A stretch of 64,000 nucleotides of DNA from Octopus sinensis (lineage: Eukaryota), in NCBI RefSeq assembly GCF_006345805.1, contig NC_043010.1:8122001-8186000 (forward strand), in the 5' to 3' direction. The notes beneath the pieces were generated by a model. The model was given only the letters and a program-made list of their open reading frames with translations. It ran no database searches and was not told where the DNA came from. The position numbers and the translations under genes are program-made. This document shows positions 1-64,000 of this stretch, piece after piece; position 1 is the first letter of the stretch, and each line of letters starts with the position of its first letter.

Positions 1-259
1 AAACAATGCGAAGCGCATTGAAACCAGCGATGTGTAGCAACATCTGATAGCCTGGTCGGTCACGGTGATCACGGTGATATATATATATATATATAGTGGA
101 GGTGAGCATTTCAAAAGCATAATAAGAACTGCCTGGAAACTTTCACTTCTGCTGACAACAAAGGGTTTCTTTGTCAGAGGGAAGAGCAGATTTTATACTG
201 TTTGTCTATAAAGCATGATGCTAAATTTATTAAGAAAAGAAGGGATTGAAATGTAGAAA

Positions 260-600
260 ACTTGCAAAGGTTTGTTGGAAAAACTTTGAGGAACACGATT
301 TATTGGATGTGTATTGTTGGTGTGCATGTATGATGAAGCACAGTTGAGCTGACGGAGAGACTGGATGCAAAAGGAATCAGACTTACTGAGCAAGAAAAAG
401 GTTTGTACAATTATATGATGCCTACAGAAGTTGTCATTTATTTAAAGAAGTGCTGAGTGTTCCAAATGGACATCACCGACATAAGACAGACCCCAAGGAA
501 GACAGGAAGATATAATGAGAACTGGTTCTCAAGAGGCTGGCTCTCTTGAAGGACAAAAGACCATGACAACTGGTACAACATTGTGCCAGAGATCTGCGGA
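260..600 (+). mobile_element. Degraded RTE-clade LINE, ORF C-terminal fragment
   Basis: Interrupted frames resembling RTE C-termini (VELTERLDAKGIR; AAGAAGTGC...AGACCCCAAGGAAGAC, like GRPRKTW), with stops and frameshifts. Confidence 0.5.
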
Positions 601-730
601 ACTGTTGTAAGCATGGGAAAACGGATGTAAAATTTCCGATGAAAGTGTTGATAGAAGTTGAGAAGTTATATCTACTATCAGTATTTTGGCCCCTACTGCC
701 CCTTATGTTTCCCAGCGACCAAATATTTTT

Positions 731-860
731 GTTAACGTCTGTTTTCCATGCTGGCATGGGTTGGACGGTTCATCTGGGGTCTGGGAGCTAGGAGGCTGCA
801 CCAGGATCCAGTCTGATCTGGCAGTGTTTCTACAGCTGGATGCCCTTCCTAACGCCAACC
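731..860 (-). mobile_element. RTE-type 3' tail element (family C)
   Basis: Reverse complement of the repeat ...GTCCAACCCATGCCAGCATGGAAAAC seen 8 times in the window. Confidence 0.8.
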
Positions 861-1339
861 ATGTGTATGTATGTGTATATTATTACTGTTTTCAATCTTT
901 ATTTAGTTCCCATCCATCAATCTCACACCCTCTCACTCTCTCTTCTTCATTTCCATACCCTCTTCATTGCTATCCATCACTCTCTCTCTCTTTCCCCCCA
1001 CTCTCTCTCTGTCTCTGTTTCACTACTCACTCGTCCATCACTTTACCCTAAACTCTTTCCCCATTGCCATGCTCCTTAGGGAATTCTGAATTCAAAAATG
1101 CTCTTGTTGATGCTTAAATGTTGTACTTAAATCCCCTTTGCTCTTACTGTCTAGGTATTCAGTATCTTTAACAATAGCCATCATGCATGCATGTGTGCAC
1201 GTGTGTGTGTGTGTGTATGTGTGTGTACTACTAGAGACTATAGCAGAAGCCACTTGTTTGAGATAGCACTGAGTGAGACTGAGCCCCAAACCATGTGGTT
1301 CGCAGTCATGTCTGCACCTATATATATACACATACATAC

Positions 1340-1500
1340 ACATGGTAGCCGTTAGGAAGGGCATCCAGCTGTAGAAACACTGCCAGATCAGACTGGAGCC
1401 TGGTGCAGCCTCCTAGCTCCCAGACCCCAGATGAACCGTCCAACCCATGCCAGCATGGAAAACACGTTAAACGATGATGATGATGACGATGATGATGATG
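1340..1500 (+). mobile_element. RTE-type 3' tail element (family C)
   Basis: GTTAGGAAGGGCATCCAGCTGTAGAAAC...CATGGAAAAC ending in (GAT)n. Confidence 0.8.
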
Positions 1501-2114
1501 ATAACTCATGCCAGCATAGAGAGCAAACATTAAGTGATGATGGTATATTGGTGTATATAATATTCCCCTCTGTGTATTGAACAAGGATATGGTGTTTAAA
1601 CATCAAAAACCTGTACTTAGCAAAAAAAAAGTCCCTTGAAATATTTATTCTGCAATTACAGATACTTTTGCCATCAGAAACTCAGTGAACTTGTGGTTAG
1701 CCCATTGGAAACTTATAACCACCGACATAATCATTCACCTGAAGCAATATTACCCATATCATTAAAATAGCAATCATTCAATTCTGCATTTGGTTCCACA
1801 GAATGGTATCTTAGCAAAGCTTCTCCTCTCATAGCCAAGGGTTGAACAGTGCCTTGTGAATGGAATTTAATTGCTGCTGTAGGTTACACCTAATTAAGCA
1901 GACTTGTACTAAAAGCTGTTCCAACTGTGGCCAGCATGACCTTTTTTGCTATTCGGAACAATATCTTCCATTACATTTATTTAAGATTAACAGAGTAATT
2001 TGAAAGTGATTTGGTTGCTATTTCTAGCATATAAAGAGAACTGTGTAAAGATTCTTTCTGATATTATAGCTGCCTCTACTGTTGTTAGCACTCCATCAGT
2101 TATGACAACTAGAG

Positions 2115-2395
2115 TTCCAGTTGCTTCGATCAACGGAACAACCTGTTCATGAAATTAACATGCAAGTGGCTGAGTACTCCACAGACACATGTGCCCTTAA
2201 TGTAGCACTCAGCCTGATACAGAAAGTGACAAGGCCGGCCCTTTGAATTATGGGTACAACTCATTTTTGCCAGCTGAGTGAACTGGAGCAACATGAAATA
2301 AAGTGTCTTGCTCAAGGACATAATGCATCGCTGGGAATTGAAATCATGACCTTACAATCGTGAGCCAGTTACTCTAGCCACTAAGCCATGCACCT
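2115..2395 (-). mobile_element. tRNA-derived SINE (family D/E)
   Basis: Shares AACAGCCTGCTCGTGAAATTAAC and ACTGGAGCAAC...TGCTCAAG blocks with copies at 41335-41920, 43415-43740 and 49600-49945. Confidence 0.75.
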
Positions 2396-2460
2396 TAACT
2401 ACTGCTGTTATTGTGTTATTGTTATTGTTTAGTCCCTGGTGAAGCCTGACTGAATAGACC

Positions 2461-2877
2461 TATTTCTTTATTACCCACAAGGGGCTAAACATAGAGAGGA
2501 CAAACAAGGACAGACAAACAGATTAAGTCGATTATATCGACTCCACTGCATAACTGGTACTTAATTTATCGACCCTGGAAGGATGAAAGGCAAAGTCAAC
2601 CTTGGCAGAATTTGAACTCAGAACGTAACGGCAGATGAAATACTTATTTCTGTACTACCCACAAGGGGCTAAACACAGAGAGGACAAACAAGGACAGACA
2701 AACAGATTAAGTCGATTATATCGACCCCAGTGCGTAACTGGTACTTATTTAATCGACCCTGAAAGGATGAAAAGCAAAGTCGACCTCGGCGGAATTTGAA
2801 CTCAGAACATAATGGCAGACGAAATACGGCTACGCATTTCGCCCGGCGTGCTAATGTTTCTGCCAGCTCGCCACCTT
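2461..2877 (-). mobile_element. tRNA-derived SINE family B, tandem dimer
   Basis: Two 184-bp units (starts 2461, 2645) plus one head. Flanking 19-mer CCTG(A/G)CTGAATAGACCTAT at 2445-2463 and 2897-2915. Confidence 0.85.
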
Positions 2878-3165
2878 AAGAAAAGACAATGGTGGACCTG
2901 GCTGAATAGACCTATGCTGATGAAAGATATTGCAGATGTGCTCATCTTATCATACATCTTCACAAGCTAAGGCTCAATATCCAACGGTGTCCTTCCTCTT
3001 TTTTGAGACTGCGAAATGAAGTTTGAGAAAGGATTTGTTCCTGTTTCAGAAATGTTGTACAGTTACAAGGAAAGTGGAATTTGGTAGACAGATACAATGT
3101 GAAGACCTATTTCATCATTGTTTCTCTGTTGAATTTCCAGTTAATCATAAGTCTTTTTATTTTAA

Positions 3166-3392
3166 TGGCACGTAAAAAGCACCATCCGATCGTGGCTGTT
3201 TGCCAGCCTCGTCTGGCACCTGTGCAGGAGGCACATAAAAAGCACCCACTACACTCTCGGAGTGGTTGGCATTAGGAAGAGCATCCAGCTGTAGAAACAC
3301 TGCCAGATCAGACTGGGCCTGGCGCAGCCTTCTGGCTTCCCAGACCCCAGTTGAACCGTCCAACCCATGCTAGCATGGAAAGCGGACGCTAA

Positions 3393-3422
<30 letters not shown>
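3166..3422 (+). mobile_element. RTE-type 3' tail element (family C)
   Basis: GGCACGTAAAAAGCACC unit, CCACTACACTC...GGAAAGCGGACGCTAAA, (TGA)n tail. Confidence 0.85.
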
Positions 3423-3425
<3 letters not shown>

Positions 3426-3595
3426 TTCTTTCTCTGAACTGCTACTCTATGGAACTCCCTACTATCATCTACTTTTTCTCCGGACTACAATATTCAATTC
3501 TTTAAGCTTTCTGTTGGTAAACATCTTGTGGATTTGTAGGCCTGTTCTTTTCCTTTTTAGTAGTCCAGACTAATCTTGTTTGGTATGAAAAAAAA

Positions 3596-3975
3596 CTCTT
3601 TTTACTCTCTTTACTCTTTTACTCTTTTACTTGTTTCAGTCATTTGACTGCGGCCATGCTGGAGCACTGCCTTTAGTCGAGCCCGGGACTTATTCTATCG
3701 GTCTCTTTTGCCGAACCGCTAAGTGACGGGGATGTAAACACACCAGCATTGGTTGTCAAGCAATGCTAGGGGGACAAACACAGACACACACATATGCATA
3801 TATATACATATATACGACAGGCTTCTTTCAGTTTCCGTCAACCAAATCCACTCTCAAGGCATTGGTCGGCCCGGGCCTATAGCAGAAGACACTTGCCCAA
3901 GATGCCACGCAGTGGGACTGAACCCGCAACCATGTGGTTGGTTAGCAAGCTACTTACCACACAGCCACTCCGCCT
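3596..3975 (-). mobile_element. tRNA-derived SINE family A (~400 bp, internal TA/TG microsatellite, (GTAAAAGA)n tail)
   Basis: Reverse complement of the 8744-9142 copy. Confidence 0.9.
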
Positions 3976-4332
3976 GTTTTAAAAATTTATAATTCTCATC
4001 ATAATTTTATGTCTGCTTAAACATGCTGCATGAATTAGTCAGTTTGTTACCGTCCAAGTCAGATTTTACTTGAAATTACTACTCTTAGACAAGTTAGCAA
4101 CTCTGCTGCACTTTTACATTATTTTTATCCCATATGTTTCTATAGTTAGGGACTTCCACCAACCAACCATTTTGTGAAAATGGGTGCACTTTTTGGCATC
4201 AGTACCAGAGGGGGTTGGGTTATTCCGGGCAAGAATAAAGAGTTCTTTCTACAATATGTTGTCTTCCTTCTCTCATTTATTGGTGTCTGAGAGGTTGTCA
4301 CTAAAAAGGCATTATTTCATTCATTTGTTTTT

Positions 4333-4364
<32 letters not shown>

Positions 4365-4965
4365 CACACACTACTGGATAGAAAGAAAGCCAGAGAAAGA
4401 AAGGGATAAAAGAAAGACAAATGGAAGGTAACTAAAGCAGTAGGGGACTAGAGAGAGAGAGGGGGGATGAGGGAGATAAACAGTTGTATGATGGTTGTTG
4501 ATAAGGAAATTGAGTAGAATCAATATGAAGCGGTTGACAGAGAAGTGAATATTAGAAATGAAAGGGTGGCAGTGATATAGTTACATAATGGTCATTGTTA
4601 AATATATATATATATTATATATTATATATACATATATACACAGATGTGTGTATGTGTGCATGACAGACTTCTACAGTTTTATGTAGAAAACTTTGACTTA
4701 CATTTGTCAATCCGAGCATTTGCATGCAATGGGCTTGAACCTATAAATCCTACCATACACAAGCTTGTCAGAAATTACTATTTTTCCCTGTGTTATTTGT
4801 GCTTGCATCCATACTTAATTTCAACAAAAAAAAATGCATATAAATGTTTCCATTGTAGGTAAGAAATAAAATGTAATCCGTAATATTAATAGGTCTTCAA
4901 ATTAAAAGATTTCATTTTTTTTTTGAAAAGGTCAAAAAAAAAAAGAAATTAACTAACTAACTCAC

Positions 4966-7287
4966 CTGATGTGTCCCCTTCTTCAGCGTTTGGCTATGAA
5001 TTTCTATGATTGATTGTGTCCTGCTTTGACTTGACTCCTGCTTGGAGGACATTTGTTTAGCACATAAATATTCAGTTTGTCTGTTTTCATCCATAAGATT
5101 GTTTGATGGTTCTAAAACTGTCCGATGAATGGCATTTCGTTGGTTGCTTCTCCTAACAATGCACACCGTTATTGAAATAACTAACAAAACAGATACTGTC
5201 ACTGCTGCCACTATGATTATGATAAAGAGGTTGATATGTATTTTGGCATCTGATTGCAAATGCACTGCTGTCAACAGCTTGGATGTGGTATTACTAACAG
5301 ATAATGTCAAGGATAAGGTAGTTGTTGCTGATAAAACAGGTGTACCACTATCTTTGACCGATAGCTCAAGATTATACGTTCCTGCATCATTTTGGTAGAC
5401 TGTTCGTGAGAAGGACAAAACACCAGTGTATGGATTAACTTTAAATAACATTCTACCATTACCTCCAAATATTTCATATCTCAGAAAAGCATTCTGACGA
5501 CTGTCTCTATCAGAAGCTCTCAGAACTGTAATGTCATTTTTGCTTTGAGGTTGGTAGTAAACATCAAGGCTGAAAGGGTCTACACTGGGAAAAATAAAGT
5601 AAGGGGCATTGTCATTTTCATCCATAACTTCAACTATAACCTTTGCTGTGTTGTTTAATGAAGGAGTTCCATTGTCTCTTACTAAAACTTTAAATTCATA
5701 CACCTCCTGCTGTTCATGGTCTAATGGCTGAGTAGTTGAGATAAATCCAAAATTTGAGATTTGAAATGGGAGAATGCGTTTATTACTTCCTAATAATGAG
5801 TAAGACAGTTGACCTCCAGAACCCAAATCTGGGTCAGTGGCATTGATGAATCCCACGGGGAAATCAGTTTTTTCATTTTCATAGGTAAGAAACTTAAAGG
5901 TATCTTTAGTAAAGTGAGGTTGTACATCATTTGCATCCATAACTTTAATAAAAAATCTTTTTTCTGTCTTTAAAGGCGGAGATCCGTGATCTTCACAAGT
6001 AATTACGAAATCTAGTTTGTTTTTAGTTTCTCTATCAACAGTAGCTTTTACTATTACCTTATATCTTTTTTCACCAAGGCCCTTTAATTGTAGGTTTTCA
6101 TGAAATAATTTACAAGTTACTTTGCCATTGTTCCCTATGTCATTGTCAGTAACTTTGACATAAGCAATAAAACTGCCAACTTCAGTTTCCTCAGATATGA
6201 TGGCTGTATTTCCAGTTAACTCTGAAAAGTTAACATCTATTGTAGGAGCATTATTTTGTTTGTCCATAACATTTACCAATACAGTTGCTATTGAACTGAG
6301 AGGGGGGATTCCTCCGTCTCTAGCTTCAATAAACAACTTGTAAGTTTTCTTCACTTGTTTGAATTTTTCATCTAAAAATATCTCACCAGTATTTTCATTC
6401 AATTTGAAATAAGATTTGGCAGTATCGGATGTTTTTGAACTGAAGTGAAAGGAAATTTTACCATTTCTATTGGCATCTAAATCATTTGCAGACAATATTA
6501 CAATTGGTGTCCTTTTTAGAGTTCTATTATTAATAGTAACATAATATATACTCTGGGCAAAAACCGGTTGGTTATCATTGATGTCGCTGACTGTTATTTG
6601 AACATTCAAAACACCTTCTTTTGGTGGAGAACCACCATCTTTGGCAATAACTTGTAACATGTAAGTGTCTTTTTTCTCTCTGTCTAATTTATTTTCTAAA
6701 GTAATTCCAAGAGAGTATGATCCGTCGGCTCTTTTAGAAACAGCTAGCTTAAATGGGTTATGCTCACTATTTTTCAACTCATAGGTGATCTGAGAATTTA
6801 ATATACCAACATCGCTATCAATAGCATTGGGTATTGATTTAGTCATTCCTTTCCCATCCCCTTCATCAAACTGAACATTGATTTGTTTGACAGGAAACTG
6901 AGGCTGATGGTCATTGACGTCTTCTATTATTACTTTGATTTCTAATATCTTAATAAAAGATTTTCTTTTTCGTACTGCAATATCTACCATTTTAAAACAC
7001 TCAGTATTGTATTTACAAAGAGACTCAGCATCCAGCGGTTGAGAAGTGTACAATTTTCCTCTTTCAGAGACATTGAATAACTGAGAACTGCCTGTAATAT
7101 CTTTTTGTAGTTGGCTGAATCGTATCGAACTGGGGTCATTGAAAGATACAGTTTCCATCAAATGTGTGTTAACGCCAATATCCCCAAGATAAGTACCAGG
7201 TTGGCTACCTTCTTTAACATGGTATGTAAAATCTACACACAGGCATGTATGTAGATAAAACAATACCAAACAAGCAGTAATCCGCAT
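4966..7287 (-). CDS. PCDH: Protocadherin, large coding exon: signal peptide, EC1-EC6, TM helix, proximal cytoplasmic tail (774 codons to the donor; 776 aa if the donor is read through)
   Basis: 776-aa ORF 4957-7287. Signal peptide MRITACLVLFYLHTCLC. Cadherin motifs DVNDHQP, LDRE, DINDNQP, VDRE, DANDVQP, LDHE, DENDNAP and AxDxGxP. EC1 Cys-X5-Cys (CKYNTEC), typical of protocadherins. TM FIIIIVAAVTVSVLLVISITVCIV then RR. Phase-0 donor CAG|GTGAGT at 4966/4965. Acceptor TTTTCTTTTTCTTTTTCAG| at 7351/7350. Symbol is family-level only. Confidence 0.97.
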
Positions 7288-8331
7288 ATCTCCATAAACG
7301 TGAGAGCAAAAATATTGAAAGATGTTTCAGTGTTGAAAGGTTAATAAGCTCTGAAAAAGAAAAAGAAAATTCATACAATTACACATACAGAAAATAATTC
7401 AGAAGCTGATATATATGTAATACATTTGAGAAAATATCTTTACTGTAGATGACTTATATGGTAATGAAAAATGCTCTTTCACAATAAGAAGGGAAGAAAT
7501 GTACTAACATTATCAAAAAGAATTTTAATTAAACAACACTAAATTTATAGGTTTTAGCTGCCTTAATATAATAAAAAAAAATATATATATATACATCACA
7601 CAATAGCAATAGTGAGCTGAAATTTGATGAAAAAAAAAATAAATAAAATACATGCATACACACACACATAACATTCATAAGATCTAAGCAAGTGAAATCA
7701 TGCAAAGAGGAAAAGAAAAAAAAAACCTATAAAAAGACGACCAGCGAAGAGACTTGTTAATAGAAATTGGATTGGTGTATATTTTTTCATCTTTCTAACA
7801 TTTTTTTCAAGATAGCCACAAAAGGTTGCAAGAGAAACACTAAAATATTAATCTCGTCTTTGAAAAATGTCAAATAAATAACTTTTTCCAAGTTCACTGG
7901 CTTAACAGTAAAAGAAGTGGCACCATGAAGCCTCTAAGGACATAATGAATTATAGATACAACTAGATTCATGACATGAACACAAGATAATGTCAGAAAGT
8001 GTCCTTTCTCTTTCTCTCTCTCTTTCTATCTCCCTCTTCTTCTTCTCTCTAGCTCTTTCAGTGTCTCTTTCTTCACCTTTACTCCAAGTCTCTTTTCTTC
8101 TACACTTGCTTACATTATATCACCACCCCAACACTTAGACCTACCTAATTCAGACTTCTCTTCTTCCTTCTAACAGCTCTGTTGAGTCTCATTTTTCATA
8201 CCCAATAGTAAATATTTTGCCTTTACTTTCCTTCCCAGAAATATTAACCTCCAGCAATTCTAGGTGAACATTATCTGTAAGAACTACACTAGGTTATCAC
8301 TACTGCCCTCCCTGTCTCCCACCACACACAC

Positions 8332-8368
<37 letters not shown>

Positions 8369-8743
8369 ACACACACACACATACACACACACTCTCACCT
8401 CCTCACTGCCCAATCACCCACAAACTCTTCAAGAGCTAAAAAGGTGATGGTCACCCACACTACTCTCCAGATGCCAAATTTATTATCTTTACTCAAAATA
8501 AAGAAAGTCTTGGCACCTGAACATTTATCTTCTGGCTTTTAAATGATAAAATGTAAAAATCACTCAAAAGCCATCTTTAATCTTCTGAAATATCGATTTC
8601 TGACATAAGCACAAATTTGGGCGCCGGATAGCATCAATTAGATTGACCCCCCCCCCCCAGTGTTTGACTGGTACTTATTTTATTGTCCCTGATAGAATGA
8701 AGTGTAAAAACCAACCTCGGCAAGACTTGAACCCAGAATATAA

Positions 8744-9142
8744 AGGCGCAGGAGTGGCTGTGTGGTAAGTAGCTTGCTTACCAACCACATGGTTCCGGGT
8801 TCAGTCCCACTGCATGGCACCTTGGGCAAGTGTCTTCTACTATAGCCTCGGGCCAACCAAAGCCTTCTGAGTGGATTTGGTAGACGGAAACTGAAAGAAG
8901 CCCGTCGTATATATGTATATATATATGTGTGTGTGTGTTTGTGTGTCTGTGTTTGTCCCCCTAGCATTGCTTGACAACCGATGCTGGTGTGTCTATGTCC
9001 CCGTAACTTAGCAGTTCGGTGAAAGAGACCGATAGAATAAGTACTGGGCTTACAAAAAAGAATAAGTTCCGGGGTCGAGTTGCTCAATTAAAGGCGGTGC
9101 TCCAGCATGGCCACAGTCAAATGATTGAAACAAGTAAAAGAG
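8744..9142 (+). mobile_element. tRNA-derived SINE family A
   Basis: Head AGGCGCAGGAGTGGCTGTGTGGTAAG (A box) and GGTTCAGTCCC (B box), central GGATTTGGTAGACGGAAACTGAAAGAAGCC, tail GAAACAAGTAAAAGAG. Confidence 0.9.
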
Positions 9143-9559
9143 AAAGAGAGATATATGCAACTATATACAGCATTTTGCCTGCCATTCTAATGATTCACTG
9201 AATCCACCAACCTGAAACATTAAAAATCTTCTATAAATAAATAAATATCTCACATATCTTAATTTTTATATTTCTGAACTCTTTGAAACTAATATTTGTT
9301 TTCTATCGACTTTTTTTCCCTTTTTTCATAAGAATAATTTACCAAAAGGGCTTCTAAAATGGAACAGAAGGTTTATACGCATTTAAAGTGCACAAACAAT
9401 GCACAAATGCAACAAACAATTAAATATAAAAGCAAATATGCATTGTAATTGCATATGAATGTTTTTAAATGTCATTAATCATATTCAAATTTAGAATACA
9501 ACAATAATTCCCTCATAATAATAGAAGACTGAAGGAAAATATTAACTACAAAAGAAAAT

Positions 9560-9844
9560 TAAGAATAATGATGGTGATGGTGGTAGTGGTGGTGGTGGTG
9601 GTAGTGGTGGTGGTGTGGTGGTGGTGGTGCTGGTGGTGGTGGTGGTGATGGTGGTGGCGGTAGTGGTGGTGGTGGTGGTGGTTACTGGTGTGGTGGTGGT
9701 GGTGGTGGTTGGTGGTGGTGGTGGTTGGTGAAGCAGATTTACTCAAGATACAATGAATTTACAATTGTGAAGTTGGAAATAAACAATACACAAGATTCAA
9801 ACAAACAATAGACACAAAATAGATTTCATTATGATCAGGCAAAC

Positions 9845-9893
<49 letters not shown>

Positions 9894-10050
9894 GTAATAA
9901 TAAAAAAGAAGCACATTATGAGAAACTCAAAACCAAAACCAAAGAGATAAAATAATAGTAAATGATCAATAAAACATAATAATGATAATAATAATAATAA
10001 TAATGATGATGATGATGATAATGATGATAATGATGATAATGATAATGATG
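9560..10050. repeat. (GGT)n, (AAT)n and (GAT)n trinucleotide microsatellites
   Basis: Directly visible; source of the poly-His/Thr/Ile ORFs. Confidence 0.95.
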
Positions 10051-10199
10051 ATAATAATTGCATATGTGATGTGGGTACAAAAAAATAGTCACATTTAAAA
10101 AATAATGATAAACAGAGATATATGAAGAGAAAAATTTGCAACAAAAGATATAATTATAGTGCACATAGACAACAAATAAAGAATACAGAAGCAAAATAA

Positions 10200-10250
10200 A
10201 ATACACATACACACACATTTTTATATATACACACACCTATATATAATACA

Positions 10251-10330
<80 letters not shown>

Positions 10331-10480
10331 ATATATATATATAATATATATATTATTAATATATATATATATATATTATATAATATATAAATACAATATA
10401 TATATTATATACATATAATATGTATATATATGTATGTAATATATATGTATAGTATATATATGTATATTATATATATGTAT

Positions 10481-10512
<32 letters not shown>

Positions 10513-10525
10513 GTATATATGTATA

Positions 10526-10562
<37 letters not shown>

Positions 10563-11258
10563 ATATATATGTATGTAGTACATTATATATATGTATGTAC
10601 ATATATATATGTATATGTACATATATATAAATACATACACACTGACACAACACACACACACACACACACAATACAATAATACAATACAATGATAAATAGA
10701 TCAGATAAATAAAGAACAAATGAGATGGTAAAACTATAAACAGATTGTAAAGATAAGGAGATTATCATAGTGATAAACTAACAACTTAAATGAAAATGAA
10801 TTCAGTGTAAAGGATATAGAATGAAGATATTAGAAAGAGGAGAAGGATGGAGTGGAGTGGAGTGGTGGAGGGTGGAAATGCCATACAGATAAATAGAAAC
10901 TAAGCATGAATAAAAAGAATTACATTTTGTAACAAACAGACACAATAAATAAGAATATAATAAACAAAAAAGTAATACACTGAAAATAAAAGGAATAAAC
11001 AACTAATGTTATATATAATGCTAACCAAACAATACATAATGATATGAAGGGAAAAGAACATAGTGTGATATTGCAATTCATATAGCTGGAATATAAAATA
11101 TTAGAAGACAGCCTCAAATGTTTAGAAATAAAATTTTCTACAAAAAATTATTCATACATAATTATATATATATATTATGCAGAATATATGTAATGTGCAT
11201 GAATATACATACATACATGCATACATATATATATACATGCACACACACACATACACAC

Positions 11259-11302
<44 letters not shown>

Positions 11303-11461
11303 TATGTGTGTACACATACACACCCACCCACATATATACATACAGATACATACATATGCATACAAACACATACACATACACACACACATATATATATATA
11401 CACATACATATATAAACATATACATACATATACATACAAACACATACACACATACACATAT

Positions 11462-11492
<31 letters not shown>

Positions 11493-12344
11493 CATACATA
11501 TACATATATAAATAGAAATATACACACATATACATACATAAACGTATACACACATACACACACACACATACACACACACACATTTATGTATGTATCTAAT
11601 GTATATATTGCTGAGAGTTCATGTTGCTATCTGTCAATTTGGAATTCTTTACTATGTTGCTATGCATCATATTTCCAATGTCTGTTCATTCATCTTTGGT
11701 AAAGTTAGCAGCACTGACAATTCTTGGTAATTAAAGTTATTCATTACATGACTAAAATATTTCAATCGCAGAAAATTAAGAAACTAATAAATCATTGATT
11801 ATTGTAAAAAGTGTTATATATAAGTCTGACTGTTATTTGAAATAAAACAGCTGAAAATAGAAAGCTAAAATTTCCATAAGAAATTATGAGTACAGTTCCC
11901 TTAGCACTGCAAGTCCAAGCTTCACATTACATGTGTTATGCAAAATTTCTTTTAAAAGTGTATTTGCATTTAAAATAAACTAAAAGATACATAATTTAAA
12001 GAAAAATTGTTTTTCAGCAATAATTATGCATCAAATTAGTAAGTTTGAGGAAAACTATAATTCAATAAATTTATAGCTAAACAGTGAAGCAGAGAAACTA
12101 TTTGCAGAGAGGACTGCATATTTGAATATGGTTACATATGTAAAATGACATATAATGTAATTTAAGTTAGATATAAATATCCATATATTAGCACAAACAA
12201 GTAACACGCACATTACACAACACACACACACCAACACATATATATATGTCATATGGTATTCAAATATATACTTTTACTCATTTCAGCCATATATACATTT
12301 GTATGGACATATATATATGTAAGTATACACCTATATATATATAG

Positions 12345-12398
<54 letters not shown>

Positions 12399-12493
12399 TA
12401 TATGTAGATTATATATATATATATATATATATAAGTATACACGTACATATATATATATGAGTGCAACATTAGAGGTGAAATAGGAGAATATGC

Positions 12494-12527
<34 letters not shown>

Positions 12528-13043
12528 CACATATGTATGTATATATATTAATATGTAAACAGATATACTTTAATATATATGTATATGTATGTATGTATAT
12601 ATACACACATACATATGTAATATACGTACACACATATATATGTGTATACTCACACTGATATACATATATAGATATCCATTCATATGCATATATAGAAACA
12701 TATACATACATACACGTGTACATTCACACATACATACAAACATACATACATACATACATACATACATACATACATACATACATACATACATACATACATA
12801 CATACATACATACATACATACATACATAATCAATGCTTCAACATCTACTTTCACATGCTCGCTTTTGATTTGTTAGAGCAAATTTTCAGCAGCTGGATGC
12901 TCTTCCTGCAGTTAAACCTCAGTTGCTTCAAAGCAAGCTAACATTTTAGCCTAGCCTAGAAATATCTTCTTGGAAGATTGCTGAAAAACAGCAATGTAGA
13001 ATGACACTGATTCTCTGCATATAATATATATATATATTATATA

Positions 13044-13109
<66 letters not shown>

Positions 13110-13513
13110 ATTATATAAATTATATATATATATAAGTAAAGGGGGGTGAGATAAATAGCAAGTGAGATAGACAGAGAGGAAGATACAGAAACTAGAAGAC
13201 AGGCAGATAGGTAGGAATATAGATCTATGTAGCTTCACCTAACACACATGTATATATAAACAAATATCTCTGTCCATTTACATATAAGTATGTGTGTGTA
13301 TGTATGTACATATGTATATAGATGTATATATATATATATATATATTATATATACATGATATATATATATATATATTATATATATATATATATATATAATA
13401 TACATATATATATATATATATATGTTTATATATATATATACATCTTGTACACACACATAAAAATATATATATACGTATTTATATATATACATCTCGTACA
13501 CACACATGCACAT

Positions 13514-13550
<37 letters not shown>

Positions 13551-14186
13551 CACATAAATGTGCTATATTCTATATATGTGTTTGTATGTATGTATATATA
13601 TATATATATATTCACATTGACATGCATCTATAAATCCAGTCTTACACACCACACACCACACACACACTCACACTCACACGCACACACACGCACACATATA
13701 TGTACAGAAAGGAAATCATAAGCATTTCATGTTTACAATTACATATGATGATGCATGTGTGCATTAGGTTACAGACCGGTCAGTGTGTGTGTTTGCATGC
13801 ATGTGTGTGTGTGTGCATGTATGAGAGAGAGAGAGAGAGTGACTGAATATTGGTATGTGTGCATGTGCTTGAATTACTGTGAATGTGCAGGTATGTATTT
13901 TATATGCACATCTATGTATGTATCTATCTAGCTATCTATCACAGATGGAGAGAGAGAGAGAAATAAATGTATCTATATTATATATTTGTGTATGTATGTA
14001 TATACATAAGCATGCATATATACATATATACTCACATTAACATACAACTATAAATACAGTTATACACACACATATATGTATACATATATGCATATATATA
14101 TATACATATATGTGTGTGTATGACTATATTTAAAGTTGTATGTCAATGTGAGTATATGAATATATGTGTGTGTGTGTTTATATATA

Positions 14187-14231
<45 letters not shown>

Positions 14232-14269
14232 ATTATATATATATATGTATGTTATGTATATATGTTATA

Positions 14270-14321
<52 letters not shown>

Positions 14322-14324
14322 ATA

Positions 14325-14377
<53 letters not shown>

Positions 14378-14393
14378 GTATATATATATATAG

Positions 14394-14433
<40 letters not shown>

Positions 14434-14442
14434 ATATATTAT

Positions 14443-14473
<31 letters not shown>

Positions 14474-14504
14474 ACACACACACATACATATATATAATTA
14501 TATA

Positions 14505-14536
<32 letters not shown>

Positions 14537-15740
14537 GTATAGATTGATAGATAGATAGATATTTATATATGTATACACATACATACATATATATATATAT
14601 AGATAGATAGATAGATCTATATGCTTCCATCTAGCCATGCAAACATATATACATACACTCACACATACAAACACATATGTATGTGTCTCACACTTGTATG
14701 TGCAAGTAGTCAACAAACAAGTGTGTGCATGATGCTAACACTCACACATGCATTCATACTCTCTTACCTGCACATTTACATACACACATGTGTTTTTGCA
14801 CACACAGTCATAAATATAACACAAAAGAGATACATGTGATGTGTGCTCATATGCAAAAGTACTTAATAATGACAATATCAAATATATACATAGGAAAAGA
14901 TATTCATACACATATTGACACACACAGACATATACATATACACACATAAATGTTGATGAAGATGATGATGATGATGATGATAATACTGATGATGATAACG
15001 ATGATGCACACACTCACATGCACGCACGCACACACACACATGCACATAAATATTATACAAATTTATTATATTGATATTTACTGTTGAATTTAGTTTAACT
15101 AAATTTCCTTGCTTTCCACTCAAAATAGTTTAATTTACTTAGCATATAAAACCAGTAATTAAGACAAAATGACAAATACACTTGAAATTCAGGGGCATTT
15201 GCAAACTTACAGAATAACTTGATACAACGAAACACTTATTTGAGAAGCTCTTGATATTTGGAGAAGGTAAAAGAACTTTTCTTGAAAGGGAAAATAAAAA
15301 AACTTCAGATTCATGGTACACAAACATACACACACACATGCACGCACACACGGACACACACACTGATATACTCACACACATACACAGATACACATACATG
15401 CACATACATATCAACATATACATGCATACATGTACATACATATATAAACACATATATATATATAAATATACATACACATACATGTATACACATATAGATA
15501 TATACACAAATACATATATAGACACATACATACATTTATATATATATACATACATATTTATATGCATGCATCTATATATACATATATATATATATACACA
15601 CACACACACATACATACACCCATGCACGCACACATATATGTATTTAGTTATATTTACAGCAAAATCTTCAAGTTTTTAAAAAGTATTTGGCTTTCAGCAG
15701 ATTTTCTGAATACATACATACATACATAAATACATACATA
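10200..15740. repeat. Compound (AT)n/(AC)n/(ATAC)n/(AGAT)n microsatellite field in protocadherin intron 1
   Basis: Directly visible, broken by short unique spacers. Confidence 0.95.
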
Positions 15741-16222
15741 CTATAATTATATACAAGAATTACTTTATGTACACAAATGCTGGACTGTTATCATGTTTTT
15801 ATTAGGAAAACTAAAAAGAAATTAAAACTTGTTTTAACCACTATTTACATTCTGGACTTGAAATTTGTTAAATACTCACACTTCACTTTGAGAGGCAGGT
15901 TTTTGCTTTAAATATTTTGTGGTAAATAAACAATATTATTTTATGAATTACTGTCAAGTTAGCAACTTCTTGGTAAATTTTTTTTATGTTTCAACTAACT
16001 CTAATTTTTAATAGAACTTGTTATAGTAATCCTGTTCTAACTCATTAAAGTAGAAACCTTATGAAAATATAACCAACTTTAGAAGAGTTTTGTTTTTTAA
16101 TGAAAAGTATATTTAAAATATAATCTTCAAAATATATTTTCTTTAAATAACTTAAGCTTGTGAGTAACATAAAAAGAGAAAAACAAACAAAGCAAAAGAA
16201 ACCAAGAGAATCATTCACTCAC

Positions 16223-16382
16223 TTGTATTATTAAATCCTTTCACTTCACATGAGTCGTTAGAAGAGATGTGTATCCTGCTGTAGAGTTGTATATTTACTG
16301 CTACTGTTATATGCTGGCAGTGCTGTACTGCTTAGTCTGGGTAGTGTGTAAATATCAAAGAGAGGTCTGCAGTTCTACAACT
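16223..16382 (-). other. Probable non-coding first exon (5' UTR) of the protocadherin
   Basis: Unique, higher-GC island among microsatellites. Starts at an Inr-like TCAGTT (16384-16379) and ends at donor CAA|GTGAGT (16223/16222). Would join the 7350 acceptor across an 8.87-kb intron. Confidence 0.6.
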
Positions 16383-16465
16383 GATGTGTGTAGGTAATAT
16401 CTGCTGCAGCCAATGACAAACTGGCTTGGGGGTCACATGGAAAAAATAAACCCCCACCACCAACT
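16379..16465 (-). promoter_or_regulatory. Candidate protocadherin core promoter
   Basis: Inr TCAGTT at 16384-16379 (minus). NF-Y-type AGCCAATGA with CCAAT at 16410-16414. CCCCCACCACC GT-box-like motif near 16451-16461. Confidence 0.5.
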
Positions 16466-17767
16466 CTGACACAACACAAGTAAATTCAACTATAGAAGGA
16501 GTTATTTAAATTTCAGTAAATTTTTACACAGAAATTTGTCTTAATATACTTAAGCATATAGATTTTTTTAAATATACATTAAGCAGTCTCTCTCTCTCTC
16601 TCTCTCTCACACTTTTTCTCTCTCTCTCACTTTCTCTCACATTCTCTCTTCATGTCTCTTTTCTGTTCTTTTTCGTTTCTTTTTCTTTTCTTTTCTTTTC
16701 TCTTCCAAATGATATATATGTTCTTTAAAAAAATATAATTTCGTCCTTGAACACTTATTGATATTTAGAAATGAACTCCAAGCAAAAAATAATTGAAGTT
16801 GAGTTCCATCCCAAGAGAGATGCTCTACAAGTCATTAAAAAAGTTCTATTCTATGCTTCAAACAGTGATATTCGAGGACTTCAAAATTCACTTAATATGA
16901 AATTGTCATCTGACTCTATATATGTCCTCTTGGGAATGAAAAATATAGAAAGTTGAGTCATCTTTTTAATCAATATTCAACATTGTGAAGAAAATAATAT
17001 TGATTTTTAGCAAAGTATGGAAGATTGCTTTTAAATTTTTTTTTTATATATATTTTTCTCTTCATTGATTTTTTTTAATGCAATAAACAGACATTTTTTT
17101 TAATCAAAAAATATAAGTTAATCAGCAAATTGAAATGAAAATTAAATGTTGTATGTAATGAATTATGTTCAATGCAATTATATTAAGTGAGCAGGAAATC
17201 TCTGTACTGCAAAGTATATGTATGATGTATATATCAGTTCCTCATGTTACTTTTTCTATATATTTTAAATTTTACTCTCAAACTCAAAAGTAGCTTCCAG
17301 CTCATTCTTCATCACAATAGCTATAATTTAAGTAAACTAGCTGCAAAAATAAATAAAGAAATAAAGAAAAAAAAATAAAGAAAAGAATAGAAACCTCACT
17401 TTCTTTAGGATAAAAATACTCAAATTTTTGAAATTTTCTAGAAACAAATTGCTTTCATATGATACATTTAATTGCTGTAATGGTAACAAGAATCTTGAAT
17501 TTAAAAAAAAAACTAAAGTATGCTACATAAATGTCCTTGTTCACATTCAGTTTATCAAGCAGTAATTTGCCAAAAGACCTTTTCCTTTGGCAGAAATCGA
17601 AGAAAGATGCCATCAAATTATGAGTTTACACTTGCAGACACTAGAAAAATCTTAATGCAATTAAGATTTTGCCAAAGCTTCCAAGTGTAAGCTCATTATT
17701 TTTATATATTGTTTATTCTTTTTGACTTTCATTTATTTATTTATTTATTTTAGATTTATTCATTCTT

Positions 17768-17804
<37 letters not shown>

Positions 17805-18209
17805 ATGAAATAGATGGATGTCCCTATATGTGTCTAAATAAGAGCATGTGTATGCATAAACAATTATGCTTTAAAGCATAAATTTAACTAATTCTGAGCT
17901 CAGCTTTGAAATGCTGTATATCTATCTATATTACAAAAAAAAAATGGTAAAAAGAAAAAAACACAACAATAAAAACAATAGAAAATAAATAATCTTCGCA
18001 GTAATAGTGTCTACAGGGTTTTATTCTACATGACATAGATTATTCATTTTACTTCTTTTCTTAAACACCAATTATTATAATCATTTGCTGATAAATATAG
18101 CAACAGCTAAATCCTGAGTTGAGCTAAATTGGAAAAAAGAGCAAGAAGAGGCATTGTCTTAAACAGTATTCTACAGGATACAACAGTAATGCTTATGATA
18201 TGTATCCAT

Positions 18210-18383
18210 ATTTATACATATACATACATATGTATATGTGTGTAGGTGTGCATGTCCATTTATCTATCTATCTATCAATCTACCAATCTATCTATATGTA
18301 TGTATGTATGTATACACACACCTATATATAATTACATATATATAATCATATATATATTATTCATACACACACACATATATATT

Positions 18384-18444
<61 letters not shown>

Positions 18445-18666
18445 GTATATATATATATATGTATATATATGTATATATATATTATATATATATATATATA
18501 TATTATATGCATATATATATGTATATATATATGCATATATATGGTATATATATATATGCATATATATGTATATATATATGCATATATATGTATGTATATG
18601 TATATACATACATATATATGCATATATATGTATATACATATATATGCATAGATATATATATTATAA

Positions 18667-18737
<71 letters not shown>

Positions 18738-18740
18738 TGA
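18210..18740. repeat. (AT)n/(ATGT)n then (GATA)n microsatellite
   Basis: Directly visible. Confidence 0.95.
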
Positions 18741-19419
18741 TTTCTCTATTAAAAATTAATCTTCTTACAAAATATAGACTTAACAGTATTAATGCAAATA
18801 TTTTCAGAATATTTGACTTTTCAGGAAAAGTAAAGAATTTTGCTTTGTAGTGGAATATGATGACATTTTAAATATGCTTTAAATTAACACGATTTTTATG
18901 CATTATTCATGTACATTTCCCTTTGTAATAAAGATTTACATGCTTAGAGCAATAAGTGTAAAATATTCTGAATTGAAACGAATGGTGGGTGGAGGAGGGG
19001 GGTATGTCAGAAAGGAAGGAAGGAGGAAATAGAGGGAGAAAAAGAAAGAAAGAAAGAAAGAATGATTGAGAGAGGTGAAGGCAGGGAAAAGGAAAAGGAG
19101 AGAGAGAGAGGGAAAGGAAAAGGAAAAGAAAGAGACTTATCATTCATTTTTAATCAGATACATTAACAAATTCCGCTCAAACACATTATAGGCTAAAAAT
19201 TAATATATATATATATGTATATGTATATGTACATACACACATGCACAAATGTGTGTGTGTGTGTATGTGTGCATGCGTGTGTGTGTGTATGTGTGTGTGT
19301 GTGTATTATACATATCATTAGATATATGAATAATAATTTTGTCTTTAGATGTTAAATACTGTTCTAGTCCATTAAACAGCACCATACTGGTTTAGAAATC
19401 ATTAAATGTTAGGAGGCCA

Positions 19420-19501
19420 GAAATTATTATTATTGTTATTATTATTATTATTATTATCATCATCAATATTATTACTATTATCATTATCATTATTATCATT
19501 T

Positions 19502-19542
<41 letters not shown>

Positions 19543-19645
19543 ATTATTCTCATCATCATCATTACTACTACTTCTACTACCACTGTTTCTACTACTACTA
19601 CTACTACTTGTTACAGTAGCAGTAGTAGTAGTAGTAGTAGTAGTT
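19420..19645. repeat. (ATT)n/(ACT)n/(AGT)n microsatellite in the putative 3' UTR of the upstream gene
   Basis: Directly visible. Confidence 0.9.
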
Positions 19646-19845
19646 TGATCATGATTATAATCAATGTAAGTAAGAACGGACTAGCCAGAGTTTGTTTTTT
19701 CATCCAAGTGGAAACAACATACAAAACAAAAATTTTTCTTTTGAAAAAAAAAAACAATAAAAAAACAAGGCAGAAACAATCGGCAATAACAAACAAAAAA
19801 AAAAGAAAAGAAAAAAGAAAGGATAGCAACTAACTAGAATACTTT

Positions 19846-20123
19846 CTAAGATTCTTCATTTGACGGCAATGCTGGTAGTGGTTTTGAAAAATTAAAACTG
19901 TTTCTTGTTGGTAGTTCCCAGTGCTGTTGAAGAACATTACGGTTGTTACTGTGTAATGGAATAGAGTTTTGATTAGATACACCACTGTAGCTTACATTTT
20001 GACCAATGGCTACCGGACAGGCATATCTGGCATTCATGCCTCCTTCCTTGGGCCTGTTCACCATATGAGGCAAAGATTGGCTGTCCACTTTCACTACCCG
20101 TTCCTTTTGGTAAGCCTTATAAT
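19846..20123 (-). CDS. Terminal coding exon of an upstream gene, probably a protocadherin cytoplasmic tail: (D)YKAYQKERVVKVDSQSLPHM...QHWELPTRNSFNFSKPLPALPSNEES*
   Basis: Acceptor TTTATTTCTACTTTTAG| at 20124/20123, phase 1, then 91 open codons to TAG at 19846. Non-repetitive, coding-like composition, same strand as the protocadherin. Protocadherin identity is inferred from position and orientation only. Confidence 0.75.
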
Positions 20124-20229
20124 CTAAAAGTAGAAATAAAACAAATTTTGGTAAAATGCATCATGATTGAACTGAATGACAATAAAATGATTTTCTTTGT
20201 TTTTAAATTGAATACATGCATATATATAT

Positions 20230-20635
20230 AGGCGCAGGAGTGGCTGTGTGGTAAGTAGCTTGCTACCCAACCACATAGTTCCGGGTTCAGTCTCACTGCG
20301 TGGCATCTTGGGCAAGTGTCTTCTGCTATAGCCCCGGGCCGACCAATGCCTTGTGAGTGGATTTGGCCGACGGAAACTGAAAGAAGCCTGTCGTATATAT
20401 GTATATATATATAAGTGTGTGTGTGTTTGTGTGTCTGTGTTTGTCCCCCTAGCATTGCTTGACAACCGATGCTGGTGTGTTTACGTCCCCGTCACTTAGC
20501 GGTTCGGCAAAGGAGACCGATGGAATAAGTACTGGGCTTACAAAGAATAAGTCCCGGGGTTGATTTGCTCGACTAAAGGCGGTGCTCCAGCATGGCCGCA
20601 GTCAAATGACTGAAACAAGTAAAAGAGTAAAAGAG
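20230..20635 (+). mobile_element. tRNA-derived SINE family A, full length
   Basis: Near-identical to 8744-9142; lies ~105 nt upstream of the 20123 acceptor. Confidence 0.9.
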
Positions 20636-20644
20636 TATATATAG

Positions 20645-20850
20645 TTAATCCAAACAAGAAAACACAAAAAAAACACAACAACGCGAGGACTTGGAACAAA
20701 TAAAGTATTATTGGACGCTCAGGAAAGAAGGGAAGAAGGAGGGTTTAACGTTTCGAGCGGAGCTCTTTGTCGGAAACATAGGAGAAGGAAAGATCCTGAG
20801 AAGGGAAGACAGAGGAAAAGAAATCACTAATGGTACACACGTGGTCACAT
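20645..20850. mobile_element. Probable Penelope-like retroelement end fragment (similar pieces at ~23060-23200 and ~27835-28050)
   Basis: Shared motif TTTACGTTTCGAGC.../GCTCGAAAC(A/G)TAAAAGAC. Class assigned from recall of such ends, not from a search. Confidence 0.4.
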
Positions 20851-21194
20851 TTTGAAATATATGTATATATATACATACATACATACATACATAGTGTTAA
20901 TTTAACATCTGCTTTATTATCCTTGCCGAATGGCAATTTGTTGAGGGACATTTTCTGTGGCCAAATGTCCTTTCAGTCACCAAACTCTTACCTGTTTCTG
21001 AGCAAGGTTATATTTACCTCATGGCTGGACACATTTTCATGGAAAACTGGTGATGAAAGGACATCACTTGTATGATGGTGACATTCATTTATAACTACTG
21101 TGTGATGTCAAGACAAAGAGACTCATACACCACACACAAATACAGAAGTGTAACAATATGTGTGTGTGTGTATACATATATATATATATATATT

Positions 21195-21747
21195 ATATAA
21201 AATCCGTTCTGTCTGTGTGTGTGTGTGTGTCTTCTAGGATCTCAGGCATCCTCCATCCGATTGCACTCAAAATTGTTATGTCGATACCGACGGTATCAGG
21301 GCGTGTATAAGTCTTGAAAAAAATTACAAAAATCGATTCCAGGTGAGAATGCGATTGATAAAGCCATGGGAGCGTGCATTTGTACACACAAGTACATCAG
21401 CTGTTGTGATCAATACTACACGTATGCAAGAAAAATGCACATGCAGTTTGTGCAAAAAAAAGCTGGCTGGCTTGAAATAATGCCACAAAATGCAGTATAT
21501 TTAAGAGACCAAAAAAGTAAGATGCAAAGGAGATATTTGCTTCAAACTTGGCATGAAGGAAGGAGAGAATATTTGGTTTCTCAAGACGTTTTTTTTGTTT
21601 TTTGCCTTAACTTTGTTTAACAAAACCAAAAATTTTATTGAAATAATGGTATGCTTAATTATATTTTAATGAAAAGAAAACACTGATTGCTTTTTATTCG
21701 GCAGATATGATTCAACACCGTCCATTGGACAGGGGACGTTTTGCTCG
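21195..21747 (+). mobile_element. Non-autonomous Helitron-like element, family 2
   Basis: 5' ~170 bp nearly identical to 55842-56012. 3' hairpin CGTCCATTGGAC then CTCG|T, as at 56590-56627. Confidence 0.55.
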
Positions 21748-22778
21748 TATATATACATATACATGAATACAGTTATATACATGTATGTATGCATGTATGT
21801 ATGTATTTGATGAATGGAGATCCATTAGGGATCTAGGTATATCAAAGTGAAGCATCCTACAATTGATGGCCAGACAGAATCAATGATGCAAATCAGACAG
21901 TTGAGTAATCCATTACCATAGCACTAAAGGCATTGATGAAGCAGAGTTCATTGTTGTTTTGTAATCCGCAACTCCAGTAGAATCAAAAGATGAATGGAAC
22001 CTTAAGTGTTGGTGTAAAAACAGATGAATGGATTATCTAGTACTATTGTTTAATTAAGAGTTTTTATTGTGGTGTGATCAGAGGGCATTCAGGTACGTAG
22101 TTGGCCCAATATACGTAAGAATCTGTCATTTGTTACTCAACTCTTGTATATTTGGTAAACCTGGTGAGTTGAGAGTTGAATAATGTATTACATGTTCTTA
22201 TCGGTGTTGCACATACTACATATCTGACTGTACCATGCTTATGTCACAGTGTAGATTGTAAATGAAATAATTGTACCAGTACCAGATAACTCATTTGTAT
22301 GCTTTTATCATACATATAAACACATACACACACACTATTTATTAAAGCTGAAAAAAAGTCTTCACCAACTGTTACTTAGTTTCATATGATCATTCATCAG
22401 ACAACTGTGATAGTATGTAATATTGTATTGGTATTTGAGTACTATTTTTTTCACCTTGTTTTGCACATGTATGTATATTTGTGTATGCATACATGCGTAC
22501 ATACATACAGACATGCATACATACATAGTATGCTACATAAAGTACAATGTATATCTATTCCACATGTTACTTTTTCTATGTATTTGAAATTTTAATCTCA
22601 AACTCAAAAGTAGCTTCCATGCACACATACACATACTCAGTCAGTCAGTCTCTCTCTCTCTCTCTCTGCACATACATGCACACACACTGACTGATGTGCA
22701 TCTTGATGCACACGTGTTATCATATATGTTTGTAAACATGAATTACTAATAATTTCTTTTGGTATGTATATATATATA

Positions 22779-22968
22779 TGGCACGTAAAAAGCACCCACT
22801 ACACTCATGGAGGGTTGGCGTTAGGAAGGGCATCCAGCCGTAGAAACATTGCCAGATCAGACTGGGCCTGGTGCAGCCTTCTGGCTTCCCAGACCCCTGT
22901 TGAATCGTCCAACCCATGCTAGCATGGAAAGCGGATGCTAAACGATGATGATGATGATAGTGATGATG
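22779..22968 (+). mobile_element. RTE-type 3' tail element (family C)
   Basis: Same consensus as 3166-3422, (GAT)n tail. Confidence 0.85.
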
Positions 22969-24676
22969 AATATCTTCCCTTCTTCCTAGCTCTCCTGTCT
23001 GACCACCTCTGTCCAGCCATCACTATGATTGACTGCTAGCTACTAAAGCTTTCTTTTTTTATTCTCTCTGTTTATTTTCTCATGTTCCTTTCCGTTGAAG
23101 AGCATAAGCTCGAAACATAAAAGACTTTCTCACCTTCCTGAGCATTAAACTAATACACCTGTTTGTTGTTTACACACCTGTCTTCGTCTTTTTTTTCTGT
23201 AGATTCCAACTATATATCTATATATACACACATATGCATATTTGGCTACAGGACGTCACCGACTGTGTAAACAATATGAAATACAAAAACAAACGAATTC
23301 AATACACAAACAACGAGAGAAAGAAAATGGAAAACAAGACAAGTATTCACAGAGAACGACCCTTCATCAGTTGCCAGCTGTCTATCTACTCCTCATTTTG
23401 AGCATTCAACAACAATATGAGTCTTCAAAGACTGTTGATCCCATAAATTCTAAAATAAAATTTAGGACTTATGGAGGATTTATTAAAGTTGGGAACAAAA
23501 ACAGGACACTGGAGACATAAAAGGAAAATTTAAACAAACATGGAGGGTCATTAGACCTGAACAAGAGGAAAATAGTGAATGCTGGGAGAAATATTTTCTT
23601 TGAAAAGAGAAAAGATAGAAGAGAGAGAAAGAAACGTCCAGTCTTTAGAATGTCTGTGCAGGATTAAAAAAAGATGGTCAAGTGAGGAAAAGAAAGATGG
23701 ATGATTGTCACGTGTGAGCAACGAGAGAGAGAGAGAAAAAGGGGGAGAGAGATATATAGAAAATGGTGAAAGAGAGAGAGGGAGAAAAAGAAGATGAAAG
23801 AAGGACAAAGGAAGAAAACAGCATAGAGTATATATATATAATATATATATATATATATTATATATATATATAATATATATATATATATTATATATATATA
23901 TATATATAACTCAAACTTGCATAAACATTGGTTTAAAATAACCATGACAACAATAACAAGGATGAGGATTTGTTTACAACACACATTTCACCTCTAACAA
24001 AGTTCATTCTGTTACAATTATTTTGATCTAGTCTGAAAATATTTCCCTTCCACCAGCCTCAGAAGCCCTCAAAAATTATAATGAGCACAGCCCAAATTCT
24101 TTGGACTAACCCTAAATGAAATAAAGAAAATTTAATCAAACTATAACTGTTATCCTTTTCCTTTACTTCTTGTTCTTTACAATTGTATTTCTTTACAATT
24201 TACCCTACTTCTAATTTAAAGTCAACTAAAGAGAGACATACTTCTTCATGTTTTATGTAGTGTACTAAATAAATAATTTCTAATAGTCTTTTTTCTCAGG
24301 CTTAAGCAAATGAAGATTTATTTAATCTGTTGCATCTTTACAAACACACACACACACACACACACACACGTGTAAACACAAACACACACACACTCATTAA
24401 TGCATACACCAACAAATATGCAAAGGTAAAAACAGATAGACAAATGCATGCAGATTTAGTTGGTTTGTACTTCTTCATATACACATACATGCAGGCATTT
24501 GTGTGTTTTTCACCAAATACTAACTATGAATCAAGAAATAATTTCATGCACTACACAAATGTAAGAGAACAAATAAAAAAACCTACATATAAATTCTGTT
24601 ATTAGTATTGATAATTTTTACTGATTTGAGAGATATGTATTTTCAGGAAAGAAGCTTCTTATTCTATGATTCAGAG

Positions 24677-24884
24677 CAGTGCTTTTCAAACTTTTTGCTG
24701 GAACGGAACCCCAAGGAAACATTCCACTGGCTCGAGGAATAATTTAATAGTCTTATGCACACATATCTGCACAGGAGACTTAAAAATTACTGCCGATTTT
24801 AGCAGTTTTGTAACTTCTTGCGGAACCCCTGCACTGTACTGGCGGAACCCTAAGGTTCCGTGGAACCCTGGTTGAAAACCACTG
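24677..24884 (+). mobile_element. hAT-type MITE
   Basis: TIRs CAGTGCTTTTCAA / TTGAAAACCACTG; perfect 8-bp TSD ATTCAGAG (24669-24676 and 24885-24892). Confidence 0.92.
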
Positions 24885-25088
24885 ATTCAGAGTATGAACT
24901 GTAATGTCTTTTGAAGTTTTGCTTGAATTTTTCCAGCTATTTCAAAGATTATTTCATACAATTTATCAAATCTTTTCACAAGATAGCCAATCACAATAAT
25001 TGAGAATCTCATAAAACCAAAATCAAAATATTCTGCCCTTTATGGTACATATTTTGGGTTGATAACTCCAAGATGCTATAAAAATTAC

Positions 25089-25211
25089 CTTTGAAGTTCA
25101 TCTTGTCGCCAACTTTTGCTTCATTTTCAGGTAAGAGATTTTTTTTTTATTTAATTCTACTGGTTTTTGAAAACATCTACTCATAATATCAGCCAAGAAT
25201 GTAAACACCAT
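25089..25211 (-). CDS. Candidate coding exon upstream of the 19846-20123 exon (MVFTFLADIMSRCFQKPVELNKKK[+1 A needed]NLLPENEAKVGDKMNFK)
   Basis: Donor AAG|GTAATT at 25089/25088 is phase 1 and joins G+AT (Asp) to the terminal exon. Weak acceptor GACAG| at 25251/25250. ATG at 25211 in GATATGG context. The frame from that ATG needs 11 A in a run assembled as 10. Confidence 0.4.
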
Positions 25212-25461
25212 ATCCTTGTTTTGCCCAGGTAGTCACAAGCAAAGCATGAACTGTCAATATTCACACACACTCACACATACATGTGTGCATGTGTGTGTGA
25301 ATTTTAATAATTGATGCTTACTGCAGTTTATTTAATCACAGATGAAAGCTCTGAATAAACAAACATATCATCAGAGGCATTCCAGGTGTGATCATTCAAG
25401 TTTTATTTTGGATAGTGAACCCAGAATTTTGCTATCGATCATCTCTCTTTTTCTTTTTTCT

Positions 25462-25663
25462 TTTTTACTTGTTTCAGTCATTTGACTGCGGCCATGCTGG
25501 AGCACCGCCTTTAGTCGAGCAACTCGACCCCGGGACTTATTCTTTTTGTAAGCCCAGTACTTATTCTATCGGTCTCTTTTTGCCGAACCGCTAAGTGACG
25601 GGGACGTAAACACACCAGCATCGGTTGTCAAGCAATGCTAAGGGAACAAACACAGACACACAA

Positions 25664-25694
<31 letters not shown>

Positions 25695-25866
25695 CATATA
25701 TACGACAGGCTTCTTTCAGTTTCCGTCTACCAAATCCACTCACAAGGCATTGGTCGGCCCAGGGCTATAGCAGAAGACTCTTGCCCAAGATGCCACGCAG
25801 TGGGACTGAACCCGGAACCATGTGGTTGGTTAGCAAGCTACTTACCACACAGCCACTCCTGCGCCT
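25462..25866 (-). mobile_element. tRNA-derived SINE family A, full length
   Basis: Reverse complement of the family A consensus. Confidence 0.9.
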
Positions 25867-26610
25867 AACTTCTAAATATTTTTTAAGACATGTGCAAATC
25901 AAGAATGATTTGGTATGTATTTCAGGCAGATCAACCTACAATAAAGATATTCTCTCACTGATCTGATGGTTTAGATACTGAACACAAGAAATGATGACAG
26001 AATATTCTGTTTTAGGCGTAACTGAACCAAGTTACCATTACCATATTGTAAGTTTTATATCAAATTATTTCAAAAATTTTATCTATTATGTACAACAGAA
26101 GCAGTATTAAGTTAGCCATCTGTGTATCATACTTAATGCAAATACATCATGGAAAGTCAAATTGACTGCAGTATTTTTCCAGAGATAATATCTGTTTTGT
26201 ATGTTCTGTGTTAAATTGCACAAAAATATATCAAAAGCAGATGAAAATTGTCTAGAAGTGCAGGTGAAGATGCTAGATGCACATTTCTTCCTCTTTGAGC
26301 TTCGTCAGCAGCAAACACAGACTAAGGTCTTATAACTATGACTAATATGTTTCTTTATTAGCCACACAGGGCTGAACACAGAGGGGAGAAATTACTAAGT
26401 AGAGCTTTTCTTTTTGGAGAAAAAAAAAAAGGGTAGGTTTTCAATCAAAAGGGATCGTAAGAAAAAAAAAAGAAAAAACGATCAATAGGGATCAAGTGTC
26501 ACAGAAATGTAATGATGTAAAGTGTAAAGGCAGAAACAGATAAGGTTTATCCGTGGAAAGAAGAGCCTACGGAAAAGACCATGGTAACCTTGGTCAATAA
26601 TGTCACATGT

Positions 26611-26885
26611 TAATACTTTTATTTGCAAGTAAGTAACTCTCTGTTTTATATTTTTCCTGGTTCATAGGATTATGCTCAAGGTGGCTTCGTCATTCATACA
26701 TGCTATCCTTGCTACATTCACCCATCTTTTTTTGAAACATTTGCTAGACAAAACTAATGTTTCTAAAAAAGATGGGTGACTGTAGCAATGATGGCATGTA
26801 AGAATGACGAAGCCACCTTGAGCATAATCCTATGAACCAGGAAAAATTAAAAAACAGAGTTACTTACTCGCAAATAAATATATTA
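26611..26885. mobile_element. Foldback/palindromic MITE-like element (~130-bp arms, ~14-nt loop)
   Basis: Left arm ...TTCCTGGTTCATAGGATTATGCTCAAGGTGGCTTCGTCATTC... is the reverse complement of the right arm with few mismatches. Termini are compatible with a TA TSD. Confidence 0.8.
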
Positions 26886-28814
26886 TATCTTAAGCTCTTA
26901 AGACGGCTTTGACTGCAACACAGAACTGCTAATAAATTAAACAATTTTTCTGCATGCAAAAATAGTTTCTAACAAAGTATTTAAGGACACAATTTATGAG
27001 GTGTATGAAATATCTTAAAACACACTTGGCAATTGATAAGTTTAATATCATTTCTTGATTAATTGCACCAATTAATGTACAAATTTATGTAGAAAACATT
27101 TTTTAATTAATCTATAAATTCACCACTATATACATTTTATTCTTTGGGTCTGTATGTTTTTGTTTGTTTGACATCTGTTTTCTCCATGCAAGCATGGGTT
27201 AGATGGGAACATATTTGAGGCAGAATCTTGCAGTCAAATATTGATTTTGTCACCAACTTTTACTTGATTTTTCAAGAAAAAGGTTTTTTTTTATTATTAC
27301 ATTCCTCTGAATTTCAAAGGCACCTGATTGTAATATTGGTTTCAAACTTTTGCACAAGGCCAGCAAGTTTTGGGGGCGGGGCTAAGTCAATTAACTTGAC
27401 TCCAGTGTTCAAGTGGCACTTATTTTATCAACCCTGAGAGGATGAAAGGCAAAGTTGGCTTCAGTGGAATTTGAACACAGAATGTGAAGATGGATGAAAT
27501 GCCACTAAGTATATTGTCTGGTACACTTACAATTCTGCCAGCTTGCCACCTTACAGCTGGTTATAATATCAGTGGGGAATGTAAACGTCATGGCACTGTT
27601 TTGCTCAGACAAGCTAAGCCATGGCATGGCTCGATTGGCTTAGCTTGTCAATAGTCATACACACACACAAACACACACACACACACAAACACCCACAAAT
27701 ATACTGGTTTCTATATGGTTTTTGTCTACCAAATTCCCTCAAAAACATTGGCGACTCAAGGTACTGCAATAGAAGATGCTTTGTTCAAGGTACCACACAG
27801 TGGGGCTGACCCTAAATATTACGGGAAGCTTTATGAAAATAAACAAAAGACGAAGGCCGGTGGAATACAAACAAACAATTGTATAAGTATGGCACTCAGG
27901 AATATAAATAAAACAAGTCTTTTACGTTTCGAGCCTACGCTCTTCAACAGAAAAATACACAGAAAAGAAACACGGAGAGAAACAAGGAGAGAAAAAAAAT
28001 GCGTGCAGAAGCTAGCGAATCAACATGGCGATGACCCTAAATATATATGGTCATAAAGTGAACCTCTTAACTGCACAACCATAAACTAATATATAATGCT
28101 AGTAAAAACTGCAATTTAGTAGTTTAAAGAATTGTTTTAACTGTTTAAAATTATGGAATTCAACACGAACCGGTTAAGCACAACTGGCTAAATTTGTCTA
28201 AAAGAAAATGCTTTATATAAGGTTTTATAAATAGTATTGAAAGTATCATTAATCATTTTTAGAAAAATTGGCTCATTGATTGAACATCTGTTCTGTAATC
28301 CCAGAGTGGACCAAGTAAGTCTCAATGTCTTCCCCTAATCAATTCATCTTCTATAAATGAGTGTAACCAGCCTATGGCAGACTACCAACTGACTATCAAG
28401 GAGATTGTTTTGTTGTTGTTGTGTTGTTGTTGTTGTTTTCTTCAAATTATCCATCATTGGCTGCTACTGCTGCTGCTGCTGCTGATACGTAGGAAAGGAA
28501 AGATTTATTACACGATAAAATGAAAACAATTTACAGTTACTATTATTTTGTTCACAAGGAAACTGTGGTGGATAGAGACAACAGAAAAAGAAATTTCCAA
28601 AGTGATAAGATATATAAAATAAAAAAAAAAAAAATTACAAGAAAGAATGCTATACAAAATAAAAAAAAAAAAAATTATACACAGAGTTTTGAAAAAGATG
28701 ACTACCAGAAATTAGAAGGATAAAACCTCTTGAGGAAGATTATTAATGCCTTAATGAAGTTCAATTTATACTTATAACAAAGCCAAAATAAGTATTCCTT
28801 GAGCAAAGAGAAAG

Positions 28815-28826
28815 CGGGGAGAGAGT

Positions 28827-28910
<84 letters not shown>

Positions 28911-28917
28911 GGAGAGA

Positions 28918-28948
<31 letters not shown>

Positions 28949-29019
28949 TGAGAGAGAGAGGGGAGGGAGAGAGAGAGAGGGGGGAGAGAGAGAGAGAGAG
29001 AGAGGGACAGAGGGACAGA

Positions 29020-29053
<34 letters not shown>

Positions 29054-29070
29054 CAGACAGACAGACAGAA
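28815..29070. repeat. (AG)n/(AGAC)n microsatellite
   Basis: Directly visible. Confidence 0.95.
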
Positions 29071-29295
29071 CATATGATCATAAGCAGCAAAAAGAACTAT
29101 GGCAGGTTTAATGAGTTAAATAATTATGAGAGACAACTAATTTTAAGTGTCTGATATGGCACAAAAAAGAAAATAACATATATATATAGAAAAATAGATA
29201 TCAGGAATAACTCAAATGTAAGCCAACAAAGTGAAAGCGAAACAAGAAAGAAATCAACAAAGATGTGAATGACCAGTGAAGCATTTCATGGATAT

Positions 29296-29701
29296 CTCTC
29301 TTTACTCTTTTACTTGTTTCAGTCATTTGACTGCGGCCATGCTGGAGCACCGCCTTTAGTCGAGTAAATCGACCCCGGGACTTATTCTTTTTGTAAGCCC
29401 AGTACTTATTCTATCGGTCTCTTTTTGCCGAACCGCTAAGTGACGGGGACGCAAACACACCAGCATCGGTTGTCAAGCAATGCTAGGGGGACAAACACAG
29501 ACACACAAACACACATATACATATATATACATATATACGACAGGCTTCTTTCAGTTTCCGTCTCCCAAATCCACTCACAAGGCATTGGTCAGCCCGGGGC
29601 TATAGCAGAAGACACTTGCCCAAGATGCCACGCAGTGGGACTGAACCCGGAACCATGTGGCTGGTTAGCAAGCCACTTACCACACAGCCACTCCTGCGCC
29701 T
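29296..29701 (-). mobile_element. tRNA-derived SINE family A, full length
   Basis: Reverse complement of the family A consensus. Confidence 0.9.
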
Positions 29702-30628
29702 ATATTCTGCTTATTTTTTTCTATATATTTCTTCCTTTTCATTTTCTCTTATTTCATTAATATCTACAGAGAGAGAAGTCTAGTCCGTCCCAAGATGACT
29801 GAATTCTCTGATCAAGTTCGAGTTACTGATCTCTAATTTCAATTTGTGTAAATCCTAAATATGGGAATACAAAAAGAAAATGAGCAATCAACCACAGGTT
29901 ATTCTAGAAGATATCAGTCAAATGAAAGAAGCAATGGAACAACATGCAGAAACATACTAAAATGTAAAGTGACATTGAATGTTGAGAAATATATTATCAT
30001 TTAACGTCCATTTTTCCATGCTGACATGGGTCAGACAGAATTTGTTGAGGCAGATTTTCTATGGCGGACACAGAGGCCTTTCTTATAATCAACCTTCAAA
30101 TGTCTCTAGACTTGGTCATTTTTCTCGATAGCTAGACATGTTTTCCGTGGAAGATTGGAAATGTACTTCATTACTTCTATGATGGTCATTCTCATCATCT
30201 ACAGCCAGCACATGATCTCAAGACAATGATACATACAAGCACACACACACACACCATATATATATAGTTGTATATGTATGCATGTATGTATGGATGGGTG
30301 GATGGATGGATAGATGGATGGGTGTATGTATGCATGTATGGATAGTTGAATGGATGGATGTATACAAATACATATATAAGGCACAGGCATGGCTGTGTAG
30401 GGGGTGTAACTCAGTAAATCATCTTTGCCAATAAATAAATGAAGGACAATTAAATGAGTCAGACAAATTATCGGTGTTGATATAAATGACTAAAATTTCT
30501 AAAAGGTATTGCTCCACTATGGCCAGAGTCCAGGGATCGAAACAAGTAAAAGAATGATAATCCATATACTATTATCATTGGTCCTTGTTTGAAACTAAAT
30601 AAATTGTATATGGTGACTTATACACGAT

Positions 30629-31045
30629 AGGCGCAGGAGTGGCTGTGTGGTAAGTAGCTTGCTAACCATCCACATGGTTGCGGGTTCAGTCCCACTGTGT
30701 GGCATCTTGGGGAAGTGTCTTCTGCTATAGCCCCAGGCCGACCAATGCCTTGTGAGTGGATTTGGTAGACGGAAACTGAAAGAAGCCTGTCGTATATATG
30801 TATATATATATCTGTGTGTGTGTGTATGTTTGTGTGTCTGTGTTTGTCCCCCTAGCATTGTTTGACAACCGATGCTGGTGTGTTTGCGTCCCCGTCACTT
30901 TGCGGTTCGGCAAAAGTACCGATAGAATAAGTACTGGGCTTCCAAAGAATAAGTCCCGGGGTCGATTTACTCGACTAAAGGTGGTGCTCCAGCATGGCCG
31001 CAGTCAAATGACTGAAACAAGTAAAAGAGTAAAAGAGTAAAAGAG
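30629..31045 (+). mobile_element. tRNA-derived SINE family A, full length
   Basis: Family A head and (GTAAAAGA)3 tail. Confidence 0.9.
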
Positions 31046-31239
31046 ATTGAAACTACCATGCATTTGTTGTGTTTTGGTTTTCAAATGCTAACAATATGTG
31101 TAGATAAATTCTCATAGCAAGCAAGCAAGCCAGTGCTTTTCACACTGCAAAACGCGACATACAAAGTCTAAATTTTTCCTTTCCTTCAGGGCTAGAAAAA
31201 TACTAGCATGCTCCTTAATACAGATAATACAATGTGTGT

Positions 31240-31253
31240 ACGTGTGTGTATGA

Positions 31254-31286
<33 letters not shown>

Positions 31287-31310
31287 TGTATGTATGTATG
31301 TATGTATGTA

Positions 31311-31346
<36 letters not shown>

Positions 31347-31725
31347 CACATACATAAGAAGAAGAAGAAGAAGAAGAAGAAGAGAAGAAGAAGAAGAAGA
31401 AGAAGAAGAAGAAGAAGAAGAAGAGAAATGAATAGATAGATTGCTAGATATTAAGGTAGATAGATAGATACATACATGCATACATACATACATACATACA
31501 TACATACATACATACATGCATACATACATACATACATACATACATACATACATACATACATACATACATACATACATGCATACATGCATGCATGCATACA
31601 TACATACATACATACATACATACATACATACATACATACATACATACATACATACATACATACATACATACATACATACATACATACATAAATACATACA
31701 TACATACATACATACATACATGCAC
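31240..31725. repeat. (TATG)n, (AAG)n and (CATA)n microsatellites
   Basis: Directly visible. Confidence 0.95.
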
Positions 31726-32073
31726 ATATATACATGGAGAGAATGAGAGAATGAGAGTAGAGGTAAAGAGGAACAAGCAAAGGGAAGGACACAGTGGAAA
31801 ATTTGATGATCTCCTCCAACCATAAGAAAAATATAGGAGAAAATAAAATACAGATCAAGTAATAAGGAACTGACATGTAGAAAAGAATGCGGATAAATAA
31901 ACTAAGATGTCAGGCTCGTAAAAATGTCAAATATTAGATGCAAAAGAGAAGATTAAATTTATAATGGAATGACCAGTGAATAGGAGTTTGGTAAAAATCT
32001 TTCTCCCAGAAACTAGTGTGTGTGTGTGCATGCTTATGCATGAGTGTGTGTGTATGTATAAATAAATAAATAA

Positions 32074-32110
<37 letters not shown>

Positions 32111-32273
32111 AAAAGGGCTTAGTAAAATAAATTACTTTGCCGCATACTGAACTCATTAGAAATAGCAGCTAAAAAACTTTTTTAAGGCTATTTCTAATAC
32201 TTAAAGAAAATCTCTCTCCTATATAGTGTTTGCATAATTTAACTCACAAAAGTTTGGGGGTAATGACAGAAAT

Positions 32274-32307
<34 letters not shown>

Positions 32308-32599
32308 TACATAAGTAAGTGAACAGGCAAAAGAAAGTAGTACTCAATACATTCGGTAGAGTTTACATATATTTTTAATAACAGTTTGACTCAGCTCTGC
32401 ATGACTTCCAGCTTCATGGCCATGTAGGTCACATCCGTTTCGTCAGATACTAGGGAACACCGTGGAAGTTTTGAGAGGAATCCAAGATGCACTTGTCCAA
32501 TGTCCCCACTAAACTTTAATAATTCATGAGGAACAGAGTCAAACAGTCATTTCATACCATGAGATTCCTTTTGACAGTCCACTGGCTTTATATAGCTAT

Positions 32600-33165
32600 G
32601 GTATGACCTCACAGCCCAGGATATTAATCGTCTGAAAGCCATTCAGTGACGTGCAACCAAGAGAATACCTTCCATCAGGCTTTTGCCATATTCTGAACGC
32701 CTGGACATGGACACATTGAAACTCCGACGTCTGGCAGCTGACTTGGCAGACACCCATAAAATTATTAATCTTCTTACAAACAGTAACTCTGAGCACCTTT
32801 TCAAACTCCACCTGTCTAACACCCGTGGACATATTTACAAAGTCAGAAAACAGCACAGCTCCCATGACTTTCAGAAACATTTTTTCACGCTAAGAGTTTC
32901 TGAAGCATGGAACAAACTGTCAGCATCAGTTGTTAGTTGTCGGAGCACTGCATCCTTCAAAACTTCCATGCTTCCTGAGATTTGCCAACAGTACACCTTG
33001 ATTTTCCCCCTCCATACACACGCAAGCATGTATCTGACTCATACACAGTTCACTTTCCAGACATTTGTACATTACTGCATATGCTTTATGCGCACTTTTT
33101 GACAGGTTGTGGTGCACCTGAGCATTGTATACAATAATTTCATTATTATTATCATTATTATTATT
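32600..33165 (+). mobile_element. 5'-truncated CR1/L2-group LINE 3' end
   Basis: DINRL-AIQ-RATKRIP...PYSERL...TLKLRRLAADL...NTRGHIYKVRKQ...KHFFTLRVSEAWNKL is typical of the CR1/L2 ORF2 C-terminus; (ATT)n tail. Confidence 0.88.
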
Positions 33166-33336
33166 TAAATAAAGATTTAAATACCTATGGCAAGTGAATT
33201 AGTCACTCCACTTTGACAAAGCAACTGACTCTGTTGCGTACATAAGCAGATTGGTTGCTTGCTTCTCTGGGATTAGTTAAGTATTGTAGACACTTTGGAT
33301 AAGAACCCCAAAAGCATTTTTTTAAAAATCAACTAA

Positions 33337-33556
33337 TTCTTTACAATTCAGATTACTCTTTGAAATGTAATTCTTATTTCTTCACACTGTTTTTTATTAA
33401 TCATACCTCACCTCATACTTTTGAGATTTAAAAGATGTCACTCATTATTTTTAGAATCACATTGTATGGTAGGTGTGAGAGACAAGATCTGGCCAGTTTG
33501 GACATAAAATAAATAGAATATTTGGGCTGCATATGGCTGGATTAAAAGCTGAAGGG
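33337..33556. mobile_element. Decayed piggyBac-type MITE
   Basis: Right end GAAGGG|TTAA; left end degenerate (CTAA TTCTTTA). Confidence 0.5.
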
Positions 33557-34619
33557 TTAAGGCTGTTGTTCATCATTTTCAATCTAATGAGAAATAGCTA
33601 AATTTGCCTGTTTATATATATACTGCATAGGTCTTACACACACATACACATACAATATACATATACACACATATATAAAACACTTCATGAAAAAGCACAA
33701 AATTTTAAAATATTTACTGCAGTAAAATCAACATCTTCATTATCATTATAGTTATTTTTGAGTATTAAGTTTATGTCCCTACTCAATAAGGACAAAAATT
33801 ATTTTGAGTTTAGAGTCTTTTGCATGTGTTTGTGTGGTGGGAAATGATATTAGTCAGAAGAGGTTATTCCCTATATTGGTGGTCTAGATGAGATTCTTGA
33901 ACTTAGAACATACAAAACCGGGACAGATATCTCTAGGCAACCAACGCAATGTTCTAACAATTCCACCAAGCTAACACCCTGGAAAGGTACTCATTTATAG
34001 GCCTTGAAAGACTGAAAGATAACGTTGACTTCAATGGGTTTTGAACTGAAGTAGCAGATAACCACATCAAATGTCCACTAAGCATGTCTTGATGCTGAAC
34101 AGATGAGTGGTCAACACACTGTCAATGGTCAGTATCATCCAGTTCACTATGCTAACTACTACTATCATCTTTAGTCCTGGCATGTGCAGATGAGACATTT
34201 GGCTTTCAAAAGACCAACATGACTTATTGGTCTGGACAAATCATCCTACATGGTGCAGGAGTAGAGTTGGGCTTATAATATTTAGAATACCGAAAACTGT
34301 GGCCTCATATAAATGAAGACATTATGAAAACGATTCTAAAGAATAATTAATAATATAAGAGAAAAGAATGAGCCAAATATTATGAGAAGTTACTTATTTT
34401 ATTGAACTGTAGCCACACTAGGGTACCATCTTCAAGAATTTAGTCGAACAAAATGACCATACTGAGTTTACCAAATCCTTTGCCTAACTGCTAAGTTCTA
34501 GGGGACACAAACAAACCAACACTGGTCATCAATTGGTGGACAGAGGAGTAACACAAACACACACATAAATACATATATATATATGTGTGTGCGTGTGTGT
34601 ATATATATATATAAAACAT

Positions 34620-34905
34620 TCGAGCGAGGTCTTTGCCAGTGCCACTGGACTGACTCCTGTGCAGGTGGCACATAAAAAACACCATTTTGAGCGTGGCCTG
34701 TACTGCCAGACTGGCCCTCGTGCCGGTGGTATGTAAAAGCACCCACTACACTCTCAGAGTGGTTGGTGTTCGGAAGGGCATCCACCTGTAGAAACTTTTC
34801 CAGATCAGACTGGAGCCTGGTGCAGCCATCTGGTTCACAAGTCCTCAGTCAAATCATCTAACCCATGCTAGCATGGAAAGCGGATGTTAAATGATGATGA
34901 TGATG
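34620..34905 (+). mobile_element. RTE-type 3' tail element (family C variant)
   Basis: GGCACATAAAAAACACC units, CCACTACACTC...GGAAAGCGGATGTTAAA, (TGA)n tail. Confidence 0.8.
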
Positions 34906-35609
34906 TGTATATATATATATATAATATATACACATATATATAAGTATGTAACATAACTATACACACACACACAACAGGCTTCTACACAGTTTCCATCAAC
35001 CAAATTCATTCACAAGGTAATTTACTGTACTCTTCTGTAGCTATAGTAGAAGGCCCTCGTCCAAAGTACCATACACAGGGACTGACTTGAACCAGAAGGT
35101 AGCAAAAAACCCTCTTAACTACACAGTCTGCCTTTCTTGTAACATGTTTATTTCATTTTATGAAACTAACAAAATCAAAAGAAAATTCATTTTTCCAGCT
35201 AAATAAGAACAAGTAAATATTTATTTAAAAATCCTAACAACCACCACACTAAAACAAAATTTCTTGTAGAACACAGAAAATGCAACTTCCACTCCATGGC
35301 TAATATCTTAATTATTTGAACAAATAAGGGAGATAAATCCAGACATGTTTTGTTTATGTTAGAACTCTTTAGTGAAGCACAGAATTTATTATACTTGGTA
35401 ACAAACACCAAAATTAAATCACAGAGGTTAATTACTCAGTGCACCCATCTGCATAAGAAACAATAGTTAAGTATTGATCAACAATGTATATTCTTTTAAA
35501 AATTTAGGCCAACGAAGAAGGAAAAGGGAATGGATAGGAGATGGTGTGTGATGAGGATGATTATAAGACAAACTAAAATTCTGAAATGGAAAATGAAAAC
35601 AAAATTTTT

Positions 35610-35736
35610 ATTTTATGTATGTGTGTGTGTGTGTGTGTGTGTGTTTGTATGTATATATATATATATGTAGGGAGAGAGAGGAAGAGAGACAGATACAGAG
35701 AAAGAAGCAGAGACAGACAGACAGACAGCTAGATAT

Positions 35737-35782
<46 letters not shown>

Positions 35783-35874
35783 GAATAGATAGGTAGGTAG
35801 GTAGGTAGGTAGGTAGGTAGGTAGGTAGGTAGATAGGTAGGTAGGTAGGTAGGTAAGTAGGTAGATAAATAGAT

Positions 35875-35911
<37 letters not shown>

Positions 35912-35951
35912 CAGATAGACTGATAGATAGATAGATAGGTAGGTAGGTAGG

Positions 35952-35998
<47 letters not shown>

Positions 35999-36005
35999 GT
36001 AGATT
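35610..36005. repeat. (TG)n, (AG)n, (AGAT)n and (AGGT)n microsatellites
   Basis: Directly visible. Confidence 0.95.
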
Positions 36006-36954
36006 ACTAGCTTACATACAAAAGTTTATTTGTAATGTTTCATCTTAATCTAAATATAAAGGTATTGTTGAAAAATTTACTTGATAGTAATCAGAAAAGT
36101 AAAGAAGTTGTAAAGAAAATGTAGTTAGAAAGAAAATATTCAGTATAAGGAGAGAGAAGAGAGAGAGAGAAGAGGAGAGTGAAAGTGAGAGAGATTAAGG
36201 AGTGATGTAAAGGAATAAGAAAGAGAAGCAAAGGGTAAGATGTGTGCGGGCGGAGTAGTTTACTTTGTTGTAGGCAAAGATTTTCACTAGCTTAATGAGA
36301 TAATTTGTAACAAAGAATTCTTCCAAAATTTGATCAACGCCAAGCTTTCGAAATATATTCACATTACTGCTAAGAATTAGGATATATATTGCTTAACTGA
36401 AATACAGACAAGGGAAATATTATGCATCTAAAAAGAAGGAAGTAAAACATGAAATATACTCAAAAGTTAAAACCAAATAAAACAAGATAAATTGATTAAC
36501 CAAAGGGAGGGAAAATAACAAAACTAAACAAAGAAAAAAATTAAAGGGCTGACTGGAAACCAGATTAAAGCAAAAGCATGGTATATAATGGAGATAGAAT
36601 AGCTACAAAATGCAATTGTGGAAACAAAGGATAAATGAGTTAAAATAAAAAGCGGTATAATTTTTGAGCCTCGATTTTTGAAGGTTAGGGTACTTGAGTA
36701 AGATTGATTCTTAGTTCATAACAGGAACGTAATTGAGCAACTTCAGAAGAATGAGAGGCAAAGGTAACTTAAGTATGATTTGAAATCAGAATGCAGAGGA
36801 TTGTAACTAAGCATCACAAGGCAATTTTGTGTGAATTTTGTTACGAAGAGGAACTCTGAAATCTGTTTGAGATTTTTGATGAAAAAATATTTACACTTAT
36901 TGTAAACAAAATGGTTTTACTATGAACAACTAAACACTGAATGTTTGAAGATTA

Positions 36955-37559
36955 TTTATTTCTCTGTTGCCCACAAGGGGCTAAACATAGAGGGGACAAA
37001 CAAGGACAGATAAAGGGATTAAGTCAATTAGATCAGTCGATTAGTGCATAACTGGTACTTATTTAATCGATCCTGAAAGGATGAAAGGCAAAGTCGACCT
37101 CGGCAGAATTTGAACTCAGAACGTAGCGGCAGACGAAATACCTATTTCTTTACTACCCACAAGAGGCTAAACACAGAGAGGACACACAAGGACAGACAAA
37201 TGGATCAAGTCAATTATATCGACCCCAGTGCGTAACTGGTACTTATTTAATCGACCCCGAAAGGATGAAAGACAAAGTTGACCTTGGCGGAATTTGAACT
37301 CAGCACGTAGTGGCAGGTGAAATACCTATTTCTTTACTACCCACAAGGGGCTAAACACAGAGAGGGCACACAAGGACAGACAAATGGATCAAGTTGATTA
37401 TATCAACCCCAGTGCGTAACTGGTGCTTATTTAATCAACCCCGAAAGGATGAAAGACAAAGTTGACCTCAGCGGAATTTGAACTCAGAACGTAACGGCAG
37501 ATGAAATACCGCTACGCATTTCACCCGGCGTGCTAACGTCTCTGCCAGCTCGCCGCCTT
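36955..37559 (-). mobile_element. tRNA-derived SINE family B, tandem trimer
   Basis: Three ~184-bp units (starts ~36955, 37143, 37327) and one head ending GCTCGCCGCCTT. Confidence 0.88.
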
Positions 37560-37624
37560 CTTTTGTTTTTTTGTGTGTCATCCTTGCGCAGACTGATGTC
37601 ATTATAGAAATAGTCAGAATGCTA

Positions 37625-38010
37625 GTGGAGGCGCAATGGCCCAGTGGTTAGGGCAGCGGACTCACGGTCATAGGATCGCGGTTTCGATTCCCAGACCGGG
37701 CGATGTGAGTGTTTATTGAGCGAAAACACCTAAAAGCTCCACGAGGCTCTGGCAGGGGATGGTGGTGATCCCTGCTGTACTCTTTCACCACAGCTTTCTC
37801 TCACTCTTACTTCCTGTTTCTGTTGTACCTGTATTTCAAAGGGCCGGCCTTGTCACTCTCTGTGTCACGCTGAATATCCCCGAGAACTACGTTAAGTGTG
37901 CACGTGTCTGTGGAGTGCTCAGCCACTTACACGTTAATTTCACGAGCAGGCTGTTTCGGTGATTCGGATCAACCGGAACCCTCGTCGTCGTAACCGACGG
38001 AGAGCTTCCT
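37625..38010 (+). mobile_element. tRNA-derived SINE family D, full length
   Basis: A box TGGCCCAGTGGTTAGG, B box GGTTTCGATTCCC, tail GTCGTAACCGACGGAG. Confidence 0.88.
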
Positions 38011-38213
38011 CCTCCTTTAGTCAGAATGCTAACTGGACCTTGTGCTGCTGTTACCATTTATCCATTGTGGCTAGCTGCTGGTTGTACTACTGCCTTCTGA
38101 TGTCTCTTGCTTGCTGTCTGGTCATTGCTCTCCTGTTGCTTCACTGCTTGGGTCAGTTACTGCCCACCATTTTTGTCAGTGGGGTCAGTTGCACTGAACA
38201 TATATGGTTTGTA

Positions 38214-38345
<132 letters not shown>

Positions 38346-38953
38346 ATATATGTATGTATATAGGAGGTGAGCTGGCAGAATCGTTAGCATGCTGGGCGAA
38401 ATGCGTAGCCGTATTTCGTCTGCCGTTACGTTCTGGGTTCAAATTCCACCGAGGTCGACTTTGCCATTCATCCTTTCGGACAGAGACACACTAAAGATAA
38501 AACTGTTGTTGGTGCCGATTCCATGCAAAGTCTTGATTGGTAAAATTTCTTTATGATGCACGCTATATTCTAATGAATAATGACCTCGGATGCAGTGATC
38601 TGATTGCAAAATTTTCCTGCTGCAAGTTCTATGCCAACAGGATCGACAAAAATATAATGCAACTTAACCAATTAGTGGTGAGAGGAGGAGACAGAGATAC
38701 AGCAGGTGAGAAAAATCAAATACATCTTAAAGTAAGAAGTGCCTAGAGAAAAATATAACATTTCTTTGTTTGTTTTTGACTGTAGGGGAAAATGATAACT
38801 ACAAAGTATGTGTGTGCATTTATGAAATGAGACCTCACAGCAAAATATACATACATACATGCATTCATACATATATATATATATATGCATAAATATATGT
38901 ACAAAAATACATACATACATACATATATATATACATACACACACACACACAAC

Positions 38954-38998
<45 letters not shown>

Positions 38999-39664
38999 GT
39001 GCATATACATGTAAGCATATATATTGTCTTCACACATGTATACACACACACATATCCACATGCATGCACATGTGCGCGCATACACACACACACAGGTAGA
39101 CAGACAGACAGACAGACAGACAGATAGATAGATAGATAGATTGAGAAAGAGAGGTGAGAAGAGACAGTGGAGACTAAGTATAGCCAAATGGTTAAAAAGT
39201 TCATTTCACAACCACAAGATTCCAGCTTGAATACCACTGCATGTTATCTTAGACAAATGCAATTTTTTTTGCAGCTTCAAGAGTTGACTCATACCTTGTG
39301 AGTGAAATTGGATAGATAGAAACTGTACTGAAACCTGTCGTGTGGTACTTATAATTAAAAAAATACAGCCATGTCACACACTTCATCATGATGATTCTGT
39401 TTCAGAATTATCTTAAGAGCATGTGTGTCTGAAGAATGGTCAACCACTTACACATTGATCCAGGAGCAGGTAATTCAGTTGGTGACAGTATAGGTATCTG
39501 GTCATAAAAAAAAAACAAATTCTATCCACTCCATGCAAGTATGAAAAAGTGGACGTTAAAACAATGGTGATGATGATGATGCGTGTATGCGTGTGTGTGT
39601 GCCTACAGCCATTTGAGTCTGAAAGAGGTTACCCTGCAGCTGTGCATGTGTGTGTATATATGTG

Positions 39665-39699
<35 letters not shown>

Positions 39700-39721
39700 G
39701 TCACATATTTATATACATGTA

Positions 39722-39957
39722 TATATTTCTTTACTACCCACAAGGGGTTAAACACAGAGGGGACAAACAAGGACAGACAAAGCGATTAAGTCGATTGCAT
39801 CAGCCCCAGTGCATAACTGGTACTTAATTTATCGACCCCGAAAGGATGAATGGCAAAGTCGACCTTGGCGGAATTTGAACCCAGAACGTAACGGCAGACG
39901 AAATACGGCTACACATTTCGCCCGGCGTGCTACCGTTTCTGCCAGCTCGCCGCCTTC
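39722..39957 (-). mobile_element. tRNA-derived SINE family B, monomer
   Basis: One body unit plus head. Confidence 0.88.
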
Positions 39958-40008
39958 ATATTTATATACATATATAGACACACATATATACATACATACA
40001 TGCATGCA

Positions 40009-40066
<58 letters not shown>

Positions 40067-41334
40067 TACATACATATATGTATAAATATATATCTGTCAA
40101 ACCGATCAACTTGTACCACTACTATTCTCCGACCAATACTGAAAGTAAAACCATGTAAAAGTAATTATATCGATAAAAGATAAGAAGATTTTTTTTTGTT
40201 TTTTTCCTATTTCGTTATTGTTTCAGAGATATTAATAAAGAGACAGCAGGCAACAGCAGTTGGCATATTTACTCATCAATTTAACAAAGCAGATGATGAA
40301 TAAGGTTCCATAAAACAAAATTCCAAAACCTCAGTGTACATAATCCATTATTAAATACTACAATAGCAATGAACTTGACAGGGGAAATGAGATGCTATTA
40401 AGACTAATAAATGAAGCTACAGAAAGCCCCCCAAATAATAAAACATATTCAAAATAAAGTATGCATTAATAATAATCTGTGAGGTTTTATGACATGATAT
40501 CGAAGTAGCAACAGAAGGTTCTTAGGGTCAAAACAAAATCAGGACAAATAATAAAATGCTTACCAAACAAATATTTATACAGCTATTTTATCCCAAATCA
40601 TACACGATTTTATGTTCATTTGCTATGCTAGACTGCGATAGATATATGACTACAAAATTGCTTCGCAGTCTGTTCTCATATGCATGGCAATTCTAAGAGT
40701 TACACTAATGTTACCTATTCTATTTTGTGTCTTCTTATTTACTCTGTCTCTTTCTTTCTCTTTCTCTCTCTCTCTCTCTCTCTACTCACCTCTCAGCCTA
40801 TCTTTCTCTTTCTCTCTATTATGTGTTATCATTTCCATATTACCATCTATTTCTCTTAATTATAGCCATACAACTTGCAGAAGTCATAACTTGCTTAGCC
40901 ATTAATATGCTGGCTTGCCAGGATTTGTGTCAAAGATCAAGCATTGTGTTTATGTCCATAACAAAGACCCTCTAACTGTCTCAATCACATTTTGCAAAGT
41001 TGTAAATAGGTATTACAGGCAGACAGTATACTACTATAAACAGCAGGGGCAATTTAACTAATAAGTTGTATTCCATATGCATGCGGAACAGAGTACACAT
41101 ATAACTACGGCCTACAAGAAACAGAACAGAAACTGTCCCTTATATCATTATCAAAGCACATGCCCAAAATAGCTATTTGACATCTCTTCTGAAGGTTTTT
41201 GAACAATAAGCACAATAGTTGCTTCACAACCATAAGGCATCTGCTGCAAAGTAAAGATAACTATAAAGTTACCTTCTCAAGTTGTTTCAACTCATAAGGA
41301 CTGGTTTCCCAGTTTCCATGGTGTAAATGGTGGA

Positions 41335-41722
41335 AGCATTCCATCGGTTACGACGATGAGTGTTCCGGTTGATCCAAATCAACGGAACAGCCTGCTCGTG
41401 AAATTAACGTGTAAGTGGCTGAGCACTCCACAGACACGTGCACCCTTAACGTAGTTCTCGGGGATATTCAGCGTGACACAGAGAGTGACAAGGCCGGCCC
41501 CTTGAAATACAGGTACAACAGAAATACAGGTACAACAGAAGTAAGAGAAAGTTGTGGTGAAAGAGTACAGCAGGGATCACCACCATCCCCTGCCGGAGCC
41601 TCGTGGAGCTTTTTTAGGTGTTTTCGCTCAATAAACGCTCACAACGCCCGGTCTGGGAATCAAAACCGCGATCCTATGACCGCGAATCCGTTGCCCTAAC
41701 CACTGGGCCATTGCGTCTCCAC
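41335..41722 (-). mobile_element. tRNA-derived SINE family D, full length
   Basis: Reverse complement of 37625-38010. Confidence 0.88.
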
Positions 41723-42307
41723 ATGGTGTAAATATTTCCCACGTGGATGGGACTCAGGTCAGTCACAACATTACTCATTTTTGCCAGCTAAGTGGACTGG
41801 AGCAATGTAAAATGAAGTGTTTTGCTCAAGAATAAAACACGTTGACCAGTCCAAGAATTGAACCCACAACCTTACAATCATGTGTCCAATACCTTAACCA
41901 CTAGGCCACATGCCTCCACCTCTGCCGCAAGGCATCTTCTAAATAGCCCAAAGCACTAGCGTAACTAGAGTCTGTGTTTCCCTGGTGAAGAGTGTACAGT
42001 CCAACATAGTTTTTTGGTTAGAGATATCAGACTTTGAGCTTGTAGGACTCAGATATAAATCAATCTAGAAAGTAAGAAATTTGAAGAGGTCTTAGTCAAA
42101 GCATTTGATGAAAAGGAGGAAGAGATAGTGTTCAACTGAAAGTTCCTAAAGGACAACCTACTGAGTGACATTGACCAAATCTGAGACTGCTGCAATGTTC
42201 TGGCCTGACAAAAGGTGACGTGTAGTTGAGAAAAGCATGAAAGTGAAAAGTGAAAAGACAGGCCAGGAATGACTGAGAAAATGGCTCCAGCAGTGAATTA
42301 TAATAAT

Positions 42308-42565
42308 TCGTGCCGGTGGCACGTAAAAGGCACCATCCGTCCGTGGCCGTTTTCCAGCTCCATCTGGCACCTGTGCAGGTGGCACGTAAAAAGCACCCAC
42401 TACACTCACGGAGTGGTTGGCGTTAGGAAGGGCATCCAGCCGTAGAAACACTGCCAGATCAGACTGGAGCCTGGTGCAGCCTTCTGGCTTCACAAACCCC
42501 AGTTGAACTGTCCAACCCATGCTAGCATGGAAAGCGGACGCTAAATGATGATGATGATGATGATA
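42308..42565 (+). mobile_element. RTE-type 3' tail element (family C)
   Basis: Family C consensus with (GAT)n tail. Confidence 0.85.
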
Positions 42566-42681
42566 ATACTAGTAGAGGATCTAGACACCAGATTTTCATA
42601 GCAAAGGGAGAAGCAGAGAGTAAAAGGTTCCCCAATGTCCTACAGAGAGAGGATCAAAAACCTGAGGAGTTTGGAATTGCA

Positions 42682-43180
42682 AGGCAGACATGGCTGTGTG
42701 GTAAGAAATTTGCTTCTCAAACACATGGTTCTGGTTTCAGTCTCACTGCAGGACACATTGGGCAAGTGTCTTCCGCTATAGCTGCAGGTGAACAAAAGCC
42801 TTGTGAGTGGATTTGGTAGGCAGAAGCCAAAAGGAGCCTGTCATGTGTGTGTGTGTGTGTGTTTGTTTGTGGGTGTGTGTGTGTGTGTGTGTGTGTGTGA
42901 GCGTGTGTGTGTGTGTGTGTTTGTGGGTGTGTGTGAGTGTGTGCGTGTGAGTGTGAGTATGTGTGTGTATATGTCTTTGTGTCTGTTTGTCCCCCACCAC
43001 CACTTGACAACTGGTGTTGGTGCATTTATGTCTCTGTAACTTAGCAATTCAGCAAAAGAGACCAATAAATAAGTAATAGGCTTAAAAGCAAATAATTCCT
43101 GGGATAGATTTGTTCAACTAAAGCCCTTCAAGGCTGTGCCCCAGCATGGCTGCAGTCAAATGACTGAAAGAATTAAAAGA
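42682..43180 (+). mobile_element. Older SINE family A copy with expanded (TG)n
   Basis: Diverged head and tail, CpG-decayed. Confidence 0.75.
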
Positions 43181-43414
43181 TACCAGAGAGAATTGAGAAG
43201 CTGTAGGTAATAAATGGTAGACTTGCACTTAGTAATTCTGAAAAGAAAGAGGCACAGAAGTGCTTCTATGAAAGGTTACATGTGTTGGTGGGGACAGACA
43301 GATTTCATCTTACCATGCAGTTGGTAGTGAGTACATGCTACTGACAATGCCAAATGAGGCAGAAATGCACATCTAGTATTCTCCCCAACCACTGCTGAGA
43401 TGGTTTTTATCTTC

Positions 43415-43740
43415 CTGGCTCAGTGGTTAGAGCGTCGAGCTTACGATCGTGAGGTTGTGAGCTCGAATCCCGGATGGGGCTGCGTGTTGTGTTCTTGAGC
43501 AAGGCACTTTATTTCACGTTGCCTCCAGTTCACTCAGCTGTAGAAATGAGTTGCTACGTCACAGGTGCCAAGCTGTATCGACCTTTGCCTTTCCCTTGGA
43601 CAACATCGGTGACGTGGAGAGGGGAGGCCGGTAGCAGGGCGGACTGCTGGTCTTCCATAAAACAACCTTGCCCAGACTTGTGCCTCAGAGGGTATCTCTC
43701 TAGGTGCAAACCCATGGTCAGTGCCTGACCGAAGGGGGTC
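43415..43740 (+). mobile_element. tRNA-derived SINE family E
   Basis: TGGCTCAGTGGTTAGAG A box and GCTCGAATCCC B box; matches the reverse copy at 49600-49945. Confidence 0.82.
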
Positions 43741-43794
43741 TTTACCCTTTTAATATGTATTTTGTTATCAAATAAAGCATAACCATAAACGATA

Positions 43795-44195
43795 TCTTTA
43801 TATATAAAAGTGAGGTTGTGTGCTGTCTGTCTCCTACGATTTAGATTCCTAACTACTCCCACATTTTGCGGTGCAGTTTAACCAAAACCGGGTATCTTAT
43901 AGTCGTGATTCATATCGAGCCCTTCTGGGTATTAGCGCGTGTCTACGATCAGTCTACGATTTTAAAAAAAATTTACCATCATTTTTTTCCATTTTAATGC
44001 ATTTTTTCGCTATTATATAGGGGAAGTAACTCTCTAAAAATGTCTACGGTGAGTCAACGATTTAAAAAAAAATTTACCATCACTTTTTTTCCATTTTTAA
44101 TGCATTTTTTTGCTATTTTTTGGCTATAACTCTCTAAAAATGCTTATATAGTTATTTCCCTTACAAACCCGAGCAACGCCGGGCGATACTGCTAG
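43795..44195 (+). mobile_element. Non-autonomous Helitron, family 1
   Basis: A|TC 5' end (TCTTTATATATAAAAGTGAGG), 3' hairpin CCCGAGCAACGCCGGG, CTAG|T end, no TSD. Confidence 0.88.
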
Positions 44196-47100
44196 TTGTA
44201 TCTAAATGAACACAGCAGTGATGTAACCCAACAGTACTTTGTGATGTATTTACACTAAGTGTGATACACAGATGGTTATTAAGCACACACACACACGGAC
44301 GCACATGCACACACACACACACACACACACATATGGTATGGAGTGTGGTAAGATGCTTGTTTCCCAACAATAGGTTTCCAGGTTCAGTCCCACTGCATGG
44401 TACCTTGGCCAAATGTCTTCTACTATAGCCCCAGGCTATAATGCATAAATTTAATTATAATTACTATGGTTATAATTCTTTTCTTACATATTTGTATTGT
44501 CCTTTGAAACATGTGTATGTATTGAATCTTTTTCCCCTTCATTTTTCTATAATTGTTTATGGCATTTTTATACCTATAACAATATTTTTCAACTATATGT
44601 GTGTGTGTGTGTGTTGTTTGTATATGTCTATGTGTGTGGTGTGTGTGGTGATTTAATGCACCTGTCTCTCAAACACAGAACACTCTGTTCAGTCTTTTCT
44701 TTCAGAACTACAGCTCTGAGGAACCCTTTCTCAAGCAATTCTGTCCCAACAGACACTAAGGTACAAACGTTAAAGACAAAGATCAAGGATTTTGGTCATA
44801 CCTTTCTGGAAGGGCCTACAATTTCCAGAGTGCTAATTCTTTTTCTCTGACTAAAGATTAAATTTAATCAAGTACATATTTGTTTTACGTGTCGGGATAA
44901 TAGTTCCAAGCCCTGTTCAGTAGTCTCTACATATCTAAGCAACATAAAATTTCATTTGAATAAGTAGTAGAATTCACGAAGGATAAGTGTAAATGCTAAA
45001 GATTATCTTTTGTGTTAGACTTAAAATGAGAAAATATCAACATCTATCTGGATTTACCTAATTAAATAACTTGATTTATTCAAAAGGATATCAACGAACT
45101 ATTTACAGTAACAATGCTGCAACAGAATGGCTGAAGCCAACAAAGAATAGTAATTAAGCATTAGATATATGGCCAGCTGTCAGTAATTTGTGGTTATTGC
45201 TGCAAATTTTAAGCTTGTATTTGCAAAAGCTTAGGTCTCTTTGTCAGGTAACCAATCAGAAATGGAAAGTTATGCCTAACTCCAAGTGAGATTAAATAGA
45301 TTAACTACAATCCCACTGCAACTAGCAAGGAAAAAGATAATTATGAAATACAAGCAACTTCTAAAACAGACTCTGATACAGTGTAATATCAAATTTGCAT
45401 TATAAATATTTTATGTGACTCAATCATTTGGGGGATGTATGAACAAGTAATTTAAAATATATATTATAGAACAAATATTAAAAAAAAAAAAGAAAGAAAA
45501 TTATAGCATCTTATTATAAAATCTAAAATACATATCTAAGTATATGTGACACTTCAATAATGAATTTGTCAGCATTAAAATGTTTTGGAAATCTGTATTT
45601 CATATTTCCAAAACAATGGTACTATGGCAGAATAAAACTTTGAATTGCATTAACTAGAATACAAAGATGAATATTTTCTTTTACTGTTTTAAATAAATTT
45701 ATTGGAAACAAAACAATATATTTTGCTAAATAACAATTGTTTCTCTGTCAGCTTCTTTTATCTATTAGAATTTATAAAGAGGTATAATTTAAAGATGTTG
45801 AAATATTATTGTTGTTCAGTATGTTATTTAGTATGTCATTTTGACACCTCACCTCGAGAATTACTTCTATGCAATTTATAAATCCTGAAACTAACTTTAT
45901 TGTGAGCTATTGTTTCTAAATTATAGTTATATATATATAATTTCAATTGGCTGTGTTAGACTCATATACTATCATATTGTCTTACCTGTATTCATTGTTT
46001 GTAATTTAGACAGGTTTCTTTTGAGATTTTACAAACTGAAATTACTCAGAACATATACTTAACAAAACTAAGAAATATTTTAAACTTAACTTGGAATTTT
46101 TGTTCAGCCAAGTTAGCAAATAAAAGAAAGGAAAATTTCCAGAATGAATTCACTGTCAGCAATTACTCTAAAATCTTAAAGAATCTCTCTTGAAAAAGAG
46201 AATTTTAAAAAAAAATGTAGAATGTTTTATCACAATTTTTGAAAGGGAATAAATACAAAACATTCATGCATATGATTGAAAGAATCACAGATAAAAAAGA
46301 AAAAAATACTTTGGTGAATATCATATATTTAACCAAAGCCATCTTCAGAATGAAAATATATTACTTGTTCAATAAAAAGCAGTTAGAGAGATAAAACTGA
46401 TATCAACAATGATAACATTCAGATTCCAATCAAATGTAGAACAATTAAATCATTTAATTTTGATTGATTTAAATGTCTGTGGTTTTAATGATACTAGTGT
46501 TAATAAGACAGTTTTGAAAAGTGGTATCTGTTCGTTAAATGATATATTTCCCTGTTAAGTAATTTCCTTTGTAAAACTCAAAATCAACTCTAGTCACTTC
46601 TAATTAAATAATTGAATAATTGCATTCATAGAATGTAAGTGGATCATTGATATGTTGTTGCATTCTGATTAATAGAAATAATGGTTCTCTTCTATTCTTT
46701 CTCAAGTAATGCAATACTACTAATGTAGCTGTTGCTCATTCTACCAAAGTGATTTGTGCTCTATTCACTGACTCTGAGTTTATGGTAAATATTATCATTT
46801 ATATTTAGTGTACTTTATGACAGCGCTCACTGAATTCTCTGATAATTTTACATCCATTTCTATATATTTCACATATGAACTCACTTCATACATTCCATCA
46901 ACCAAATGCTTAAAGTCAAGGCTGAGCACTTTTTGCTATCTGTGACATTATCAAAGGCCTTTAAAACTGGTACAGAAAAAAGTACTTAAATTTATTTCAA
47001 ATAGAATTTAATTTGAACATTGCAATCAGTGTTCTTAGAATATAAAGATTTCGTATTATTGACACTGGATTAAAACTGAGGAATAAATCCACAAAAATGA

Positions 47101-47599
47101 CTGAGGTTAAAAGACAATGTATTGCAGGATTGAAAACAATATCAAGATGAGTATTGCCAGAATCAATGTAAGACATTCCAAGCCTTCTCAAAACATAAGC
47201 CATCAGTTCTTTATATGTTTTTTTTTTTTTTAAATCCAATTTATATATTCTCCAAAATGTGTTTGAGTTCATGAAATAGTTTCACTCATAAATTCCGACT
47301 AAAATACCTTACAGAGGACTGATTGACTGATTTATCAAATTATCAGATCTGAATACCACTCACATATCAATCAACATTCTGCAAATTATATCAATCTAGA
47401 TAACATCTATGTTTTTGTTCTCTCTTTTCAGCACCAGGCTTCTTTTAATTTGACACAAATTCTTCACATAGACTTATTTTGCACAGTCTTAATTAAATTA
47501 TCTCATAATATATCATACTATTCTATACATTTTAGGCTTATATTCATCGTTGTCATCATCATCATCATTTAATACCCATGTGCCTCGTCTAGCACTTGT

Positions 47600-47790
47600 G
47601 TCGGTGGCACGTAAAAAGCACCCACTACACTCACGGAGTGGTTGGCATTAGGAAGGGCATCCAGCTGTAGAAACACTGCCAGATCTGACTGGCCTGATGC
47701 AGCCTTCGGGCTTCCCAGACCAACCCATGCTAGCATGGAAAACGGATGTTAAACGATGATGATGATGATGTTCCATACCAGCATGGGTTG
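47600..47790 (+). mobile_element. RTE-type 3' tail (family C) followed by a short inverted tail fragment
   Basis: CAACCCATGCTAGCATGGAA...(GAT)n...TTCCATACCAGCATGGGTTG. Confidence 0.75.
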
Positions 47791-48456
47791 GGCAATCTTA
47801 TGGGATCTGATGGGTCCAAGGACTGCTCCGTGCAGCAGTGTCTGTTTTGGCATGACTTCAGTGGTCTGACACCCTTCCAAATGCCAGCTACTTTACAATG
47901 TGCACTAGGTGCTTTTCTCATGGAAAACAATTTTCTATTTTTTCTTTTGATAAAAGCATCTGCCTAATAAAACATGACCTGCTGTCTTTTCCTGATGGCA
48001 TTAAAATTTATTCCATTGTTTAAACTACTTGCATTACAATATGCAAACGCAGATAACAACTAGATTCTTTGGATTCTATTATTATTATATTATTTTGTAA
48101 AACCAATAATAGCAATTCTGATAGAAAATTAATTTTTTACTTATAATGTTCCTCTATACTGAGCACAGATACTTCTTTGGTTAGCGTTCTGAGTCATGTT
48201 CTTTTTAAGATTTCAATATTCCAGCCTAATGCTTTTACACATTTCATTGTTTCAAAACTGCATCTATATTAAGAACCAAACTGTCTGCATTCAGATATTT
48301 CTGTAGACATCAAGTTTCATTATATATTTTGGAATACTGAAAGTTCCAAAATGCGTTTATACCAAGTTGAAGAATGAGAATATAACCACAGGAAACAGTT
48401 ACTTCATGCAACGATGTCTTCAAAACTTTGTAGCTTGAAGTGTTAGAACATTTTAA

Positions 48457-48676
48457 CCCTTTCGTTACCAACCCAGCTGAAACCGGCTCTGACTCTGAGT
48501 ATAAATGTCTTGTTTTCATAAGTTCTGAATTAAAATCTTCCACCAAATCTTAGTCACAATTTATGTTCCTAACACTAGCTGAATGGTAACTAAGTCATTT
48601 TACTAAATTCTTTGTTATATTTAAAGTAATAGAAAGAAACGCAAAGCATCTCAAAATAAATACAGTAATGAAAGGG
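48457..48676. mobile_element. piggyBac-type MITE
   Basis: TTAA|CCCTTTCGTTAC ... GTAATGAAAGGG|TTAA (TTAA at 48453-48456 and 48677-48680). Confidence 0.88.
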
Positions 48677-48721
48677 TTAAACACACCAAAAACACAGGAC
48701 CAAAGTACAATATATATATAT

Positions 48722-48937
48722 ATTTTTTTACTTGTTTCGGTCATTAGACTAAGGCCATGCTGGGGCACCACCTTGAAGAATTTTTTTGTTGAATGTATCG
48801 ACCCCAGTACTTATTTTTTTAAAGCTTCGTACTTATTCTATCAATCTCTTTTGCCAAACCACTAAGTTACGATGATGTAAACACGCCTGCACCAATAGTC
48901 AAGCAGTGGTGGGGGGACAAGCACAAACACACACACA

Positions 48938-48995
<58 letters not shown>

Positions 48996-49229
48996 CGACA
49001 GGCTTCTTTCAGTTTCCTTCTACCAAATCCACTTATAAAGCTTTGGTTGGCTCAGCTGTGGCCATGCTGGAGGTACTAGCTTGAAAGGTTTTGTTGAAGA
49101 AACCAACCACAAGTAGTTAATTTTTCAAGTCTGGAACTTGAAAAATAAATGCTTGCTGAACCACTAAGTTACAGAGGTGTAAACAAACCAACACCAGTTA
49201 TCAATCAGTTGTGAGGGACAAACATAAAG

Positions 49230-49270
<41 letters not shown>

Positions 49271-49420
49271 CACATGTACATAATGGGCTTCCATACAGTT
49301 TCTATTTTCCAAATTCACTCACAAGGCACAAGGCATTGGTCAGCCAACAGTGAGACTGAACCTGTAACCATATGGTTGCAAAACAGGCTTGTTAACCACA
49401 CAGCCATGCCTATGCCCGTT
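48722..49420 (-). mobile_element. Composite of two diverged SINE family A copies
   Basis: Two partial reverse copies with (CA)n/(TA)n cores. Confidence 0.7.
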
Positions 49421-49599
49421 ATACACTATTATAAAAGAATATATAAGTGCAGTAGACTAGCAGAATCATTGGAAAAATTGCTGTACATCATATCCCTCAG
49501 TGTCATTAAAATTGAATAATATATGCCAGTCTAGAACTATGGTAGATATAATCAATTAAACACCCACTTGTTGCAATACTTTGACCTTATATCTATATT

Positions 49600-49945
49600 A
49601 AAAAGAGTAAAGACACCCTTCAGTCATGAATGACCATAGTATTGAACCTAGAAAGTTACCCTCCGAGGCACAAGTCTGGACAAGATTGTTTATAGAAGAC
49701 CAGCAGTCACCCATGCATACCGGTGTCCCCTCTCCACATGACTGATGTTGTCCAAGGGAAAGGCAAAGGGGCCGATACAGCTTTGCATCAGTGATGTCAC
49801 AACTCATTTCTACAGATGAGTGAACTGGAGCAACATGAAATAAAGTGTCTTGCTCAAGAACACAACTCGCAGCCCGGTCGAGGAATTGAACTCGCTACTT
49901 CATGATTGTGAGCCTGATGTTCTAACCACTGAGCCATGCACCCTT
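49600..49945 (-). mobile_element. tRNA-derived SINE family E
   Basis: Reverse complement of 43415-43740. Confidence 0.8.
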
Positions 49946-50437
49946 ACATATCTCTTTGGGACAATTATTAAAAAATGTATAACCTGTTTTCATGGAAAAA
50001 AAATATGATATATATACACATATATATATATATAAATATATATACGTACCTGCTTGATCTTTAGGGTGTTGTTTGTCTTCCTTGTTACAGTCAAGTTTAC
50101 TATTACATGGAATCGTAGAAACACCACAATAGCGATAAGGAAATAAAACAGCTGAGTCCCTCTCTTTCCATTGACTGGCATCGTTTGACTCCTGTGTGGA
50201 GAGCAGAAAGAAAGAGAAACATGAAACCTTTTCGTATCGAAGAAATAAAAGAATGAATCACAAGGGAGGTAATATTATACCAAGCTTTTGATTAAGATAA
50301 ATAATTAATAAAAGATATCAACTTAATTCTATTAGAGTTTGTTTTTTTTTTTTGAAGGAGAGTGGGGTTAGCACAATAACAGCAATAAGTCATATTCTAT
50401 TTTGTATTTGATGACTAAGGGTTAAAGAATGGGAAAA

Positions 50438-50794
50438 TCTTTATATATAAAAGTCAAGGTGCTCCAGCATGGCCGCAGTCAAATGACTGAAACAAGTAAA
50501 AGATAAAAGATAAAAGATTGTGTGTCTGTCTCCTACGATTTAGATTCCTAACTACTCCCATATTTTGCGGTGCAGTTTAACCAAAACCGGGTATCTTATA
50601 GTCGTGATTCATATCGAGCCCTTCTGGGTATTGACGCGCGTCTACGATGAGTCTACGATTTAAAAAAAATTTACCATAATTTTTTCCCATTTTTAATGCA
50701 ATTTTTTGCTATAACATAAGGGAAGTAACTCTCTAAAAATGCTTATATAGTTTTTTCGCTTACAAACCCGAGCAATGCCGGGCGATACTGCTAG
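50438..50794 (+). mobile_element. Non-autonomous Helitron, family 1, containing a SINE-A 3' tail (~50459-50517)
   Basis: A|TC start, CCCGAGCAATGCCGGG hairpin, CTAG|T end. Confidence 0.87.
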
Positions 50795-51579
50795 TCTGGT
50801 CTAAAGGTAATTTGTTTAGTGTTGGTTATTTTATATTAAATCGCATTTCGTGGATAATTAAGTCATTTGTTGTAGGTTTCTAATTAGACAAGCACTGGTC
50901 TATGTCATTTCTGATTGAAAAATGAATAAGTGATTATATATGTATTGTACTATATTGGGTAGAAAGAATACTACAAGATATTTGTTCTGCCCTATGTTCA
51001 AAAGCTCCAGTTTATTGATTTTTCTGGCTAATATTGACATCTTTTTTAAGGTAGCTAACTAACAGAATCATAAACACATTATCAAAATGTTTAGTGGCAT
51101 TTCATCTATCTTTAAGTTCTGAGTTCAAATTCCACCAAGGTTGATTTTGCCTTTCATCCTGTCTAAGAAGCACACTGCTAGAATGGCCTTTGTTGGAGGT
51201 CCACTCAATAACAGCTGGTCTGGGGGCTAAACAGCAATATCAGTATCATCGACATCATCATAAGCCAACAAGGAAATATCTATTTGGTTGTTTGAACTTG
51301 CTAAAAATAACAGCCAAATTTCTTTTCAAATTACACATATGTGCATATGTGCATGTATGTATATATATATATATATTAATATACTTTTCAATCCCTTTAA
51401 CAATTCACAATAATGACTTTTATTACTTTTATCCTACCTCAGTTCATCTAAATGTATATATCTATCATTACTTTTCATAAAAAGCCTTTAATTCTTTTGA
51501 TTTCCAATCTGCATTTTTGCTTATTTTTCTTACTTTCCCCTTACATTTCCACGTGTAGTTTCTATTTTCTTTTTGTAAC

Positions 51580-51589
51580 ATATTTCTAT

Positions 51590-51643
<54 letters not shown>

Positions 51644-51745
51644 AATATATATATATGTGTCTGTATGTATATATATATCTATATATATACACATGCACAT
51701 ATATATGTATATATGTATATATACATACATATACACATAGTAAAA

Positions 51746-51792
<47 letters not shown>

Positions 51793-51870
51793 GCACATAT
51801 ATATGTGTATATGTATATATACATACATATACACATAGTAAAATATATGTATGTGTCTGTGTATGCACGT
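51580..51870. repeat. (AT)n/(AC)n compound microsatellite
   Basis: Directly visible. Confidence 0.95.
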
Positions 51871-52799
51871 ACGGACGAATAAGTAGTCTGAGATAAAGCA
51901 TCTGCATAAACCGGAGGATCACAGCTAGAATGCTTTTGATCATAGATTTGCTTGACCATTGCTAAATAACAATAATATCTCTCAGAACTGTTTTGATGTA
52001 ATGTAAAATTTATCTCGGCTATCCATCTCTCTTATCACATTTCTAAAAGATCCTAACTGATGGCAAATATAGATTAAACCGTTTTGGCAATAATTGTTGG
52101 CCTGAAATAGAAAGTTTTCACATAACCACATAAATCCTTTGGAAGTTGTTTTTGGAGCAAGAATGTAGGACGGCTACTGAAAATAATCAAAAATAATTTG
52201 GGGATGAACACAGTATGATACATAATGAAACCAAAGAGTTAAACAGATTATATTAGAAAGTAACCAGAAATTTAAATGAATTAGTGTCATTAAGTCTCTG
52301 GAATGATTAAAAAGCTATAAAAGAATGACTAAGATGATACATTGAGATTTGTAAAAATCACCCATTTTTTTTTTTTTTTTGTGAAATGTCTAGAATGTTC
52401 TAAATTAAAAGTAGTGCATCTTTCCAACTAAAAAAACAAAAAGGCAATAATCTACAGAAAGGTATATTTCTAGAACAGTTTTTCCCAACTGGGGTTTCAC
52501 ATAATGTTGCTAGGGATTCCAGGAGAAATAGTGATGAATATTTTTGAGGATTCTTTTTTGTATTTAATTTTATATTTCTTATTTTATATAGGCACAGGCA
52601 TAGCTGTGTGGTTAAGAAATTCATTTCCCATGCAAAGCACTTTAGGCAAGTGTTTCTTTTTTTACTATGGACCTGCTTTGACCAATGCTTTATGAGTGAA
52701 TCTGAGAGGCATATATGGCACCCCTTGTGAGTAGATTTAAAGACAAGTGTGTGTGCGTGTGCATACATGCATGCACATGTGTGTGTGTTTATATTAATA

Positions 52800-53113
52800 G
52801 GGCTGGCCCCCGTTCTGGTGGCACGTAAAAAGCACCATCTGTCCGTGGCCGTTTGCCAGCCTCGTCAGGCCCCCGTGCCGGTGGCATGTAAAAAGCACCA
52901 TCCGTCCATGGCCGTTTGCCAGCCCCGTCTGGCACCTGTGCGGGTGGCACATAAAAAGCACCCACTACACTCACGGAGTGGTTGGCGTTAGGAAGGGCAT
53001 CCAGCTGTAGAAACACTGCCAGATCAGACTGGGCCTGGCGCAGCCTCCTGGCTTCCCAGACCCCAATTGCACCATGCTAGCATGGAAAGTGGACGCTAAA
53101 TGATGATGATGAT
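52800..53113 (+). mobile_element. RTE-type 3' tail element (family C) with two ~63-bp 5' tandem subunits
   Basis: GGCA(C/T)GTAAAAAGCACCAT unit twice, then the family C body and (GAT)n. Confidence 0.85.
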
Positions 53114-53539
53114 GTGTTTGTGTGTGTGTATACTTCTGTATCTTTGTCCTGATGTCACATGACTGTTGTAAATGAATGTCGTTCATTTCCAGTATTCTGC
53201 AAAAACATGTCTGGGGAAGTATTAGTTTGTTTGGTGACCTATGTGGTCAGCATAGATAAAGTTAGAACTGATGGAAAAAATATTATAGACGAATATGTTC
53301 ATAGATCTACCAAGTACAACAAATGTTACACAAGAAATCAAAAGGGAGGTTTTGTAACCTTTGCATATTTCTATCCATATTGTATGGATTGAAACATAGC
53401 TAACATTTCCTTTTGTGTCACTCTATTCCAAATGAACTCTTCTCAACAGAAGCTACAAAAATTCTTCCAAATTCTTGTGAATACTTTTGACTTCTAGATG
53501 CCTTGAAAGAATTTTCAAGTTAGCATCTCTTATATCATT

Positions 53540-53575
<36 letters not shown>

Positions 53576-53899
53576 GATCAAAAGTCTTCCCCAATTCATA
53601 GCCTCATAAGGTTGTTTTCCCAGATTCTGTGGCATATAAATTTCCCCCCACACATAGGGCACCAGTCTGTTACAGAATTACTCATTTTTGCCTGCTAAGT
53701 GAAGTAGAGCAACATAAAATGAAGTATTTTGCTCAAGTACACAACGCATTGTGTCCTGGAATTGAAACCACATCTTACACTCACAAGTGTAACACCCCTA
53801 ACTACTAAGCTACATGCATCCACACATATATCATTAGTTACTAAGAAAGATCATTGGCATCAAATGACTTTAGAATCTTAAATGATACATACTATTTCT

Positions 53900-54285
53900 G
53901 GTACTACTAGCGAACAGTGGTCCCAGTGCGCGCACTCGCACATCCGTGCGTGCTAACTAGTCGAAAGTAGCCGATCCTACGACTTTTTAACCCACACCCC
54001 AAACCTAATTTTTTTAACCCTAACCGTAGTTGGTTTATAAAATTAATTTACTTTGTTCGAAAAATATTTCAATTGTGTAAAAAATTATATACATCGTTTT
54101 AAAAAATAATTTATTTACTTAGTTTAAAAAATTATTTTATTTACTTTCTTCTAAAAATATTTAATTTTCTTTGATATGTATTCAGCCTTGAAATACAAAC
54201 ATATGCGCAAGTCGTCGTAGGATTGACTACTTACGACTAGCTAGTGTGAGTGCGCGCACCGGGACCACTGTTCGCTAGTAGTACC
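53900..54285. mobile_element. MITE with long TIRs, GG termini and 8-bp TSD (Merlin-like)
   Basis: GGTACTACTAGCGAACAGTGGTCCC(A/G)GTGCGCGCACTC at both ends, inverted. Flanks CTATTTCT / CTTTTTCT. Confidence 0.85.
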
Positions 54286-55038
54286 CTTTTTCTCATTTCT
54301 CCGCCCCTATAAATCTTAAATTCTCTACATTAGTAGTGTTAATCTATTTATCTTCTACAATTACTATTAAGGAATTAACCAATTCAGTCAAGGCCAGTTT
54401 GACCTTTCGTACTTTCCAGGGTTGATAAAATAAAGTACCAGTCAAAGGCTGTGTTAATTTTATCATCTGTCCTTTAAATTAAAAATAAATTCTTACTGAG
54501 TAAGATTCCCTTTTACTTCAAAATGAATTTTTATAAAGTCAAGTTTAATTAACCTCAAAGTGAAATTTCAAAAAGCTCCTTTTTTTTTTTTTTTCACATT
54601 TTCTAGAAACCAAGGGTTGCAGGGCTCAGGTCCTTCTCATGGTTGCTACTGAAAATGGGACATAGTAGTAACAACAGTTACTATTATATTCGGCTCTATT
54701 TCTTACTGTAGCACATATAACTAATTTCTAAGACTGATTTGAACTCACAATATAAAGGGCCTTAACTAGATAATTGTTTCTAACTTAGGCACAAGGCCAG
54801 CAACTTTTTTTGGGAGAAGGGATTAGTTGAAACCATAAAACTCAATGCTTGACAGATATTTTATTTTATCAACCTCAAAGGGATGAAAGGCAAAAGTGAA
54901 TATGAGACAGTTCAACACAGCTATCTTGGTGCCACCTAAGATTCCTAATTTTTTAGCCCTAACCTCAGTTGGTTTGCATATTTCTGTCCATATTTAGCAT
55001 CAGGTATTTTAATGTTTCTCTCATTCTCTTCTTTCTCA

Positions 55039-55074
<36 letters not shown>

Positions 55075-55479
55075 TTGTAAGCATCTAGTCATGTTTGCAT
55101 GTATGTGTAATGTTTCTCTCTCTCTCTCTGTATGTGTGTGTATCTGTACGCGTTCATGTTTGCTGCCAGCGCCAAAATGGTCTGTGCCAAAACAGGTTGA
55201 AAGGCCAGTTAGCCGTGCCAAAATTATCAGCGCCCAAACAGCTGCACCCAATTGTCTTATAGCGGGCAAAATTGACGTCAGTGGTATTTGAATTCAGAGT
55301 GTAAAGAGCTAGAAAATTATGCAAGGGCCTTATAAATATTCAGACTGTTTGGGATAAGGACACCTACCTTCTCTTCGTCGACAGAGACCTCCCCAGTGGT
55401 AATGCACCCTTCAACGCGGCCCGACCCGAACGCTAGAAATAGCAGCTGTTTTTTCCCTACCTTAACAAAGCGCTCATAC

Positions 55480-55695
55480 ATCCAACTCCGTCGGTTACCT
55501 CGATCGAAAGGCAATTCTGCCCTGTTTGCGCGAGCATCACTCCTGCCCCTTCCTCCTCCCGTCAGCTCCCCAGCTGCTGACGTCATCCCACAGTAAACTG
55601 GAGCAACGTGAAGTGAAGACGAACTACCTACTCCAGGAATCGAACTTTCGACATAATGGTAATGAACCAAACACCCGAATCACTGAACCACGTAA
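55480..55695 (-). mobile_element. Diverged, CpG-retaining tRNA-derived SINE (family D/E)
   Basis: Minus strand GTGGTTCAGTGATTCGG (A box-like), GTTCGATTCCTGG (B box) and CACGTTGCTCCAG. Tail 14-mer ACTCCGTCGGTTAC is shared with family D. Confidence 0.55.
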
Positions 55696-55841
55696 GTTCT
55701 ATAAAACAGAACTCAGTGATACAAAAAGATGAAATGGTCATGAAAATACGTTTGCTCGCATCACTGTTTGATCAGGACTGAGCCAGAGCAAAATAACAAA
55801 ATTTATACCAATTCTTAAGACTTATAAGAAGCATTAAGTCA

Positions 55842-56627
55842 TCTCTTATATAAAATCCGTTCTGTCTGTCTGTGTGTGTGTGTGTGTGTCTTCTCAGATC
55901 TCAGGCATCCTCCATCTGATTGCGCTCAAATTTGATATGTAGATACCGACGGTATCAGGGCGTGTATAAGTCTTGAAAAAATTACAAAAATCGATTCCAG
56001 GTGAGAATGCTGATCGATAAAGCCGTTTTTGTCCTGCTTTTCTTCCGTCAACCTGTACATAACTGCACCTTCCATTTTTTGTTGCTTTTGTACTGCTTAC
56101 AAGCACGTTTCTTTCCTGCCAAGATTACTGTTTAGACCAGTGCTTTTCAAACTTTTTGCTGGAGCGGAACCCCAAGGAAACATTCCACTGGCTCGAGGAA
56201 CCCCTGTGCAATAATTTAATAGTCTTATGCACACATATCTGCACAGAAGATTTTAAAATTACTGCCGATTTTAGCAGTTTTGTAACTTCTTGCGGAACCT
56301 CTGGACTGTACTGGCGGAACCCTGGTTGAAAACCACTGATTTAAACCATGTTTGTGTTCTCCCAGTCAACAGCCTTATCATTTACTGGTACGTTAAACTC
56401 TTCGGTTGCACAAATTGTATGAATAAAATCGTTTTTCTTTGGAATAGAAAAAAAAAGTCTATCTTTATTTCTTCTTTTGCTGGTGTCTCAAATTTAGGTT
56501 AAATCAGTGTTTCTCAAAGGGGAGGCCTATGGGACTGTCGGACAAGTTGTTTTGAGAAAATTTGGTTTAAATGTTCGACAACTCAGCGCCGTCCATTGGA
56601 CGTGGGGGGGGGGGGGCGTTTTTCTCG
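55842..56627 (+). mobile_element. Non-autonomous Helitron-like element, family 2, with a nested hAT MITE
   Basis: A|TCTCTTATATAAAAT 5' end, internal (TG)n, perfect hairpin CGTCCA-T-TGGACG (56590-56602), CTCG|T end. Confidence 0.55.
56138..56338 (+). mobile_element. hAT-type MITE (same family as 24677-24884)
   Basis: Same TIRs; flanks GTTTAGAC / ATTTAAAC (degenerate 8-bp TSD). Confidence 0.88.
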
Positions 56628-57441
56628 TTCTATAATACTTCTGCTATGTGTGACAATGATTCAACTTCAAGTCATGCACTGAAGTAGGTGCATATCCTCT
56701 TTAAATTGGGAACAATATTTCTGCTTTTACTGTCTTTGAACAGAGCCAACGCAGACGTGTAGTTTATGTTAAAGCTACAATTCAGTACAGACACGCCTTT
56801 TTGATTAGTCATATCCATTGTTCCACATTTTACTTCGTTTATGTTTTTGAGTCTATAAAAATCTTTGACGTTTGGGAAAATGGCAAACAATTTCGGAATT
56901 AATGATGAAGAGTAGATAAAACCGAGACACAGAAAAATGCAGAAAATGGATTCTTTATTGGTTCAAATCCCGACGGTTTTGAGTTTACATTTCATTTTGT
57001 CTCTTTATTGTCGATAAAATAAGACGCCAATAAAATAACGAAGTCAATTCAATCACGCAGACTCCTCTGTGACAATTATCGTTTTTTAGCTTAATTAAAA
57101 GAAATTACGATGTAGTTGGGGAGATAAATAGATACTTGTGACGCTCACCACTTTTACAAATCCAATAGCGACGCAATTTAATCGATTCCAACAAAGAATC
57201 GAAACCGAGTTGTAGACGCGATATACCGTTAAGTTAACTACACAACACATCGTCTGCTATGCAATATCAAAGTAATTTCTCAGTGTAGAGATCGGTTTAC
57301 CACAAATGCGAAATTAACGAAGAAGTCGGATCAATGAAACTAAAAACGAAAATCAATACGAATGTCCAACCTAAAATATCACCCACTAACTGAAAGAAAA
57401 AAACTCAACCAAACATAATACGACGAATTTCTTCTGTCTTG

Positions 57442-57454
57442 GTCGCTAGGCAAC
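57442..57454. promoter_or_regulatory. RFX X-box (GTCGCTAGGCAAC) at the edge of a CpG-rich unique segment
   Basis: Matches the GTYNCY-N1/2-RGYAAC X-box pattern; the adjacent 56900-57440 is unique and CpG-rich. Confidence 0.5.
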
Positions 57455-57917
57455 AAAGTAGTGGTCTTTAGTCTTAATAATTATTGTATAGTTTGGTGAA
57501 GTTCAGAGTTCAGTTCATGCATAGTTTAAGTTCTTTCCTTAGTTACAATGTAAATCAATCTCTGCGGTACCAACAGATTACCGATGTAAATGACCGACAT
57601 CTATATCATATCAGAAACTTCGAGGGTCACGAATTAGCAGAGTCGTTAAATTCTCACAGCATTTGTTCTGGTCCTCTGTGCTCAGAGTTCAAATCCCGCT
57701 GATGCAAGCTTTGCCTTTCTTCTTTTTGGCGTTGCTTAAAAAAAAAAAAAACTAAACAAAGTACCGTAATTGTCGGCGTACAAGATACACTTTGGAATAA
57801 GGTGCATCCCTAAATCTTTGTAGAAATAGAGTATATAGTGTAGAAAATACAAATTTAGTAGGATTCATCATCAACTCATCCACTCGATATCCCGTCCATA
57901 ACACGGTCACATTAGAC

Positions 57918-58136
57918 CAGTGGTTTTCAACCAGGGTTCCTCGGAACCTTAGGGTTCCGCCAGTACAGTCCAGGGGTTCCGCAAGAAGTTACAAAACTGC
58001 TAAAATCGGCTGTAATTTTTAATTCTCCTGTGCAGATATGTGTGCATAAGACTATTAAATTATTGCACAGGGGTTCCTCGAGCCAGTGGAATGTTTCCTT
58101 GGGGTTCCGCTCCAGCAAAAAGTTTGAAAAGCACTG
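57918..58136 (-). mobile_element. hAT-type MITE (same family, reverse orientation)
   Basis: Perfect 8-bp TSD CATTAGAC (57910-57917 and 58137-58144). Confidence 0.92.
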
Positions 58137-58382
58137 CATTAGACTCATAGCAATATTTTTGTTAAACTTAGGAATAATAAAAAACAGCGTGTCTCATACA
58201 CTGACATATACATATGATTTACTACCATTCAAGAGCAGTGGGTTAACGGAACGGTAAGAATATTGGACGGAAAGTCGTACTGAATTTGTTCCCAGGATGG
58301 CCTATATGATGTTACACTTAAACCGTCACCCGGTTTAACAGCAACAGCTATCACGCGAGTCCACTTTGCGTATATAATTAAA

Positions 58383-58777
58383 CTAGCACTATCGCTCGGC
58401 GTTGCTCGGGTTTATAAGGGAAATAACTATATAAGCATTTTTAGAGATGTAAAGTATAATAGCCATCTCAATATGGCTAACCACAAGGGGGGGGGTTACT
58501 GTAGCTTTTTAGGTGCTGAGATTTAATAATAAATTTTTAGAGAGTTACTTCCCTTATATATGCCAAAAATGCATTAAAAATGGGAAAAAATGATGGTGAA
58601 TTTTTTTTTAAATCGTAGACTCATCGTAGACGCGCGCTAATACCCAGAAGGGCTCGATATGAATCACGACTATAAGATACCCGGTTTTGGTTAAACTGCA
58701 CCGCAAAATGTGGGAGTAGTTAGGAATCTAAATCGTAGGAGACAGACAGCACACAACCTCACTTTTATATATAGAGA
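58383..58777 (-). mobile_element. Non-autonomous Helitron, family 1
   Basis: Reverse complement of 43795-44195, with A|TC and CTAG|T ends. Confidence 0.88.
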
Positions 58778-59719
58778 TATTTAGAAGCCAATACGCCATT
58801 GAGTTTCCCCCACCCCCACCACTGCAATACGTCTTATTCAGGCTGATACAGCAGACCCAAAAGTGCCAAGCCCATAAAAACGTCACCCCAGACATGTTTG
58901 TGCAGAATACTGGAAATGGACGACATTCATTTACAACAGCCATGTCATATCAAGACAAAGATAGAGAAGTATACACATGCTCAAATACACACACATATGT
59001 ACCCTCATCATAATTCTGGAGCAGAATCAGTGTGGTACAATATGTAACAAAGGTGTGTTTTTGATTACAAATACACATCACTCGTTGGGCTTTTATGCAG
59101 TTTCTCATGACCCAATTTCACTGACAAAGTATGGATCAACTCAGGTCTACAGAAAGTAGCATTTACCCTGTCGAATTCTCCAATGCATACTAGGACTTCA
59201 ACGGAACTTTTCCTTTCTCCTTAAATCTTATTTCATGATGGTTGCCACTGTCAGTTCCAAGCAATCTTTCCGCCGCTGGAAAGCTACAGAGATAGCCGAC
59301 GAGGAACTGACACAGGAGTTGCTAGTCTTGATTCCATGTTCTTGTCGTCGAAACACTCCCAAAATGCTACACACCAGAATCGAATCGCGGACTTCGTGGT
59401 TGCGGAACAATCTGTTTAACCATTCAACCAACGTATTTATAACAGCTATTATTTGAAGTTAGTGAAAATACCACTTAGAACTTCGATTATAAGTCATGTA
59501 GTACCTATAGACAATCCACTACAAATTTCAAATACTCCAGTATGGTTTTAGAACAATTCTAGTGTAATTTAGGGCATTCTGTAATTATTTTGAATATAAC
59601 TTGAAATGAGAATGTGAGGGCTCGTTCCATATCTATTCGTCCTTCACAAAATTCATATTCGTAACTTGCTTTCACAAGCATTGTAAATGCATTAGATACT
59701 ATACTACAAATCAACTATA

Positions 59720-60137
59720 TGTTTCTTTATTACCCACAAGGGGCTAAACATAGAAGGGACAAACAAGGACAGACATAGGTATTAAGTCGATTACATCGAC
59801 CCCAGTGCGTAACTGGTGCTTAATTTATCGACTCCGAAAGGATGAAAGGCAAAGTCGACCTCGGCGGAATTTGAACTCAGAACGTAACGGCAGAGGAAAT
59901 ACGTATTTCTTTATTACCCACAAGGGGCTAAACACAGAGGGGACAAACAAGGACAGACAAACGGATTAAGTCGATTACATCGACTCCACTGCGTAACTGG
60001 TACTTAATTTTATCGACCCCAAAAGGATGAAAGGCAAAGTCGACCTCGGCGGAATTTGAACTCAGAACGTAACGGCAGACGAAACACGGCTACGCATTTC
60101 ACCCGGCGTGCTAACGGTTCTGCCAGCTCGCCGCCTT
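59720..60137 (-). mobile_element. tRNA-derived SINE family B, tandem dimer with 20-bp TSD
   Basis: Units start at 59720 and 59904. TSD TACTACAAATCAACT(A/C)TATG at 59702-59721 and 60137-60156. Confidence 0.92.
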
Positions 60138-61059
60138 ACTACAAATCAACTCTATGTTATCAAGACTAGGCAGAGCTGTAAAAGAAAAAATAAAATAAAA
60201 ACTCAGACTCCTCTAATCCATGTAGTTATATGTAATTGAATGCTATTTCATTATTTAATGCGTCCGTATGTGTTTGAAGTTTGATCTTTGTTTGCACATT
60301 CTATAGAAGTATTTAACGTATGCTGTTAATTTGATTAGAAAAACACAAACAAAAACTCACACATTCACCCACACTATGCACTTATCACACAAACACGCAC
60401 ACACATATATATAATATCTTGCCTAAATTTGCATATGATTACTGAGGGTCAGTGTGATGTGTCACATAATTTGAATTTCTGCTTATAGAAACTTTGATAT
60501 ATTGACTTGCTGGTTTGTATGATGCTGTAATTGCCAGATTTTCATATTAAAGAAATTTAATTAATTTTTACTCTTTTTTTTCCTTGAAAGAAAAGAGATG
60601 TTACATAATGCCTACTTGAGTTGGAGTTTTGCTCCTCTCTGGTTGTGGTTAGAGCATGAAATGTGTGTATGTGTGTTCGTTTATGGAAATTAAACAAAGT
60701 ATTTATATTAAGAACACTATATTATACGTATAGTAGTGTTCTCAGTTGAAAATCAGCAGCAAATAAGTTCTGACAAGAGTTTAGGACATCGGATTGCAAA
60801 TAGATCCTTGTGGTATAGAATCGGAAGTGTAGGGACACCAACAAACTCTGAAGCACGTAAGAGAGTGGAGCGAGAGAGAACTCTGTAAATCGTAACTCGG
60901 AGAGGGCAACCGTGGGGCGATGTGTCCCGAGTTATGCTTTTAATAGGGTGACACTTTTGGATCCGCTAAACAAGCCTGAGTAGGATAATGCCAGGTAAGG
61001 GAACGTAACGGCAAACACAAAGAATACCCTGGGTGGCACACACTCGAGTTACACCAATA

Positions 61060-61533
61060 GCTATAATAGAAAGGTCTGAAAGGAATATCACCTCAATAGA
61101 CGTCATTGATTGGTTGAAATTTCTGAAATGCAAGAAGCGTCTGCTATATTTCTTTATCAATATCGATAACGCAGCAATGCTGGGATTTCATTGGTTAAAA
61201 TTCGAAGATGTTGGGACTTCATTGGTCAAAATTCGTAAAAATTAAACTACGTTTAAGTTACGAATAATAATTTTGTTTTCAATTTTGTTTACAATAATGT
61301 TTTCTTTTGACACATTCTACCAGTATACGAAGTTTTAAATTTTTTAGTTAACTAGGAAAATCTGGCCTTCAAATTGAAAAGATCCCAAATATCTTACAAA
61401 CTACAGAATTTTCTCAAGAAAGCCAAGAGAAAAAGATGTTTTTTTAAACACATTCGACCAGTATACGAAGTTTAAAATTTTTTACTTACAAAGAAATTAT
61501 TTTAAAAATCTGCTGGTCAAAGCGAAAAGATCC
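61060..61533 (-). mobile_element. Rearranged relative of the 62321-62758 MITE
   Basis: Shares CCTCAATAGACGTCATTGATTGGTTGAAATT and ACCAGTATACGAAGTTT blocks in inverted orientation; ends CGAAAAGATCC. Confidence 0.7.
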
Positions 61534-62030
61534 AGGAATATCTTAACCCGAATGATACAAGAGTTGTGAGGCGTCCTTTTTATAAAGCGGTCTGGTAGAA
61601 AACCTTATGCTACATCAGTAAACTGTCACTATCATGTATGTAAGTTTGTATATATATTCGTTAACATAAGTGGTAACGTTTTTGCTAAAACAATCTCTTA
61701 TACCTAAACATCGAACCACTCAATTCTCGTGTAAGAGTGGAACTGTTCTTGTTGTTGTTGGTCAACAAAAGTGAGTCAAGCAAAGGAATATGCATTGGCT
61801 AGAAGAGTCAAGGGCAAACTCCAACCCGCAAGATTTCTGAATTAGCTCGAATTTTTTTAGTTGTGTGGACGGCCTGATGCGCCGTGTCTCAAGCGGTCCA
61901 CTCCTTGAAAAAGGTTGCCATATCTGGTGCTCGAGTCCAAACACAAGTAGCAGTAGTATCATCCGAACTCATAGCCATGTGATTGTTCGTCCAGAACCTT
62001 CACATTACAATGATTATTATACTTCAGTTT

Positions 62031-62320
62031 AAGGTGGTAAGCTGGCAGAAGCGTTAGCGCACCGGGCGAAATGTTTAGTGGTATTTCGTCTGTCGTTACG
62101 CGCTGAGTTCAAATTCCGCCGAGGTCGACTTTGCCTTTCATCCTTTCGGGTTCGATAAATTAAGTACCAGTTACGCACTGGGGTCGATGTAATCGACTTA
62201 ATCCGGTTGTCTGTCCCCTCTGTGTTTCGCCCCTTGTGGGTAGTAAAGAAATAGGTATTTCGTCTGCCGCTACGTTCTGAGTTCAAATTCCGTCGAAGTC
62301 GACTCTGCCTTTCATCCTTT
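62031..62320 (+). mobile_element. tRNA-derived SINE family B (second unit interrupted by a MITE, resumes at 62759)
   Basis: Head AAGGTGGTAAGCTGGCAGAA; body continues CATCCTTT...GTCGATAAATTAAG after the insertion. Confidence 0.85.
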
Positions 62321-62758
62321 GGATCTTTTCGGTTTGAACGGCAGTTTTTTAATATAATTTCCACGTAACTAGACATTTTAAAACTTCGTATACTGGTAGA
62401 ATGTGTTTATAAAACATCTTTTTCTCTTGGCTTTATTGAGAAAATTCTATACTTTGTAAGATATTTGTTGTTGTTTTTTCTTCAATTTCTGCAATTTCAA
62501 CCAATCAATGACGTCTATTGAGGTAAAAAAACATTCTGTGCCGTATGAATATGTCCCTCGTTTAAGAAACAGATTGGGTTTATTTACATTAGTGAAGAAA
62601 AAAAGATACCCTTCCCCCCACCCCTAACCCTAACCCTAACTAACCCTAACCCTAAAATAAATTGAAATGCAATAGATCGATACTAGGGTCATAATTATGG
62701 GTGACAATTTCATATGACACCGCTAGAAAAAAAACTGCCGTTCAAACCGAAAAGATCC
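62321..62758. mobile_element. 438-bp MITE with GG termini and perfect 8-bp TSD, carrying (CCCTAA)n
   Basis: TIR GGATCTTTTCGGTTTGAACGGCAGTTTTT, inverted at the right end. TSD CATCCTTT (62313-62320 and 62759-62766). Confidence 0.92.
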
Positions 62759-63364
62759 CATCCTTTCGTGGTCGATAAATTAAGTAGCAGTTGCGTACTG
62801 GGATCGATCAAATCGATTGACCCCCCTATCCAAAAATTTTGGGCCTTGTGCTTAGAGTAGAAAGGATTATACTTCAATTTTTTTTTTGATACTCCTCATC
62901 ATAATGATGAAACGATGATGATGACGACGAGGAGGTAGTAGTAGTGGTGGTGGTGGTGGTGGTGGTGGTGGTGGTGGTGGTGGTTGTGGTAACGATGCAC
63001 ATTCCCGAGAGCATTGTTCAAGTATCGAGCTGAGATGTCTTCTGAGTCGGGTACGTTAAAACTCGCTGTGTTGCCGAAAAGTAAATAGCTTGTTTTTCAA
63101 AAGAGGGGGAAAAAAAGCGTACTAGCTCACCTCAGAGTGCAGACTCTATTAACCTGCCTATCAACGTTATTGACACAGAAAGATACAACTCAACATTACA
63201 ATTCACTGTAGACATATGTGTATGCATGCATGCATATATATATAGGTATGTATAATAGTTCTTTAACAGTGGTAGGATGTATCGAAAATATATTTTACAT
63301 AATGCAAACATGAACTGGAATAGAACTCAATAATATGGTTAGAATGGCTAGATACAGATTTATT

Positions 63365-63630
63365 GATATGTATTTTTATCAACTTTGATATATATACATA
63401 CATATACATATACATATATGCATACACATATATATATATTTGTACATATATACACACATATATACACACATATATATATGTACATAAATACACATATATA
63501 CACATATATACACACATATATATATATATGTACATATATACACATATATGTGTACATATATACACATATATATGTACATATATACATACACACACATACA
63601 CATTCACACTCACACATACACGCACACATT
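63365..63630. repeat. (AT)n/(AC)n compound microsatellite
   Basis: Directly visible. Confidence 0.95.
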
Positions 63631-64000
63631 TTTATTAACTTTTACGAAAGATTGACGTTGAAGTTTGGTCTTGCTCTGATGACCTTTTCCTTATGAAAGT
63701 TAATAAAGTGTGTACTTTACTAAAAAGTATTGAGTAAATCCTTCCTGTTTAATGTTAAATTGTTTTCATTTGTAACTTGACATAAAAGCACGCATTAGTG
63801 TGTGTGTGTGTGGTGTGTGTGTGTGTGTGTGTGTATGAGAGAGAGACATAGAACAAATTAGTCTTCAAATTCGACTTCAAAAAAATGTTCGATGGGTGCT
63901 GTAATTTACTTTCCATTATAAATTTGGAATTAGGAAATCTATATAGAAAGTTCAGAAATCAAAATAATGTCTTTTTTAAAACAAAGAAGCCACACACACA

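What the first reader, a model, noticed from the sequence alone, without database searches (positions are those of the whole stretch)
19846..20123. Orphan terminal coding exon with no ectodomain exon in the 44 kb upstream
Seen: a clean acceptor, 91 open codons and a stop only 3.5 kb from the next protocadherin's putative TSS (head-to-tail), but no cadherin-encoding ORF from 20.1 to 64 kb. Three explanations: (a) the tail exon of a tandem paralog with a >44-kb intron; (b) a constant exon shared by several distant ectodomain exons, like vertebrate clustered Pcdh, although octopus genes are described as independent units; (c) an ectodomain-less, tail-only gene. Option (b) or (c) would be new biology.
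Basis: partly seen in the sequence, partly recalled or inferred. Interest (0 to 1): 0.72.

Follow-up and report, generated by a model that had tools for sequence, protein, structure and literature searches.

The report
Last exon of a neighbouring protocadherin
The "orphan" exon is a real but ordinary last coding exon of an octopus-type protocadherin gene whose large adhesion-domain exon lies beyond the window, separated by the very long introns seen in all six inspected relatives with this tail type.

Summary
On the minus strand a pyrimidine tract and AG precede 2 nt, 91 open codons and TAG (20123-19846). No other cadherin-like sequence exists in the window apart from the ORF at 4957-7287.

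ORF length alone means nothing here: 112 ORFs in the window are at least 91 codons. Homology shows the exon is real. A profile built without the window sequence hits it at E=5.8e-21.

Relatives occur in Octopus vulgaris, O. bimaculoides, O. sinensis and Argonauta hians. All share W-x-L/M-P-x-x-N-S/T-F...KPLPA-x-P and a phase-1 acceptor at the same alignment position.

The tail is the C-terminus of true protocadherins, for example O. vulgaris QBA31120.1 (930 aa). The gene plan is an ectodomain exon (donor CAG|GT, phase 0), a small exon 2 (DSGHGW...HYEELP, phase 1), then the tail.

An O. vulgaris array carries four ectodomain exons, four exon 2s and four tails. An Argonauta relative has introns of 35.8 and 12.4 kb, and another gene spans 144 kb.

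The window's own protocadherin ORF ends in CAG|GTGAGT, with no tail exons in the 4.9 kb that follow.

Verdict: explanation (a), a tandem paralogue with long introns. A shared constant exon or a tail-only gene is unsupported, but neither is strictly excluded without transcripts.

The parts
19849..20123 (-). Terminal coding exon of a protocadherin gene: 2 nt of a split codon plus 91 codons. Encodes (D?)YKAYQKERVV...HWELPTRNSFNFSKPLPALPSNEES.
   Evidence: Translation. Tail HMM built without this sequence: 72 bits, E=5.8e-21. Best relatives: P0001 at 40% identity, E=3.7e-12; C-terminus of O. vulgaris protocadherin P0020, aa 850-925.
19846..19848 (-). Stop codon TAG, at the same place relative to the KPLPALP motif as in relatives (4-9 residues after the motif).
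20124..20146 (-). 3' splice site: pyrimidine-rich tract (73% Y in positions -25..-4) plus AG (20125-20124). Intron phase is 1.
   Evidence: Same phase and same alignment position in all 12 tail exons inspected.
19864..19917 (-). Conserved C-terminal motif W-E-L-P-T-R-N-S-F-N-F-S-K-P-L-P-A-L-P. KPLPALP fits the class I SH3-ligand consensus [RK]xxPxxP (inference from general knowledge).
   Evidence: Invariant columns W, P, N, F, K, P, L, P, A, P in alignments A1/A2.
4966..7287 (-). Coding part of the ectodomain/TM exon of the NEXT protocadherin gene, head-to-tail downstream (774 codons, ATG at 7287). It is not the partner of the tail exon.
   Evidence: Six Pfam Cadherin domains, E=2.3e-69. 62% identical to O. 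vulgaris protocadherin P0020 and 59% to the Argonauta L014 exon 1.
4960..4965 (-). 5' splice site CAG|GTGAGT (GT at 4965-4964), phase 0. The 'V-S-stop' at the end of the 776-aa ORF is intron read-through.
   Evidence: The same Q(CAG)|GTRRG donor followed by an in-frame stop occurs in four O. vulgaris genes and in Argonauta L014.
7351..7375 (-). Candidate 3' splice site (ttttctttttctttttCAG) 63 nt upstream of the ATG of the downstream protocadherin. It implies an upstream 5' non-coding exon.
   Evidence: A similar Py-tract plus CAG sits just upstream of the ATG in three O. vulgaris genes of L015. Inference only, not transcript-verified.
20224..20520 (.). SINE-like interspersed repeat copy inside the intron, ending about 100 nt upstream of the acceptor. 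Context only, not part of the gene product.
   Evidence: Self-blastn: six copies at 91-94% identity in the window.

Best explanation
The segment 20123-19846(-) is the last (third coding) exon of an octopod protocadherin gene. That gene lies head-to-tail upstream of the protocadherin at 7287-4966.

Proposed mechanism. Transcription starts upstream of a large ectodomain/TM exon located beyond window position 64000. That exon ends in a conserved Q(CAG)|GT donor (phase 0). It is spliced to a small exon 2 that encodes ...DSGHGW...HYEELP and ends in a phase-1 donor. Exon 2 is then spliced to this exon's phase-1 acceptor. The junction codon would be GAT (Asp) if the donor contributes G, as it does in every relative.

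The exon supplies the C-terminal 91 residues of the cytoplasmic domain. This region is probably disordered and ends in the conserved WxLPxRNSF-x2-SKPLPALP motif. That motif is probably a proline-rich (SH3-type) docking site for intracellular partners.

The 44 kb without cadherin sequence is simply intron. It is populated by SINE-like and low-complexity repeats.

What is shown:
- homology of the exon to protocadherin tails;
- conserved splice phase;
- the three-exon plan in relatives, with one tail per gene;
- very long introns in genes of this tail type.

What is inferred:
- that the partner exons lie beyond 64 kb;
- the docking function of the motif.
For: 1. Family membership. The single-sequence HMMER scan found three homologous terminal exons. 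Profile searches found members in O. vulgaris, O. bimaculoides, O. sinensis and Argonauta hians. An HMM that excludes the window sequence hits the exon at E=5.8e-21.

2. The tail belongs to protocadherins.
- O. vulgaris protocadherin QBA31120.1 (P0020, 930 aa) runs from signal peptide through six cadherin repeats and the TM segment to ...DTGHNWREGSTEHYEELAG-FCPRE...WNLPTGNSFTTYSKPLPAVPKVTHT.
- O. bimaculoides P0015 and P0018 run from the protocadherin TM segment to the tail.

3. Conserved gene plan and phases.
- All 12 tail acceptors inspected are phase 1 at the same alignment column.
- Exon 1 donors are CAG|GT, phase 0. Exon 2 acceptors are phase 0 and exon 2 donors are phase 1.

4. One tail per gene. 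O. vulgaris L015 carries four head-to-tail genes, each with its own exon 1, exon 2 and tail. The tail of gene B lies 5.4 kb upstream of gene C's ectodomain exon, which is the layout seen in the window.

5. Long introns are normal for this tail type.
- Argonauta L014: 35.8 kb + 12.4 kb, with no other cadherin exon in between.
- Argonauta P0011: the gene spans 144 kb.
- O. vulgaris L011: no cadherin exon in the 35 kb upstream of exon 2.
- L012 and L013: none within 10 kb.

6. The window's own protocadherin exon ends in CAG|GTGAGT and has no exon 2 or tail in the 4.9 kb downstream. Long 3' introns therefore also apply at this locus.

7. Literature. Octopus protocadherins are multi-exonic, head-to-tail, fully duplicated genes that do not splice to shared final exons (PMC9068888; PMC6339937).
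Against: The partner exons were not seen. No exon-2-like sequence was detected anywhere in 20.1-64 kb with two HMMs (best E=0.46 and 2.3), although exon 2 lies only 0.3-12 kb upstream of the tail in the relatives examined. So either intron 2 alone exceeds 44 kb, or exon 2 of this divergent subtype is unrecognisable or absent.

The window's tail is a divergent member, at most 40% identical to any relative, and lacks the DVIDLKS block. No ortholog and no transcript evidence for this exact exon could be obtained. It is absent from the protein collection searched.
Confidence: 0.83

Rival explanations
1. Shared constant exon. Several distant upstream ectodomain exons, each with its own promoter, splice to this one tail, as in vertebrate clustered Pcdh alpha/gamma.
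For: Only permissive evidence exists. The partner exon or exons are off-window, so the number of donors that use 20123 is unknown. No exon 2 was detected in 44 kb, which leaves the upstream architecture unresolved.
Against: In the only array that could be read in full (O. vulgaris L015), the ratio of ectodomain exons to exon 2s to tails is 4:4:4, and adjacent paralogues have distinct tails. Argonauta L014 has a single ectodomain exon for its exon 2 and tail, with no other cadherin exon inside the 48 kb. The tail family is highly diversified (30-50% identity between paralogues), as expected if tails duplicate with their genes. Published chromosome-scale analyses state that cephalopods do not use shared final exons (PMC9068888). 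There is no similarity to the vertebrate constant region (no Pfam Cadherin_tail hit).
Confidence: 0.05
2. Tail-only gene. A small cytoplasmic protein is made from local short exons plus this exon, without any cadherin ectodomain.
For: Public annotations contain many short stand-alone models of this family, 80-277 aa. Examples are O. vulgaris CAI9732409.1, O. bimaculoides XP_014774873.1 and XP_014772563.1, O. sinensis XP_036355490.1 and Argonauta GAB1604377.1.
Against: Those models are truncations. Conservation continues upstream of their annotated Met to a phase-0 acceptor of exon 2 (LTLPH...VTSGV). XP_036355490.1 falls in the same 90%-identity cluster as O. vulgaris P0022, whose C-terminal part is encoded by gene C of L015, a complete gene. 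P0019 and P0011 are the 3' end of full-length protocadherin P0020. In the window, the ORF extension upstream of the acceptor has no ATG, and the first in-frame ATG is codon 20 of the exon. At least one octopus annotation pipeline capped introns at 20 kb (PMC9795677), which would orphan such tails.
Confidence: 0.05
3. Relic exon. This is the surviving last exon of a protocadherin gene whose upstream exons were deleted or rearranged away, and it is no longer part of a functional mRNA.
For: No exon 2 or ectodomain exon lies within 44 kb. The exon is absent from all annotated proteins searched. Pseudogene-like protocadherin fragments are reported in cephalopod clusters (PMC9068888).
Against: The closest relative is only 40% identical, so the exon is old. 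Even so it keeps an open 91-codon frame in AT-rich DNA, an intact Py-tract/AG acceptor in the conserved phase, every invariant residue of the family motif, and a stop at the family-typical position. Its GC content is 41% against 28% in the flank. Together these indicate continuing purifying selection.
Confidence: 0.07

Closest known systems
Octopod protocadherin genes with three coding exons, e.g. O. vulgaris protocadherin QBA31120.1 / A0A411DZ02 (Styfhals et al. 2019) and the four tandem genes at OX597827.1:7.04-7.08 Mb
   Same: Homologous C-terminal exon with the same terminal motif, the same phase-1 acceptor at the same alignment position, a stop a few residues after KPLPA-x-P, and a head-to-tail position a few kb upstream of the next ectodomain exon.
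   Different: The window's tail is a divergent subtype, at most 40% identical. It lacks the DVIDLKS block and has a 2-residue rather than 3-residue spacer before KPLPALP, like the Logan contig protein P0001. Its exon 2 and ectodomain exon are more than 44 kb away rather than 2-5 kb as in the compact array.
Argonauta hians 'protocadherin beta-12-like isoform X1' GAB1604374.1 locus (BAAFZT010000037.1:24.76-24.83 Mb)
   Same: Same tail type (W-x-L-P...NSF...KPLP). The ectodomain exon is 59% identical to the window's neighbouring protocadherin. The ectodomain exon is separated from the tail by 48 kb of intron, which is a direct precedent for the gap seen here.
   Different: In Argonauta, exon 2 is recognisable 12.4 kb upstream of the tail. 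No exon 2 was recognisable in 44 kb of the window.
Vertebrate clustered protocadherin (Pcdh alpha/gamma) constant exons
   Same: Small 3' exons encode the distal cytoplasmic domain of protocadherins whose ectodomain, TM segment and proximal tail are encoded by one large exon. They lie within a tandem array.
   Different: Vertebrate constant exons are shared by all variable exons of a cluster and sit at the 3' end of the array. Here every gene examined has private 3' exons, interleaved with the ectodomain exons. There is no sequence similarity (no Pfam Cadherin_tail hit).
Vertebrate delta-protocadherin cytoplasmic motifs (CM2 'DSGKGDS'-type; recalled from memory, not tested)
   Same: Exon 2 of the octopod genes carries D-S-G-H-G-W-S-E/V-G, which resembles the DSGKGDS core.
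   Different: Styfhals et al. report no vertebrate CM1-3 motifs in O. vulgaris protocadherins (PMC6339937). That motif lies in exon 2, which was not found in this window.

Membership tests
Octopod protocadherin terminal (tail) exon | Significant sequence similarity to the C-terminus of bona fide protocadherins | tested here: met
   An HMM of 12 relatives, built without the window sequence, scores 72 bits, E=5.8e-21. tblastn of protocadherin P0020 aa 850-925 hits 20088-19864. P0001 gives E=3.7e-12.
Octopod protocadherin terminal (tail) exon | C-terminal motif W-x-[LM]-P-x-x-N-[ST]-F-x(2,3)-K-P-L-P-A-x-P followed within about 10 residues by the stop | tested here: met
   The window has WELPTRNSFNFSKPLPALPSNEES*. 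All invariant columns of A1/A2 are present.
Octopod protocadherin terminal (tail) exon | Phase-1 3' splice site at the conserved alignment position | tested here: met
   12 of 12 tail exons, the window included, have yAG|NN plus codons at the same column.
Octopod protocadherin terminal (tail) exon | Same-strand exon 2 (DSGHGW...HYEELP, phase 0 to 1) and an ectodomain exon upstream | tested here: inconclusive
   Neither was found in 20.1-64 kb. Relatives show that they can lie 36-144 kb away. Sequence beyond the window is needed.
Octopod protocadherin terminal (tail) exon | Position in a head-to-tail protocadherin array | tested here: met
   The next protocadherin ectodomain exon is on the same strand, 12.56 kb downstream. 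The same layout occurs in L015.
Octopod protocadherin terminal (tail) exon | Spliced into a protocadherin mRNA | not testable with these tools
   No transcript data are available for this locus. A paralogue is shown as a full-length protein sequence, P0020, which I take to be transcript-derived from its Styfhals et al. 2019 origin.
Vertebrate-type shared constant exon | One set of 3' exons used by many variable ectodomain exons | tested here: not met
   Tested only in relatives. L015 has a 4:4:4 ratio with distinct tails. L014 has a 1:1:1 ratio. This was not testable for the window exon itself.
Vertebrate-type shared constant exon | Homology to the Pcdh alpha/gamma constant region (Pfam Cadherin_tail) | tested here: not met
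   No Pfam family hits the tail peptide or its relatives, even at E up to 10.
Stand-alone tail-only gene | Own initiation codon, with coding conservation that starts there | tested here: not met
   There is no ATG in the ORF extension upstream of the acceptor, and the first Met is codon 20. In relatives, conservation extends 5' of the annotated Met to a splice acceptor.

The most novel reading that the evidence does not exclude
The exon could serve as a common 3' end for more than one upstream ectodomain exon in a long-intron sub-array. That would be a local, vertebrate-like variable/constant arrangement in an octopus, contrary to the published view. A second possibility is a tail-only transcript from an internal promoter that yields a soluble protocadherin intracellular-domain protein. 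The failure to find exon 2 within 44 kb leaves the upstream architecture of this divergent tail subtype open.
Probability: 0.06. Interest if true: 0.75.

Novelty: new member of a known kind. Interest (0 to 1): 0.14.

Why it matters
For biology it matters little. The exon fits the published picture of octopus protocadherins as independently duplicated, multi-exon, head-to-tail genes.

The practical value is for annotation.
- Genes with the WNLP...KPLPALP tail type have 3' introns of tens to more than 100 kb.
- As a result, public annotations of four octopod genomes contain orphan 'hypothetical protein' models that are really protocadherin tails.
- They also contain ectodomain models that end in intron read-through (V-S-stop or V-R-stop after the conserved CAG|GT donor), and at least one fusion of two neighbouring genes.
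- The exon 2 and tail profiles built here would allow these genes to be completed, and would allow tails to be counted against ectodomain exons genome-wide.

The conserved terminal motif is an untested candidate docking site. It could guide work on octopus protocadherin signalling.

Tried and rejected
- A word-indexed protein search with the 91-aa peptide found nothing. The full HMMER scan was needed.
- Two of its five hits (P0002, P0003) are bacterial low-complexity repeat proteins and were discarded.
- Exact look-up of the 776-aa read-through ORF, of P0016 and of P0017 found no record.
- Pfam gave no family for the tail or for exon 2.
- A MAFFT alignment suggested that the juxtamembrane tail of the window's own protocadherin (SIIEIHSQ) might align with the DVIDLKS block. 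An HMM test rejected this (score -2.4 bits).
- Searches for exon 2 in the window gave only noise. These were tblastn, a 3-sequence HMM and regexes, and a 10-sequence HMM.
- A search for a shared promoter-like 9-mer upstream of six protocadherin ATGs found nothing present in four or more of them.
- Pfam on six non-repetitive stray ORFs of the window gave nothing.
- Albertin et al. 2015 is not held in the library, so its statements are cited through PMC6339937 and PMC9068888.
- The supplement of PMC6339937 lists octopus-specific motifs only for EC1, EC5, EC6, TM and PP1. None corresponds to this tail motif.
- I considered a WIRS (WAVE-binding) motif for RNSF, but the hydrophobic first position (recalled from memory) is not met, so it is not claimed.

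Full report
**1. The observation**

On the minus strand the sequence reads tttgttttatttctacttttAG|AT TAT AAG GCT .... The exon starts at 20123 with two bases of a split codon. Ninety-one sense codons follow (20121-19849) and then TAG (19848-19846).

The peptide is YKAYQKERVVKVDSQSLPHMVNRPKEGGMNARYACPVAIGQNVSYSGVSNQNSIPLHSNNRNVLQQHWELPTRNSFNFSKPLPALPSNEES.

The only cadherin-coding sequence in the window is the 776-aa ORF at 4957-7287(-), which has six Pfam Cadherin domains. tblastn with that protein and a profile of seven octopod ectodomain exons find nothing else, in particular nothing in 20.1-64 kb.

The description is therefore correct. An open frame of this length is not informative by itself, however. 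The window has 112 stop-to-stop ORFs of 91 codons or more, most of them in microsatellite-like DNA.

**2. Is it a real exon?**

The word-indexed protein search found nothing. A full HMMER scan of 1.8 billion representatives found three short proteins (P0001, P0004, P0005) that end in ...PW[DN][LM]P.[RQ]N[ST]F...KPLPA[LI]P.

These three lie on short Logan contigs that are genomic DNA. In each, the conserved peptide is preceded by a pyrimidine tract and AG at the same alignment position and in the same phase.

A profile of these sequences retrieved members from four species:
- O. vulgaris (P0006, P0007);
- O. bimaculoides (P0008);
- Argonauta hians (P0009).

A tail HMM built without the window sequence hits the window ORF 19849-20160(-) at 72 bits, E=5.8e-21. 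It hits nothing else in the window. Exon GC is 41% against 28% in the downstream kilobase. The exon is real and belongs to a conserved family.

**3. What family is it?**

In O. vulgaris (L011, L012) and Argonauta (L013) the tail exon is preceded, 0.6-4.8 kb upstream, by a small exon. That exon encodes ...VTSGV.K...M[IL][LM]V..FN...[DE]SG.GW.E...HYE.L.G and ends in a phase-1 donor.

Conservation runs 5' of the annotated Met to a phase-0 acceptor. The short 'hypothetical protein' models are therefore 5'-truncated.

A profile search with exon 2 plus tail and a listing of the 90%-identity clusters link the family to protocadherins:
- O. bimaculoides P0015 and P0018 start in the protocadherin TM segment and run to the tail.
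- O. vulgaris protocadherin QBA31120.1 (P0020, 930 aa; I take it to be transcript-derived, from Styfhals et al. 2019) is a complete protocadherin. It ends ...DTGHNWREGSTEHYEELAGFCPRE...DVIDLKS...WNLPTGNSFTTYSKPLPAVPKVTHT.
- P0020's ectodomain is 62% identical to the window's 776-aa ORF.

**4. Gene plan and arrangement in relatives**

O. vulgaris L015 (OX597827.1, 7.04-7.08 Mb) holds four head-to-tail protocadherin genes in 35 kb. Each gene has its own three parts:
- an ectodomain exon that ends CAG|GT[GA]A[GA]A, phase 0, with an in-frame stop soon after, so the ORF reads through as ...Q-V-R-stop;
- an exon 2, with a phase-0 acceptor and a phase-1 donor;
- a tail exon, with a phase-1 acceptor.

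The ratio is 4:4:4 and the tails differ between neighbours. The tail of gene B lies 5.4 kb upstream of gene C's ectodomain exon. A tail exon sitting just upstream of the next protocadherin is therefore the normal head-to-tail layout.

Intron length varies greatly. In Argonauta L014 an ectodomain exon (7766-10162, 59% identical to the window's ORF) is followed by introns of 35.8 kb and 12.4 kb before exon 2 and the tail. No other cadherin exon lies in between.

The Argonauta counterpart of P0020 (P0011) spans 144 kb. O. vulgaris L011 has no cadherin exon in the 35 kb upstream of exon 2.

In every locus I could inspect, tails of the WNLP...KPLPALP type (the window's type) belong to long-intron genes. 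The compact L015 array carries a variant tail (...PMTS.FTS..KPPLP.VPKV).

**5. Back to the window**

The 776-aa ORF ends ...CAT CAG|GTGAGT TAG. This is a consensus donor in phase 0, at the position conserved in the five relatives. The final V-S-stop is intron read-through.

No exon 2 or tail follows in the remaining 4.9 kb. The window's own protocadherin therefore also has long 3' introns.

A pyrimidine tract plus CAG lies 63 nt upstream of its ATG, as in three of the L015 genes. This implies a 5' non-coding exon upstream.

The tail exon at 20123 has a phase-1 acceptor, so it cannot take a phase-0 exon 1 donor directly. An exon 2 is expected, but two HMMs, tblastn and motif regexes found none in 20.1-64 kb. 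Either intron 2 exceeds 44 kb, or exon 2 of this divergent subtype is not recognisable. This is the one loose end.

**6. Interpretation**

Option (a) is best supported (confidence 0.83): this is the last exon of the upstream tandem paralogue, separated from its partners by long introns.

Option (b), a shared constant exon, is contradicted by the 1:1:1 organisation in relatives, by the diversity of the tails, and by the published chromosome-scale analyses (PMC9068888).

Option (c), a tail-only gene, rests only on truncated annotation models:
- One of them (O. sinensis XP_036355490.1) falls in the same 90%-identity cluster as O. vulgaris P0022, whose C-terminal part is encoded by the complete gene C of L015.
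- At least one octopus annotation pipeline capped introns at 20 kb (PMC9795677). That cap would orphan such tails.

A relic exon is unlikely. The frame, the acceptor, the motif and the stop position are all intact even though the closest relative is at most 40% identical.

**7. Function (inference)**

The exon encodes the distal cytoplasmic tail. It is low in complexity and rich in S, N and P, so it is probably disordered.

Its invariant end, W-x-L-P-x-R-N-S-F-x2-S-K-P-L-P-A-L-P, contains a class I SH3-ligand consensus ([RK]xxPxxP). It is the most plausible functional element, probably a docking site for an intracellular adaptor. This was not tested.

**8. Novelty**

This is an ordinary member of a known kind. 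The useful by-products concern annotation: orphan tails, read-through stops, and one fused two-gene model in O. vulgaris (P0022).

Noticed in passing
window 4957-4968 (-): The 776-aa protocadherin ORF does not end at a true stop. It ends ...CAT CAG|GTGAGT TAG, a consensus phase-0 donor at a position conserved in four O. vulgaris genes and one Argonauta gene. The last two codons and the stop are intron read-through. Its exon 2 and tail are not in the 4.9 kb downstream.
   Followed up: yes
window 7351-7375 (-): A pyrimidine tract plus CAG lies 63 nt upstream of the protocadherin ATG (7287). A similar feature sits just upstream of the ATG in three O. vulgaris genes of L015. This suggests the big ectodomain exon is not the first exon and that a 5' non-coding exon lies upstream. 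That differs from vertebrate variable exons, which are first exons.
   Followed up: partly
L015 10001-25366 (O. vulgaris OX597827.1; protein CAI9732433.1, P0022): The annotated 1785-aa 'putative protocadherin beta-18' is a fusion of two adjacent genes. It joins gene B's exon 1 and exon 2 to an acceptor inside gene C's signal-peptide codons, and it skips gene B's own tail exon (14923-15255).
   Followed up: yes
L011, L012, L013, L014; proteins P0006-P0019: At least a dozen 'hypothetical/uncharacterized protein' models of 80-277 aa in O. vulgaris, O. bimaculoides, O. sinensis and Argonauta hians are orphaned 3' ends of protocadherin genes. In Argonauta L014, the 818-aa ectodomain ORF next to the 217-aa model is not listed as a called gene at all.
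   Followed up: partly
window 3698-3971, 8738-9032, 20224-20520, 25569-25867, 29414-29705, 30627-30914: A SINE-like interspersed repeat of about 295 bp is present in six copies at 91-94% identity, on both strands, plus several older fragments. One copy ends about 100 nt upstream of the tail exon's acceptor.
   Followed up: partly
window 9.8-19.8 kb and scattered (e.g. 11097-11699, 14054-14502, 18246-18755, 19396-19830): Very AT-rich DNA (GC 0.09-0.29) made of microsatellite or low-complexity repeats generates many long spurious ORFs of 120-200 codons with CVCV/IYIY-type 'peptides'. ORF length is a poor guide to coding in this genome.
   Followed up: partly
alignment of exon 2 peptides (L011 35349-35507, L012 9962-10129, L013 9932-10117, L014 45948-46145, L015 x4): Exon 2 of octopod protocadherins carries a strongly conserved [DE]-S-G-H-G-W-S-x-G-x-x-G-H-Y-E-E-L-P block. 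It resembles, from memory, the DSGKGDS core of vertebrate delta-protocadherin CM2. Styfhals et al. reported finding no vertebrate CM motifs.
   Followed up: no
window 32650-33099 (+): A 150-codon ORF of normal composition (GC 0.43) encodes ...LPYSERLDMDTLKLRRLAADLADTHKI.... It looks like the C-terminal region of a retroelement ORF, but Pfam gave no hit.
   Followed up: partly
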